A stretch of DNA of 46,369 bases from the IMG/VR virus record IMGVR_UViG_3300003322_000100, positions 1 to 46,369 of that record. One strand, written 5' to 3'. The notes beneath the pieces were generated by a model. That model was not told the DNA's origin. It saw only the letters and a program-made list of their open reading frames with translations, and did no database searches. The position numbers and the translations under genes were made by a program. This document shows positions 1 to 46,369 of the stretch, in pieces. The DNA comes from a virus. The stretch's first letter is position 1, and every line of letters starts with the position of its first letter.

Positions 1-25
1 ACGGCAAGCTGCTGTCCGATGACGG
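1..25. repeat. Terminal 25-nt direct overlap, identical to 46345..46369 (circular closure or assembly overlap)
   Basis: Exact string acggcaagctgctgtccgatgacgg at both ends; the capsid reading frame passes through the junction in phase. Confidence 0.95.
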
Positions 26-359
26 CGCCGGCTTCCTCCGGCGAGCGCTGGATCCAGGTAAATTGCGACGGGTTGATTTCGACCGGCGGAGTACCGGCCG
101 CGATCTTCACCATCGTGTCCACGATATGCTGGAGATGGATGGGCGTAACGGCGCCGCTGCCATAGACGTTCCGCCGCCGGACCAGATTGGACAGCAGCTT
201 CCATGACGCTTCATCGCTGAAATCGCCCTGATGCGGCTGCGCCGACAACATCAGCACATTGTCGGAAGCCGCGTTGAAAAGTTCGACCTGCTGTTGCAGG
301 ACTTCGGTCTTCGCCGAATAGACCTGTTCGGAAAAGACTGTCAAATCGGACAGTGCCAT
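1..359 (-). CDS. Major capsid protein, N-terminal part (gene wraps the window ends and joins 45738..46344; about 321 aa in total)
   Basis: ATG at 359..357 overlaps the scaffold stop (TAATG). Hand translation MALSDLTVFSEQVYSAKTEVLQQQVELFNAASDNVLMLSAQPHQGDFSDEASWKLLSNLVRRRNVYGSGAVTPIHLQHIVDTMVKIAAGTPPVEINPSQFTWIQRSPEEAGAVIGQQLAV has no stop down to position 1. It is in phase with ORF 45738..46328. Lies directly after the scaffold gene. Confidence 0.8.
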   Translation of the reverse strand, partial: MALSDLTVFSEQVYSAKTEVLQQQVELFNAASDNVLMLSAQPHQGDFSDEASWKLLSNLVRRRNVYGSGAVTPIHLQHIVDTMVKIAAGTPPVEINPSQFTWIQRSPEEAGAVIGQQLA

Positions 360-1084
360 TACTCAGTTTCTCCCTTGAGAGTGGCCAAATGCGCGGCAAG
401 TTCTTTGCCGTTCAACTTGGAAAGGTCTACCGCTTTGTTGTCGCCCGCGCCCGGCACTGTCGGGAGCGTTCGGGTCGGCATTCGCGGTGGGGCACTGCCA
501 CTCGACCGGGTTCCGATGATGATCTTAGCAAGGCTTTTATCCTCGCGAAACTCTTTTTCGAGGTCTTCAATAGTCAAGGCCGAGATTTTCTTGTCCTTGC
601 CAAGAACCTTGACTTTAGGTTCTCCATTGTCGTCCAAGTCGTTCAAATCGGCGTGAAGCCGTTCGGCGACACGTCCGGACATAACATCCGGAACGGTGAA
701 AAGCTTGGCAGCGATTTTGTCAGCAACACCCTTAAGCGCAAGGCGTTGGGCGAGTGTCGTAACTTTCGCCGTATTGTCACGTTCCGTTTTGATATCGGTT
801 TCGTACTTGTTTTTCCAGGAAGCATCCAGAGTAGCAACATCGCCAAGCTTCTCCAGCCTGACCTTATCTTCCAAGTCTTTCAACTTGGCCTTAACTTCAT
901 CCCGTTCCTGTTCAGCCTTGGTACGGTCAACTTTTTCCCGATCCTTCGCCCGGCGAAGTTCATCCGCATCGTCCGCGTCCAAAACATAACTGTCTGCGTT
1001 GCCTTCTTCCGCCTTGTAATGCTCTTTGATCGCATCCGGCAGAGCATCGAAATCCTTCTTGGCGATTTTCCGCTTGAGTGCCAT
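359..1084 (-). CDS. Scaffolding protein candidate
   Basis: 241 aa, highly charged and K/E/D-rich with a coiled-coil-like sequence. Sits between the MuF-like head morphogenesis gene and the capsid gene; its stop overlaps the capsid start. Confidence 0.6.
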   Translation of the reverse strand: MALKRKIAKKDFDALPDAIKEHYKAEEGNADSYVLDADDADELRRAKDREKVDRTKAEQERDEVKAKLKDLEDKVRLEKLGDVATLDASWKNKYETDIKTERDNTAKVTTLAQRLALKGVADKIAAKLFTVPDVMSGRVAERLHADLNDLDDNGEPKVKVLGKDKKISALTIEDLEKEFREDKSLAKIIIGTRSSGSAPPRMPTRTLPTVPGAGDNKAVDLSKLNGKELAAHLATLKGETE

Positions 1085-1099
1085 AATACTTATCCTTTG

Positions 1100-2173
1100 T
1101 TAGGCCGCACTGCGCGCCTTCATCAACATGGTAGGAAGCTTCTTTTTGAAGTCTTCCGGTGAAATGCCGGAACTTCCGGCATACTTGGGATAATCAGACG
1201 CCTTTGACTTCCCATTGCGTAGGTCGTCGGCGCGCTTCTTACCCAAGGCGTCGTCCTGGAAAGCCGCCGGCTGGCGCTTAATCCAGGAATAGTAGTCTTC
1301 CGTCCATGGCTTGCGATTGTCGTTCGCACAATCGGTCGGAATGGTGTCGGATCGGCAATTCGGGTGTGCTGGCGGCAATGGCCCTTCACCATAGATGTAG
1401 ATATTTCCGTCGCGGCTCCGGCAGATAACCGTTGTCCGGTCATCTAGCACTGAAACCCATTCATAGCAGCGATAATAAACCGACGCGATTGCCGCTTGCG
1501 TTATCTGCGAAACATGATGATAAATTGTCCTAATCATCGTCTGTGTCTGGCGGGACATTGTAGCCGCCGCGCCGTCCTTAAAGTCAGCCGCCTCGGTTCC
1601 TCGAAGTTCCTTTAGAACGGCCGATGGCGTCGCTTTATTTGCGTATCCTTTTCTGATAATATCCACGATTTTAGTAGCAACTGGCGCAAGATTGTTCGTA
1701 ATGAATACCGATGGTAATTGGCCGGTTGCTGGAATAGGGGCATTTGTAATCTTACCCCACAGGATCGCAAAGCCTCTCGCGTTACCGGCGACAGCCAGCC
1801 ATCCCCAAGGCAGACTATTCTTTTCTTCTTCGTTAGCCTTCCTAAGCGGCCGACCATCAATTGTCTCGAAAATGTCCCGTAGTACCGTGTAGTCGATTTC
1901 CATAAACGCTCGAATACGCTTGATGATTTCGACAGCATAGGCGTTAAATTGCTTTGACACAATCCCTTGAATTTTCCGAAGAAACGTCGATAGTTGCGCC
2001 TTGGTCATTTGATCTAAAGTTTCAAATGACAAGTTACGCAATTCTCGGGTCAAATCCTTAAGAAGGTTCCCAAGAACGACGTTGAACCGTGTCCCTTCGA
2101 AAGTCTTGACTTGATCCAAATAGACCTTATGCCGCGTCAGTGTATCGCGAAGGTCATCAATGGGAAGCGCCAT
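1100..2173 (-). CDS. Head morphogenesis protein (Mu F / SPP1 gp7-like)
   Basis: 357 aa directly downstream of the portal gene. C-terminal motif VICRSRDG...PPAHPNCRS resembles the conserved Cys/His-Pro-Asn-Cys-Arg signature of the Phage_Mu_F family. Confidence 0.75.
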   Translation of the reverse strand: MALPIDDLRDTLTRHKVYLDQVKTFEGTRFNVVLGNLLKDLTRELRNLSFETLDQMTKAQLSTFLRKIQGIVSKQFNAYAVEIIKRIRAFMEIDYTVLRDIFETIDGRPLRKANEEEKNSLPWGWLAVAGNARGFAILWGKITNAPIPATGQLPSVFITNNLAPVATKIVDIIRKGYANKATPSAVLKELRGTEAADFKDGAAATMSRQTQTMIRTIYHHVSQITQAAIASVYYRCYEWVSVLDDRTTVICRSRDGNIYIYGEGPLPPAHPNCRSDTIPTDCANDNRKPWTEDYYSWIKRQPAAFQDDALGKKRADDLRNGKSKASDYPKYAGSSGISPEDFKKKLPTMLMKARSAA

Positions 2174-2175
2174 GG

Positions 2176-3738
2176 TTATTCACCGGCCGGAGGATTAGCA
2201 GCCGCAGCGGCTTCCGCCAGCCGTGTTGCGTGTTCAACCTCTCGGCCCATGCTATCGGCCATTTCGTTAGTGATTTCTTCTTCGGCTTCCTTATCGTCCT
2301 GTGTCGCAATACCGCCTCGACGGAAGTTCTCCCGCATTTCGGTACGACTAATTGCGTTTGCCTGCCAAGCCGCAACAACAGCCTGGATTTGCTGCGGCGT
2401 CATATTATTAAGATCGAATTCCGTATTAAGCTTAAATTTGGTGTCGGTTTCTGTAGTTGAAATATCAACACCCATATATTCGCCAGCAATTTGAATTGCC
2501 TTTGTCATAGCATCGGACGTATTGTCCGCCGTAGTAGAAAGAACAGAAGATCGGGACGCCTTTTCCTGATTTGCCTCGGTAGCCGTCCGCTGAACCGTCT
2601 TGGTTTGCACTATTTCAGCACCAAGAGCGATCATAAGGCGCTCTTTATGCTCCATGGCTTCTTTAGCGCCTGTATTTGGCTCCATTTGCAAAAGACCCGC
2701 CTCGCCCTGAACAGGCAGCGGAACAACAGATCGCGAACCGAACCTAATTTTTCCGTCCTTAAATACAGTATCCACCCATTGCTTTGTCAGCCCAGCAACC
2801 CAAGGTGTCGGCTGTCCGTGCATAAAACATGCTTCCTCATAATCGGCCGAATTGCGATAGTGGGCAATATTCATATCCGCCAAATCATAAAGTGGCGGAT
2901 GGTCAACAGCACTATCATTTGTTTCCGATCCGACGAAATTGAACGGAATTTTATTGGCACGCTCCCCATTGATAATCGGAAAGTATTCTTGCTGATAAAT
3001 CGTTGGGGCACCGGGGCCGCCGATCTTTCCGGGCTTACGCCATAGCTCCACCGAATATTCGCCTTCCGGATCGAGTTCTCCCGCCGAATTGACCAACCTT
3101 AGCACCCGGTATTGCATCCCGGTCTTTATTTCGAAACCATCATCAGCGGCGATATACGGTTCCATAAGCACGATTAGCGTATAGACTTCCTCCGTCCCCC
3201 TAACATCCGTCCTCCAGTTGGGGATTTCCCAACTATTGAACGCCGTAAGCGAAGGGCGCATACCATTTTCCAAGTCGGCCTTGGAAACAACGCCATCTGT
3301 TTGCGGGAAATCCACGAAGATACCAGCCCGGCCGAATGCCAGAGTGCGAGACAGAATTCGCTTTGAAAGCTGGATAAGCGGCACGCCCGTACCTGTCGCG
3401 TCCGCTTTCAGAAAGTCCAGTTGATCGTTGATTTCGATGATGGGATCACGGCCGAAAACTTCACCCACCATGCCGCCGAGTGTCCGCCGAGTGGCGTTGT
3501 AGAATACGGCACGTTCGATATAGTCCTTATAGCGCTGCGTATTTTCCGGCGAAGGATCGAAACTGTCCGGCTGCGGCAAATATCGACGTGCTTTTGTCTT
3601 AATTACTCGGGCGCCGCCGATACAATCTCTAATTGTCTCATATTCCCGCATAAACCAGCGGAGTTCTTCCCGAACATAGCCGACGCCGGGCGCCCCGTTA
3701 CCGAGGGGAAAGGTTACTCCAGAGCCAATGAGCGACAT
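2176..3738 (-). CDS. Portal protein
   Basis: 520 aa ORF immediately downstream of the large terminase and upstream of the MuF-like gene. Acidic C-terminus; size and position typical of portals. Confidence 0.8.
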   Translation of the reverse strand: MSLIGSGVTFPLGNGAPGVGYVREELRWFMREYETIRDCIGGARVIKTKARRYLPQPDSFDPSPENTQRYKDYIERAVFYNATRRTLGGMVGEVFGRDPIIEINDQLDFLKADATGTGVPLIQLSKRILSRTLAFGRAGIFVDFPQTDGVVSKADLENGMRPSLTAFNSWEIPNWRTDVRGTEEVYTLIVLMEPYIAADDGFEIKTGMQYRVLRLVNSAGELDPEGEYSVELWRKPGKIGGPGAPTIYQQEYFPIINGERANKIPFNFVGSETNDSAVDHPPLYDLADMNIAHYRNSADYEEACFMHGQPTPWVAGLTKQWVDTVFKDGKIRFGSRSVVPLPVQGEAGLLQMEPNTGAKEAMEHKERLMIALGAEIVQTKTVQRTATEANQEKASRSSVLSTTADNTSDAMTKAIQIAGEYMGVDISTTETDTKFKLNTEFDLNNMTPQQIQAVVAAWQANAISRTEMRENFRRGGIATQDDKEAEEEITNEMADSMGREVEHATRLAEAAAAANPPAGE

Positions 3739-3749
3739 AGTCTTCCCCT

Positions 3750-5324
3750 CTAGTTCGTCGGGTACTGAACATCAATGCTGGTGACGGCCCGCCCGTCCGC
3801 AGCGAGAACACGATACCGCACCCCGTCGTAAGGATGATCTTCGCCGTCCGTATCAACATCTTCAATATTCTTTTCGGAGCGTTGAAGCAACGGAATTGTT
3901 TCGATGGCAGCGACACAATGCGCCATGAAATAGATTGCCTTTCCTTCTTTCCGTTTAGCGTTAACTAGTCTATCTCTAAATAGCTGAAGTCCGACAACAC
4001 GACTTCCGGCGCTTTTATCCGAAGGTTCCCAATATACGCCTTTATCCTCCATTTTCTTTTTAATGGTATCTGATGCCGCATCTTTGACATTGCCGATTTC
4101 ATTATCTGCCGCACCGCCGGCAATTCGACTATTAACCCATTTATTCCGAATTAAGCTTTCTTCAATGGCAATAATACCATCGGCTATATCTTCCGATCCT
4201 AGCTTAATTCCTTTATTAGTACCAATTTCCTTTGTACCATACCATTCATGGATAAGAATAAGTGTACCCGGCGGCGGACAGAATTTCTCTACTGTACCGT
4301 CTGGATGAATAATTGTCGCTTCCTCGCCGTTTGCTTCGGCAAACCAACCAATCCAGAATGGATGCATTGATCCCCAATCCATTACCCTATCAACCCACCA
4401 TCCCTTGGGTATTACAAATCTCGGCTTAATGTGTACTTTAGAGTCCCATACGTCGGAAATAGCGCCGCCTGCGACAATATCCCATGATCCCTCAAACCAT
4501 GATGCCCGCTTGGCTTCATCGTCAATTTCCTTAAGCTGGGCAATATATTTCGGATCAAGTCGAGTATTCTCCCGCCAATGCGAGAATATAGCCACCTGTG
4601 TCCGTTCAACCGTTATTTCTTCCTGTGTCTTCGGATCGGTAACTTGAATAGCTTTACGATAGATTACGCCATTTGGCGCCGGTAAAATGAACCGGCGTTT
4701 ATTCCAGGCAATGCCGGGGCCGTAGCTATTAGTCGTCAATACCACTTCAAGCGGTATCGGCCCGGTCTTTATGCGTTCACCATATTCATCAAATAATGCA
4801 TTTTCTTCTTCAAGATAAGATGACCGATTTGTCGACAAAATAGCGTCAAGAAAGGCAGATGTCGCATATTTGGTGATTTCGTTAATACCTATCCAAGGGT
4901 ACTCATGACCATGATAGGCAAGATATGCTTTCTCGTCTGCGGCCGATCGGAATAACAGTTCTTCGCCGTCCGGCCAAACCCATTTCAATTGGGAAGTAGA
5001 CGACAAGAATTTAGCGCCATCCTCGAATAGAGGAAAAAGGCGATTTGCGCGCGTAATGATATCGTCAAGGTTCTTATATTCGCGGTCAAATAGAATACCT
5101 CGCCAGAAAGGGCCAAATCCTTTTCCGACGTTCTTATGATAATGCATTAACTGAGTTTCCGTTTTAGCGGAACCTCTAGTGCCGTGAAGAAAGAGAATAT
5201 CGACAGGCGCCGTTAAAGCGAATTCCTGGGAACTATCCGGAAACGGTGCCCATACTACCTCATTTTCCTCCGGCTGCAAGTCGCGCCTGTTGGGCGGCGG
5301 CCTTCGCTTCCCAATTGTCGCCAT
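3750..5324 (-). CDS. terL: Terminase large subunit
   Basis: 524 aa. Walker A-like HGTRGSAKT near the N-terminus and an acidic nuclease-like C-terminal half. Position upstream of the portal gene. Confidence 0.85.
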   Translation of the reverse strand: MATIGKRRPPPNRRDLQPEENEVVWAPFPDSSQEFALTAPVDILFLHGTRGSAKTETQLMHYHKNVGKGFGPFWRGILFDREYKNLDDIITRANRLFPLFEDGAKFLSSTSQLKWVWPDGEELLFRSAADEKAYLAYHGHEYPWIGINEITKYATSAFLDAILSTNRSSYLEEENALFDEYGERIKTGPIPLEVVLTTNSYGPGIAWNKRRFILPAPNGVIYRKAIQVTDPKTQEEITVERTQVAIFSHWRENTRLDPKYIAQLKEIDDEAKRASWFEGSWDIVAGGAISDVWDSKVHIKPRFVIPKGWWVDRVMDWGSMHPFWIGWFAEANGEEATIIHPDGTVEKFCPPPGTLILIHEWYGTKEIGTNKGIKLGSEDIADGIIAIEESLIRNKWVNSRIAGGAADNEIGNVKDAASDTIKKKMEDKGVYWEPSDKSAGSRVVGLQLFRDRLVNAKRKEGKAIYFMAHCVAAIETIPLLQRSEKNIEDVDTDGEDHPYDGVRYRVLAADGRAVTSIDVQYPTN

Positions 5325-5733
5325 GATCCTTGATGACCATTACTTTATTCCGCTTCGCCTGCGGAGCGTTGACGTTGACATTGACAGCACCTTTGCCGCC
5401 CGGCCCGGCCGCTAGGCCGAGCAATTCGGAGACAAGCCGATATCCTTTGATCCGATCTTCTGTCGCCCTGGCAACATCCGCCAGATGGGCGACCTTATGA
5501 ATGATCTGTTCCTTTGTCGGGAGGAAATGCTCCGCCCCGTATTCCTCGATAAACTCTTTCTTCTTTTCGACCACATACGGATGATGCATCCACATTTGCA
5601 CCGCCCATATCGTCCAAGTAGTATCCCCATTAAACGCGCGCATCCCCGCAGACATTCCGTCATGCGGGGTGAAACAGAGTTGATAAGCGAACTCGTCCAC
5701 CAACTCTTGTAAGGTTTCAGGCGCTATATCCAT
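5260..5733 (-). CDS. Terminase small subunit candidate
   Basis: 157 aa ORF immediately upstream of terL and overlapping it by 65 nt. Call rests on position only. Confidence 0.4.
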   Translation of the reverse strand: MDIAPETLQELVDEFAYQLCFTPHDGMSAGMRAFNGDTTWTIWAVQMWMHHPYVVEKKKEFIEEYGAEHFLPTKEQIIHKVAHLADVARATEDRIKGYRLVSELLGLAAGPGGKGAVNVNVNAPQAKRNKVMVIKDHGDNWEAKAAAQQARLAAGGK

Positions 5734-5766
5734 GGTCCCTACAAGATATAGCGCCTGAATTTCTTG

Positions 5767-6453
5767 TCAATGCGGCTTCGGAATACCGGCCGTGGCGTTG
5801 TCGGCCGCCTCCGTAAGGTCCGCAAGCTTCGCGCTCGCATCGTTCTCGGCCGCCTGGATATCGGTATCCGTCGCCGCCGGGTTGTCGGCCGCCATGCGGA
5901 AAAGCGTCACCGCCTGTTTCGCCAGCATCAGAAGGGACGCCAGCCGGGCCGCTACCGTCTGGTTTGAACAGACGATGACCAGCTTTCCCGCATCCGTCCC
6001 GCAAGCCGGCTGTACCGCATAGAGGTTGACCAGCCCCGAGGCGACCGTAAGCCCTACCACCATGACGCTAGCACTGCGCTGCGCCGCCGTCTGCTGCCCA
6101 TTGGAGGCGCATCCGCCTAGCAGCATCAGCATGACGACGCAGGACATCCCCACGGCTGCACAGGTGGCCAGCGGATGCGCCTTGGGCGTGTTACGCGGCA
6201 GGTAGATTGCGACCCATCCGGCGGCATAGAAGACGACGGCCGTAATCACGGCGATGATAGCGCCGGACAGTTCGTCGCCGGTCGGAAGTTCGATCATTCC
6301 GGTCAGACGGCCGATGATATAGGTCAGAATAGTGATGATGGCCGGAACCAGCGCGCCGATATTCGCCTTGGTGGCTGTCATCGGCGTATTGGCGATGATA
6401 CGTTCTTTCACCGACTTATTGATAAGCGGCGAGTCGGGATCAATCATGGTCAT
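5767..6453 (-). CDS. Multi-pass membrane protein, holin candidate (last gene of lysis cassette)
   Basis: 228 aa with 3-4 hydrophobic helices (IGALVPAIITILTYIIG, GAIIAVITAVVFYAAGWVAIYL, VGMSCVVMLMLLGG, VMVVGLTVASGLVNLYAV) and a hydrophilic C-terminal tail. ATGA overlap with the o-spanin gene. Confidence 0.4.
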   Translation of the reverse strand: MTMIDPDSPLINKSVKERIIANTPMTATKANIGALVPAIITILTYIIGRLTGMIELPTGDELSGAIIAVITAVVFYAAGWVAIYLPRNTPKAHPLATCAAVGMSCVVMLMLLGGCASNGQQTAAQRSASVMVVGLTVASGLVNLYAVQPACGTDAGKLVIVCSNQTVAARLASLLMLAKQAVTLFRMAADNPAATDTDIQAAENDASAKLADLTEAADNATAGIPKPH

Positions 6454-6716
6454 TGTTTCAAATCCTTTATATGCCTGTTGAGCCGGGAGACTCCGGTAAT
6501 GCAGCTTTCGACCATTCCATCCGACTTGTCAATTTCTTTCAGTGCCCAAGATAAAAGCGCCCCGGTGTCGAATGACGGGGGCGCTGGATGCTTGACGGTC
6601 TTGCAAGAAACAGTCGGTTTATCCGGAATAACCTCCATTTGCTTTGGTGGAGGAAGTTCCGGAGGCCCGTGGGAACACGCTATTAGCAACATGGGCAGTA
6701 AAAGGATGAATTTCAT
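6450..6716 (-). CDS. o-spanin (outer-membrane lipoprotein, Rz1-like, separate gene)
   Basis: 88 aa. Signal peptide plus lipobox MKFILLLPMLLIAC, and a proline-rich mature part (GPPELPPPKQ). ATGA overlap with the upstream i-spanin gene. Confidence 0.7.
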   Translation of the reverse strand: MKFILLLPMLLIACSHGPPELPPPKQMEVIPDKPTVSCKTVKHPAPPSFDTGALLSWALKEIDKSDGMVESCITGVSRLNRHIKDLKQ

Positions 6717-7207
6717 CGCTTATTAGCCGCTGCTGTTATTCTATCGTATAGCGCCCGCAGAACCTCCAACCCTGTTTCATTCTTCGCTATTCTTACCTCG
6801 AAACCATCCAGCCTTGTATCCGATGTATCCAATTGTCGGCTGATCTGAGTTAGTTTTTGATCTTGAAGATCAAGACGGCCCGAAAATAGCTGATTTGTTG
6901 ATGTAAGCGCTTCGACCTTCGTTAATACATTTTGTTGTTGAAGTGCCGCAGCCTCGAATTTCTTATTAAATTCTTCTTGCATCTTAGTACGGGCTTCGGC
7001 GTCTTGCTGTGATTTGTCCTTAATTGTCTGCGTCAAATTATCGACAGATGCCTTTATTGTAACGTCATTTGTCTGCCTATCGTTTAGCCAGACAAAAGCG
7101 CCCCAAATCAGTCCACCGAGAATAAGAAGACAATTAATGTAAGAAATGAACATACCGCCCATAGATAGCCATTGCTTGGCTTTGCTTATTTTCGTATTTA
7201 TTGGCAC
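6713..7207 (-). CDS. i-spanin candidate (Rz-like); alternative reading is a holin
   Basis: 164 aa. One N-terminal TM helix (FISYINCLLILGGLIWGAFVWL) followed by a long coiled-coil-like Q/E/K/L-rich domain. GTG start at 7207 preceded by aaagggcgga. Confidence 0.55.
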   Translation of the reverse strand: MPINTKISKAKQWLSMGGMFISYINCLLILGGLIWGAFVWLNDRQTNDVTIKASVDNLTQTIKDKSQQDAEARTKMQEEFNKKFEAAALQQQNVLTKVEALTSTNQLFSGRLDLQDQKLTQISRQLDTSDTRLDGFEVRIAKNETGLEVLRALYDRITAAANKR

Positions 7208-7224
7208 CTTTCCGCCCTTTCGTC

Positions 7225-7719
7225 TTACTGAACGCCGAAAACAGCATCCATCGCTTTGGAATAGTTCGGCGTCCAGCGGGACCGATGCGGCTTACCCGGC
7301 CGCCATGTCTGGAGGTAGTATGCCCATGCCGCCTTGATATTGCCGATCGGCGGAAGCGGTCGAGGATCGGACCACAGCAGAAGACGGGCGAAAGCGCCTG
7401 CCAACAGATCATCCCCGGCCAGGGCGTTATACACGCTATCCGAGGTTGCCGCGATATCCCGTTGAACACAGACAGAAGCGGCAAATGCGGCTGTCTGACT
7501 ATGCGTCAAAACACCCTTGACACCGCCGCCTTTCTCGAATTGCCACAATCCGCGCGCCGGGCCGCCGATTTGCGTCCTATGCTCGAAATTGGCTTCCTGT
7601 CCGCAAATGGCGAGCATCAGCAGCCTAGCGGACGCAGAGTCCATTCGAGCCGGCAGAAGTCCGAGAGAAGGGACGATAACGTCCGATAATACGGATGCGG
7701 GTGTCGTGGCGCCGGTCAT
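7225..7719 (-). CDS. Endolysin, lytic transglycosylase (SLT-like)
   Basis: Start moved to ATG 7719 (MTGATTPAS...). Motif CGQEANFEH...GGPARGLWQFE resembles the SLT catalytic Glu and GLMQ signature. First gene of the lysis cassette. Confidence 0.65.
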   Translation of the reverse strand: MTGATTPASVLSDVIVPSLGLLPARMDSASARLLMLAICGQEANFEHRTQIGGPARGLWQFEKGGGVKGVLTHSQTAAFAASVCVQRDIAATSDSVYNALAGDDLLAGAFARLLLWSDPRPLPPIGNIKAAWAYYLQTWRPGKPHRSRWTPNYSKAMDAVFGVQ

Positions 7720-7757
7720 GAGACGGCTTTCCCATAGCTGGTGGACTATGGGAGGGG

Positions 7758-7786
7758 AGCATACCAGCGATAGCCGGATAGGCAAA
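7758..7786 (-). promoter_or_regulatory. Candidate extended -10 promoter for the late block (TTTGCC-17 nt-TGgTATGCT)
   Basis: Read on the minus strand immediately after the terminator T-run, about 35 nt upstream of the endolysin ATG. The -35 element is weak. Confidence 0.3.
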
Positions 7787-7830
7787 GAAAAACCCCGCCT
7801 CTCCGTGCCAGGGGCGGAGAAGCGGGGTTT
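7783..7830 (-). terminator. Rho-independent terminator ending the early leftward transcripts
   Basis: Minus-strand AAACCCCGCTTCTCCG-loop-CGGAGAGGCGGGGTTTTTCTTTG. 12 bp of GC-rich stem with one mismatch, followed by a T-run. Confidence 0.75.
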
Positions 7831-8000
7831 CCCGAGGCGCCAGGGGCGTACCCGAGGCTGCCGTCTACGCTGTCCCTCGGAGACACCCAACCCAAGGCGG
7901 CAGCGATTGAATGAGGGGCCGGGAGGCGGTGGGGATACCTCCCGGCCGACCGACAGTCCCGAAGGCACCGCCGGTTGTCACGGGTGAAGTGACGGCAGCA

Positions 8001-8029
8001 GAATTACCCTACTGCCGCCCTGCCGTCAA
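8001..8029 (-). promoter_or_regulatory. Candidate promoter TTGACG-17 nt-TAATTC at the start of the non-coding leader
   Basis: The -35 hexamer embeds the TGA stop of gene 8026..8808, as at the early promoters 12669-12674 and 15424-15429. The -10 element is poor. Confidence 0.3.
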
Positions 8030-8808
8030 GCGGTCGTCTGACCGGCCGAATTGGCGGCGACCCGATAGACGCCCACACCCTGGACGCCCGCCCACTTGTC
8101 GCCGAAACCGGCCGCCTTGCCGTCCACGAACTTCCGGCAGGCGAAGAACTTCGGATCATTCGGCGTGTTCTTCTTGCTCCGATCCGTCGCCGTGCTGGCG
8201 ATGGCCGAAACCGACTTCATCAGCTTGGCGAGCGTGTTCTCGCCCGTGACCGGGACGAAGATCGCGGCGCCGAGCGGCATCTGGTCCAGCGGCAGATTGG
8301 AACGCTTGCCGCGTCCGCCGCCCGCCGCAGCCGGCGGGGTCAGGCCCATGACGAAATCGAAGCCGCCGGGCGGGACCACCGCGACCGGTTCCCGCGTCTG
8401 CGGGGCCGGCGCCGGCTGTGGCGCCGCCGGGGCGGAAGCGACGGGAGCGGGAGCCGGAGCGGGCACAGGGGCCGGGACGGGAGCCGGCGCCGCCGGAACC
8501 GGGGCGGGGGCGGGCGCCTGCATGGCGGCGAGCGTCGCGGTGCCGAGGTCGGTCAGGATGGCCGGAAAATTGCCGGAGGCATCCGGCGTCGCGAAGTTCA
8601 CGTCCACATAGCCGGCGAGCGCGTCCGCCACGTCCTTGCCGATCATCGCATACTGGCCAGCGGCATTGACGCCCTGGATATGGACCAGCCACTTGCCGCC
8701 ATTCTCGTCCAGCGGCGCCGGGGTCGGAGCGGGAGCGGCCGGGGTTTCGGCCGGGGTCGTGGTCGTCACGGTCTGATTTCCCCTCTTGCTGTTGGAGGCT
8801 TTCGCCAT
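8026..8808 (-). CDS. Hypothetical two-domain protein with a central Pro/Ala linker (orphan, GC-rich)
   Basis: 260 aa ORF with ATG start and AAAGGA 9 nt upstream. PAPAPVPAAPAPVPAPVPAPAPAPV tract at about 8398-8520. Followed by a 190-nt non-coding stretch and a strong terminator. Confidence 0.75.
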   Translation of the reverse strand: MAKASNSKRGNQTVTTTTPAETPAAPAPTPAPLDENGGKWLVHIQGVNAAGQYAMIGKDVADALAGYVDVNFATPDASGNFPAILTDLGTATLAAMQAPAPAPVPAAPAPVPAPVPAPAPAPVASAPAAPQPAPAPQTREPVAVVPPGGFDFVMGLTPPAAAGGGRGKRSNLPLDQMPLGAAIFVPVTGENTLAKLMKSVSAIASTATDRSKKNTPNDPKFFACRKFVDGKAAGFGDKWAGVQGVGVYRVAANSAGQTTA

Positions 8809-8851
8809 TGTCTGATGTCCTTTATCTGGAATAAACGCGGTTGACGATTGG

Positions 8852-8880
8852 AAGGTATGACGCCTAATTCAGCGTGTCAA
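8852..8880 (-). promoter_or_regulatory. Candidate promoter TTGACA-17 nt-TACCTT upstream of gene 8026..8808
   Basis: Perfect -35 and a weak -10 (T1, A2, T6 kept). Lies at the 3' end of gene 8864..9274. Confidence 0.3.
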
Positions 8881-9274
8881 CCTTCTTTTTGCGGGTTGTC
8901 CGCTTTTTCTTCATAGCCGCTTTCGCGGCGAGCGAACGACGGAGCGAAAGCCGCTGCCAATCCAGAATGGGCAGGACGCGCGGCGACCACCCCATAGCGG
9001 CAAGCGTCATGCCGGCTGCCCATTGCGCATTGCGGCGCGGCATATCGGCCAGGATATGAGAACGCATTTCCCCAGGCGTCATCATCCATGTGGCGCCGAG
9101 ACTGACCATTTTGTCGCGGAAAGTATATTTCTTCGGCGGATTGGTTCGAAGGTCATAAGCGAAATCGATTTTTTCGAAGATATCGCTCATTTTCGTCGGC
9201 CCCATGCTGTATTTGCTGATGAAATCCACCGCCCTTTGTACGTCAAGCGGAAGGTCAGATAGTTTACCGCTCAT
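8864..9274 (-). CDS. Hypothetical protein with basic C-terminus
   Basis: 136 aa ORF. ATGA overlap with the upstream gene. K/R-rich tail KKKRTTRKKK. Confidence 0.6.
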   Translation of the reverse strand: MSGKLSDLPLDVQRAVDFISKYSMGPTKMSDIFEKIDFAYDLRTNPPKKYTFRDKMVSLGATWMMTPGEMRSHILADMPRRNAQWAAGMTLAAMGWSPRVLPILDWQRLSLRRSLAAKAAMKKKRTTRKKKVDTLN

Positions 9275-9603
9275 TTCCCCTCCATCATTCTGTGTTTTGC
9301 CCGCTCCAAGAGAAAGACCGCAACGGCCTTATCCTTGGTAGCGTTAAAGAACGAGTAACCCTCGCCGTTGTCCGTCGAAAACGTCACCACGGCGTCAGTG
9401 ACGTTTCTTGTACCATTGTCAATATCCCTAAGCAAGGCGATAAGCATATCCCGAGGTGTCCAGTCAGCGCTATTCTCGGAACGTTCGGCCCTGATTTCGT
9501 TCAGGCTGACTGGAGCATTGGCGAATGATGACCCAATTGCGCCGCCGCAAGGTGCCCCCGGCATAATCGCCATGCCGGGGATGATGTCGGTTTCATCGCT
9601 CAT
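9271..9603 (-). CDS. Hypothetical protein
   Basis: 110 aa ORF with ATGA overlaps at both ends. Confidence 0.6.
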   Translation of the reverse strand: MSDETDIIPGMAIMPGAPCGGAIGSSFANAPVSLNEIRAERSENSADWTPRDMLIALLRDIDNGTRNVTDAVVTFSTDNGEGYSFFNATKDKAVAVFLLERAKHRMMEGK

Positions 9604-10163
9604 GCCGTTGTCGCCTTATCTGCCCTGGCGAGCCATCCGTCGCGGCTGTCGCCAAGCCGTTTGTCCATTTCCTCCATCGTTTCCGGATGAAGGTGCATAT
9701 CGTGGGCGAGGCGCCGATAGACGTTTTCCCACCATTCGCCGATATCGTCTTCTGGATGTTTGTATCCGACGATTTCGGCTGAATGCATGAAATGCATCTG
9801 GAAATGGTGGGGAAGACTATCCAGGCTTTTAAGATAGGCATCCACCCAATAATCCATGGCGGCTTGCCACGTAAAATGCGTAGCATCGGGTGTATTAATG
9901 GCAGAATATTTATATGCGCCTCCGTCCCGAGGATAGATAATGTCGAGACTGGCACCGAGAAATGATCCGCCGTCGTTGTGCCAGGGATTATTAATCACCC
10001 GGCCTTCGAATGATGACAGCAGGATACAGCGGCGATACCAACGGAGAAGGTATTTCGTCGGACCGTATTTCGCCTCTCCGTCCGGCCCGCGAACCGCCGT
10101 CAGCAGAACCGATTGCTGCATGAACGGAAGTTCCATTACCCACGGTTGAAGAACAGATGTCAT
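9600..10163 (-). CDS. Hypothetical protein
   Basis: Start moved to ATG 10163 (MTSVLQPWVMELPF...), which forms an ATGA overlap with the stop of 10160..10381. 187 aa. Confidence 0.6.
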   Translation of the reverse strand: MTSVLQPWVMELPFMQQSVLLTAVRGPDGEAKYGPTKYLLRWYRRCILLSSFEGRVINNPWHNDGGSFLGASLDIIYPRDGGAYKYSAINTPDATHFTWQAAMDYWVDAYLKSLDSLPHHFQMHFMHSAEIVGYKHPEDDIGEWWENVYRRLAHDMHLHPETMEEMDKRLGDSRDGWLARADKATTA

Positions 10164-10381
10164 CGCCGTATTCCTCTCTCCCGTTCGGCTTCCGCTTCTT
10201 TGTAAAGACGCCAACATTCGCTGAAATTCTCGGAATGATAGCTGATAGCGTCGAAACGCTTATCATCCATATATTCTGCACCAGCTTTGCAGGCTGCCGC
10301 CAACTCGCCCAAGGCGGCTTTAGCATGAAGGTACATGCCATTCGCCTTAGCCGCCAATTCATCCTGTTTCGTCATCTTCAT
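10160..10381 (-). CDS. Hypothetical small helical protein
   Basis: 73 aa ORF. TAATG overlap with the upstream gene. Confidence 0.55.
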   Translation of the reverse strand: MKMTKQDELAAKANGMYLHAKAALGELAAACKAGAEYMDDKRFDAISYHSENFSECWRLYKEAEAERERGIRR

Positions 10382-10725
10382 TATCGTTTCCTTTCCGAAT
10401 AGTCAAGAATGATACCCATAGCATCAAGACGTTCCTTAAGCCGCGCCTTATTTTCCTCCAATCGACGCTTAGCCACGTCTATAGTTTCCGATTGCATTAC
10501 AGCTTGCCGATTGCTGTTGACGAATTCACCGAAAATGCCGGTAACATCCTCGATATGCGGCTTTTGCATTGTTTTGCCTCCTACATGGGATAAATCCGTA
10601 AAACCGGGTGTATTATGCGCCGATTGAACGGCCTTATCAAGCCGTTCTTTCGTCATGTTCGGAGGTTTGAAATCAGTCGGCAGTCTAATGTTCTGCCATC
10701 GGTTTTTACGCGACACTATTAACAT
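10381..10725 (-). CDS. Hypothetical protein (start uncertain)
   Basis: 114 aa ORF. ATG at 10725 overlaps the nuclease gene end by 20 nt. An internal ATG (MTKERLDK) is possible. Confidence 0.5.
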   Translation of the reverse strand: MLIVSRKNRWQNIRLPTDFKPPNMTKERLDKAVQSAHNTPGFTDLSHVGGKTMQKPHIEDVTGIFGEFVNSNRQAVMQSETIDVAKRRLEENKARLKERLDAMGIILDYSERKR

Positions 10726-11314
10726 ACGACGTAACAGCGTCCGCCGCCTCTATCCAGTTATAAACTAATTTTACAGAATATCCGGCGTTTGTCAGATAAT
10801 CCGCCCAATCGACTTGTTCATCAGAACGACCACCGTTCTTTCGTGTTCGATACATTTCCTTCTTAAATTCCAGATACAGACCGCAATAAGCAATATGACC
10901 ACTTGCTTTCCACCCTCTGCGAGGAAGGAATACATCCGGCACGCCCGTCTTAACGCCTTCCGCCCGAAGCTGGCCGGCTGTCACCTTGTCGCGCTGCCCA
11001 CCGTTGGGGATCGCGTGCAGCCGCGTCAGGACAGGCACCGGGAACGGGATAAACCCGAAGCCGTGCGATCCCGCCGGCTGGCCGTGCTTGGCGATATAGT
11101 CGGCCACAGCCCGGTAGCTGCCTTCATGGGCAGCGGCGGCATATCCGAACCTCGCCGCGAAATTCGCCCAACAGAAAAAGGCCGCTTGGTGGGAATGCTC
11201 GGTTTCCCCCGCAAGCGACCATGGCGTGTAAATGTGCGGTGTCTTCTTCGGCCGCTCTTTCCGCTTATTAGCCGGATCAAGCGACGGATGAAAGGGTGTC
11301 TTATTGGAGTCCAT
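10706..11314 (-). CDS. VRR-NUC-like nuclease
   Basis: GVPDVFLP...GLYLEFKKE...SDEQVDWADYLTNAGYSV resembles the D..ExK..Q..W core of VRR-NUC. Start placed at ATG 11314, preceded by AGGAAGGA. Confidence 0.6.
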   Translation of the reverse strand: MDSNKTPFHPSLDPANKRKERPKKTPHIYTPWSLAGETEHSHQAAFFCWANFAARFGYAAAAHEGSYRAVADYIAKHGQPAGSHGFGFIPFPVPVLTRLHAIPNGGQRDKVTAGQLRAEGVKTGVPDVFLPRRGWKASGHIAYCGLYLEFKKEMYRTRKNGGRSDEQVDWADYLTNAGYSVKLVYNWIEAADAVTSYVNSVA

Positions 11315-11489
11315 CTTTTTCCTTCCTGGCATCAATCAGGCGGAATTCTCGCATCGGCTGTAACTTCTCCAGCCGTTCTTTATACGCTTCTGCGTCCGCC
11401 TTGTCCGTAAAAGCGCCGAATAGATACCAGAAGCCACGGCCTTTCGGGCGGCCCCTGACGATGAATGGTGACTTTGCGCGGCCGGTCAT
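11301..11489 (-). CDS. Hypothetical small protein
   Basis: ATG 11489 forms an ATGA overlap with the upstream stop. 62 aa. Confidence 0.5.
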   Translation of the reverse strand: MTGRAKSPFIVRGRPKGRGFWYLFGAFTDKADAEAYKERLEKLQPMREFRLIDARKEKDGLQ

Positions 11490-11689
11490 TTGGTCAGCAG
11501 CCAATTGCACAGTGCAACGGCATTCTGCCGGCTGATGTTGATTTCGGCCGTTTCGAGACCGTCATACAGTATCAGAGTAAAGAAGCCGTCAAGACCGTCT
11601 TCTTTCTTTTGAACAGTAAAATGACCGTCCCGCGTACAACCCGGAACCTGAATTTCCGGAATAGACAGATTATTGGCGTCACCAATCAT
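11486..11689 (-). CDS. Hypothetical small protein
   Basis: ATG 11689 forms an ATGA overlap with the upstream stop. 67 aa. Confidence 0.5.
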   Translation of the reverse strand: MIGDANNLSIPEIQVPGCTRDGHFTVQKKEDGLDGFFTLILYDGLETAEINISRQNAVALCNWLLTK

Positions 11690-11892
11690 GTCGCGTATTC
11701 CTCCACATTGATACACGATACAAGTTCACATCCTCTAGGCGCCTGTCCGGATATCCGTAAAGCGCGCTTGGCAGCGGAAACAGCAGCAAGCCGGTTCCGC
11801 TGCCTGGAATAATGCTCGACCATATTACCGGCTGGTGTCCGGAAGGTCAAATGCCACCGGATATGGTCACCATTCGTCCAGCGCCCGCCCAT
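11686..11892 (-). CDS. Hypothetical small protein
   Basis: ATG 11892 lies 2 nt after the upstream TAG. 68 aa (MGGRWTNGDHIRWHL...). Confidence 0.5.
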   Translation of the reverse strand: MGGRWTNGDHIRWHLTFRTPAGNMVEHYSRQRNRLAAVSAAKRALRISGQAPRGCELVSCINVEEYAT

Positions 11893-11894
11893 AT

Positions 11895-12125
11895 CTAGCG
11901 GCCAAGCGCCCGGTTGAGCGTTTCCCTCTCCTGCTTGGCACGTTCGGCGCCACCGTACAGGGCATCCGCCATGACGCGGGCGTGTTCGATGCCCAAGGCT
12001 GTGATCGCCCGCCAGCCATGGCCCCACGGCTGTACCCGGCCACCTTGTTCCCGGAACATCTCGTCCGTCTTAACGAACCATGCCGCGCCGTTGTAATGCA
12101 CCCAATAAATGCCGTATCCGCTCAT
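11895..12125 (-). CDS. Hypothetical small protein
   Basis: ATG 12125 (MSGYGIYWVHYNG...). 76 aa; packed 10 nt after the upstream stop. Confidence 0.5.
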   Translation of the reverse strand: MSGYGIYWVHYNGAAWFVKTDEMFREQGGRVQPWGHGWRAITALGIEHARVMADALYGGAERAKQERETLNRALGR

Positions 12126-12135
12126 GTCTACACCC

Positions 12136-12375
12136 CTACGGATGAAGGCGGGTTGGCGCATCTTCCTCGGTAACCTGCCGAAGATATTCCGCCGCTTCCG
12201 CTTCGGTTGCGAAATAGTCACTGTCGCGCGACCCGGCGTCCTGGAAGCCTGCCGGATCATTGTACAGCGTCCCGACGTACCAGCCGGCAGCCGACCGAAG
12301 AACCATCAAGTCGGTATAGCGGCCTTTATCGTCCTCTTTGATGTAAGAGGCATCGTTGACCATCGGTGATTTCAT
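12136..12375 (-). CDS. Hypothetical small protein
   Basis: ATG 12375 (MKSPMVNDASY...). 79 aa; starts 4 nt after the upstream stop. Confidence 0.5.
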   Translation of the reverse strand: MKSPMVNDASYIKEDDKGRYTDLMVLRSAAGWYVGTLYNDPAGFQDAGSRDSDYFATEAEAAEYLRQVTEEDAPTRLHP

Positions 12376-12379
12376 ACGC

Positions 12380-12613
12380 TCATTCTCCCGTATAGAGTAG
12401 GGGATAAAACTCCCGCCACCATGGATGGCTGAACAGCATCCCGGCAATGGTGCCGAGCGACATGGTGTCGCGGTGGAAGATCATGGCTCCGTATGTCCAT
12501 GTCGGACGTGCCGAGAACGGAATGTCCAGAAAATCTGAACATTCCAGAATAGCCGAGAGGAACCTATTCCAAAAAGCCGCCTTCGGTTGCGGCATCATCA
12601 CTTCGCCTTCCAT
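12380..12613 (-). CDS. Hypothetical small protein
   Basis: 77 aa ORF. First gene after promoter 12646-12674; AGGA 9 nt upstream of the ATG. Confidence 0.55.
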   Translation of the reverse strand: MEGEVMMPQPKAAFWNRFLSAILECSDFLDIPFSARPTWTYGAMIFHRDTMSLGTIAGMLFSHPWWREFYPLLYTGE

Positions 12614-12645
12614 GTCGAGTGTCCTTGCTAGGTGTCTATAACCTT

Positions 12646-12674
12646 AATATAGGCGTTAATTGTCCGCCTGTCAA
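12646..12674 (-). promoter_or_regulatory. Early sigma70-type promoter TTGACA-17 nt-TATATT
   Basis: Read on the minus strand in an intergenic gap. The -35 element embeds the TGA stop of the upstream gene. Confidence 0.7.
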
Positions 12675-12880
12675 CCCTCCGGAATGATCTTAATTGCCTG
12701 AATTTCGTGGGCCAGCTTACGGAGAATTTCCGCCTCATACCGATATGCTACACGATCTTTAATCGTCACCTGCATTCGGGCGAAGGTGTCCGCTGAAATC
12801 GATTTGGCGATAAGTAAGTCCACCAACTCGCCTTTGAATTCCTCCGCCGTCCTGGCAAGGCTAGTCAACTTAACAGTCAT
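12671..12880 (-). CDS. Hypothetical small protein
   Basis: Start moved to ATG 12880 (MTVKLTSLARTAEEF...). 69 aa. The upstream part of the long ORF looks non-coding (R/G/W-rich). Confidence 0.5.
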   Translation of the reverse strand: MTVKLTSLARTAEEFKGELVDLLIAKSISADTFARMQVTIKDRVAYRYEAEILRKLAHEIQAIKIIPEG

Positions 12881-13115
12881 GGAGAACGCTCCCCATGATG
12901 GGCCAAACCGCCGGCTGCGGCCGGCGCCAGATGCACAGTTCCCGGCCCGTGGCAATGTCCACCAGCCGGGTTTCCAGGGCATGGCGAAACTTCGCCTGTT
13001 CGCTTGCCGCCTGTTCCTCGGCACGGTCCCGATGGGTATGTTCGGACAGCTTATGCCAATTGCTGGCGTTGATTGCCCGATATTCCACCCGGAATTTGAA
13101 GTCGATTTTCCACAT
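12870..13115 (-). CDS. Hypothetical small protein
   Basis: ATG 13115 (MWKIDFKFRVEY...) preceded by GGAGGA. 81 aa. Confidence 0.55.
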   Translation of the reverse strand: MWKIDFKFRVEYRAINASNWHKLSEHTHRDRAEEQAASEQAKFRHALETRLVDIATGRELCIWRRPQPAVWPIMGSVLHDC

Positions 13116-13178
13116 ATCACTATCCTCCATCTGGTCAATTAGCCGGCTATCTCTGACATAGCCGGCATGTTGAACAGA

Positions 13179-13403
13179 CTAGCCGCCAACGTGACGATAA
13201 TGAAGTTGTTCACCTTCGTCGTTATAGCAGGACAAGGTACAAGAAAACGTTGCGCCCCGCTGAACGCGGCCTTTCGCATATTCCCATGCAGAAGAAGCCA
13301 ATGATGCCGTATTGTGTTCCCTGACATAACTCTGGCCGTCCTTATCCTCCCGGATTTCCCACCAAGTAACAGGACGGCCCCACAGTTCCGGCTCAATAGA
13401 CAT
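13179..13403 (-). CDS. Hypothetical small protein
   Basis: ATG 13403 (MSIEPELWG...) preceded by GGAGG. 74 aa; first gene after promoter 13430-13458. Confidence 0.55.
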   Translation of the reverse strand: MSIEPELWGRPVTWWEIREDKDGQSYVREHNTASLASSAWEYAKGRVQRGATFSCTLSCYNDEGEQLHYRHVGG

Positions 13404-13429
13404 ATACACCTCCATTTCTGACAAGGCGG

Positions 13430-13458
13430 ATATTAACCCGCCTTGTCCGGTTTGTCAA
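13430..13458 (-). promoter_or_regulatory. Early promoter TTGACA-17 nt-TAATAT
   Basis: Intergenic. The -10 lies in the loop of an 8-bp inverted repeat CAAGGCGG/CCGCCTTG (13422-13445), a possible operator. Confidence 0.65.
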
Positions 13459-13461
13459 ACC

Positions 13462-13644
13462 TTAATATTCTTCCATCCGGTTACCTTCCGAATTGAACAG
13501 GCTGTCCCGGCGAACGACGATTGACGTTTCATCGGTGAAATAGATCCGATAATACTCGCCGCCGTTGACATACTCCACAATCATGTTGCGGACGGTACGG
13601 CCGATCATTTCAGTCATATCGGTGAAAACTACGGTCTTGGGCAT
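13462..13644 (-). CDS. Hypothetical small protein
   Basis: 60 aa ORF with GGAGG upstream. The only gene between two promoters. Confidence 0.5.
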   Translation of the reverse strand: MPKTVVFTDMTEMIGRTVRNMIVEYVNGGEYYRIYFTDETSIVVRRDSLFNSEGNRMEEY

Positions 13645-13672
13645 CTACGCCTCCATCGTTTCGACACTTCTT

Positions 13673-13701
13673 ATATAGGCCATATCCGACCATCCGTCAA
13701 G
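13673..13701 (-). promoter_or_regulatory. Early promoter TTGACG-17 nt-TATATA
   Basis: Intergenic, immediately after the HNH gene stop. Confidence 0.7.
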
Positions 13702-13703
13702 CC

Positions 13704-14099
13704 CTAAAGCGCCGGATAAATCACTCCATCCATAATTTCGTACCCATCGCCCTTTATCCCGAGATAGCCTAGCATGACAGCCGCTTCCATCCCGTTCGGC
13801 TGCCAAAAGATACTAAACCGCTCCCTAAGTCCGGGAATAGTGTGCGACCATCCACAGACAAATTCGTAAATAGTCATGTCCGCTTTGCGGTTATTACACC
13901 GTTCGCAGGCGGCGACGATATTATCCCTTACTTCGCTACCACCCCGAGAACGAGGTATCTTGTGATCCCGCGTCGGATTGGTATCGCCGCGACTATGGCC
14001 ATTATATGTGAATAGCCTATTGCAGTAAAAACACCTTCCTTTCTGCCGATCAATATAGCCTTGAAGCGTACTATTGACCTTGATACGTCCGCGCGGCAT
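13704..14099 (-). CDS. HNH endonuclease
   Basis: CFYCN...TRDHKIPRSRGG...AACERCNNRK matches the Cys-box plus His-Asn-His core of HNH nucleases. 131 aa. Confidence 0.85.
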   Translation of the reverse strand: MPRGRIKVNSTLQGYIDRQKGRCFYCNRLFTYNGHSRGDTNPTRDHKIPRSRGGSEVRDNIVAACERCNNRKADMTIYEFVCGWSHTIPGLRERFSIFWQPNGMEAAVMLGYLGIKGDGYEIMDGVIYPAL

Positions 14100-14308
14100 C
14101 AGTCAAACAATCCGGCAACGTAGTTTCGCGCTTCGTCATCCTCAAATGCCGAATTGTCGAGATATCGCGTCTCGTTCTCATTGATCGTATCTCGGCATTC
14201 ATCCGAGCAATACAACCTATTACGTCGGCCCCGGCCACCTTCCGGCAGACGACATCCGCAATTACGGCAGAACATAGCCTTGTAATTACGCTTGACCTTG
14301 GAAACCAT
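14099..14308 (-). CDS. Small zinc-ribbon-like protein
   Basis: 69 aa. CRNCGC...CSDEC Cys pairs. TGATG overlap with the HNH gene. Confidence 0.55.
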   Translation of the reverse strand: MVSKVKRNYKAMFCRNCGCRLPEGGRGRRNRLYCSDECRDTINENETRYLDNSAFEDDEARNYVAGLFD

Positions 14309-14320
14309 CCTTTCTTTCCT

Positions 14321-14542
14321 TCAAAAGCGATGATGGGAGTAGCTTACTGCGCCTTTAAGTGTCCGTCGATACCGCTCATGCAGGTATTCAGCGAGGATAT
14401 CGTACCGCGCCAATTCTAGCTGGACGTACAGGGCCGCCAAGGCGACGGCATCGGGGATGTCAAGCCCTTCGCCCAAGGCGGCCCACAGGGCACGGCTGCG
14501 GGCACGCAGGGCCATGCAGCGGGCGAGGCGGGGCGATGCCAT
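14321..14542 (-). CDS. Hypothetical small protein
   Basis: 73 aa ORF. TAATG overlap with the upstream gene. Confidence 0.5.
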   Translation of the reverse strand: MASPRLARCMALRARSRALWAALGEGLDIPDAVALAALYVQLELARYDILAEYLHERYRRTLKGAVSYSHHRF

Positions 14543-14745
14543 TACCTGCCTGCCAATCTGCGCCTAAGCGCGCCAACAGGTATGCCGTTCTCCCTGGCAA
14601 TAGTCCGAATTCGCCTATTTTCCGAGTATTCGCTAATCCAAGCCGCAACTCGGCGACACGCTTCTTTTTCGCCGTCTTCGCCTTCATTGATGTCAAGCCA
14701 CCCTATGGCAACATCAAAATCTTCCTCAGACGGAATATCGGCCAT
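14542..14745 (-). CDS. Hypothetical small acidic protein
   Basis: 67 aa ORF with ATG start. Confidence 0.5.
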   Translation of the reverse strand: MADIPSEEDFDVAIGWLDINEGEDGEKEACRRVAAWISEYSENRRIRTIARENGIPVGALRRRLAGR

Positions 14746-14769
14746 ATCCTTAACTCCACAGATTGAGTG

Positions 14770-15015
14770 TCAGAGGTAGTTAAACAAAACACCCGCCCCG
14801 GTATCCTGACGGCGGTAATTCAACAGATTAAGCGCCTTCTGAATGGCAACATCGTCGCCGCTATCAATGATCCCTGTGAAGGCATGACCATTCGCACCGC
14901 GCAGGAAAACTGACTTACCATCGCCTCGAATAACCCGAACGTTACCGACATTAGTCCAGTAGTAGACCCGATAAGCGCTGGTCACATAATACGGGTGAAT
15001 GTCCATGGCAGGCAT
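14770..15015 (-). CDS. Hypothetical small protein
   Basis: 81 aa ORF. First gene after promoter 15042-15070, with GGAGA upstream. Confidence 0.55.
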   Translation of the reverse strand: MPAMDIHPYYVTSAYRVYYWTNVGNVRVIRGDGKSVFLRGANGHAFTGIIDSGDDVAIQKALNLLNYRRQDTGAGVLFNYL

Positions 15016-15041
15016 TTGTCTATCTCCGTCTTGATGTTCCT

Positions 15042-15070
15042 TATATAGAAGGGATTGACCGGATTGTCAA
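15042..15070 (-). promoter_or_regulatory. Early promoter TTGACA-17 nt-TATATA (continues AGGAACATC)
   Basis: Intergenic. The 15-nt TATATAAGGAACATC is identical to the site at 15401. Confidence 0.75.
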
Positions 15071-15086
15071 CCCCTTATTTTCATCC

Positions 15087-15371
15087 TTATTTCGTTTCAT
15101 CCCATTTTTCGTTGTAAGCCTTAACCGGCTCTAGTCCCTTTTCTTTACGAATGATATTCCGACGTTCAAGATAAATGTCACAGCAATGCGCACAACGATG
15201 TTCTTCCGGGATCTTCTTCCATTCGCCCAATTTCATAATCTGGGATCCCATACCGACGTAGGAGCGACGGTTATTATTGACTACCGTTCCATTTGCGGTC
15301 AGGCGGGTGGAACACATTGCCATCGGTTCCCGACGAAGACCCGCATTCCCTTGCAAGTGAACCTTAGCCAT
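15087..15371 (-). CDS. Small Cys-containing protein
   Basis: Start placed at ATG 15371 (MAKVHLQ...) behind GGAGATGG; ATGs at 15383/15377 are also possible. Contains CAHCC motif. Confidence 0.5.
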   Translation of the reverse strand: MAKVHLQGNAGLRREPMAMCSTRLTANGTVVNNNRRSYVGMGSQIMKLGEWKKIPEEHRCAHCCDIYLERRNIIRKEKGLEPVKAYNEKWDETK

Positions 15372-15400
15372 TTCCATCTCCATCGTTATCCGATGTTCCT

Positions 15401-15429
15401 TATATACGCCGTCCTTTCCGTCCTGTCAA
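15401..15429 (-). promoter_or_regulatory. Early promoter TTGACA-17 nt-TATATA (continues AGGAACATC)
   Basis: Intergenic. The -35 element embeds the TGA stop of gene 15426..15620. Confidence 0.75.
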
Positions 15430-15620
15430 TCCTGTTTTCGCATACTTGATCTACATTTCTTGCAATCGACTCGACTCCGGTTATCCGTCGCCTCAAACCG
15501 ATTGCATTGCGCAGTATCGTACTCATGCGGCCAGCCGGTATAATATCCGATTTTACCACAAAATGTCGTAATTAGATCCTTATTTGTCGGTGATTGTTCC
15601 TTTATCCCGTGAATAACCAT
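15426..15620 (-). CDS. Small zinc-ribbon-like protein
   Basis: 64 aa with four Cys, including CKKC near the C-terminus. Confidence 0.5.
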   Translation of the reverse strand: MVIHGIKEQSPTNKDLITTFCGKIGYYTGWPHEYDTAQCNRFEATDNRSRVDCKKCRSSMRKQD

Positions 15621-15629
15621 AGCTGTCTC

Positions 15630-15839
15630 CTACTTGTCAATATTTTCCCTTCCATCATATCTAGTATAGATAAAGTTTCTTTCCGCATAAATACGTGGAA
15701 ATACTGCTGGCCAATAATATCCATATTTATCCTTATATTCAAACACAATCTTGTCACCGTCAATAAATCCGCAATGCCAGCGATTACCGCTGACAATGCT
15801 TTCATAGTTTCCACCAACATGGAATTCCTGCTGTGCCAT
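15630..15839 (-). CDS. Hypothetical small protein
   Basis: 69 aa ORF with GGAGG upstream. Confidence 0.5.
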   Translation of the reverse strand: MAQQEFHVGGNYESIVSGNRWHCGFIDGDKIVFEYKDKYGYYWPAVFPRIYAERNFIYTRYDGRENIDK

Positions 15840-15863
15840 AGCCCGATCCTCCAGTGCTGCCCA

Positions 15864-16241
15864 TTAATGGGCGGTTTGTGTCGTCTGCCGAGATTTAATA
15901 CTCGGCAAAACGTAAGCCTTTTCATACTGCCGAACGGAGAAGTTACCGCCTTTCGTCTGGCACTGCGAAATTCGGTTTAGCAATTCTTCGAACGTCATAC
16001 CGTCGCACCGCATAAAGCCCATTATAGCTTCTACAGCCATTGCGCACATTTCCGCCTTACGCATCGTCTCCGGACCGGTACGAAAACCATGGCGCCAACC
16101 GATGGACCCATCATCCTTGCGATAAAAGTAAGCGTTAGCGTGGGACCAGATAGAGCGATATTCCACAAACTTACCGTCCAGATAGACGCGGATATCATCG
16201 TTCCGCGACCATACCTTAACTTTAAGATTATAGTCGCACAT
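15864..16241 (-). CDS. Hypothetical protein
   Basis: Start placed at ATG 16241 (MCDYNLKVKVW...) behind GGAGGA; ATG 16253 is also possible. 125 aa. Confidence 0.55.
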   Translation of the reverse strand: MCDYNLKVKVWSRNDDIRVYLDGKFVEYRSIWSHANAYFYRKDDGSIGWRHGFRTGPETMRKAEMCAMAVEAIMGFMRCDGMTFEELLNRISQCQTKGGNFSVRQYEKAYVLPSIKSRQTTQTAH

Positions 16242-16266
16242 TTTGTCCTCCATACTTGATACGTCC

Positions 16267-16295
16267 TTTATACCGCTATCCGCCTATCCCGTCAA
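16267..16295 (-). promoter_or_regulatory. Early promoter TTGACG-17 nt-TATAAA
   Basis: Intergenic, at the low-coordinate edge of the AT-rich iteron region. Confidence 0.65.
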
Positions 16296-16560
16296 GCCTA
16301 AATCGTCCCGGCATCCGCTGATATAGATGATATAGAATGATATATGATGATCTATAACATGTAACCTATTGATTTATATGAGAAAAATGTGTTTTGTTAT
16401 ATGTTATAGATACATCTTGATTAGAATAGATTGTGCACAATCGATCGATAGGGGTCTTATAAGCTATCACACTATAACAAGCCGGAGAAAAACCCGAGGA
16501 AAAGTGCCACTTTCACGTTATAGATTGACCCTATAACAACCTGTTGTGTTATAGACGGAC
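16296..16560. promoter_or_regulatory. AT-rich iteron region, candidate replication origin or initiator/regulator binding array
   Basis: 265-nt gap without ORFs, right after the primase-helicase stop. The 7-mer CTATAAC/GTTATAG occurs at 16352, 16403, 16472, 16517, 16531 and 16548, with a variant at 16396. Also holds the palindromes TTGTGCACAA (16431-16440) and TCGATCGA (16441-16448). Confidence 0.5.
16320..16358. repeat. Four tandem 9-10-bp units GATATAGAT / GATATAGAAT / GATATATGAT / GATCTATAAC
   Basis: Read directly; the unit length is about one helical turn. Confidence 0.8.
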
Positions 16561-19014
16561 TTACCTTCCGAGCAAATAAGGATCAACAATCCGATAATAT
16601 ACGGCACCACGGGAACCCCGGCGCGCACTCTGAAATTGATTGCTATCAACTTCCAAAGCACTGCCTTCATAAAGCTTGCCCATCTGTTCAAGGGTTGAAA
16701 GCGCCATATTGATAGCTTGCGTTGCACCGCGCGGATACGACTTAAACGGTTCTAATCCGGCCGCTCTCATGAAAATAGTCGCTTTGGACATCCGGCCTTT
16801 TTCGTAATCATCCCGACCAAATCGGTATGAATGAGACGGACCCTTAACAAACCTATCACGGATAATTTCTTCCATCTTAGTGAGAATAGAACGATCGCCT
16901 TTGCCATAGCGTCCGGATGCCAGACGATTATAAAGCTTAAGCGTACAGCGTCGGATGACTTCGCACGCCCAAGCCATATGGGTAGCGTTGATGACAGGCG
17001 CGGACGGGGCGTCCAGCACAGCACACAGCGCAGCCGCGCGGGCGGCTTGGATGACGGCCCGGTTGAAGACCTGCCGCAGGCTTTCGTCGGCCGTGGCTTG
17101 CAGGGCTGCCATGGACTGCCGGAAAGCCTCCAGCGTGGCCATGGCGGGCGTGTCAGGCGTAGCGATGATCGTTGGGTACTGCGCCTTGAGGTTCGGGTCT
17201 TCGCCGTTGCGGGCCACCTGTACGATCGCGGCATGCTGGGCTAGCTGCCCAAGGTAGGTCACCAGATCGGCCGGTGGTTCTACGCGGGCGCCACCAAGGG
17301 AGAATTCCGCCGCCGGACCTTCATAGATGAAGAACGTATGACGGGGGAGAAAGCCGGACGTAATGCTTTCTTCGGAGAAAGACGAAAGGACATTTGGGGT
17401 TGTATCGGCAAGGATGGAAAATGCCGGGCCAACGACACGGGTAGACCGCATCTTAGGGTCTTTATGACCGGTCATCGGCAACACTTCATCCATTCCGGAT
17501 AGATCGTACCATTCAAGGACAGATGACTTAATGTCAGCAATATTGGTATTCCGGCCGGCAGCATGGATATTGTCAACGAAAGATTGCCATTCGCCCCATT
17601 GGGAATAATAAGACGCCGATTGAGTGAAGTAGTCTCGGGCGCCTGCCGCAGATACGATCTTCGGCCCGACGAATGCCTGAACATTTTTATTCTGGACAGA
17701 GATAGCAGAAATCAGCGTCGATATGCCGGCACGGGGCGATGATTTACCGGTTCCGGATGAACCGACAAGGACAATATAGAGGTTAAGGCCGGATGGTCGG
17801 GACGCTATGCGCACATTCCAGGCGGAACCGCAGATGGCAGCAGCGGCGAGCAATCCGCCCGCTATACTGTATTGCCGCATGGCGGGCGTAGCTTGATCGT
17901 ATAGGAATTGCTGGATACGCCCCATGATGCCGGGCGCGAACGGATATTCGGCATCGTCGGCCAGCGGGTCGGGGTTCTCGAATGCCGGGACAGCCTCGCC
18001 TGTCTCTAGACGTTGATAGCCTTCCGGCAAACCCGCGCTTTCTGAATGCTCCACCCGATCAACTGTTTCTGTGACCGCTTCATCCGCCTGTCCTGGAAAT
18101 TGGAGACTTTGCAAGCCAGGAACAGCCGGGATGACTTCCAAGTCCGGATGGGGTTTTCGTAAGCCTGAATTGAATGCCGACGTGTAAGTTTGTCGTATCT
18201 CTTTGTCGGATAATCCGCACTGTGTAGCAGCGGCATAGAGATACGTCCAAACGATATCACTAGATATCCATCCGCGCGCAACCATCTGCGCCATTTTGTG
18301 AGATGCGGCATTAAGCCGGTTGTTGCGGCCGCCTTCCATCGTTGATGAAAGTTCTTGGCACCACCCCGATAAAGCCGACGCCGCCCAAGCTTGTTCACGA
18401 CTAGTTACCTCCGCGTTAATGTTGATTGACCGATTTAGATATGCCGCTTCGGCATCAGATGGCTTAATAAGTTCACACAATGCTTCCGGAATTTCCGGAA
18501 TAGCATCGAACCATGCGCTGCCTTCTACATATCCATACTGTCCGAATGGCGTCACAGCATAAGGGGCCAGAACATATCCTCCGTGGCCCCTTACATTAAT
18601 CTCTTGTCCTCTAATCTTACCTTCGGAGTTTCCTAGTCTCACTCCATTTTGTCGGTAGTATATATGTTGTCCTGATGATGGCGAGTTAACGACTGGTGAC
18701 GCCCACGGATTAATTCCTAATTCCGAACATAGCGCATGAAAGGCTGTAACGCCGTCGCCACGTCCTGGTTTTCGGTCGGCATCGAATACGACAAGATTAA
18801 CCCGGCCGACTGCCAATGCTGGCGCAGCATTAGGCCAATCCAGCCACCATAACCGTAATTGATTTTCGTTTGTTGTCGCCTGACCTTCCCAATCCAGGAA
18901 GTCCTTGAATGGCGTTTTACTATAGGAGTCCACAGGAAACACAGGTATTCCAAGCTTTGCCCACCAAAGAGCGACTTGGAAGTTATGATTTGTATCTACC
19001 GTTTCCGCATTCAT
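16561..19014 (-). CDS. Bifunctional primase-polymerase (AEP prim-pol) fused to a P-loop helicase/NTPase
   Basis: 817 aa. N-terminal VVFDADRK (DxD), SSGQHIYYR and VRGHGGYVLAP are AEP prim-pol motifs. Central Walker A is LVGSSGTGKSS. Confidence 0.85.
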   Translation of the reverse strand: MNAETVDTNHNFQVALWWAKLGIPVFPVDSYSKTPFKDFLDWEGQATTNENQLRLWWLDWPNAAPALAVGRVNLVVFDADRKPGRGDGVTAFHALCSELGINPWASPVVNSPSSGQHIYYRQNGVRLGNSEGKIRGQEINVRGHGGYVLAPYAVTPFGQYGYVEGSAWFDAIPEIPEALCELIKPSDAEAAYLNRSININAEVTSREQAWAASALSGWCQELSSTMEGGRNNRLNAASHKMAQMVARGWISSDIVWTYLYAAATQCGLSDKEIRQTYTSAFNSGLRKPHPDLEVIPAVPGLQSLQFPGQADEAVTETVDRVEHSESAGLPEGYQRLETGEAVPAFENPDPLADDAEYPFAPGIMGRIQQFLYDQATPAMRQYSIAGGLLAAAAICGSAWNVRIASRPSGLNLYIVLVGSSGTGKSSPRAGISTLISAISVQNKNVQAFVGPKIVSAAGARDYFTQSASYYSQWGEWQSFVDNIHAAGRNTNIADIKSSVLEWYDLSGMDEVLPMTGHKDPKMRSTRVVGPAFSILADTTPNVLSSFSEESITSGFLPRHTFFIYEGPAAEFSLGGARVEPPADLVTYLGQLAQHAAIVQVARNGEDPNLKAQYPTIIATPDTPAMATLEAFRQSMAALQATADESLRQVFNRAVIQAARAAALCAVLDAPSAPVINATHMAWACEVIRRCTLKLYNRLASGRYGKGDRSILTKMEEIIRDRFVKGPSHSYRFGRDDYEKGRMSKATIFMRAAGLEPFKSYPRGATQAINMALSTLEQMGKLYEGSALEVDSNQFQSARRGSRGAVYYRIVDPYLLGR

Positions 19015-19042
19015 TTATTGTAGCCTTCCCCCGGCTTTCAGG

Positions 19043-19249
19043 CTAATACTCCAGCAACTCGCCGGTAAGGTACTCATAAAGCGTCTGCACCTTGTCACAG
19101 GATATATGTTTACCGCGACCGGCCGAGAAATCACCAAGCCATCCGAAGCTAATACCGCTTTCGTCGGCAATCTGTTGTAAAGTAATATTGCGCGGTCTTT
19201 CCCGGAGTAGTTCGAATGTCCGTTCCCGCAGCGACTTCCGCTTGTTCAT
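19043..19249 (-). CDS. Helix-turn-helix transcriptional regulator (Cro/CI-like size)
   Basis: Start at ATG 19249 (MNKRKSLRERTFELL...). NITLQQIADESGISFGWLGDF looks like an HTH. 68 aa; first gene of the leftward operon. Confidence 0.6.
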   Translation of the reverse strand: MNKRKSLRERTFELLRERPRNITLQQIADESGISFGWLGDFSAGRGKHISCDKVQTLYEYLTGELLEY

Positions 19250-19278
19250 GGGCAGCCCCATAGGTATGATGTCAACCC

Positions 19279-19308
19279 ACCATACGCGCGGCAAAGTTCC
19301 GTTTGCAA
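19279..19308 (-). promoter_or_regulatory. Candidate leftward promoter TTGCAA-18 nt-TATGGT
   Basis: Lies in the 135-nt divergent intergenic region. Moderate match to consensus. Confidence 0.35.
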
Positions 19309-19323
19309 CACCCAAATTCCCAA

Positions 19324-19353
19324 TTGACACCCGCGCGGCGGGGCGCTTACGGT
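19324..19353 (+). promoter_or_regulatory. Candidate rightward promoter TTGACA-18 nt-TACGGT
   Basis: Perfect -35, GC-rich spacer containing the palindrome CCGCGCGG, and GAGGGA 8 nt before ATG 19385. Confidence 0.4.
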
Positions 19354-19384
19354 ACAGCAGACAGACACCCGAGGGACACCGTAC

Positions 19385-20125
19385 ATGAGCAAGCTTCCGC
19401 CCCCGCCGTTTGGTGCACCGCCTTTGCCCCCGCCCAACTGGACGCAGCCGGTAGCGCCCCCGCCAATGGTGCCCCCGCACATGATGCCGGCTCCGCCGTT
19501 AACGGCACCTCCGGCTCCAATCGCGCCCCCGGCTCCGGCTCCTAGCTTTCCGCCATTTCAGCCGCCATCAAATACAACTGTCGGCATACCGGCGCCGACT
19601 TTCCCCGCTCCGCCGGCTCCGGCTAATACGCTCGCCGGATGGAACAACGTCATTCAGAATATGTATCCCGGCCAAATCGAACAACAGCCGGAAGAAAAAC
19701 CCATCGATTTTGAAGCTATTCGGAAAATTATGGACGAATGGTATGTTGTCCGCGCACAACAGATGAAGTCGGAAAGCAGGGAAAAGGAACTTCGGGATAA
19801 GCTGGTACGACTGGCTTATCCGTTCATTAATTGGGATGCTGGCGCATATATGCAAAATGCCGGCACGAAGACGCTTGAATTTCCGACCGGCCATAAGCTT
19901 AAGGCTACTCTTAACGACAACTACAGCATCGAAAATTCGGACGCCATGGACGCCGCTTTAGCGCGTCTGCCGACCGATATTCAGGATGCGCTTGTCGAAT
20001 GGAAGCCGGAGATAAAGAAATCTGTTTACAACGCTCTTAAACCGGAGCATAAGAAGATCATATCCCCGTTTATCACGATTAAAGCGGGGATGCCACAAGT
20101 TAAATTGGAAGGTCGAGATGATTGA
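19385..20125 (+). CDS. Hypothetical protein with a proline-rich N-terminal region
   Basis: 246 aa. The first roughly 85 aa are about half Pro/Ala; the C-terminal domain looks globular. First gene of the rightward operon. Confidence 0.7.
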   Translation: MSKLPPPPFGAPPLPPPNWTQPVAPPPMVPPHMMPAPPLTAPPAPIAPPAPAPSFPPFQPPSNTTVGIPAPTFPAPPAPANTLAGWNNVIQNMYPGQIEQQPEEKPIDFEAIRKIMDEWYVVRAQQMKSESREKELRDKLVRLAYPFINWDAGAYMQNAGTKTLEFPTGHKLKATLNDNYSIENSDAMDAALARLPTDIQDALVEWKPEIKKSVYNALKPEHKKIISPFITIKAGMPQVKLEGRDD

Positions 20126-20264
20126 CGATAACGATATTCGGGAGCCGGAAGGCGATATTTACGACAAGCTGATGGGGGCGCAACTCTGCGTCATTTCCAG
20201 CCTTATTGTCATCCTTGCCGCTGCATATGGCACCGGATGGCTTCTGGCTTGGCTCGGGATCTAA
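20118..20264 (+). CDS. Small membrane protein (48 aa, below the ORF-track cutoff)
   Basis: Hand translation MIDDNDIREPEGDIYDKLMGAQLCVISSLIVILAAAYGTGWLLAWLGI, with a C-terminal TM helix. Fills the gap between neighbouring genes. Confidence 0.5.
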   Translation: MIDDNDIREPEGDIYDKLMGAQLCVISSLIVILAAAYGTGWLLAWLGI

Positions 20265-20267
20265 GGC

Positions 20268-21047
20268 ATGGCGGGGTTTGACCCGAACAACTTCACGCCC
20301 GGCGCCGCTCCCCAAGGGGGCGGCCCGACGCCCGCTGTGTCGGCCGCCTCGGTACAGTTGCCGCCGATCCCGGTTCAATGGACGGATGCCGTTGAACACC
20401 TTAGATGCTTCGTCATGGTATACGGCGCCCCTGGCACGGGTAAAACCCATCTGATTTCAACCGCGCCTTCTCCGTTTATCCTGTCTGCCGAAGGCGGGAT
20501 GCTTACGTTGAAGAAGATGATGCGGTTGCTTGGCGTTCGGTTTCCATACTGGCAAATCGACAGTTTCGACCGGCTGAAATGGGCGCTGGACGAATTGCTT
20601 AAGCCGGAATACGCCGCTATTCAGACGGTATGCGGCGACAGTATTACTGAACTTGCGAAAGTCTTCCTCCGCCAGACAAAACAAGTAAACAGTCATGGTA
20701 TGAAGGCTTATGGCGAAATGCAAGAAATGATGGATGTCATTCTTACGCTTTTCCGCCATTATCCGAAACACGTCTATCTGACGGCGCAAGAGGAAGTGTA
20801 TCAGGTTGAGGATGGGCTTATGAAGGCCGGCCCATCATTCCCTGGCAAAGCCGTACAGAAAGATATCGGCTATATTCCGGACTTTGTCTTCCGGGCGGAA
20901 ATACATACCGACCCAAACACTGGACAGCCGCAATTCTGGCTTCGGTGCAAGGCAACCAATCAACATACAGCAAAGGATAGAAGCGCAATCCTCCAACAAT
21001 GGGAACCTCCGAACTTAACTGAAATCTTTGGAAAGGTACTTGCCTAA
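20268..21047 (+). CDS. RecA-fold ATPase, Sak4-like (AAA_24-type) recombination protein
   Basis: Walker A VYGAPGTGKTH, about 260 aa, followed by a DUF669-like gene as in Sak4 modules. Confidence 0.7.
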   Translation: MAGFDPNNFTPGAAPQGGGPTPAVSAASVQLPPIPVQWTDAVEHLRCFVMVYGAPGTGKTHLISTAPSPFILSAEGGMLTLKKMMRLLGVRFPYWQIDSFDRLKWALDELLKPEYAAIQTVCGDSITELAKVFLRQTKQVNSHGMKAYGEMQEMMDVILTLFRHYPKHVYLTAQEEVYQVEDGLMKAGPSFPGKAVQKDIGYIPDFVFRAEIHTDPNTGQPQFWLRCKATNQHTAKDRSAILQQWEPPNLTEIFGKVLA

Positions 21048-21949
21048 TGAGCACAGGCTTTAATTTCGATCCGAGACAGCACAAGCCGGCCACCGAAGGC
21101 CGCGAACTTTTCGCGGAAGGGTGGTATCTCGGATATATCAAAGCGTCCAACGCCAATCGCAACCAAGCCGGAACCGGCGGCATGCTGGCGCTGGATATCT
21201 TCGTTCAGCAGGGCGGCGGGGAGGAAGGCGAAACCTACCTCCACAACCTCAATTGCTGGAACCCCAATCAACAGGCCGTCGAAATCGCTTTCCGCGATCT
21301 GTCGGCAATCTGTTGGGTTGTCGGCAAGGGCCAGGAAATCATTTCCCAGGTCGGACAGGCGAAGGATATGGCCGTTCCGTCGCTGCACAATATCCCGTTC
21401 TATTTCCGGGTGACAGTGGACCCTCGCAAGGATCGTCAGACGAGGCAGATTATCCCCGGTCAATTCCAGAACCAAATCCGGGGATATCGCGACCAATACG
21501 GACGAACACCCGATCAGATCATGGCCGGCGCCCCGCAACAGCAGCCGCCGGAACTTGCGGTGCCTGTCGGAACGCAGGGGACAACGATTAATCAAGGGGC
21601 ACCGTCGCTTCCGCCCGCTCCGCCGACCGCAACCGGGATGCCGGGCGCCGCTGCGCCGATGCCGACCGCACAGCCGGCCCCCATGGCTGCCCAGCCAGGG
21701 GCATTCACGCCCGGCGCCCCGCCTGCGCCTCCCCCGGCCGCCCCGCAGCCGCCCGCCATGCCTCCCGGCTATGCTCCGGCCCCTGTCGCCCCGGCGCCGC
21801 AGCCCATGCCCGCTCCGGCCGCCGCTGCGCCGGCTTTCCCAGGCGCCGCGCCGACCACGCCCGCCGCCCCGGCGGCGCCGACGCAGGCAGGAGGCTGGAC
21901 ACCCGGCGCCCCTCCGGGACAGCCGAATTTCGCCCCTCCCGGAACCTAG
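21047..21949 (+). CDS. DUF669-like (SSB-like) protein with a long Pro/Ala/Gln-rich C-terminal tail
   Basis: The N-terminal 160 aa (FNFDPRQHKP...GWYLGYIKASNANRN...LALDIFVQQG) fit the DUF669 pattern as I remember it. The tail from about 21530 on is low complexity. Confidence 0.55.
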   Translation: MSTGFNFDPRQHKPATEGRELFAEGWYLGYIKASNANRNQAGTGGMLALDIFVQQGGGEEGETYLHNLNCWNPNQQAVEIAFRDLSAICWVVGKGQEIISQVGQAKDMAVPSLHNIPFYFRVTVDPRKDRQTRQIIPGQFQNQIRGYRDQYGRTPDQIMAGAPQQQPPELAVPVGTQGTTINQGAPSLPPAPPTATGMPGAAAPMPTAQPAPMAAQPGAFTPGAPPAPPPAAPQPPAMPPGYAPAPVAPAPQPMPAPAAAAPAFPGAAPTTPAAPAAPTQAGGWTPGAPPGQPNFAPPGT

Positions 21950-21980
21950 CCGCATCAACAGGGCCGGTTAGGTAACTCAG

Positions 21981-22020
21981 GCCGGCGGTAAGGTGATGCT
22001 ACCGCCGGTCTTTCTATTTC
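21981..22020 (+). terminator. Rho-independent terminator or attenuator
   Basis: GCCGGCGGTA-aggtgatgc-TACCGCCGGT followed by CTTTCTATTT. Confidence 0.55.
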
Positions 22021-22032
22021 AGGGGAAATGAA

Positions 22033-22524
22033 ATGAAGCTGGATGCGGTCAAGACGGCAATCGGACTTATGGGCGAATACGTTCGGTTGTCGGAAATTCT
22101 GGAAAATGTCAGACAGGGTATTAAACTTGAGGTTTATTTGGAAAGTGGAGATGATATCGGCCATATAGAAGGAATGACCGAAGGAATTATTAACCGAATT
22201 ACGGATGCGCGGAATACGATCCGAAGCAAGCTTAAATACTCGTTCAATATTCCGGTTGAAGTTGACGAACCGGAATTGCCGTTTAATGGCGGGGCAAGGC
22301 TTACAGTTTGCAATAAAGCGGATAATATTTGCACGGATAAAACCTGCACAACTGTATGTAAATATCCGCCTAATCAACCTTCCGCAATTCCCCCCGTTCC
22401 CGTAGGGTCGGAAGGTTTTCCGCGCCATCATTACGGCTGTCCCTGCGGCGCTTGCTCCGGCGCCCCCGATCGCTGGTCCAATGACCGGCCGGGCGCTCCC
22501 GTTGCCAGGGCGCCCGGCGCATGA
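22033..22524 (+). CDS. Hypothetical protein with a Cys-rich C-terminal half
   Basis: 163 aa ORF with AGGGGA upstream. ATGA overlap with the next gene. Confidence 0.6.
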   Translation: MKLDAVKTAIGLMGEYVRLSEILENVRQGIKLEVYLESGDDIGHIEGMTEGIINRITDARNTIRSKLKYSFNIPVEVDEPELPFNGGARLTVCNKADNICTDKTCTTVCKYPPNQPSAIPPVPVGSEGFPRHHYGCPCGACSGAPDRWSNDRPGAPVARAPGA

Positions 22525-23435
22525 CACTCGGGCCGCCTCCATCAACCGCGCCCGGCGCGCCGCCTGTCGTTCTGCCGCCTCAATCGACACTAGACGCAGC
22601 CGCCGCCTTCATCAAGCAAAGTATCGACACGGCGTCGGTGGAAGACCTTACAGACGCTTGGCGGGCGCATCTAGGCGCTTCCGTCATCGGAACGCCATGT
22701 GAGCGGGAACTTTGGTACGCCTTTCGCTGGATAGCCGCCGAAAAATTTGATGGGCGGATGCTACGCCTATTCAGTCGCGGCCATCGCGAGGAAGATCGGA
22801 TGATAGCATGGCTTCGCCGCGTTGGCATACATATTTGGGACCGTGATCCGGAAACCGGCAACCAATGGAGAGTTGCCGGGCATCGCGGCCATTTCGGCGG
22901 AAGTCTTGACGGAATAGCTGCGCTTAACCCGGCTATCTTTCCGGGATTTCCACCCCATGTATTGGTCGAATGCAAGACTTACGCCACCAACCCATTTGTC
23001 AATCTGACAAAGAATAGAGTAAGAAAGTGGCGCCCTAAGCATTACGCCCAAATGTGTACCTATGGCGTAAAGCGAAACATTCCCCTTGCACTATATATCG
23101 GTGAGAACAAAAACGACGACGACTTCTATATCGAATTTGTTCCACTAGACTTCCGTCTCGGGCTGGAGTGGGAAAAGAAAGCGGCGCGAATTGTCGATGC
23201 ACAAGAACCGCCGCCGAAACTTTCGCTAGACCCTGCGCATTCTGCCTGCAAATACTGCGGCGCTTCTGACGTCTGCCATTTCGACGGCGCCTATATGCAG
23301 AATTGCCGCTCATGTTCATCTTGTTCCGCCGCAGACAATGGGGAGTGGTTTTGCAATAAGCATGGCTGTATACTGACTGCCGAGCAAATCGGCCAACAAT
23401 GGGCGTGCTGGTCACCACTCGGGAAATCGCAATAA
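22521..23435 (+). CDS. PD-(D/E)XK exonuclease, Cas4/RecB-like, with an Fe-S type Cys motif
   Basis: D...VECKTY core, an N-terminal Cys (GTPCERELW), and C-terminal CKYCGASDVC, which is the CX2CX5C pattern. An additional CRSCSSC...CNKHGC cluster follows. Confidence 0.7.
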   Translation: MTLGPPPSTAPGAPPVVLPPQSTLDAAAAFIKQSIDTASVEDLTDAWRAHLGASVIGTPCERELWYAFRWIAAEKFDGRMLRLFSRGHREEDRMIAWLRRVGIHIWDRDPETGNQWRVAGHRGHFGGSLDGIAALNPAIFPGFPPHVLVECKTYATNPFVNLTKNRVRKWRPKHYAQMCTYGVKRNIPLALYIGENKNDDDFYIEFVPLDFRLGLEWEKKAARIVDAQEPPPKLSLDPAHSACKYCGASDVCHFDGAYMQNCRSCSSCSAADNGEWFCNKHGCILTAEQIGQQWACWSPLGKSQ

Positions 23436-25054
23436 TGGGCTTTATTCCGCGATGGTATCAAAAAGAAGCTTTTGATGCTGTCGTTTCATCAATAATAAAC
23501 ATGCCCAATGGCTGCCCACTGGTGGCTATGCCGACCGGCACGGGTAAAAGTCCACTCGCCGCGATGATTTCACTTGCCTTTATGGGATGGTGGGGATGGC
23601 GCGGCTTAATCTGCACTCATGTTAAAGAATTGGTTGAACAGGACAGCAATGCTGTTCTGATGCTGGACCAATTCGCACCGATGGGCATTTGCTCGGCTGG
23701 CCTAAAACGCGACGATACGGCAATGGCGCTTATCGTCGGCGGTATCCAGACAATGTATAAGAAACCCGCTGCCTTCGGGTGGCGGGATTTTCTTGTTATT
23801 GATGAAGCCCATTTGCTGTCGCCTAAAGATGCGGCGATGTATCAGGTCTTCATTAAGGAATTAAAGAAAGTAAACCCGAACTTAATCGTTATCGGCCTTA
23901 CGGCGACACCCTACCGCATGGGCCAGGGGATGCTTACAGACGATGGGCTTTTCAGTCATATTTGCTATGATTTAACGACAATTGAAGCGTTCGATAGGCT
24001 GATTAGAGAGGGTTATCTTTGCCCGCCGGTTCCTAAAAAGATGAAACTTGCGCTAGACGTTCATGATGTAGATGTCGGGCGTAACGGCGACTATAATCTT
24101 GCCCAACTACAGAAGAAGATCAATAAGACGGAAATAACTTTTGCCGCTCTAAGAGAAACCTGTGAGTACGGAGTTAACAGGCAATCTTGGATTATTTTCG
24201 CCTCCGGTAAGGATCATGCAGAAGACGTTGCCAGGATGTTAAACGGCTTCGGCGTGCCAACAGGTGTTGTTCATGACGGTATCAAGGATACTATTCGCGA
24301 TCAAACAATCGCCGATTTCAAGGCCGGACGACTTAGGGCAATTAGCAACAATAATATCTTGACGACTGGTTTTGACCATAAGCCAATCGATCTAATCAGC
24401 ATATTACGGCCGACACTTTCAACGACACTGCATGTCCAGATGATCGGACGAGGTATGCGACCATGGCATACTAAGAAAGACTGTCTTGTCTTAGATTTCG
24501 CCAGAAATACAGCAAATCTCGGACCAATCAACGATCCGAAGATACCGAAGAAAAAGGGTAAGGGCGGCGGCGATGCTCCGGTCAAGATTTGTGACCATTG
24601 CGGGACATACAACCATACTCGGGCCGTGTACTGTATAGGTTGTGGGGCGCAATTCGAATTTAAGCCGAACATCGTCAAGACAGCCGGGACCTTGGAACTT
24701 CTCCGAACACCCGGCGGTGTTGTGGAAGGTGTGGCTGCACCTATATTGGAATACTATAACGTCGATAGGTGCACCTATTCTAAGCATCAGCCGCGCTCAG
24801 ACGGAAAATCACCGTCGCTTAAGGTAAGTTACTTCTGCGGCTTGGCGCTATTCCATCGCTACATTCCGTTTGAACATGAAAAATCCAATGTCCGCCATTT
24901 AGCGAAAGAATGGTGGATGCAAAGACATGCCTCTGAATGTCCGCTGACTGTGGACGAAGCTTTGCAATATCAAAGCTACTTTAGGACACCTACGCAAATC
25001 GTCGTTCACGTCAATAAAGAATACCCCTCCGTTGAACAGGAATTGTTCCAATGA
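23435..25054 (+). CDS. Superfamily 2 DEAH-box helicase with a C-terminal zinc ribbon
   Basis: Motif I AMPTGTGKS, motif II VIDEAH, motif III LTATP. Zinc ribbon CDHCG...CIGCG. ATG 23435 overlaps the upstream TAA. Confidence 0.85.
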   Translation: MGFIPRWYQKEAFDAVVSSIINMPNGCPLVAMPTGTGKSPLAAMISLAFMGWWGWRGLICTHVKELVEQDSNAVLMLDQFAPMGICSAGLKRDDTAMALIVGGIQTMYKKPAAFGWRDFLVIDEAHLLSPKDAAMYQVFIKELKKVNPNLIVIGLTATPYRMGQGMLTDDGLFSHICYDLTTIEAFDRLIREGYLCPPVPKKMKLALDVHDVDVGRNGDYNLAQLQKKINKTEITFAALRETCEYGVNRQSWIIFASGKDHAEDVARMLNGFGVPTGVVHDGIKDTIRDQTIADFKAGRLRAISNNNILTTGFDHKPIDLISILRPTLSTTLHVQMIGRGMRPWHTKKDCLVLDFARNTANLGPINDPKIPKKKGKGGGDAPVKICDHCGTYNHTRAVYCIGCGAQFEFKPNIVKTAGTLELLRTPGGVVEGVAAPILEYYNVDRCTYSKHQPRSDGKSPSLKVSYFCGLALFHRYIPFEHEKSNVRHLAKEWWMQRHASECPLTVDEALQYQSYFRTPTQIVVHVNKEYPSVEQELFQ

Positions 25055-25311
25055 CTGAAATGCCAGACGATTTCGCCAAATGGCTTGAAGGACAGCGGAA
25101 TAAAGACAGAAGCGATCTTACGGACGCAGTAGCATCAGCTATAAATGCTATTTTCTCGGATGTTGAGAGTAACAGAGAAAATAATTGCTACTATTGCATT
25201 CTGTTCGATCGCGAAGCTGACACCTGCCGAGCATTCAAAGCCAAGCCGCCGACATACGTATTGGTTCATGGATGCTGGCAATTCCACCATGTCAAAGACA
25301 TTCCCTACTGA
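25051..25311 (+). CDS. Hypothetical small Cys/His protein
   Basis: 86 aa ORF with an ATGA overlap. Contains CYYC...C...HGC..HH. Confidence 0.55.
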   Translation: MTEMPDDFAKWLEGQRNKDRSDLTDAVASAINAIFSDVESNRENNCYYCILFDREADTCRAFKAKPPTYVLVHGCWQFHHVKDIPY

Positions 25312-25322
25312 GGACAACTGAA

Positions 25323-26432
25323 ATGGTCGGACGGCCGAGAGGATCGCGCAAGAAAGCCGAAAGCGAGGAAACCCGCTTTAAGCTTCTGGACGCGCTTGAG
25401 TTCATCAGCGTCACGCAACTTCCCATTGGGGAGCCTAACCAGACGCATTGCACGATGGCGCAACATGAGGTTGTCGGCTTTAATGGCGTAATCGCCGCCG
25501 GCCATCCGATTGATGAAGATTTTAGCGCCTGTCCGAACACCATCGCCTTTCTTAAGTCGCTACGCGGACGGCCGACAACCGGGATGTCATTGACACAGCT
25601 AGGCGACGGCCGGCTTGTCGTGACGGCCCCGCCGTTCCGCTCCGTCGTCCCTGTGGTGCCCTTCGGCAGCCTGTCTTACGCCCGGCCCGATCCCATGGTA
25701 GCGCCCGCCACGGACGCGCTGAAAGAGGCGCTGGCCGTCTGTACGCCGATCGTCAATGAGAGTGCCCAGCAAGTCGCCTTGGCGTCTATCCACTCGATTA
25801 ACGGCGCATTCCAGGCTGCGGATAAGACGGTCGCAATCGAGGCATGGCATAATATCTCGTTTCCGCCTGGATTGCTTATACCGAAGAAATCGGCGGATAT
25901 CATACTTAAGATAAAACAGCCTATTATCGGATTTGGACATTCCGAAACTTCGCTTACTTTGCACTATGACGGCGGATTGTGGTTTAAGACGCAATTATAT
26001 CAGGCAAACTATGTCAATTTCGAAGAACTTATCAACGTTAACACACAGTATTTTCCGGCAAGTCCTGCCATATTTACGGCAGTAAATGCAATTGCCGAAC
26101 TATCCGCCGGACGGGTCTATTTTGAAGGCGGAGAAGTCCGGACAAACGCAGTCAAAGGCGAGGGAGCCAGCTATTCAGCGTTCGGGCTTCCTGAGAAAAG
26201 AGCATTTGATATCAAGTTGTTCCGTGTTATGGAACCATATGCAACCCATCTCGATTTCAATACACAGACAGATCGTGTTAAATTCTATGGCAAATCAGGA
26301 AATATTGTGGTACGTGGTATCATTATGGGGATGAAATGGCCGGAGGAAGAATTCGCGGCAGAAATAGGAACAGCCGAGAACAGGCATATTGCCGAAGGCA
26401 CCTACGGCGATGAAGAAAGCGGCGACGAATAA
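25323..26432 (+). CDS. DnaN-like sliding clamp candidate
   Basis: 369 aa from ATG 25323 (GAGGA upstream). By eye it is collinear with bacterial beta clamps. LIPKKSADIILKI matches the IiPrK..eL.kl segment. LWFKTQLYQANYVNFEELI matches f.SkLidG.FPdY..vi. The C-terminal IVVRGIIMGM matches yvvMPMR. Confidence 0.45.
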   Translation: MVGRPRGSRKKAESEETRFKLLDALEFISVTQLPIGEPNQTHCTMAQHEVVGFNGVIAAGHPIDEDFSACPNTIAFLKSLRGRPTTGMSLTQLGDGRLVVTAPPFRSVVPVVPFGSLSYARPDPMVAPATDALKEALAVCTPIVNESAQQVALASIHSINGAFQAADKTVAIEAWHNISFPPGLLIPKKSADIILKIKQPIIGFGHSETSLTLHYDGGLWFKTQLYQANYVNFEELINVNTQYFPASPAIFTAVNAIAELSAGRVYFEGGEVRTNAVKGEGASYSAFGLPEKRAFDIKLFRVMEPYATHLDFNTQTDRVKFYGKSGNIVVRGIIMGMKWPEEEFAAEIGTAENRHIAEGTYGDEESGDE

Positions 26433-28435
26433 TGCTATTCGATGATCTAGGGCCGCTTAAGAAAAGGACGCAACTGGCGCAATTGCCGCCAGTTATGGAT
26501 ACAGGTTGGAAACCACCTCAATATTTTCCTGACTTACGCGGCGCTAGACTTATCTCATTTGATACCGAGACATGGGAAAAAGATTGGTCGCACGGCCCCG
26601 GATGGTCGCGCGGCGCATCGGAGCTTGTCGGCTTCTCTGTTGGCGCTCAAGCCCACGACGGGCAAATACAAGGATGGTATTTCCCAATCGGCCATAAGGT
26701 TGAGCCGGAATATAATCTTGACGGTAAACAGTGCTTGGCTTGGCTTAAGCACACATTAGAAGATACGCCGAATATCCCGAAAGTAGGCGCAAATCTGATA
26801 TTCGATATTGGAACATTATCGGACTATAACATATGGCCGACAGGCGAATTACACGATGTTCAGATGGCCGAACCGCTTTTAGAAGAACGCGGCGAGGTTA
26901 ATCTTGACCATCTAGGGATAAAATACTGTGGGATTGGAAAAGAGACAAATCATCTATATGAGTGGATTAGAAAGGCGTATAAGCCACTAGAGAAAGAAAT
27001 AAGAGGCGATATTTACCGCTCGCCTCCCCGATTAGCCGGTCCCTACGGTGAACAGGACGCGACGCTGCCCATTCAGGTTCTAGCGGAGCAATGGCCGTTG
27101 TTGACGGCGCAAAATCTCCATGAAGTATACCGCATGGAGTGCGATCTAATCCGACTATGGGTTAGGATGCGGATACAGGGCGCCGCGATTGACATTAATA
27201 AAGCTGAACAGGCTTATGTTAAGATTGGGCATTCTATTAAGACATTACAAGCGAAACTTGATTATGCGGCCGGGCGCAAAGTCAGTGTAGAGTCTTCAGA
27301 CGATATCGGGTCGGCTCTGGAAGCTGCCGGTATTGAGGTTCCATTTAAGATAAACGAAAAAGGTAAGAAAAAATATAGTGTAACCAAGCCATGGATGGAA
27401 AAGCAGTCAAATCCGCTTGTGGATTTGGTAAAGGATATTCGTAAGTTAACTAAGGTCAATAGCACATTCATTCGCTCTTATTTGCTGGAACGGCATATAA
27501 ATAAGGTTATCCATTGTTCATTTAATCCGCTTAGAAAAGATGGCGGTGGCACTTCAACCGGACGGCTGTCGTCAGATAATCCAAATTTGCAGAATATACC
27601 GGTTAGGACGGAGGAAGGTAAATGGGTACGTGAATGCTTCACATTCTTTGACGGACATTATAGGGTTGAACAAGGCGACCAATCACAGATTGAATATAGA
27701 TATATGGCTCAATTCGCTGTTGGGCCAGGATCAGACGAACTTAGGCGCCTATATAATGAAAACCCTGACATTGATTATCATGATAGCACCTATGATAGAA
27801 TTTGTCCTTATATGGGCTGGAATATAGCTGATGTTGAACTTAGGAAGGACAAACGTCGTCCAATTAAGAACATCAATTTCGGCCTTGTATACGGCATGGG
27901 AGAGACAAAACTAGCGGGCGACTTGAAGCTATCTAGAGAAGATGCCCGTCGGCTATTTAAAGCATATCACGATGCTAATCCATATGTTAAATCGACAATG
28001 GATGATGCCGCAGCATTTATGCAGCGATACGGCTATACACTGACAATTCTCGGCCGTCGCCGGCGATATGATCTATGGGAGCCGATGGATTACGGCGACT
28101 GGATTGCGCTACCTTTCGAGGCGGCAGTATCCAAATGGGGGCCAATGATCCATCGGGCGAATGAACATACGGCCATCAATTCGGTATTGCAAGGATCAGC
28201 GGCAGAGCAAATTAAGAAAGCCGCACAACGCCTTCTTAACGAAGGTGTATACGATTTTACTGGCGTTCCGATGCTAACTGTTCATGACGAATGGCTTAAC
28301 AGCCGCATAGACGCTAGTCCGCAGCAAGAGGAAGCTTATCGATATATTAAGCATGTTAACGAGACATGCATTAAACTCCGAATTCCGCTCAAATATGAGC
28401 GCGGATGGGGTAACAACTGGAATGAGGCAAAGTGA
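26432..28435 (+). CDS. DNA polymerase I family A with a 3'-5' exonuclease domain
   Basis: ExoI SFDTETW, motif A GDQSQIEYRYMA, motif B RRPIKNINFGLVYGMG, motif C LTVHDEW. 667 aa. Confidence 0.9.
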   Translation: MLFDDLGPLKKRTQLAQLPPVMDTGWKPPQYFPDLRGARLISFDTETWEKDWSHGPGWSRGASELVGFSVGAQAHDGQIQGWYFPIGHKVEPEYNLDGKQCLAWLKHTLEDTPNIPKVGANLIFDIGTLSDYNIWPTGELHDVQMAEPLLEERGEVNLDHLGIKYCGIGKETNHLYEWIRKAYKPLEKEIRGDIYRSPPRLAGPYGEQDATLPIQVLAEQWPLLTAQNLHEVYRMECDLIRLWVRMRIQGAAIDINKAEQAYVKIGHSIKTLQAKLDYAAGRKVSVESSDDIGSALEAAGIEVPFKINEKGKKKYSVTKPWMEKQSNPLVDLVKDIRKLTKVNSTFIRSYLLERHINKVIHCSFNPLRKDGGGTSTGRLSSDNPNLQNIPVRTEEGKWVRECFTFFDGHYRVEQGDQSQIEYRYMAQFAVGPGSDELRRLYNENPDIDYHDSTYDRICPYMGWNIADVELRKDKRRPIKNINFGLVYGMGETKLAGDLKLSREDARRLFKAYHDANPYVKSTMDDAAAFMQRYGYTLTILGRRRRYDLWEPMDYGDWIALPFEAAVSKWGPMIHRANEHTAINSVLQGSAAEQIKKAAQRLLNEGVYDFTGVPMLTVHDEWLNSRIDASPQQEEAYRYIKHVNETCIKLRIPLKYERGWGNNWNEAK

Positions 28436-28692
28436 TGATACCTGGACATATTCCCGGTGCTACGCTGCACATGAAAGCGCCGGAAGGATGGAACGAGGCA
28501 GAACAAGGACACTGCGGAACTTTACATGTTCTGCCAATCGTGATAGAAGGAACGCAATTTCTCGGATCGGCATGGATGCCGACTCCGGAAGAACTAGAGC
28601 GCTTGAACAAAGGCGCCGCAATCTATCTCTGGATATCCGCCGCTATTCATCCCGTTGTGGCAATGGAAGTCGGCAAAGAACCGGGAGATTAG
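28435..28692 (+). CDS. Hypothetical small protein
   Basis: 85 aa. ATG 28435 overlaps the polymerase TGA. Confidence 0.5.
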   Translation: MIPGHIPGATLHMKAPEGWNEAEQGHCGTLHVLPIVIEGTQFLGSAWMPTPEELERLNKGAAIYLWISAAIHPVVAMEVGKEPGD

Positions 28693-28696
28693 AACA

Positions 28697-28888
28697 ATGG
28701 CGTCAACTATGGAAATAGTCGGAGAAAATCATCGCATCGTTCGCCGTATGTCCGGCGCAATCCAGGCCGAACGATGGAATGACAGCGACGGTAAATGGGA
28801 ATATATCGAGACGCTGTGCCCGCCCTACACCGAGCCGGCGGCTGAACGCGCTGCGATCGAGGCTTTCAAGCGGGGTCTCAAGCTATGA
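28697..28888 (+). CDS. Hypothetical small protein
   Basis: ATG 28697 (MASTMEIVGE...) behind GGGAGA. 63 aa. Confidence 0.5.
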   Translation: MASTMEIVGENHRIVRRMSGAIQAERWNDSDGKWEYIETLCPPYTEPAAERAAIEAFKRGLKL

Positions 28889-29043
28889 TTAGCCTAGGTG
28901 CCCTTGCCTTCGGCGCTGGCTTCGCCCTGTGCCTAGCGGCCAGCGCCGATACGCGCGTCTACGGCCCCTCCGGCCGGGCCGCAGCCGCAGCCGTGGGCGG
29001 CTGGTCATTGATGGTCGGCGCGGTCGTCCTGGCCCTGGCCTAG
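28885..29043 (+). CDS. Small two-helix membrane protein (52 aa, below the ORF-track cutoff)
   Basis: Hand translation MISLGALAFGAGFALCLAASADTRVYGPSGRAAAAAVGGWSLMVGAVVLALA. ATGA overlap with the upstream gene. Confidence 0.45.
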   Translation: MISLGALAFGAGFALCLAASADTRVYGPSGRAAAAAVGGWSLMVGAVVLALA

Positions 29044-29046
29044 CGA

Positions 29047-29069
29047 GGTAGGGGCGCTACGCCCCTACC
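29047..29069. terminator. Hairpin between convergent operons (candidate bidirectional terminator)
   Basis: GGTAGGGGCG-cta-CGCCCCTACC, a perfect 10-nt inverted repeat. The loop is the TAG stop of the 1388-aa gene. There is no long T-run on either side. Confidence 0.5.
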
Positions 29070-32000
29070 GCCGTCTTGTATGCCTCCAGCGCCGTCCGGA
29101 GTGTCGTCACGTCGGCCGCCGTCAAAGCGGCGCCCCACGACGATGCCAGGACTTCGGCGTCGCTATAGCTACCAGCAACCCGCAATATCTCGACCGCTGC
29201 TGTCGGAAGGGCGGTAGACGTTACCGGCGCAGCCGCCTTAGCAACGCCGTCATGATACCTAGCATAGCTAGTCGAGACATCGCGTGAAATGACGAAATGC
29301 CCTTGTCCTGTCGGGGCGCCGGCATCTTGGCTGCTATTAGTACCGTCATTCAACCGCGTTGTTATCTGATTAACGGTGTTATGCTTTGAGAAGATAAAGG
29401 CATTGAGATTGCCAATATCTCCGGCTTCAACAGATACGGTTGAAGTGGAAGGCGTCCGAATGTATACCGATAGATGGGCGCTATTAAGCGTCCATTGACC
29501 ACCAGCCGTTGACGGGACAAAAGTAGACGCTAGATAACCGCCTACTGTCGCGCCTTTGCCTGTTCCTTTGAAGCCTCTATCAATGGTAAATACCGGTGAA
29601 TTGTTTGCAGTAAGAACTTGGGACGGATTTTTAGCATTGATGCGCCCCGCCTGTTCATGATGGGCAGCATGAACTACTAAATAATCCAATTTTGTCCAGA
29701 TAGACGAAAGATCAGATATTAGCTTGTTAAGTTCATATCTCCGCTTTGCTGTCGGCTGCGATGTCATAGCGGCGACATAAGCCGCAATATATGCCGTATC
29801 GTCGTAAACAATTACCGTTAACGGTAGTGTTTGTCCAGACATACCGCCGGATTGCGTTGATGCCGAAGCGGTAACCGCATGACTTCCTGACGATATCGAA
29901 GGAACCGAACAACTCCACGCACCAACTAGATTAGCTTGGACTTGCGCCCTAAATAAACCATCCGTGTATACCTGAACAAAAGCAAATGGAATAGCCGTAC
30001 CTGTTATAAGCGGTGTATGATCCGTTGTATAAAGCGGGCCGATCGTTGAAATTGTCGGCACAGGCGTACCCGAAGCGATATAACTGTCGATTGCCGTGGG
30101 GCCGCTACCCACTCCGTTGACACCCCGCACACGGCCTTGAAAGCGCGACCACGGGCCGCCCTGTCCACCAACCTCAGACGGCCCGAATACCAACGGCGGC
30201 GCCGCTACTGTCTTTGTCAGTTTCAAGACGTTAAAGATGCCCGACCCTAAGACCGTCTCCGTCCAGACTTCACCGACATATGACGTAGCTCGCGCCGCAA
30301 CGCCCCATGTCATGGTGATAGTGTTGTCTGTCGCTAGCGTCATGTCAAAAGCCGACACCGACCCTGGAACACTTGTCGGCTGTCCGTATGTTCCCGAAGT
30401 TGTCGCGTAATCACCCCTGATTTGCCCAATGCCGGCGCAGCGTGAAGCAACAAATCCGGAATTAGCTTGAAATTGGCATGAATTAACCGTTCCGGCGTAT
30501 ACTTGTGACCAATTCAGGTTGTCATAGCTGATTTCAACAATATAGGAGGTTGCGCCCGGTGCCGGCTGCCATGATCCAAATAGCGTAACAACATCACCAA
30601 CGCTATTCGGATCTTGCGATACAAAGAACGCCCGAACTTCCGGCTTTTTCGGAATAACACCCGGCCCGGTTACAGTCGGCGGAGGCGGAGGTGGTCCGAA
30701 ATCTTGATAAACACGTTCGTCATAATTCTGGAGAAGAACCGAGACAGTGTCTTCATCATTCGGCTGCGTTGTTGAGACCAGCATTTTTCTTGCATAAGTC
30801 TGCAACCCGGCGCCAATAATATATTTGGTAGCTTCTCTACCTTCATCATCATCATAATAAATTAGATAATCATCAATCGGTCCTTGAATAGCCGTTACAT
30901 CCGCCAAACTATCGGCGTCGATAATGACAACATCGTCATCACTACCTTTGGTGACGATTACCGGCCCCCATCCTTCACCTGTCGGCTTTTGGATGGCCAT
31001 ATAATAAGTATCTGGTGTTGACCAATCCACAGGATCGGATAACTGTAGCTGACGAACTCCAGTATTTTCCAGAATATCGCCAGCGTACCCCCATTTAGGA
31101 AGATCATGGGACAATAGCACTAATGTCCCGCGAAGATAGAGGCGACCAACCATCCCGGTATCGCATCCGGCAATGGTTCGTCTGTAAAAATTAGATGCCG
31201 CCTGGTACATACCATATCGCCAAGCTTGATTTCGCTCGACAATACCAAACATCTGATATCTAGCGGGCTTTGTTGACAACGATCCTGGCAACGTGCATTG
31301 AATTTCGTCGTTTTTCCAAGTATCCTTATTGAAAAACTCAATGATAACATCATCCGGACTATCTTCATCCCACATAATAGTTTCGATATTAAAGCTACCG
31401 GCGAGCATCGTTCGCGGCGTTATCACACCGGAAATAAGCGACTTCGGTTCATCCCGATCAAATGACAGCTGTGATCCGTAAAGAAGCGGGAATGCGCGAC
31501 CGACCTTAAGAACAGCCGACAAAGCATCCCAAAATGTCTGCGGGCTGTCAAATATACCGTCAAACGTATCTCCAGATGTTACCCATTTAGCGTGCAATTC
31601 TTCAAGCTTCGGAATATCGATGAAGTTAATAGGCTGACCGGCCCCATAAAGCGTATTAAGCACCATATCCGCGACTGCCCATGCGATAGATCGCGTCGGC
31701 GCCATCGGCTGGGCAACACCGCCTGAATAGCTAACAAGCTTTCTCGTCTGGACGACAGATACTTGCCGTGAAGTCGCCGAAGTTATTTGTTCTCCGACAT
31801 TGAATATAATTTCCAGGATAGTTACGTTCTGGTAGACATTATCATCCGGAATGAAACCGCGAAGTCCGAGCCATTGAAGATCATCTAGCGTCTTAGTGTC
31901 ATTATGATTGGTGCTGGTTCTCTCAACCTCCGCCCAATACCGCCCTTCCGGCACGTCATATTCATATGTCCAGCGTTGCGGCTGCGGAGTAGCCGCGTCT

Positions 32001-33223
32001 ACTTCAATATCCGTATGCTCAATCCATGGGCCAATAGGATTATTGAAATCGTCAATTAGCTGATAGCGAACGGTAAATGTAACCGCGTTGGTATCAAGTC
32101 CGCCATCGTCGTTCGCCTCACCAAGCCCTTGAGGAGCGGCAATATCGAATGAAATCTTATAGACTTTATCTCCCGGTTCGCAAACGGCATAAGGTCCGAC
32201 TGCGGCGTCAACTCGCATCGTTATTTCGTCAACATCGCCTTGTGTCGGCCATGTCAGATTAAATTCCGCCCATCCCTTTGTACTGCCTGGATCAAGAGCG
32301 GTAATAGTGTGGGAACCGTTATTCGCCCCGGCATTCGAAAATACAACTATATCACCCACAAGAAAATCGTTGAACGCTCTTGATGTATCACCGTCGAATG
32401 GGCCGCCAGATCGCGCCGTTACACGTGTCCCGGAAAACGTAACATTTATATCGTTAATATTAACTTTACGTAATGCCTGTCCGCCAACTTCGGTTGACGT
32501 CCTAACAATTCCAGGGAACAATACTCCGGGCTGGCCCGGCTCAACCCAATTAATTACGACAGATGATAGATTACCTGTATATCCAACAATATCATTCCAT
32601 ACCTCAGTTTCACCAATAAACACTTGATGATGGGCATATGATCCGACACCGCAGCAAAGACGTTGATATATCCGCTGTTGATTATTGTTATAATCGCTGA
32701 AAGGATCAGACGCCCAATCCGGCGTCATCTTAATATAGCCATATTGGCATGGAATAGGCTCTAGAAGCCGCGCCCGAGTACCCTGTGCAGATGTAAAGTA
32801 AGACGGTGAATTGTCGGCTGACGACTTCCCAACTTTGGGCGTTTGTGGCGGCAGGATCATATTAATGACCAGCCCGCCGACAAGTGTGATACCGGCTGAA
32901 ATAGCGGCGAGCGTTCCGGCAGTCGCCCCGGCGCCGGCGATTAGAGGCGCTATGTACGGCGCAGCAATGGCGACTGCCAAAAGCGCCACAACTCGAAAGA
33001 TGTTCTTGAAGCCGCCGCCGTTACCGGCCGGAAGCGTCAGGAAAACAGGCGGATTTGTCGGGTCTACGTATTGATCCCAATTGGCCCGCATGACAGGTTC
33101 TTCGCCGATAAGGCAAATAACCGGATAATTCTTCGGGACGGCAGGCGAGTTGAATACATCCCAAATGGTTTGGCCGGGAGTGTAATCAACCGTCGTGACG
33201 TTCAGACCATCCATGGTAGACAA
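29057..33223 (-). CDS. Host specificity / central tail fibre protein (lambda gpJ-like)
   Basis: 1388 aa and last gene of the tail block, after the L-like and K-like genes. Two FN3-like repeats (W.PAPGATSY.VE and W.VAARATSYVGE), an Ig-like segment, and a lectin-like C-terminal domain. Confidence 0.8.
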   Translation of the reverse strand: MSTMDGLNVTTVDYTPGQTIWDVFNSPAVPKNYPVICLIGEEPVMRANWDQYVDPTNPPVFLTLPAGNGGGFKNIFRVVALLAVAIAAPYIAPLIAGAGATAGTLAAISAGITLVGGLVINMILPPQTPKVGKSSADNSPSYFTSAQGTRARLLEPIPCQYGYIKMTPDWASDPFSDYNNNQQRIYQRLCCGVGSYAHHQVFIGETEVWNDIVGYTGNLSSVVINWVEPGQPGVLFPGIVRTSTEVGGQALRKVNINDINVTFSGTRVTARSGGPFDGDTSRAFNDFLVGDIVVFSNAGANNGSHTITALDPGSTKGWAEFNLTWPTQGDVDEITMRVDAAVGPYAVCEPGDKVYKISFDIAAPQGLGEANDDGGLDTNAVTFTVRYQLIDDFNNPIGPWIEHTDIEVDAATPQPQRWTYEYDVPEGRYWAEVERTSTNHNDTKTLDDLQWLGLRGFIPDDNVYQNVTILEIIFNVGEQITSATSRQVSVVQTRKLVSYSGGVAQPMAPTRSIAWAVADMVLNTLYGAGQPINFIDIPKLEELHAKWVTSGDTFDGIFDSPQTFWDALSAVLKVGRAFPLLYGSQLSFDRDEPKSLISGVITPRTMLAGSFNIETIMWDEDSPDDVIIEFFNKDTWKNDEIQCTLPGSLSTKPARYQMFGIVERNQAWRYGMYQAASNFYRRTIAGCDTGMVGRLYLRGTLVLLSHDLPKWGYAGDILENTGVRQLQLSDPVDWSTPDTYYMAIQKPTGEGWGPVIVTKGSDDDVVIIDADSLADVTAIQGPIDDYLIYYDDDEGREATKYIIGAGLQTYARKMLVSTTQPNDEDTVSVLLQNYDERVYQDFGPPPPPPTVTGPGVIPKKPEVRAFFVSQDPNSVGDVVTLFGSWQPAPGATSYIVEISYDNLNWSQVYAGTVNSCQFQANSGFVASRCAGIGQIRGDYATTSGTYGQPTSVPGSVSAFDMTLATDNTITMTWGVAARATSYVGEVWTETVLGSGIFNVLKLTKTVAAPPLVFGPSEVGGQGGPWSRFQGRVRGVNGVGSGPTAIDSYIASGTPVPTISTIGPLYTTDHTPLITGTAIPFAFVQVYTDGLFRAQVQANLVGAWSCSVPSISSGSHAVTASASTQSGGMSGQTLPLTVIVYDDTAYIAAYVAAMTSQPTAKRRYELNKLISDLSSIWTKLDYLVVHAAHHEQAGRINAKNPSQVLTANNSPVFTIDRGFKGTGKGATVGGYLASTFVPSTAGGQWTLNSAHLSVYIRTPSTSTVSVEAGDIGNLNAFIFSKHNTVNQITTRLNDGTNSSQDAGAPTGQGHFVISRDVSTSYARYHDGVAKAAAPVTSTALPTAAVEILRVAGSYSDAEVLASSWGAALTAADVTTLRTALEAYKTAVGA

Positions 33224-33632
33224 ACCCTCTCCATCCCGCCGCTTCTAGTTCCTTACGCTTCTGGAAGCTGACGCCCCCAAGATCGCAGTGTGCAATGCCG
33301 CCGCCATCAATGTCCAGCCAAATACCCACATGATGCGGATACCTTCCATGGGACATTTCGACAATACCGCCATGCTCCGGTTTATCGATTATCGGCCAAT
33401 TTACGCGCTCCGGATGGTTACGGATAAATCGGATAAGAATTGACGTTTCATCGCTAGGTGTAGCAATAGTGAATATATCTCGGCCAAAGCAATGCTTTTG
33501 AATATATTTTACAAAAGTCTGGCAATCGAATTCTTTAGGTTCAATATTAGGTCTTTCACCAGCTTTAGGAATACGATATTTGGCCGTAAATAGCGGCTCC
33601 ATAAATGCGACAATTTCATCGTTAGATAGCAT
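33186..33632 (-). CDS. Tail-associated NlpC/P60 (C40) peptidase, gpK-like
   Basis: Catalytic-type residues FDCQTFVKY (Cys), HHVGIWLD (His) and IAHCD. ATG 33632 overlaps the upstream TGA. Confidence 0.65.
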   Translation of the reverse strand: MLSNDEIVAFMEPLFTAKYRIPKAGERPNIEPKEFDCQTFVKYIQKHCFGRDIFTIATPSDETSILIRFIRNHPERVNWPIIDKPEHGGIVEMSHGRYPHHVGIWLDIDGGGIAHCDLGGVSFQKRKELEAAGWRGFVYHGWSERHDG

Positions 33633-34210
33633 CAGCCCCACCCCGATCCGGACAAACCAGTAAATTCGAAGCGCCTATACAGATAAGCCGGAAATGATTT
33701 ATTAATAAGGTCTTTAAACGATGCTGTACCGGTGACGCCGGTCAGGGTCGATTTGACGCGATTTAACGTCAATCCGGACATAAGCCAACTCGGATGGGAA
33801 GTATCGGTTGACAGGAATTCTCTATAAGTCACCCCGACACTATCCCGAACCTCAACAGCTTTATCCGTATATTGGGATATAATATGCGACACATTATCAA
33901 TCATAATATCCAAATCAGGAAGTCTGTTTTGATCCTGACCCGGAAGCTTAAAATTGAAGTTACATGACTGGAACATGACCATTTCGCCGCCATTAGCGGG
34001 GGCGCCTGGCTCAAGCGTCAACATCCATCCCGTTAATGGCGGATTAACCGTATCGTCCAAAACAGTGCCATTATCCTTAACAACCCGAACCGGAGTTACG
34101 TTTCCGTGTTCATCAATAAACGACGGATGACGTAACTCCAGTGTCGGGAGGATAACAACCCGCTTTGGAACAGAAGCGTAAGCTTCTGCGATGGCAGGTT
34201 CCCAAGACAT
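33632..34210 (-). CDS. Minor tail protein (gpL-like position; DUF1833-like pattern)
   Basis: 192 aa, lying between the spike gene and the gpK-like peptidase. Call is mostly positional. Confidence 0.45.
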   Translation of the reverse strand: MSWEPAIAEAYASVPKRVVILPTLELRHPSFIDEHGNVTPVRVVKDNGTVLDDTVNPPLTGWMLTLEPGAPANGGEMVMFQSCNFNFKLPGQDQNRLPDLDIMIDNVSHIISQYTDKAVEVRDSVGVTYREFLSTDTSHPSWLMSGLTLNRVKSTLTGVTGTASFKDLINKSFPAYLYRRFEFTGLSGSGWG

Positions 34211-34212
34211 CC

Positions 34213-36612
34213 TTACAGCCCGTTAAACTCGACATAGGTGATAGTGGCGTTATTGCCCGTATCCTGGATAAGCCGTGTTCCTGCCGGCCTTTCAGTTCCG
34301 CAATCTTTATAAAGCCGAAGTTTCCAATCGGTTTGAAGATGGGTACGGCCAGATACAGCAAGCGGCACGGCTACCATGATTTCGCGGCCACCAGAAGCCT
34401 TCGGCGTCCCAATCCAACTCCCACCTTCCAATGTAAAGTCAATCAAACCGCCAGCGTATCCGCTAATAAGGACGCCATACAGCCCGTTACCGCGCGGGTC
34501 AAGACGACTATTGTTGACTACCATCTTGGCTTTCATACCGGCCGGGAAATCAACCGTAAGACCGGCGATAACTTCAACCTGGGCATTGGCACAATTCCAG
34601 ATATCGCAATTGTCGATATAAACATCGCACGATCCCGGAACGATACCGTCCTTATTACAGTCATGAATGCGGCAACGGGCGAAGAATGCTACGGATCTTG
34701 TACCGAAAGCGTCAAGGCCGTGGTCCGACTGGCCGTCACCTTGCGCCGTGTATGCCAACTCAACGTCTTCGCAGAATGTTTTCCACGGCGTATCGATCGG
34801 CAATACTCCAGTAGTATCGACACTTCGGTTAATACAGTCATTATCAACGTATTTGACGTATCCGCCCTTCATGTATAGATTGCCGTATTTCGTCTGAATA
34901 CCATTACTGCCGGCAAACTCAACCCCGCAATTGTTCAAGTAAAGCGTACCGCTGTCGAGATATACAGCTTGATCGCCGCCATATCCGAAGATGATGTTAT
35001 CGCATCGAACCTTCGGATTACCCTTCATATACAAGGCAGCTTCCGACACATTTACCTTAATATTAGCTACAGCTGGGTTTTTACTCGGCAGGCTATCCGG
35101 AAGCCTCAGATAGTGCTGCCCACCCGTCACGCGCCATGCGCCGGTTGTGATAGCCTGAATATCGACCGGCGCGGCCGTAGTAAACGGCAAATAGGTATTT
35201 GGCAGTGTATACCAAGTTGCGGTGACCGGGTTCTTCGGGATACCGATAAGATATGGATATCCGGCGCTTCCTGTATTGGCAGCGCCGGCAAGGTTCTTGT
35301 TCGGGCGAGTGTAGACATCCGTCGTCCCGGCGACAACGGAATAATCAGTTGGGCTAGTTTCCGCCGCATCGATACGCTTCATCCATGGATGGCTGTAAAG
35401 TTCCCATTCCGGATAAATGCTGCTATCCGGAACCAAAGCATCACCCGAGCAATCGCCGAGAAGGAACCCCTTGAACCGATTGAAGCCATAAAGTGCGCAT
35501 CCGGCGACTGCTGCCGCACATGTCTTGTACGGGGCAAAAGCACTGCCGTTACCATCAGCCGCGACAGTACCATCGATATAGATAATATCACCGGTAAATC
35601 CGGACTTCTGGAATTTGGTGATACGAACCGTAATGCTCGGCGCAAGGGAGAAACCGGCAACAACCCGTCCAGCCGGAAAGGCTGTATTCTGCATAACGTC
35701 GAAAAGCTTCGTGCCGTTCTTATATCCGCGTAGGTTCAGCTTTCGGCCGTTCCTAACGCGGCATTCCAGCCGAAGAAGATCGTTAGTGGCGATTGTCGCT
35801 GTGCCGCCAGTAGATGCCGGAGTGGGATCGTATGTGGCATTGCCGCCGCCGACGCTGTTGGACCCCCACAAGCCTGATCCCGCCGCCGCCATACGCCAGA
35901 TAGTCGCGTTAACCGCTCCGGCTAGGAAATCGCCTGACGTGTTCGTATCCGTCCCGATAAAAGGTCCGATATTGTTTCCCGGTGATCCTGACGTAATACG
36001 CCCTTCAAGAATGAATACATCACCCGGCACCATATCATAGCCAAGCCGAATGCCAGTAAGATACTGCGCTCCTAGACCAGCACCGGCCGCCGCCGTAAAC
36101 CCGTTAACGTCTTCGGTCTCGACCACATTGCCAGCGTAGCCGGAACCGTTGGAATGCGCTTTGGTATATCCAGTCTTAGCGACGAAATCCGCCCCTGTGG
36201 GCAGCCTAAGAATACCCGAAATCGTCGCCATAAGCGCATTAAGCGCAGTGATCGAGTTTTCAGCCGAAGTAAGCCGGGCGAGAATTCCGGCAATCTGTGA
36301 CGTTCCGGCCGCTGTCCATGATCCAGTACCAGATGCACCGGACTTGACGTATTGGTTCTGAGTATCGGCGGCGAATGCCACCGTCTGCGGCCCTGGCGTA
36401 AGATCGGCCAAAAGAGCGGCCTGCGTCAAATATCCCTTAACCGGGACAACAGCAAGAATTTGATTGATGATCTTGAGAAGGGAGGGAATTGTCGGCCCTT
36501 CGGGAACGACAATATCAATCCCCACGGTGTCAGTCAGCCACGCCTTAAAGGCGTCCATATCAAGTTCGAGGGTATCGACTTTGCCCTGCAAAATGGTCGG
36601 ATCGGAAGCCAT
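34213..36612 (-). CDS. Tail spike / fibre with a right-handed beta-helix (pectate-lyase-like) domain
   Basis: ATG 36612 (MASDPTIL...); the longer ORF start at 36639 is TTG. C-terminal part has repeated beta-helix-type turns (NCGVEFAGSNGI, HDCNKDGIVPGS, NCDIWNCANAQV). Confidence 0.6.
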   Translation of the reverse strand: MASDPTILQGKVDTLELDMDAFKAWLTDTVGIDIVVPEGPTIPSLLKIINQILAVVPVKGYLTQAALLADLTPGPQTVAFAADTQNQYVKSGASGTGSWTAAGTSQIAGILARLTSAENSITALNALMATISGILRLPTGADFVAKTGYTKAHSNGSGYAGNVVETEDVNGFTAAAGAGLGAQYLTGIRLGYDMVPGDVFILEGRITSGSPGNNIGPFIGTDTNTSGDFLAGAVNATIWRMAAAGSGLWGSNSVGGGNATYDPTPASTGGTATIATNDLLRLECRVRNGRKLNLRGYKNGTKLFDVMQNTAFPAGRVVAGFSLAPSITVRITKFQKSGFTGDIIYIDGTVAADGNGSAFAPYKTCAAAVAGCALYGFNRFKGFLLGDCSGDALVPDSSIYPEWELYSHPWMKRIDAAETSPTDYSVVAGTTDVYTRPNKNLAGAANTGSAGYPYLIGIPKNPVTATWYTLPNTYLPFTTAAPVDIQAITTGAWRVTGGQHYLRLPDSLPSKNPAVANIKVNVSEAALYMKGNPKVRCDNIIFGYGGDQAVYLDSGTLYLNNCGVEFAGSNGIQTKYGNLYMKGGYVKYVDNDCINRSVDTTGVLPIDTPWKTFCEDVELAYTAQGDGQSDHGLDAFGTRSVAFFARCRIHDCNKDGIVPGSCDVYIDNCDIWNCANAQVEVIAGLTVDFPAGMKAKMVVNNSRLDPRGNGLYGVLISGYAGGLIDFTLEGGSWIGTPKASGGREIMVAVPLAVSGRTHLQTDWKLRLYKDCGTERPAGTRLIQDTGNNATITYVEFNGL

Positions 36613-36625
36613 AGTTTTCCCCTGT

Positions 36626-37114
36626 TCAGTAGTCGGCAAAAGCTGCCGGCATGTCCACGTTTACGATTTTGTGTAGCTTGTCGGAAACGTAAATAACCCA
36701 ATCGGCGCCATATTCGCCGATTAGCCATGCCGCCCCCGGATCAAGTGTCTGTAGGTTTCGTATCTGAATTTTAGCAGATACGCGAGTATCCTCGGAACCT
36801 GTTGCCGATGCCTTATAATCCTCTATGAACTGAACAGATGCGCTAGCATATGAACTTCCTGTCCATACCATTAGCGTAAACCATTTTGTCCCGTTTTCCA
36901 GAGTATACTTAAAGAAGGATTTAAATAGTTCAAACTCCAATGGCACAAAATACCAATTAAATGTCTGGATAACCGGTATATTAGTAAACCGATTTCGCGA
37001 TAAAATCGGACCTTGATCCATCTGAGTCCGACTTACACCTGTATTTGGGTCGAATTCGAGCGTATTTTGCTCCGGTTCATAATGAATTTGCGGCGGAAAA
37101 GATGGAAGTGTCAT
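36626..37114 (-). CDS. Distal/minor tail protein candidate
   Basis: 162 aa immediately after the tape measure gene (ATGA overlap). Positional call. Confidence 0.4.
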   Translation of the reverse strand: MTLPSFPPQIHYEPEQNTLEFDPNTGVSRTQMDQGPILSRNRFTNIPVIQTFNWYFVPLEFELFKSFFKYTLENGTKWFTLMVWTGSSYASASVQFIEDYKASATGSEDTRVSAKIQIRNLQTLDPGAAWLIGEYGADWVIYVSDKLHKIVNVDMPAAFADY

Positions 37115-40100
37115 GATCTATTACCCGCCGCTTGGTTAATCGCAAATCGTCCCGAAGTGGCGTTAGCAATAGGAGTACCGCCCTTTGCCATATCATTCGC
37201 CAATTCGTTCTTTGTCCGCTTAACGATCAAGTCAATCGCCCATGTTCCATCGGGTTGCCGCTGTTGCTGGCCCGGCTCAACCGATACACCATTGGCCCCG
37301 CTGTTGTCGATATTGATAGACACAGGCGGCCCGCTGATGACGGCGGTAGCAGACGCAGCTTGCCGCATCTGCTGTGCGGGTGTCTCGACCGTCACGCGCT
37401 CCCCACGGGTGGCGCTGAACGCCACAGGCGTCTTGTCAGTGCCTCCGCCGCCCCCGACGATGAAACTACCGCCTCCAGCGAAGCCTAGGCCGCTGGACAG
37501 CCAATCCCAGGCGCTAGAAAGGATTGACCCGATCCCGCCGCCGCCACTCGACCCGCTGGCCGGATCGTTATAGAAGCTGGTAGGAACCGAATTGCCGAGT
37601 TGATCGGTGAACCCGCTTCCGCCGCTCGGCCCGATACCGAGCGACTGTAGCAGCGGCGCGATGATCTTATATTGGATAACCAGCCGTGCTATATCTCCGA
37701 TAATAGCGGAAGTAAAGTCAGCACTTTCCAGCTTACCCGTACTAAAGAATTCCGTAAGTGCATCACCCGCCGTATTAACGGCGCCGACAAGGCTATTTCC
37801 AACGGCGTCAGCCAGCGTTCCCGTATTCTGCTGAATACGGAGAAAACCTAGTTCGATGCCGTCCATAGCATCGTCCGATTGCTCTAGGACGGCGATACGC
37901 GCCTCTCCTACAGCCTTTGACCATTGTTTCTGATTAATAACGCCGTCTTGCAGAAGTTTATTTGCCGCTGCCAAAGTAGCATTATAGTTTTCCTGTGCTC
38001 CCGCTGTTTCGTTATAGATAGCATCAAGCCGTTCCTGAATACGGCTTTGTTCAACTATAAGCGCAATCTTATCCTTGATGCCTTCTTTTTCCGTAGCATC
38101 AAGAGTTATCTTCTTCTGGAGAAGACTATTTTCAATATCGTCGTATTTTTGCTGCTTTTCTCTTTCCGGCCCGATCATGCCGAAAAGCTTCAATTGGGCA
38201 TCAAGTTCTCTATTGACCTTTGCAAGCGCATCGGCCCGCTTTTCTGCCGTCTTGTCTTCTTTCGGTTTTGCCGTTGTCGGCACGATAGTATCGCCGCCGC
38301 CCGGCAATCTATCCATGCCGGGGATAGCGGGATAAGCGCTTGAGCCGGTCGGAATAATTGGCGCGTTGTCGTTTGCGCCGGCATCAGGGCGATTGGGGAT
38401 GCCCCCGCCATTATTTCCAGAAAATAGCGCCCGCTGGGCAGCAATCATCCGATTGTCGTTTAGTGTCTGCCGTCTATCGGCCATCGGATCATCTGCCGAA
38501 GCCGGAAGCGTTCCAATTGGACGATTATTATCTTTTGCCCAATCGGCTAGCACCTGGAAAAGGCTTCGCCCGCCAGCGGCTCCGGCATGACCTGTCATAA
38601 GCGCCGCTAGCTGTTGGTCACTCGCTGAACCCGCTGTTTGCCCAAACAATGCCTTATTGAAATCTTCCGAAGACATAGTCGGAATATCACTAAAGAGCGT
38701 AAATAATGCGCCCTTTACTTCTGTTATGACGTTACCGGCATTGGTCCTGAACTTTTGCCAACCTTCATCCCAAGCCTTATCAAAATCCGCCGCTCTTTGC
38801 ACAAGTTCTTTATCAATTGTCGTACCACTATCCTTGGCGGCCTGTTCCGCGTTCTTAAGCGCAGTCGGACCTTTTTCAAGAACCTTAATCCAATCGTCCG
38901 AAAGCCCAAGAATATGCGCGATAGAAACTTTATCGAATTCACTACCGGCATTAGCAATAAGCCGCGAAGCGTCCAACAAAAGGACGTTAATATCCTTAAG
39001 TTTGCCGTTTTGGTCCTTAAGACTAAGTCCATTTGACTTCCAAAGGCGGGCAAACTGACTATCGGCATTACGTGCAGCGTCCGCCGCCGCTACACCGAAA
39101 TCACGAACATCTGTCTTGAGGTTGTCGAAACCTAGCTGCCCATTGGATAGCTGCGTCAGGGCGCGGCCGAGTTCCTGAACGGCATCTGTATTGGTCCCAA
39201 GCCGCTTTGCTGTTTCAGCAACATCGCGCATATCCGATGCGAACGATTTTGCAGCCAGACCGGCACCAACAACAGCCGCCGTAATGACAGTAAATGGGTT
39301 GACAAATCGAAGCAATATCGCCCCGATATCCTTAAATGCGTTGAGAACGCTTTCTCCGCGTCCGCCATAAATTGACTGTATCTGTGATCCCTGCTGCAAA
39401 AGGACGAGAAACGGATTTTGTCCTCCCGCCAGACTGACAAAGATATCCTGAACCTGATATCCGAGATTAATCATCTCATGATTGGCCAGCCGGGTATTTC
39501 GCCCGAGCCGGTCAACATTGTCCGCCGCTTGCCCAATGGGGCGAGGATCGATGCCAGGACCGCCCGTGAAGCCTGGGCGCCGGGCGCCGCTGCTGCCAAG
39601 GCCGCCGCCTTGTGTGATCGATCGCGCCGCCGCAGCGGCCGACGCAGCCGCTTCCGCAGCCTTCCGGGCTTCTGCGTCGGCCGCGCGCTGGGCTGCGGCT
39701 GCCTGCCTGTCATTCGCCGCCGTAAGACGAACTGTCGCCAATTCAGCCTGCGTCTCGGCGCGAACGGCATTATTAAGGGCGGTTTCGACCTTAAGGTAAG
39801 ATATGGCTTGATCGTCAACAGTACGTGCCAATTCAGCGGACGCGATTTTGGCCCGTGTCTCTGAACGAACGGCGTCATTCAGCGCCTGTTCAACCTTCAA
39901 ATAAGATATCTGAACTTCGTTATTTGAAATGGTTATTTTATTCTTCGCAATAGCCAAATCAGCGGATGCTTTAGCGGCTCGCGCTTCCTGGACAATAGCG
40001 GCGTTAAGAGCGTTTTCTTGCTTAAGATACGCTGCCGTTTCTTTTTCAAGGGACAGCGTAACCTTATCGTGGGCAGCAGCCGCTTGCGAAAGCGAATTTG

Positions 40101-40260
40101 TATTAGCGCCTTTCCCCAGGATTTTATTTAGAGCGTCTACATCGCGACCGGCTGATTTCGCCGCCGCCCCAATACCCAAAATATGAGCTTCGGCAACACT
40201 AGCGCCTTTGTCAGTAATGACGATATTGATTTGCTGCGTTCTTACCGCATTATCAGTCAT
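37111..40260 (-). CDS. Tape measure protein
   Basis: 1049 aa, Ala/Gly-rich and helical, with N-terminal tandem repeats. Lies downstream of the G/GT chaperone pair. Confidence 0.85.
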   Translation of the reverse strand: MTDNAVRTQQINIVITDKGASVAEAHILGIGAAAKSAGRDVDALNKILGKGANTNSLSQAAAAHDKVTLSLEKETAAYLKQENALNAAIVQEARAAKASADLAIAKNKITISNNEVQISYLKVEQALNDAVRSETRAKIASAELARTVDDQAISYLKVETALNNAVRAETQAELATVRLTAANDRQAAAAQRAADAEARKAAEAAASAAAAARSITQGGGLGSSGARRPGFTGGPGIDPRPIGQAADNVDRLGRNTRLANHEMINLGYQVQDIFVSLAGGQNPFLVLLQQGSQIQSIYGGRGESVLNAFKDIGAILLRFVNPFTVITAAVVGAGLAAKSFASDMRDVAETAKRLGTNTDAVQELGRALTQLSNGQLGFDNLKTDVRDFGVAAADAARNADSQFARLWKSNGLSLKDQNGKLKDINVLLLDASRLIANAGSEFDKVSIAHILGLSDDWIKVLEKGPTALKNAEQAAKDSGTTIDKELVQRAADFDKAWDEGWQKFRTNAGNVITEVKGALFTLFSDIPTMSSEDFNKALFGQTAGSASDQQLAALMTGHAGAAGGRSLFQVLADWAKDNNRPIGTLPASADDPMADRRQTLNDNRMIAAQRALFSGNNGGGIPNRPDAGANDNAPIIPTGSSAYPAIPGMDRLPGGGDTIVPTTAKPKEDKTAEKRADALAKVNRELDAQLKLFGMIGPEREKQQKYDDIENSLLQKKITLDATEKEGIKDKIALIVEQSRIQERLDAIYNETAGAQENYNATLAAANKLLQDGVINQKQWSKAVGEARIAVLEQSDDAMDGIELGFLRIQQNTGTLADAVGNSLVGAVNTAGDALTEFFSTGKLESADFTSAIIGDIARLVIQYKIIAPLLQSLGIGPSGGSGFTDQLGNSVPTSFYNDPASGSSGGGGIGSILSSAWDWLSSGLGFAGGGSFIVGGGGGTDKTPVAFSATRGERVTVETPAQQMRQAASATAVISGPPVSINIDNSGANGVSVEPGQQQRQPDGTWAIDLIVKRTKNELANDMAKGGTPIANATSGRFAINQAAGNRS

Positions 40261-40703
40261 TACTTAGCCGCCTTTACCAGACCATTTCGACTGACGAAGC
40301 TTTCCCCCAATAATACCGCTCTATCTACAAAGTGAGCGGGCGCTTGGGCTGATGATCCGTCATCCAGGTTGATAATATACGGCACTTCGTTGACAATGAA
40401 AACACTTTCTCCCGGCTCGGCGGCGCCAATATAGATCAATCCTACTTCTATCGCTATTTCCTCTGAAGCGGCTTCCGTTGATCCGAATGATCCCGGTACA
40501 TATGCCGTAATTGGGCCGATAGGTATACCTCCAATACCCACCTGCCAATTGGAAAGAGCGGTGGAGATATCAACCGGTGTTACCTCCACCAAATCCCTAT
40601 GAACTATCTTAGATACTTCTTTCTTTGTCTGATTAGCGTCTTCCGGAATACTGTGAGCATAGTCAATAATCCAATCACCAAATTCCGAAAGACTAGCCAT
40701 CAT
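40260..40703 (-). CDS. Hypothetical tail-module protein between the chaperones and the tape measure gene
   Basis: 147 aa ORF with overlaps at both ends (ATGA, TAATG). Function not recognised. Confidence 0.6.
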   Translation of the reverse strand: MMASLSEFGDWIIDYAHSIPEDANQTKKEVSKIVHRDLVEVTPVDISTALSNWQVGIGGIPIGPITAYVPGSFGSTEAASEEIAIEVGLIYIGAAEPGESVFIVNEVPYIINLDDGSSAQAPAHFVDRAVLLGESFVSRNGLVKAAK

Positions 40704-41505
40704 CGTCTCCTATTCTTAACCGAAACAGCCCGTGCCGCCTCGGCGCGTTGTCTTTCCTTCTCCGCTTCTTCTGCCTTTCTTGCTCTATAGGCGGCATCCA
40801 TCTTTTTTATATGGGAGACGAATATATCCTTATGCCATTTTTGTAATTCATATTCCCTGGCATAGTCTATAATCGCCGTCCAAGGTATCGGACCTAAACC
40901 CATACCAACTTCACGGCAGGTATCTAAGTCAAACCAAGCGTCAAGATAAAAGACCAAGCGACGCGGTAACCGCTCAACACTTGATACCGCGTCGCTTCCT
41001 TTCATCTTTCGGCGCTTAAGTGTCTTCTGCGCCTTCTGGTTTTCTGCTGAACCGTAGGATATTTCGGCTAGAAGGCGCGTTATTAGTTTTTTTCGTCTTC
41101 CTTAACCTGTGCCGGCGACGGCCGATCCTTGTAGTTTTCCCAGGTATTGGCGAAAATCACCCATTCCCGGTACATATGCGGAAGATCGGCCAGAAGGCCG
41201 CAAATCTGGTCCACGTCCACACCAGAAAAAGGCGCCTTTGCATCCGGAATATTCCGAATATCGGTAACAGCGGCGCGGACGAAAACCCGAATTGCCTTCG
41301 GATGCATACGATCGTCTACTTCATCGTCCGGAAGACCAGCAAATTCTTCTGCACGAATGGCTTTAAGCCGGGTCTCATTCGCGCCGCCGAGATATGCCAG
41401 CTTGACAGCCGGAGTTTCCGCATCGGACTTTTTTCCGTGATAAAGCCAACGGCCTTCTTTTTCATCCACGGCCGAAGTCTTGAACAGATCATAAACGCTC
41501 GCCAT
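40700..41505 (-). CDS. Tail assembly chaperone -1 frameshift fusion product (GT-like, about 267 aa)
   Basis: Frame of 41083..41505 (codon starts are 0 mod 3) shifts -1 at A_AAA_AAC into the frame of 40700..41005 (1 mod 3). All 27 codons between the slip site and ATG 41005 are sense codons. Confidence 0.65.
41029..41078 (-). promoter_or_regulatory. Candidate frameshift-stimulating stem (GCGCCTTCT ... AGAAGGCGC)
   Basis: Perfect 9-bp inverted repeat (41070-41078 and 41029-41037) beginning 7 nt after the slippery heptamer. Confidence 0.5.
41083..41505 (-). CDS. Tail assembly chaperone (G-like, zero-frame product)
   Basis: 140 aa acidic ORF between the major tail and tape measure genes. Ends GAA AAA AAC TAA. 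Confidence 0.7.
   Translation of the reverse strand: MASVYDLFKTSAVDEKEGRWLYHGKKSDAETPAVKLAYLGGANETRLKAIRAEEFAGLPDDEVDDRMHPKAIRVFVRAAVTDIRNIPDAKAPFSGVDVDQICGLLADLPHMYREWVIFANTWENYKDRPSPAQVKEDEKN
41086..41092 (-). promoter_or_regulatory. -1 programmed ribosomal frameshift slippery heptamer A_AAA_AAC
   Basis: Seven A then C on the minus strand, in the X_XXY_YYZ phase relative to the zero frame, one codon before the stop. Confidence 0.7.
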
Positions 41506-41517
41506 TTCTTGTTTCCT

Positions 41518-41553
41518 TCAAAAGAATGGGGAGCGACGGGATTGCCGCTCCCC
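41518..41553 (-). terminator. Intrinsic terminator/attenuator after the major tail gene
   Basis: Minus-strand GGGGAGCG-10 nt loop-CGCTCCCC followed by ATTCTTTTG. Confidence 0.55.
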
Positions 41554-41573
41554 AAGTCTACCGGACGCCGCGT

Positions 41574-43145
41574 TTACTCCACGTCCGGAGTGGGCATTCC
41601 GATATCCGGGATGTATCGGAAGAAAGTCACGCTCGCCGTAGTTCCGAATTCGCTTTCGAAACCATCATTGGCCAGATTGAGCATGACAGACTGGTCTTTG
41701 ACGACTTCCAAGTCGCCGCCGCCGAGCGTAAGCGCCGGAATATCGAAAGCAACCGCCGTGTTGTTGGCGGCAAAGATGCTATCGAAGGTGAAAGTCGTAT
41801 TATTCGGGATTTCCACCATGGCGGCGACATTCGTAAAGTAGGTATTTGCCGTCATACCGACCTGGAAATCGCCCCGGTTCATATCGAACGGCCCGAGAAT
41901 TCCCTGTCCCTTGTTCGGCGTGATATTGTTGCCGAAAGTCATCGTGAAGTTATTCACGATCCCAATAACGCTAGTGGGATTGAGAATTCCATTGGCCGGA
42001 GTAAGCTGGACGCGAACTTCGTCCGTCGTTGTATTGTACGCATATTCTTCGAAAGGCGCATCCACGTGATTGCCGCCGCGAAGGCCCTGCGCTCCCGTCC
42101 GCGTAGTCCGGTTGCACGCCACAAATCCAAGATCGATTGTGACGATATTTGCCAACGGCGCATTAACCGCAACCGTGTTGATAACGCCACCGTCGATATA
42201 CTGCGATTGAACGCCAGCACCATCGTTGCCAAGCGTCATTTCGCCCGAATATGTCCGCCGAACGAAATTATTTTCGTCCGGTTCATCCCGAACATGCCAG
42301 CCGAAGTAAAGTTCGATCGTCTTTCCGGTTCCGGCACCCGCCGCAGCGACGAAATCCGTTTTATCCAGGGTGATAACCTGTCCGACAATCGACTTGATCC
42401 GAGCAAAGCCGACCAACGCATCCGAGAACCGACTTGCCGCCGCGTCACCGCCGACGAAGATCCACTCGCCCGGCAGACGCGAGGCGACGATCGGCGGTAG
42501 GGCCGCGCCGGCCGTCAGAACGCAGCCGGCAGCCGTCACACTCATGACCAGCCCGCCAGAGCCGAAGCGATGCCCCACGACTTCCAGGGCGGCGCCAACG
42601 GGCGGCGACGGTTCATCGGTGATACCGGCCAGCCCGGAGACGACAACGGTCCCGGCGGTAGACGACGCCACGACGGACAGCCCATTGTTGCCGGCCACGG
42701 TAAAGCCGGAAGATCGGACCAGATTTCCTGCGGCAAATACGCCAAGTCCGGAAGCCGCCGTGAAAGTGTTCGTGTCGGCATCCACGCCGGTAATCGCGAT
42801 ATTCGGCGCGTTCAGCGGATCAGTTGTCGCCAGACCATGGATATTGGCGAAAAAAGCGCCCTGCGAAACCCACGTAAAACTTGTGGGCGTAAGGTCGATA
42901 TTGATGCCGAAATTGGCGTCACGATCCGTAATATTGCCTTTCTTCCGCTTATGCTTGCGGGAAATCGGCTGACGCGCGACCCGTGTATAGGTAGCGCCGG
43001 GAGGCGGATTATACGAATTGACATCTTGGCCATGCCAGATGACATCCGTATAGATACCACTCTGCCGAAGTTCATTGATGCATTCTTCTTCGGCCAGCGA
43101 AAAGCCGGTATCGTTGCTGTCGATTTTCTTGATCGCGCATACCAT
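41574..43145 (-). CDS. Major tail protein candidate
   Basis: 523 aa, lying between the tail-terminator-like gene and the chaperones. Followed by an attenuator hairpin. Positional call. Confidence 0.5.
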   Translation of the reverse strand: MVCAIKKIDSNDTGFSLAEEECINELRQSGIYTDVIWHGQDVNSYNPPPGATYTRVARQPISRKHKRKKGNITDRDANFGINIDLTPTSFTWVSQGAFFANIHGLATTDPLNAPNIAITGVDADTNTFTAASGLGVFAAGNLVRSSGFTVAGNNGLSVVASSTAGTVVVSGLAGITDEPSPPVGAALEVVGHRFGSGGLVMSVTAAGCVLTAGAALPPIVASRLPGEWIFVGGDAAASRFSDALVGFARIKSIVGQVITLDKTDFVAAAGAGTGKTIELYFGWHVRDEPDENNFVRRTYSGEMTLGNDGAGVQSQYIDGGVINTVAVNAPLANIVTIDLGFVACNRTTRTGAQGLRGGNHVDAPFEEYAYNTTTDEVRVQLTPANGILNPTSVIGIVNNFTMTFGNNITPNKGQGILGPFDMNRGDFQVGMTANTYFTNVAAMVEIPNNTTFTFDSIFAANNTAVAFDIPALTLGGGDLEVVKDQSVMLNLANDGFESEFGTTASVTFFRYIPDIGMPTPDVE

Positions 43146-43158
43146 GATTTAGGCTCCC

Positions 43159-43605
43159 TTACCTGATATCGTCGTATTGAAAGACAGCAATGGCATTTGC
43201 CCGATGCCATTTACCATCCGGGTCTAGTTCCTGTATGCGCGGACGGCGAAACCAGACACAATCACCGGCCTTTGCGCCGCGAAAGGATGACCTAGCGATA
43301 TCCGCCAGTTTTTCCAGGTTTCGCGCACCCTGGATATCCGACATCGGGGCGAATATTTGAACGGTAACCAGCCCCTCAACACGCCAGCGACGCGGGCTTC
43401 CCATCGGGCCGCGATATGTCGCCTGATTTTCCAGCACCGTCGTAAACGAAATGCGGCCCCAATAAAGCGCCTCATTGGTGATCGATCGTTCCGTATCCCA
43501 CGGGTAAACGATCTTTGGGGGTGTCCCGACGATGGCCGGAGTTTGCGCCAGCCATGCCGCCGTAAACAAAGCGCACATAGCATCTTTAGCTTCGGTATTG
43601 TTCAT
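43159..43605 (-). CDS. Tail terminator / tail completion protein candidate
   Basis: 148 aa immediately upstream of the major tail gene. Positional call. Confidence 0.4.
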   Translation of the reverse strand: MNNTEAKDAMCALFTAAWLAQTPAIVGTPPKIVYPWDTERSITNEALYWGRISFTTVLENQATYRGPMGSPRRWRVEGLVTVQIFAPMSDIQGARNLEKLADIARSSFRGAKAGDCVWFRRPRIQELDPDGKWHRANAIAVFQYDDIR

Positions 43606-44003
43606 AGCTTCACCCCTATAAGATAGAGGATCGGCGTAGTCATATCCGGATCGAGGGTGTCAATCGTAAGAGGCTTAACTGTTTTGCCCTTAATTGTAAT
43701 TACATCATCCGGGCTTGGTGTAAATTCGATAGCTCCGGACATAAGTAATTGATCGGTTCCGGCCAAGGTCTGACCATCCGGATTATATCCAAGTGTCGCC
43801 AGTGCGGTTAAAGTCGTCCGCAGCATGGTTGAATTCATCGGTAGAAGAACCGCCTTCGGCTCATAATCAGTCGGCACTTGCCCGCCGGGTATCCAGGGTG
43901 TACTTGGATTTGGCGGAACAGTGGTAAATTTCCTCCAGCCAATAGTGCCGCCTTTGGCGTTTATCAGCCGTTCAACCGTTGCGCGGGAACTTTCATACGT
44001 CAT
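43602..44003 (-). CDS. Head-tail joining (head closure) protein candidate
   Basis: 133 aa with ATGA overlaps on both sides. Positional call. Confidence 0.4.
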   Translation of the reverse strand: MTYESSRATVERLINAKGGTIGWRKFTTVPPNPSTPWIPGGQVPTDYEPKAVLLPMNSTMLRTTLTALATLGYNPDGQTLAGTDQLLMSGAIEFTPSPDDVITIKGKTVKPLTIDTLDPDMTTPILYLIGVKL

Positions 44004-44554
44004 CCGCGCACCGCCGTAAGGAAGACCCCACCGCCGCAGCCGTTAATAAGCGCGCCTAGCAAAGCGTCCAGCTTTGGAAATGATGGCCCGGTTAGTCCGC
44101 CTGTCGCCGTGATAATCGCATCGGAGTATTCGGTTTCGATCGGCCCGACCTTATCGCGAATAACCGGAAGCGCCCCGGAATTCGTCGGTAGAAGATCAAA
44201 TTTCGACGCTTCATAGGCGCCAGCCGCAAGCGCATCCTTCAATTCCTTCGGAATGACGTTATTTGCAATAGGAATGCAGTCGATTTGCGCGCATTCGCGC
44301 GGATATTGCAAAGGTTGAACAGGCGCCGTCGTCCCGTCTTCCAATGTCTGGCCACGCCACGACTTACGGCCGTTAGTGCTAGCCCGCAATTCCGGTTCAA
44401 TATAGTCCATTGCTGCGATAACGTTTGCTTCAAGCGCGCTATCGCTGGGCAGCGAATACCCACGTGCCGTCCAATACGCCTTTATATAGCTTAGATCAGC
44501 GTAAGAATTGGCGTTCGGATCGGTCCCGTTGCCGGTTTCAGGAATAAGCGTCAT
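44000..44554 (-). CDS. Head-tail adaptor/connector candidate
   Basis: 184 aa. N-terminal ANSYADLSYIKAYWTARGY...EANVIAAMDYIE resembles the conserved start of gp6-like adaptors. Confidence 0.5.
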   Translation of the reverse strand: MTLIPETGNGTDPNANSYADLSYIKAYWTARGYSLPSDSALEANVIAAMDYIEPELRASTNGRKSWRGQTLEDGTTAPVQPLQYPRECAQIDCIPIANNVIPKELKDALAAGAYEASKFDLLPTNSGALPVIRDKVGPIETEYSDAIITATGGLTGPSFPKLDALLGALINGCGGGVFLTAVRG

Positions 44555-45021
44555 GATAGTGCAATTGCCGTAATGACGCCTGCGGCAACAGTGAATGTTA
44601 CCGTATTGGTATATGTCCCTGTCGGCGCTACACCTGTAAGAGTGTCGCCGTTATCCACCATTGTTACTGTAGCGGCAAGATTGACGCCAGTAAGCACCGA
44701 ATTGGCGACTACCGCTGTCGCGTTATGGCCGTCCGCTCCCGTTGACCGGCGGACGGACACAGTACCGCCATTCGCCACAACTACGGAAGTTGCCGGAAGA
44801 CTGGTGTCATTCGGCGTAGCGACAGGCTTCCCATTGTATGCGGTCGGGATCGTACCGGCAACCGCATCGCATGGTTCAAGCCGGCCGTTATATGTCGTCT
44901 GTTCTTTCGAGTTGCGGATGTAAATCTGACCCTCGATTGACCCGATTGCGGTCAACTCCGGACCAGTCGGGGCCGTACCGGCAAGAAAGTAAATCACCTT
45001 GCGATCCGTCAGACGTGCCAT
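44551..45021 (-). CDS. Hypothetical structural protein (T/V/A-rich, beta-rich C-terminal half)
   Basis: 156 aa ORF in the head-tail region. Could be a decoration or Ig-like protein. Confidence 0.55.
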   Translation of the reverse strand: MARLTDRKVIYFLAGTAPTGPELTAIGSIEGQIYIRNSKEQTTYNGRLEPCDAVAGTIPTAYNGKPVATPNDTSLPATSVVVANGGTVSVRRSTGADGHNATAVVANSVLTGVNLAATVTMVDNGDTLTGVAPTGTYTNTVTFTVAAGVITAIALS

Positions 45022-45057
45022 GGTACGGCCCCTTTGTCAGATTATCCGATTGTCGGA

Positions 45058-45669
45058 TTACTTCGTTTTGCGCCCGCCGGACTTGCCGGAGGTATCGCCC
45101 GGATCGTCTTCGGACGGAGCCGGCGGGGCAGGCGGTGCGGGCGGCGCCGGGGGCACCGTGGGGGCTTCCGGAGCCGGCGGGGTCGGAGGGACCATGCCGG
45201 GCGCCGCCGGGCCTGCCGGGGGCGGTTCCGGGACGCGGAGCGGCTGTTCATTCAGCGGGGCCAGGGATGCCGAGCCGGGCGCATTCCAGGAATGGCCGAT
45301 GGCGCCGGGCGTGCCGGGGCTGACATCCTGTTTCGGGCCGCCCTGGTCATCCGTCGAAACGGTCGGCTCGGCCGTCACGTCCGCCGCCAGATCGCGACGC
45401 CGCCGCACCCGCTCGCCGAGTTCGTCCACCTTCTGACGATAGTTCCGCATCGCGTCATCCGGCGTCGGATACTGCCGATAGTTGTCCGGAATGAGTTCGG
45501 GCGACAGAGCCGCCACAGCATCGGCCAGTTCGGGCCGTTCCGCACCAGCATATCCGGCATGACGGAAGACAACGCCGGGACCGTACTGGAGGCTTTCGTA
45601 ATATTCTTCATCGGTCGGATTGGACGACGCGATAAAGAAGATGATCCGAGGATAAGGGATCGGCTGCAT
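45058..45669 (-). CDS. Hypothetical protein with a Pro/Ala-rich basic C-terminal tail
   Basis: 203 aa ORF directly after the capsid gene. Tail PEPPPAGPAAPGMVPPTPPAPEAPTVPPAPPAPPAPPAPSEDD...GGRKTK. Confidence 0.6.
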   Translation of the reverse strand: MQPIPYPRIIFFIASSNPTDEEYYESLQYGPGVVFRHAGYAGAERPELADAVAALSPELIPDNYRQYPTPDDAMRNYRQKVDELGERVRRRRDLAADVTAEPTVSTDDQGGPKQDVSPGTPGAIGHSWNAPGSASLAPLNEQPLRVPEPPPAGPAAPGMVPPTPPAPEAPTVPPAPPAPPAPPAPSEDDPGDTSGKSGGRKTK

Positions 45670-45705
45670 TGTCCTATTCTCCAGAAATGGCAGAAAGACG
45701 GAAGA

Positions 45706-45730
45706 AGGCGCAGCCTAGAAGACTGCGCCT
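45706..45730 (-). terminator. Hairpin after the capsid gene (candidate attenuator)
   Basis: AGGCGCAG-9 nt-CTGCGCCT, followed on the minus strand by TCTTCCGTCTTTCTG. Confidence 0.4.
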
Positions 45731-45737
45731 GCCGCCG

Positions 45738-46369
45738 TTAATTGGAGTCGATGACGACGCCCGCCAGGGACTTGATATCGGTCGCGTACCGATCCCAATT
45801 CGTCGCCGTCGCCAGCGCCGCATTGGTCGGCGACTTGCCGCCGGCCGTCTTGTCCCACGCGAAGCCCTTGACGCCGAGATTGTACGTCCATTCGGCCTGA
45901 TAAGTCCGAAGGATGTTTTCGTCGCCATTGCGGGTATCGACGTTGTCGTCGAAATCGCCGTTGGTATCGACCTGAACGGCGCCGGGAACCAGCCCGAGCG
46001 TATGATAGACGTTCGGCGTCCCGGCCGTCACCAGTGCCGGAATATCCGAAACGACGAACTTCCGCCCGAACGGATCGCGAATGACGTTCACCGTCCCGTA
46101 GACGAAAAGCTGCGAAGTATTCTGGAGTGCATTGTCGTAGAAATCGCGCAGCGGCGTCGAATGGATCAGCCATGCGGCGATACGCTGCTGCTGGTCACCG
46201 AACTTGAACGCCCCTTGGTTCATCATCCGAGGGTTCATGGTGTCCGGAGTTGCGCCGGTTCCGTCATAGACCACGGCGGCGATCTGGGAAAGTGCCGCAT
46301 AGCAGGCGGCGGCGCCGATGTTCACCATATCGGCAAGCTGCGCGACGGCAAGCTGCTGTCCGATGACGG
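45738..46369 (-). CDS. Major capsid protein, C-terminal part (continues from 1..359 through the end overlap)
   Basis: The ORF-track fragment 45738..46328 is open upstream to the window end and in phase with 1..359. Confidence 0.8.
   Translation of the reverse strand, partial: VIGQQLAVAQLADMVNIGAAACYAALSQIAAVVYDGTGATPDTMNPRMMNQGAFKFGDQQQRIAAWLIHSTPLRDFYDNALQNTSQLFVYGTVNVIRDPFGRKFVVSDIPALVTAGTPNVYHTLGLVPGAVQVDTNGDFDDNVDTRNGDENILRTYQAEWTYNLGVKGFAWDKTAGGKSPTNAALATATNWDRYATDIKSLAGVVIDSN
46345..46369. repeat. Terminal 25-nt overlap, second copy
   Basis: Identical to 1..25. Confidence 0.95.

Follow-up and report, generated by a model that had tools for sequence, protein, structure and literature searches.

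In phage HK022, the put RNA is a cis-acting antiterminator, with conserved two-stem structures located just after the promoter. In lambda, the ~194-nt 6S RNA that is initiated at PR' ends at a terminator that is overcome by Q together with NusA (bioRxiv 10.1101/2024.10.31.621285; PMC7547250). The 6S RNA binds Hfq (bioRxiv 10.1101/2024.10.31.621285), and StxS is another sRNA of a phage late region (PMC7547250). Terminators can also insulate module boundaries within mobile elements, as in the case of Tn916, where the terminator prevents premature expression (PMC11658703).

The locus analyzed here lies in a 46,369-nucleotide stretch of viral DNA (IMG/VR record IMGVR_UViG_3300003322_000100, positions 1 to 46,369), which is termed the window throughout. 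The lambda late control region and this locus share their position, which in both follows the last early gene and precedes the lysis, terminase and structural genes, as well as a layout in which a gene is followed by a promoter-like site, a structured non-coding leader of ~200 nt and a strong intrinsic terminator. An earlier note had proposed from this layout a unit of the lambda PR'-6S-tR' kind, with late genes expressed by antitermination. The comparison with relatives did not support that proposal, since the leader is unconserved, the upstream -10 is weak and a conserved promoter-like block follows the terminator. It is moderately probable that the gap is instead an early/middle-to-late operon boundary, comprising a cargo slot, an insulating terminator and a late promoter of its own that would initiate near 7751. 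The features of the junction are as follows.

8026..8808, minus strand: DUF7303-like gene (open reading frame), the last gene of a leftward early/middle operon
8024..8029, minus strand: TTGACG, a -35-like hexamer with the TGA stop codon (8028-8026) embedded
8001..8006, minus strand: TAATTC, the proposed -10, weak and without the final T, within hairpin 1 across its loop and 3' arm
7994..8016, minus strand: hairpin 1, from repeat finding and folding (z -3.5)
7831..7993, minus strand: GC-rich, lineage-specific non-coding 'cargo' of ~160 nt, from folds and repeats
7784..7830, minus strand: intrinsic (Rho-independent) terminator, with a 13-16-bp stem and a 9-nt loop, then UUUUUCUUU
7758..7785, minus strand: candidate late promoter, TTGCCT (7785-7780), a 16-nt spacer, TG (7766-7765) and TATGCT (7763-7758)
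7731..7752, minus strand: palindrome or 5'-UTR hairpin CCCATAG-N8-CTATGGG, from repeat finding and folding (z -4.2)
7225..7719, minus strand: endolysin-family gene of 164 aa (phrog_3108, E 5e-43), the first late gene

The gap covers 306 nt (8025-7720), from the TGA of gene 8808..8026 to the ATG at 7719, and its placement at the early/late boundary had been correctly described. The accompanying statement that the minus strand of the gap contains no ATG was wrong, as ATGs are present at 7762-7760 and 7735-7733. The first of these starts a 45-codon out-of-frame ORF and is missing from L154, a related lineage in which the corresponding hexamer is TACGCT. The endolysin frame itself stays open upstream as far as a GTG at 7968; an in-frame extension to this codon was rejected, since a stop codon in the same frame of L154 indicates that there is no conserved coding upstream of the endolysin ATG.

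The upstream gene encodes a protein of 260 aa that contains a Pro/Ala-rich linker and matches Pfam DUF7303 weakly (E 5.5e-6, just below the cut-off); an AlphaFold prediction made from a two-sequence alignment was unusable (pLDDT 37). In relatives, homologues of this protein precede the slot at the same position, namely P0002 and, in L158 and L162, the DUF7303 gene. Searching IMG/VR with the protein or its C-terminal alignment, and genome_contigs with the DUF7303 alignment, returned no match, and nothing scored in a protein search with the C-terminal alignment. Cultured phages, solved structures and the literature yielded nothing on DUF7303, and an exact-sequence look-up of two window proteins gave no record. 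Several cultured phages, Achromobacter phage Mano and Burkholderia phage AH2 among them, have homologues of the downstream gene that carry an endolysin or lysozyme annotation; in the window, this gene is succeeded by a lysis cassette, TerS and TerL. No integrase was detected in the phage genome, which thus shows no sign of a temperate lifestyle.

The junction was compared with six further contigs that carry it, obtained from SRA runs and representing five other lineages (L154, L161, L158, L160, L162, L163). The window, L154 and L161 constitute group A, while L158, L160, L162 and L163 constitute group B; L156 and L157 are 99%-identical relatives of the window. Between the window and L154, identity was found to be 70% over the 3' end of the DUF7303 gene, 43% over the cargo, a level at which the sequences are unalignable, 72% from the end of the terminator to the ATG, and 66% over the 5' end of the endolysin gene. 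The post-terminator block is conserved on a par with coding DNA, and this profile indicates that selection acts past the terminator and not on the leader hairpins. The proteins flanking the slot are only about 55-60% identical across the three group A lineages. The junction can be divided into modules, namely TTGAC with a hairpin, the non-conserved cargo, the terminator, and the conserved promoter/palindrome block that extends up to the endolysin ATG.

No DNA matches to 7600-8150 were found among 50,697 phage records, and in IMG/VR neither the 70 loci related through the endolysin (<=60% identity) nor the 15 related through TerL (<=52%) had the leader. The regions upstream of the 28 closest endolysin loci presented differing contexts; in P0020 and P0027 (L164 and L165), the endolysin gene lies within a cluster of small genes and there is no slot. 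The pattern GGCCGGGAGG..CCTCCCGGCC gave 68 matches, all of them generic GC hairpins, one of which showed weak extended similarity to the leader. The conserved 5'-UTR pattern was not found in IMG/VR or genome_contigs, and its sole match in metagenome_contigs was dismissed as chance, being located within AT-rich coding sequence.

The 310-nt stretch 8029-7720, which takes in the gap and the overlapping stop codon, was calculated to fold with a minimum free energy of -169 kcal/mol, compared with -131 +/- 6 kcal/mol for shuffled sequences (z = -6.1). The terminator that the earlier note had placed at 7783-7830 is indeed present, with arms of 16 nt each (7830-7815 and 7805-7790) that are complementary at 15 of 16 positions and a T-run, TTTTTCTTT, at 7792-7784. 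Taken alone it folds at -30.7 kcal/mol (z = -5.8). When both strands were scanned, 7830-7784 proved to be the strongest hairpin-plus-T-run in the window, and it is the only strong intergenic terminator on the minus strand; a stock terminator scan had missed it solely on account of its loop limit of 8 nt. A second strong terminator, at 11175-11229, was rejected as lying inside a coding ORF. A hairpin with a T-run is located at the homologous place in L154, L161, L158, L160, L162 and L163. The stems differ between lineages, with compensatory change in 6 of 12 pairs, and the six complete copies have z values from -4.0 to -5.8, the L161 copy (z -1.8) being ended by the end of its contig. As a predicted element, the terminator is real, strong and conserved.

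The cargo upstream of the terminator contains hairpins at 7992-7976, 7976-7949, 7947-7917 and 7888-7844, and the whole slot (about 8025-7831) is 66% GC. The structural elements that had been picked out in the earlier note were recovered by reading and by a repeat finder: the perfect 10-bp stem 7917-7926 / 7938-7947, the CCGAGG/CCTCGG pair at 7852-7857 / 7875-7880, which belongs to a 14-nt arm pair, and the 10-nt direct repeat CGCCCCTGGC on the minus strand at 7848-7839 and 7816-7807. The slot varies between lineages in both length and content. Its length is ~195 nt in the window, 124 nt in L154, and 1.1-1.7 kb in L158, L160, L162 and L163, where it holds one to eight tRNA genes together with other promoter-driven structured RNAs. 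The promoters of the group B slot RNAs read TTGACA-17-TATACA, TATAGT or TACATA and are followed by a conserved RNA of ~130 nt; the relatives' slots also contain conserved RNAs that are unclassified and, below threshold, an element resembling Y RNA.

The window cargo shows no similarity to the slots of these four lineages, and no homologues that could show covariation were found beyond the 99%-identical contigs. The central leader hairpins are the part that is 43% identical in L154 and have no counterpart in group B. ARAGORN detected no tRNA genes in the window, and no Rfam 15 family reached its gathering threshold there. In 7650-8100, the best sub-threshold Rfam scores were ~20 bits against cut-offs of 50-55, and these covered the terminator-shaped part. 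A tRNA-like element or known RNA family in the gap was rejected on this basis.

At the upstream end of the slot, the proposed promoter TTGACG-17 nt-TAATTC (8029-8001) stood up as a sequence, embedded stop codon included, but not as a promoter match, since it fails a consensus promoter scan. TTGACG makes a good -35 that also occurs, as TTGAC(A/G), at the matching site of L154, L158 and L162, and it matches the -35 found in seven near-consensus early promoters belonging to this phage, whose spacing is likewise 17 nt; TTGAC alone occurs ~130 times in the window. The counterparts of TAATTC are TAATCC in L156 and L157, TAACAC in L154 and TATAGG in L158, and there is no -10 counterpart at this site in L162. 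Four lineages thus keep TTGAC where the slot starts, three of them with a hexamer starting in TA 16-17 nt away, and a real promoter may exist there. The proposed -10 is located within hairpin 1, which is formed by GGCAGUAGG (8016-8008), the loop GUAAU and UCUGCUGCC (8002-7994) and has nine pairs, of which two are G.U; alternatively, UGACGGCAG can pair with CUGCCGUCA (8028-8020 / 7998-7990) as an outer stem. L156 and L157 differ from the window at 8002 and 7999, and these changes convert both G.U pairs to Watson-Crick pairs (z -6.0). Unrelated stems occupy the position of hairpin 1 in L154, L158 and L162 (z -2.8 to -6.3). A putative promoter at 8029-8001 is therefore weakly supported, the -10 being weak, altered in near-identical relatives and situated inside a compensatorily kept hairpin.

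The block that follows the terminator extends to the endolysin start codon. The sequence TGgTATGCT (7766-7758), which the earlier note had put forward as a competing extended -10 promoter, is present, and the comparison favours this promoter as the better reading. Its -35 overlaps the T-run of the terminator and its predicted start is near 7751. The corresponding sequences are TTGCGC-17-TGgTACGCT in L154 and TTGCAA-16-TGgTATGCT in L161, with unrelated spacers. In group A, a TG one base before TAnnnT and a partial -35 are found, with the hexamers kept and the spacer variable, which is consistent with an extended -10 promoter. The TAnnnT motif lies 31-38 nt ahead of the start codon in all seven sequences (the window and six relatives); in group B, the TG is one position closer than in the canonical extended -10 and the -35 is poor. 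The candidate matches the consensus hexamers at 8 of 12 positions, which explains its absence from a stock consensus scan. A sigma-54 promoter in this block was rejected by reading, the GG/GC spacing being unsuitable. What would be a near-constitutive sigma-70 promoter ahead of lysis genes would require a timing control, and none was found.

The palindrome CCCATAG-N8-CTATGGG, which occurs only once in the window, extends from the predicted transcript start to the SD-like GGGAA of the endolysin gene, with which its 3' arm overlaps. L154 and L161 share its arms exactly but have different loops; as all three group A lineages have the same arms, they show no covariation there. Group B is without the CCCATAG palindrome, and its 5'-UTR hairpin is not significant.

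One interpretation of these data is that transcription reading through from the DUF7303 gene would cover the slot, perhaps with a contribution from the weak early-type promoter TTGACG-17-TAATTC, and would end at 7830-7784, insulating the late genes from early transcription. Late transcription would then be started near 7751 by a sigma-70-type extended -10 promoter, TTGCCT-16-TGgTATGCT (7785-7758). We infer from the conserved hexamers that this promoter fires and place the RNA ends at the predicted positions. The late mRNA would open with CCCATAG-N8-CTATGGG, which would half-cover the SD-like GGGAA. The palindrome may work at the RNA level, as a hairpin that affects stability or translation, or at the DNA level, as an operator setting the timing of late expression. 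The retention of a putative promoter directly past the terminator in the relatives points to an ordinary boundary between an early end and a late start, with an exchangeable slot for non-coding RNA, and not to a lambda-style read-through switch.

Two other explanations would have the late genes transcribed from upstream. In the case of antitermination, a promoter at 8029-8001 would give a ~205-nt RNA stopping at 7788, and a phage protein or the put-like leader RNA itself would render RNA polymerase resistant to the terminator, so that the late genes would be expressed by read-through. The retention of TTGAC at the slot start in four lineages, with the -35 and 17-nt spacing of the early promoters of this phage, fits such a unit, as do the strongly structured leader and a terminator ~205 nt past the putative start. 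It is nevertheless very improbable, as the -10 is only TAATTC or TAATCC and is without a counterpart in L162, the leader hairpins are unconserved and in relatives are swapped for kilobase tRNA/RNA arrays, and a conserved promoter-like block lies past the terminator. A start near 7994 would, moreover, cut hairpin 1, which relatives keep by compensatory change and which is the only leader hairpin kept in position; a put-type element would be expected to retain its stem-loop just past the promoter among relatives. No attenuator- or riboswitch-like pairing that would compete with the terminator stem was seen in the folds or in a repeat search. Profiles from Pfam, PHROGs and NCBIfam revealed no Q/N-type antiterminator among the early proteins scanned, including the adjacent DUF7303-like one, which may still be a structural analogue. 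Alternatively, the post-terminator block could exert 5'-UTR or translational control over a read-through transcript, with a leaky or regulated terminator and late genes dependent on upstream promoters. The block does reach the ATG and overlap the SD-like GGGAA, like a translational element, and its promoter hexamers match at just 8 of 12 positions. Furthermore, in three unrelated phages with the same endolysin family (L010, L019 and L029), the terminator abuts the endolysin SD and leaves no room for a promoter, which indicates that expression by read-through occurs among the wider phages with this endolysin family. However, TTGC and TGgTAyGCT are kept here while the spacer is free, which is promoter-like conservation, and the terminator, at -30.7 kcal/mol and with a U-rich tail of 9 nt, is very strong and showed no competing structure. 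This explanation is considered quite improbable.

The remaining explanations concern the palindrome and the slot. An early phage protein could bind CCCATAG-N8-CTATGGG as a DNA operator near +11 and so time late transcription. Three lineages have arms that are 100% identical while the loop varies, which is sequence-specific conservation beyond what pairing calls for, and the predicted start lies inside the 5' arm, so that any RNA stem would be shortened. The palindrome also takes the position of classical repressor operators, lacO1 being centred at +11. Such an operator is unlikely all the same, as the half-site centres are 15 bp apart and would place a simple dimer on opposite faces of the DNA, the motif occurs once in the window and is lacking from group B, and no DNA-binding regulator was identified. 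The slot, for its part, could be a free-standing, trans-acting sRNA gene of ~200 nt, expressed from the 8029 promoter or by processing of the 3' end of the DUF7303 mRNA; this is a tentative possibility, somewhat on the unlikely side, and would be compatible with the proposed late promoter. The relatives hold RNA genes with strong promoters, plus tRNAs, in the same slot, and the window slot RNA (z = -5.1) is predicted to form a multi-branch domain followed by a terminator hairpin and U-tail, the usual 3' end of an sRNA. Short terminated RNAs from phage late regions, such as lambda 6S and StxS, are known as sRNAs. Against this, the promoter is weak, GC-rich sequence folds well regardless, and the restriction of homologues to 99%-identical contigs and the low Rfam scores lend no support; the cargo may just as well be a passive 3' UTR or what remains of an RNA array that was lost. 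The stronger claim, that the DUF7303-endolysin junction is a dedicated expression slot for hot-swappable ncRNAs, closed by one conserved terminator, and the ~200-nt RNA of the window a new phage sRNA with a function in infection, is distinctly unlikely.

If the terminator-and-late-promoter boundary is the correct reading, this would be a textbook-style example from root metagenomes, in a phage lineage that is so far uncharacterised. It would aid the annotation of transcription units in such phage genomes and would warn against inferring lambda-style antitermination from layout alone. Since relatives fill the same position with variable RNA genes, the junction is a defined and comparable locus, and it would suit studies of how non-coding RNA cargo is gained and exchanged by phages. 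Both the 200-nt RNA of the window and the relatives' unclassified RNAs may represent new phage RNAs.

When set against the described systems, the locus shares with HK022 put the presence of stable stem-loops between a promoter-like site and a terminator, but the cargo hairpins are unconserved in the nearest relative and absent from other relatives, and nothing points to an action on RNA polymerase. Phage tRNA/ncRNA islands are represented by the homologous slots of L158, L160, L162 and L163, which are closed by the same terminator, whereas the window slot contains no tRNA, Rfam family or similarity to those RNAs. Compared with lambda, the locus yielded no Q-family gene, its weak upstream promoter candidate is embedded in a conserved hairpin, and the leader is unconserved and replaced by tRNA/RNA arrays in relatives; the conserved promoter-like block past the terminator is present here and absent in lambda. 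The insulating terminators of mobile elements such as Tn916 differ in that insulation is here a function predicted from sequence and conservation, but they share with this locus a strong terminator that is followed at once by the promoter of the next unit.

The gap between the gene for a DUF7303-like protein and the endolysin gene (8025-7720, minus strand) lies at the early/late boundary, because early genes and their promoters are found upstream and lysis, TerS and TerL genes downstream; the placement proposed in the earlier note was thus borne out by the gene layout on both sides. Upstream are, in this order, a primase-helicase gene, small minus-strand genes behind seven near-consensus promoters (16.3-11.8 kb) and other genes without known function, and the replication module forms a plus-strand block at 19.4-28.7 kb. 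Downstream, the endolysin-family gene is followed by three small membrane or lipoprotein-like genes, TerS and TerL, and beyond these the ORFs keep this orientation, past the contig ends and as far as 29057, their structural role being an assumption of the earlier note. No integrase was seen in the window, a 46.4-kb phage contig of a JGI metagenome.

16295, 15429, 15070, 13700, 13458, 12674 and 11850 (minus strand): near-consensus promoters, TTGAC(A/G)-17-TATATA, TATATT, TAATAT or TATAAA, each preceding a small early gene
8808-8026 (minus strand): last gene before the gap, its 260-aa product weakly matching DUF7303
7830-7784 (minus strand): terminator, arms 7830-7815 and 7805-7790, 9-nt loop, tail TTTTTCTTT, -30.7 kcal/mol, z = -5.8
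7719-7225 (minus strand): endolysin-family gene, first after the 306-nt gap

The sequence AGGAACATC comes after both promoters 15429 and 15070. GC content is far higher in the DUF7303 gene and the gap (68% at 8001-9000; 66% in the slot, the non-coding segment at ~8025-7831) than in most of the contig (about 45-58%). A promoter-like TTGACA-17-TACCTT lies immediately 5' of the gene (8880-8852), and gene and gap may have been acquired together as a separate module. A perfect 15-bp inverted repeat, TTCAGGCGCTATATC ... GATATAGCGCCTGAA (5729-5775, minus strand), spans the start codon of TerS (ATG at 5733); it forms 16 pairs in RNAfold (-25.9 kcal/mol) and has TTGACA just 5', at 5770. This repeat may regulate the translation of TerS or have a part in packaging.

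No close relatives were found in cultured phages or IMG/VR. The useful relative contigs came from a large protein collection, the remaining collection scans being empty or giving chance matches.

Window lineage: L156 and L157 (root metagenomes), ~99% identical DNA
Group A: L154, DUF7303 53% identical; L161, L154-type endolysin, only 103 nt upstream available
Group B: L158/L159, L160, L162 and L163, endolysins ~60% identical, DUF7303 gene also in L158 and L162

All motifs named in the earlier note were recovered at their coordinates; its statement that the minus strand of the gap holds no ATG was wrong (7762-7760 and 7735-7733). The 310 nt from 8029 to 7720 gave a minimum free energy of -169 kcal/mol, against -131 +/- 6 in shuffles (z = -6.1). 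The endolysin reading frame is open 5' as far as GTG 7968, and conserved coding across the gap was rejected because a stop codon interrupts this frame in L154. Searches of the window gap returned no Rfam family at threshold and no tRNA.

The terminator was the strongest hairpin-plus-T-run of the window when both strands were scanned, the second-ranked (11175-11229) falling within a coding ORF, and it was overlooked in a stock scan only because the loop limit of that scan was 8 nt. A strong hairpin and T-run mark the slot end in every lineage, with z = -4.0 to -5.8 across six complete copies (window and relatives); in L161 the element is truncated where the contig stops (z -1.8). Compensatory change is seen in 6 of 12 stem pairs. 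In three more distant phages with this endolysin family (L010, L019 and L029), the Shine-Dalgarno of the endolysin gene is directly preceded by an intrinsic terminator (~60 nt upstream of position 4001). No space for a promoter is left there, and endolysin expression in these phages must rely on terminator read-through.

The window and L154 share 72% identity over the 64 nt from T-run to ATG. A promoter-like pattern recurs here as TTGCCT-16-TGgTATGCT (window), TTGCGC-17-TGgTACGCT (L154) and TTGCAA-16-TGgTATGCT (L161), with unrelated spacers. Five bases past TGgTAyGCT, all three carry the palindrome CCCATAG-N8-CTATGGG (z = -2.9 to -4.2), in which the arms are the same throughout and the loops differ; AAnnCCGTCTC and then ATG come downstream of it. 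Group B has TAnnnT (TAGACT, TAACAT, TACCCT) after GTG, 31-34 nt 5' of the start codon, and its 5'-UTR hairpin was not significant in the folding test. The cargo hairpins (7993-7831) are, at 43% identity to L154, unalignable, against 66-70% in the coding DNA on either side. The terminator and the block downstream of it show selection; the leader hairpins do not.

No similarity of the cargo to group B slots was found. Those slots span 1.1-1.7 kb, hold 1-8 tRNA genes and have strong promoters (TTGACA-17-TATACA, TATAGT or TACATA), downstream of which lies a conserved ~130-nt RNA, GGGGC...GCCCCAUGGUUU, with 36 RNAalifold pairs, 4 of them compensatory, from three sequences only.

L158:1632-3000, L160:1-1107, L162:1341-3000, L163:1-716: RNA islands homologous to window 8025-7831
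L158:2483-2606, L160:319-425, L162:2107-2207: ~130-nt RNA

No Rfam family reached threshold for the group B slot RNAs. The island tRNAs are of Pro, Ser, Gln, Leu, Lys, Glu, Thr, Met and Arg types, and a further conserved block of ~200 nt is present (L160:473-717, L162:2379-2622, L163:30-262). A sub-threshold YrlA match (RF02553, Y-RNA-like; 31.5 bits vs a gathering score of 69, E = 1.5e-4) adjoins tRNA genes at L158:2732-2792 and recurs as identical sequence in L162 near 2318-2380; this could be a Y-RNA-like element of phages that has diverged. A second hairpin of the group B slot (L158:1715-1745, L162:1409-1447) has a conserved loop, UUUGGCGGCUUUC, and a covarying stem (GGAACGGCAGG / CCUGCCGUUCC vs GGGACAGGUAGG / CCUGCCUGUCCC).

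At the slot start, TTGAC(A/G) embeds the DUF7303 stop in the window, L154 and L162, and lies 4 nt past the TAA stop in L158. It is followed directly by a stable hairpin of unrelated sequence in each of these four lineages (z = -2.8 to -6.3).

Window: arms GGCAGUAGG / UCUGCUGCC
L154: arms GGCGGAGAC / GUCUCCGCC
L158: arms GGACAACCCUA / UAGGGUUGUCC
L162: arms GAGGGAUAACC / GGUUGUCCCUC

The window and L156/L157 differ by only three substitutions in 361 nt, two of which (8002, 7999) change two G.U pairs to Watson-Crick pairs in the 3' arm of the window hairpin (hairpin 1, 8016-7994). The promoter previously proposed here, TTGACG-17-TAATTC at 8029, fails a consensus promoter scan. Its -10 consists of the loop and 3' arm of hairpin 1, with counterparts TAATCC (L156), TAACAC (L154) and TATAGG (L158) and none in L162. 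Hairpin 1 is compatible with a promoter at 8029, because the strong early promoter 13458 has the same design: the loop of a 10-12-bp hairpin (GGACAAGGCGGg-ttaatat-CCGCCTTGTC) contains its TAATAT -10. An RNA initiated near 7994 would be without the 5' arm; a function of the conserved hairpin at the RNA level would require transcription from further upstream.

The elements of this boundary exist and are conserved. Their simplest interpretation, which we consider reasonably probable, is a variable cargo, an insulating terminator and an independent late promoter. Transcription of the early/middle genes, perhaps joined by that from a weak promoter in the slot, would traverse the non-coding cargo and be halted by the terminator; the late operon would begin at its own extended -10 promoter, the -35 of which overlaps the T-run, and the late mRNA 5' end would lie at or within the palindrome. 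Promoter activity, RNA ends and a timing factor are what we infer. The palindrome, whose 3' arm overlaps GGGAA, could make the mRNA more stable, restrict translation of the endolysin or be an operator; as a sub-question of the same interpretation, it is doubtful that it works as a DNA operator instead of an RNA hairpin.

The lambda-like antitermination of late genes favoured in the earlier note has an attractive layout and a conserved TTGAC, but is very unlikely given that the proposed -10 is weak and variable, the leader is non-conserved and consists of kilobase tRNA arrays in relatives, a conserved promoter-like block follows the terminator, and no Q or N protein was detectable. That this block is merely the 5'-UTR of a read-through transcript is also unlikely. 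It is a tentative possibility, compatible with an independent late promoter, that the slot yields a free-standing or 3'-UTR-derived sRNA: the slot of relatives contains RNA genes, and short terminated late-region RNAs act as sRNAs in lambda (bioRxiv 10.1101/2024.10.31.621285) and Stx phages (PMC7547250).

The boundary itself is ordinary, and it is the variable RNA slot with its unclassified RNAs that deserves further attention. A put-type RNA was rejected because the structure is not conserved. The gap resembles lambda Q-PR'-6S-tR' in position and in its ~200-nt terminated leader, but differs in having a candidate promoter after the terminator and no Q gene found upstream. It is comparable to the terminators that insulate modules in mobile elements (PMC11658703), with a module-boundary terminator and then a candidate independent promoter.
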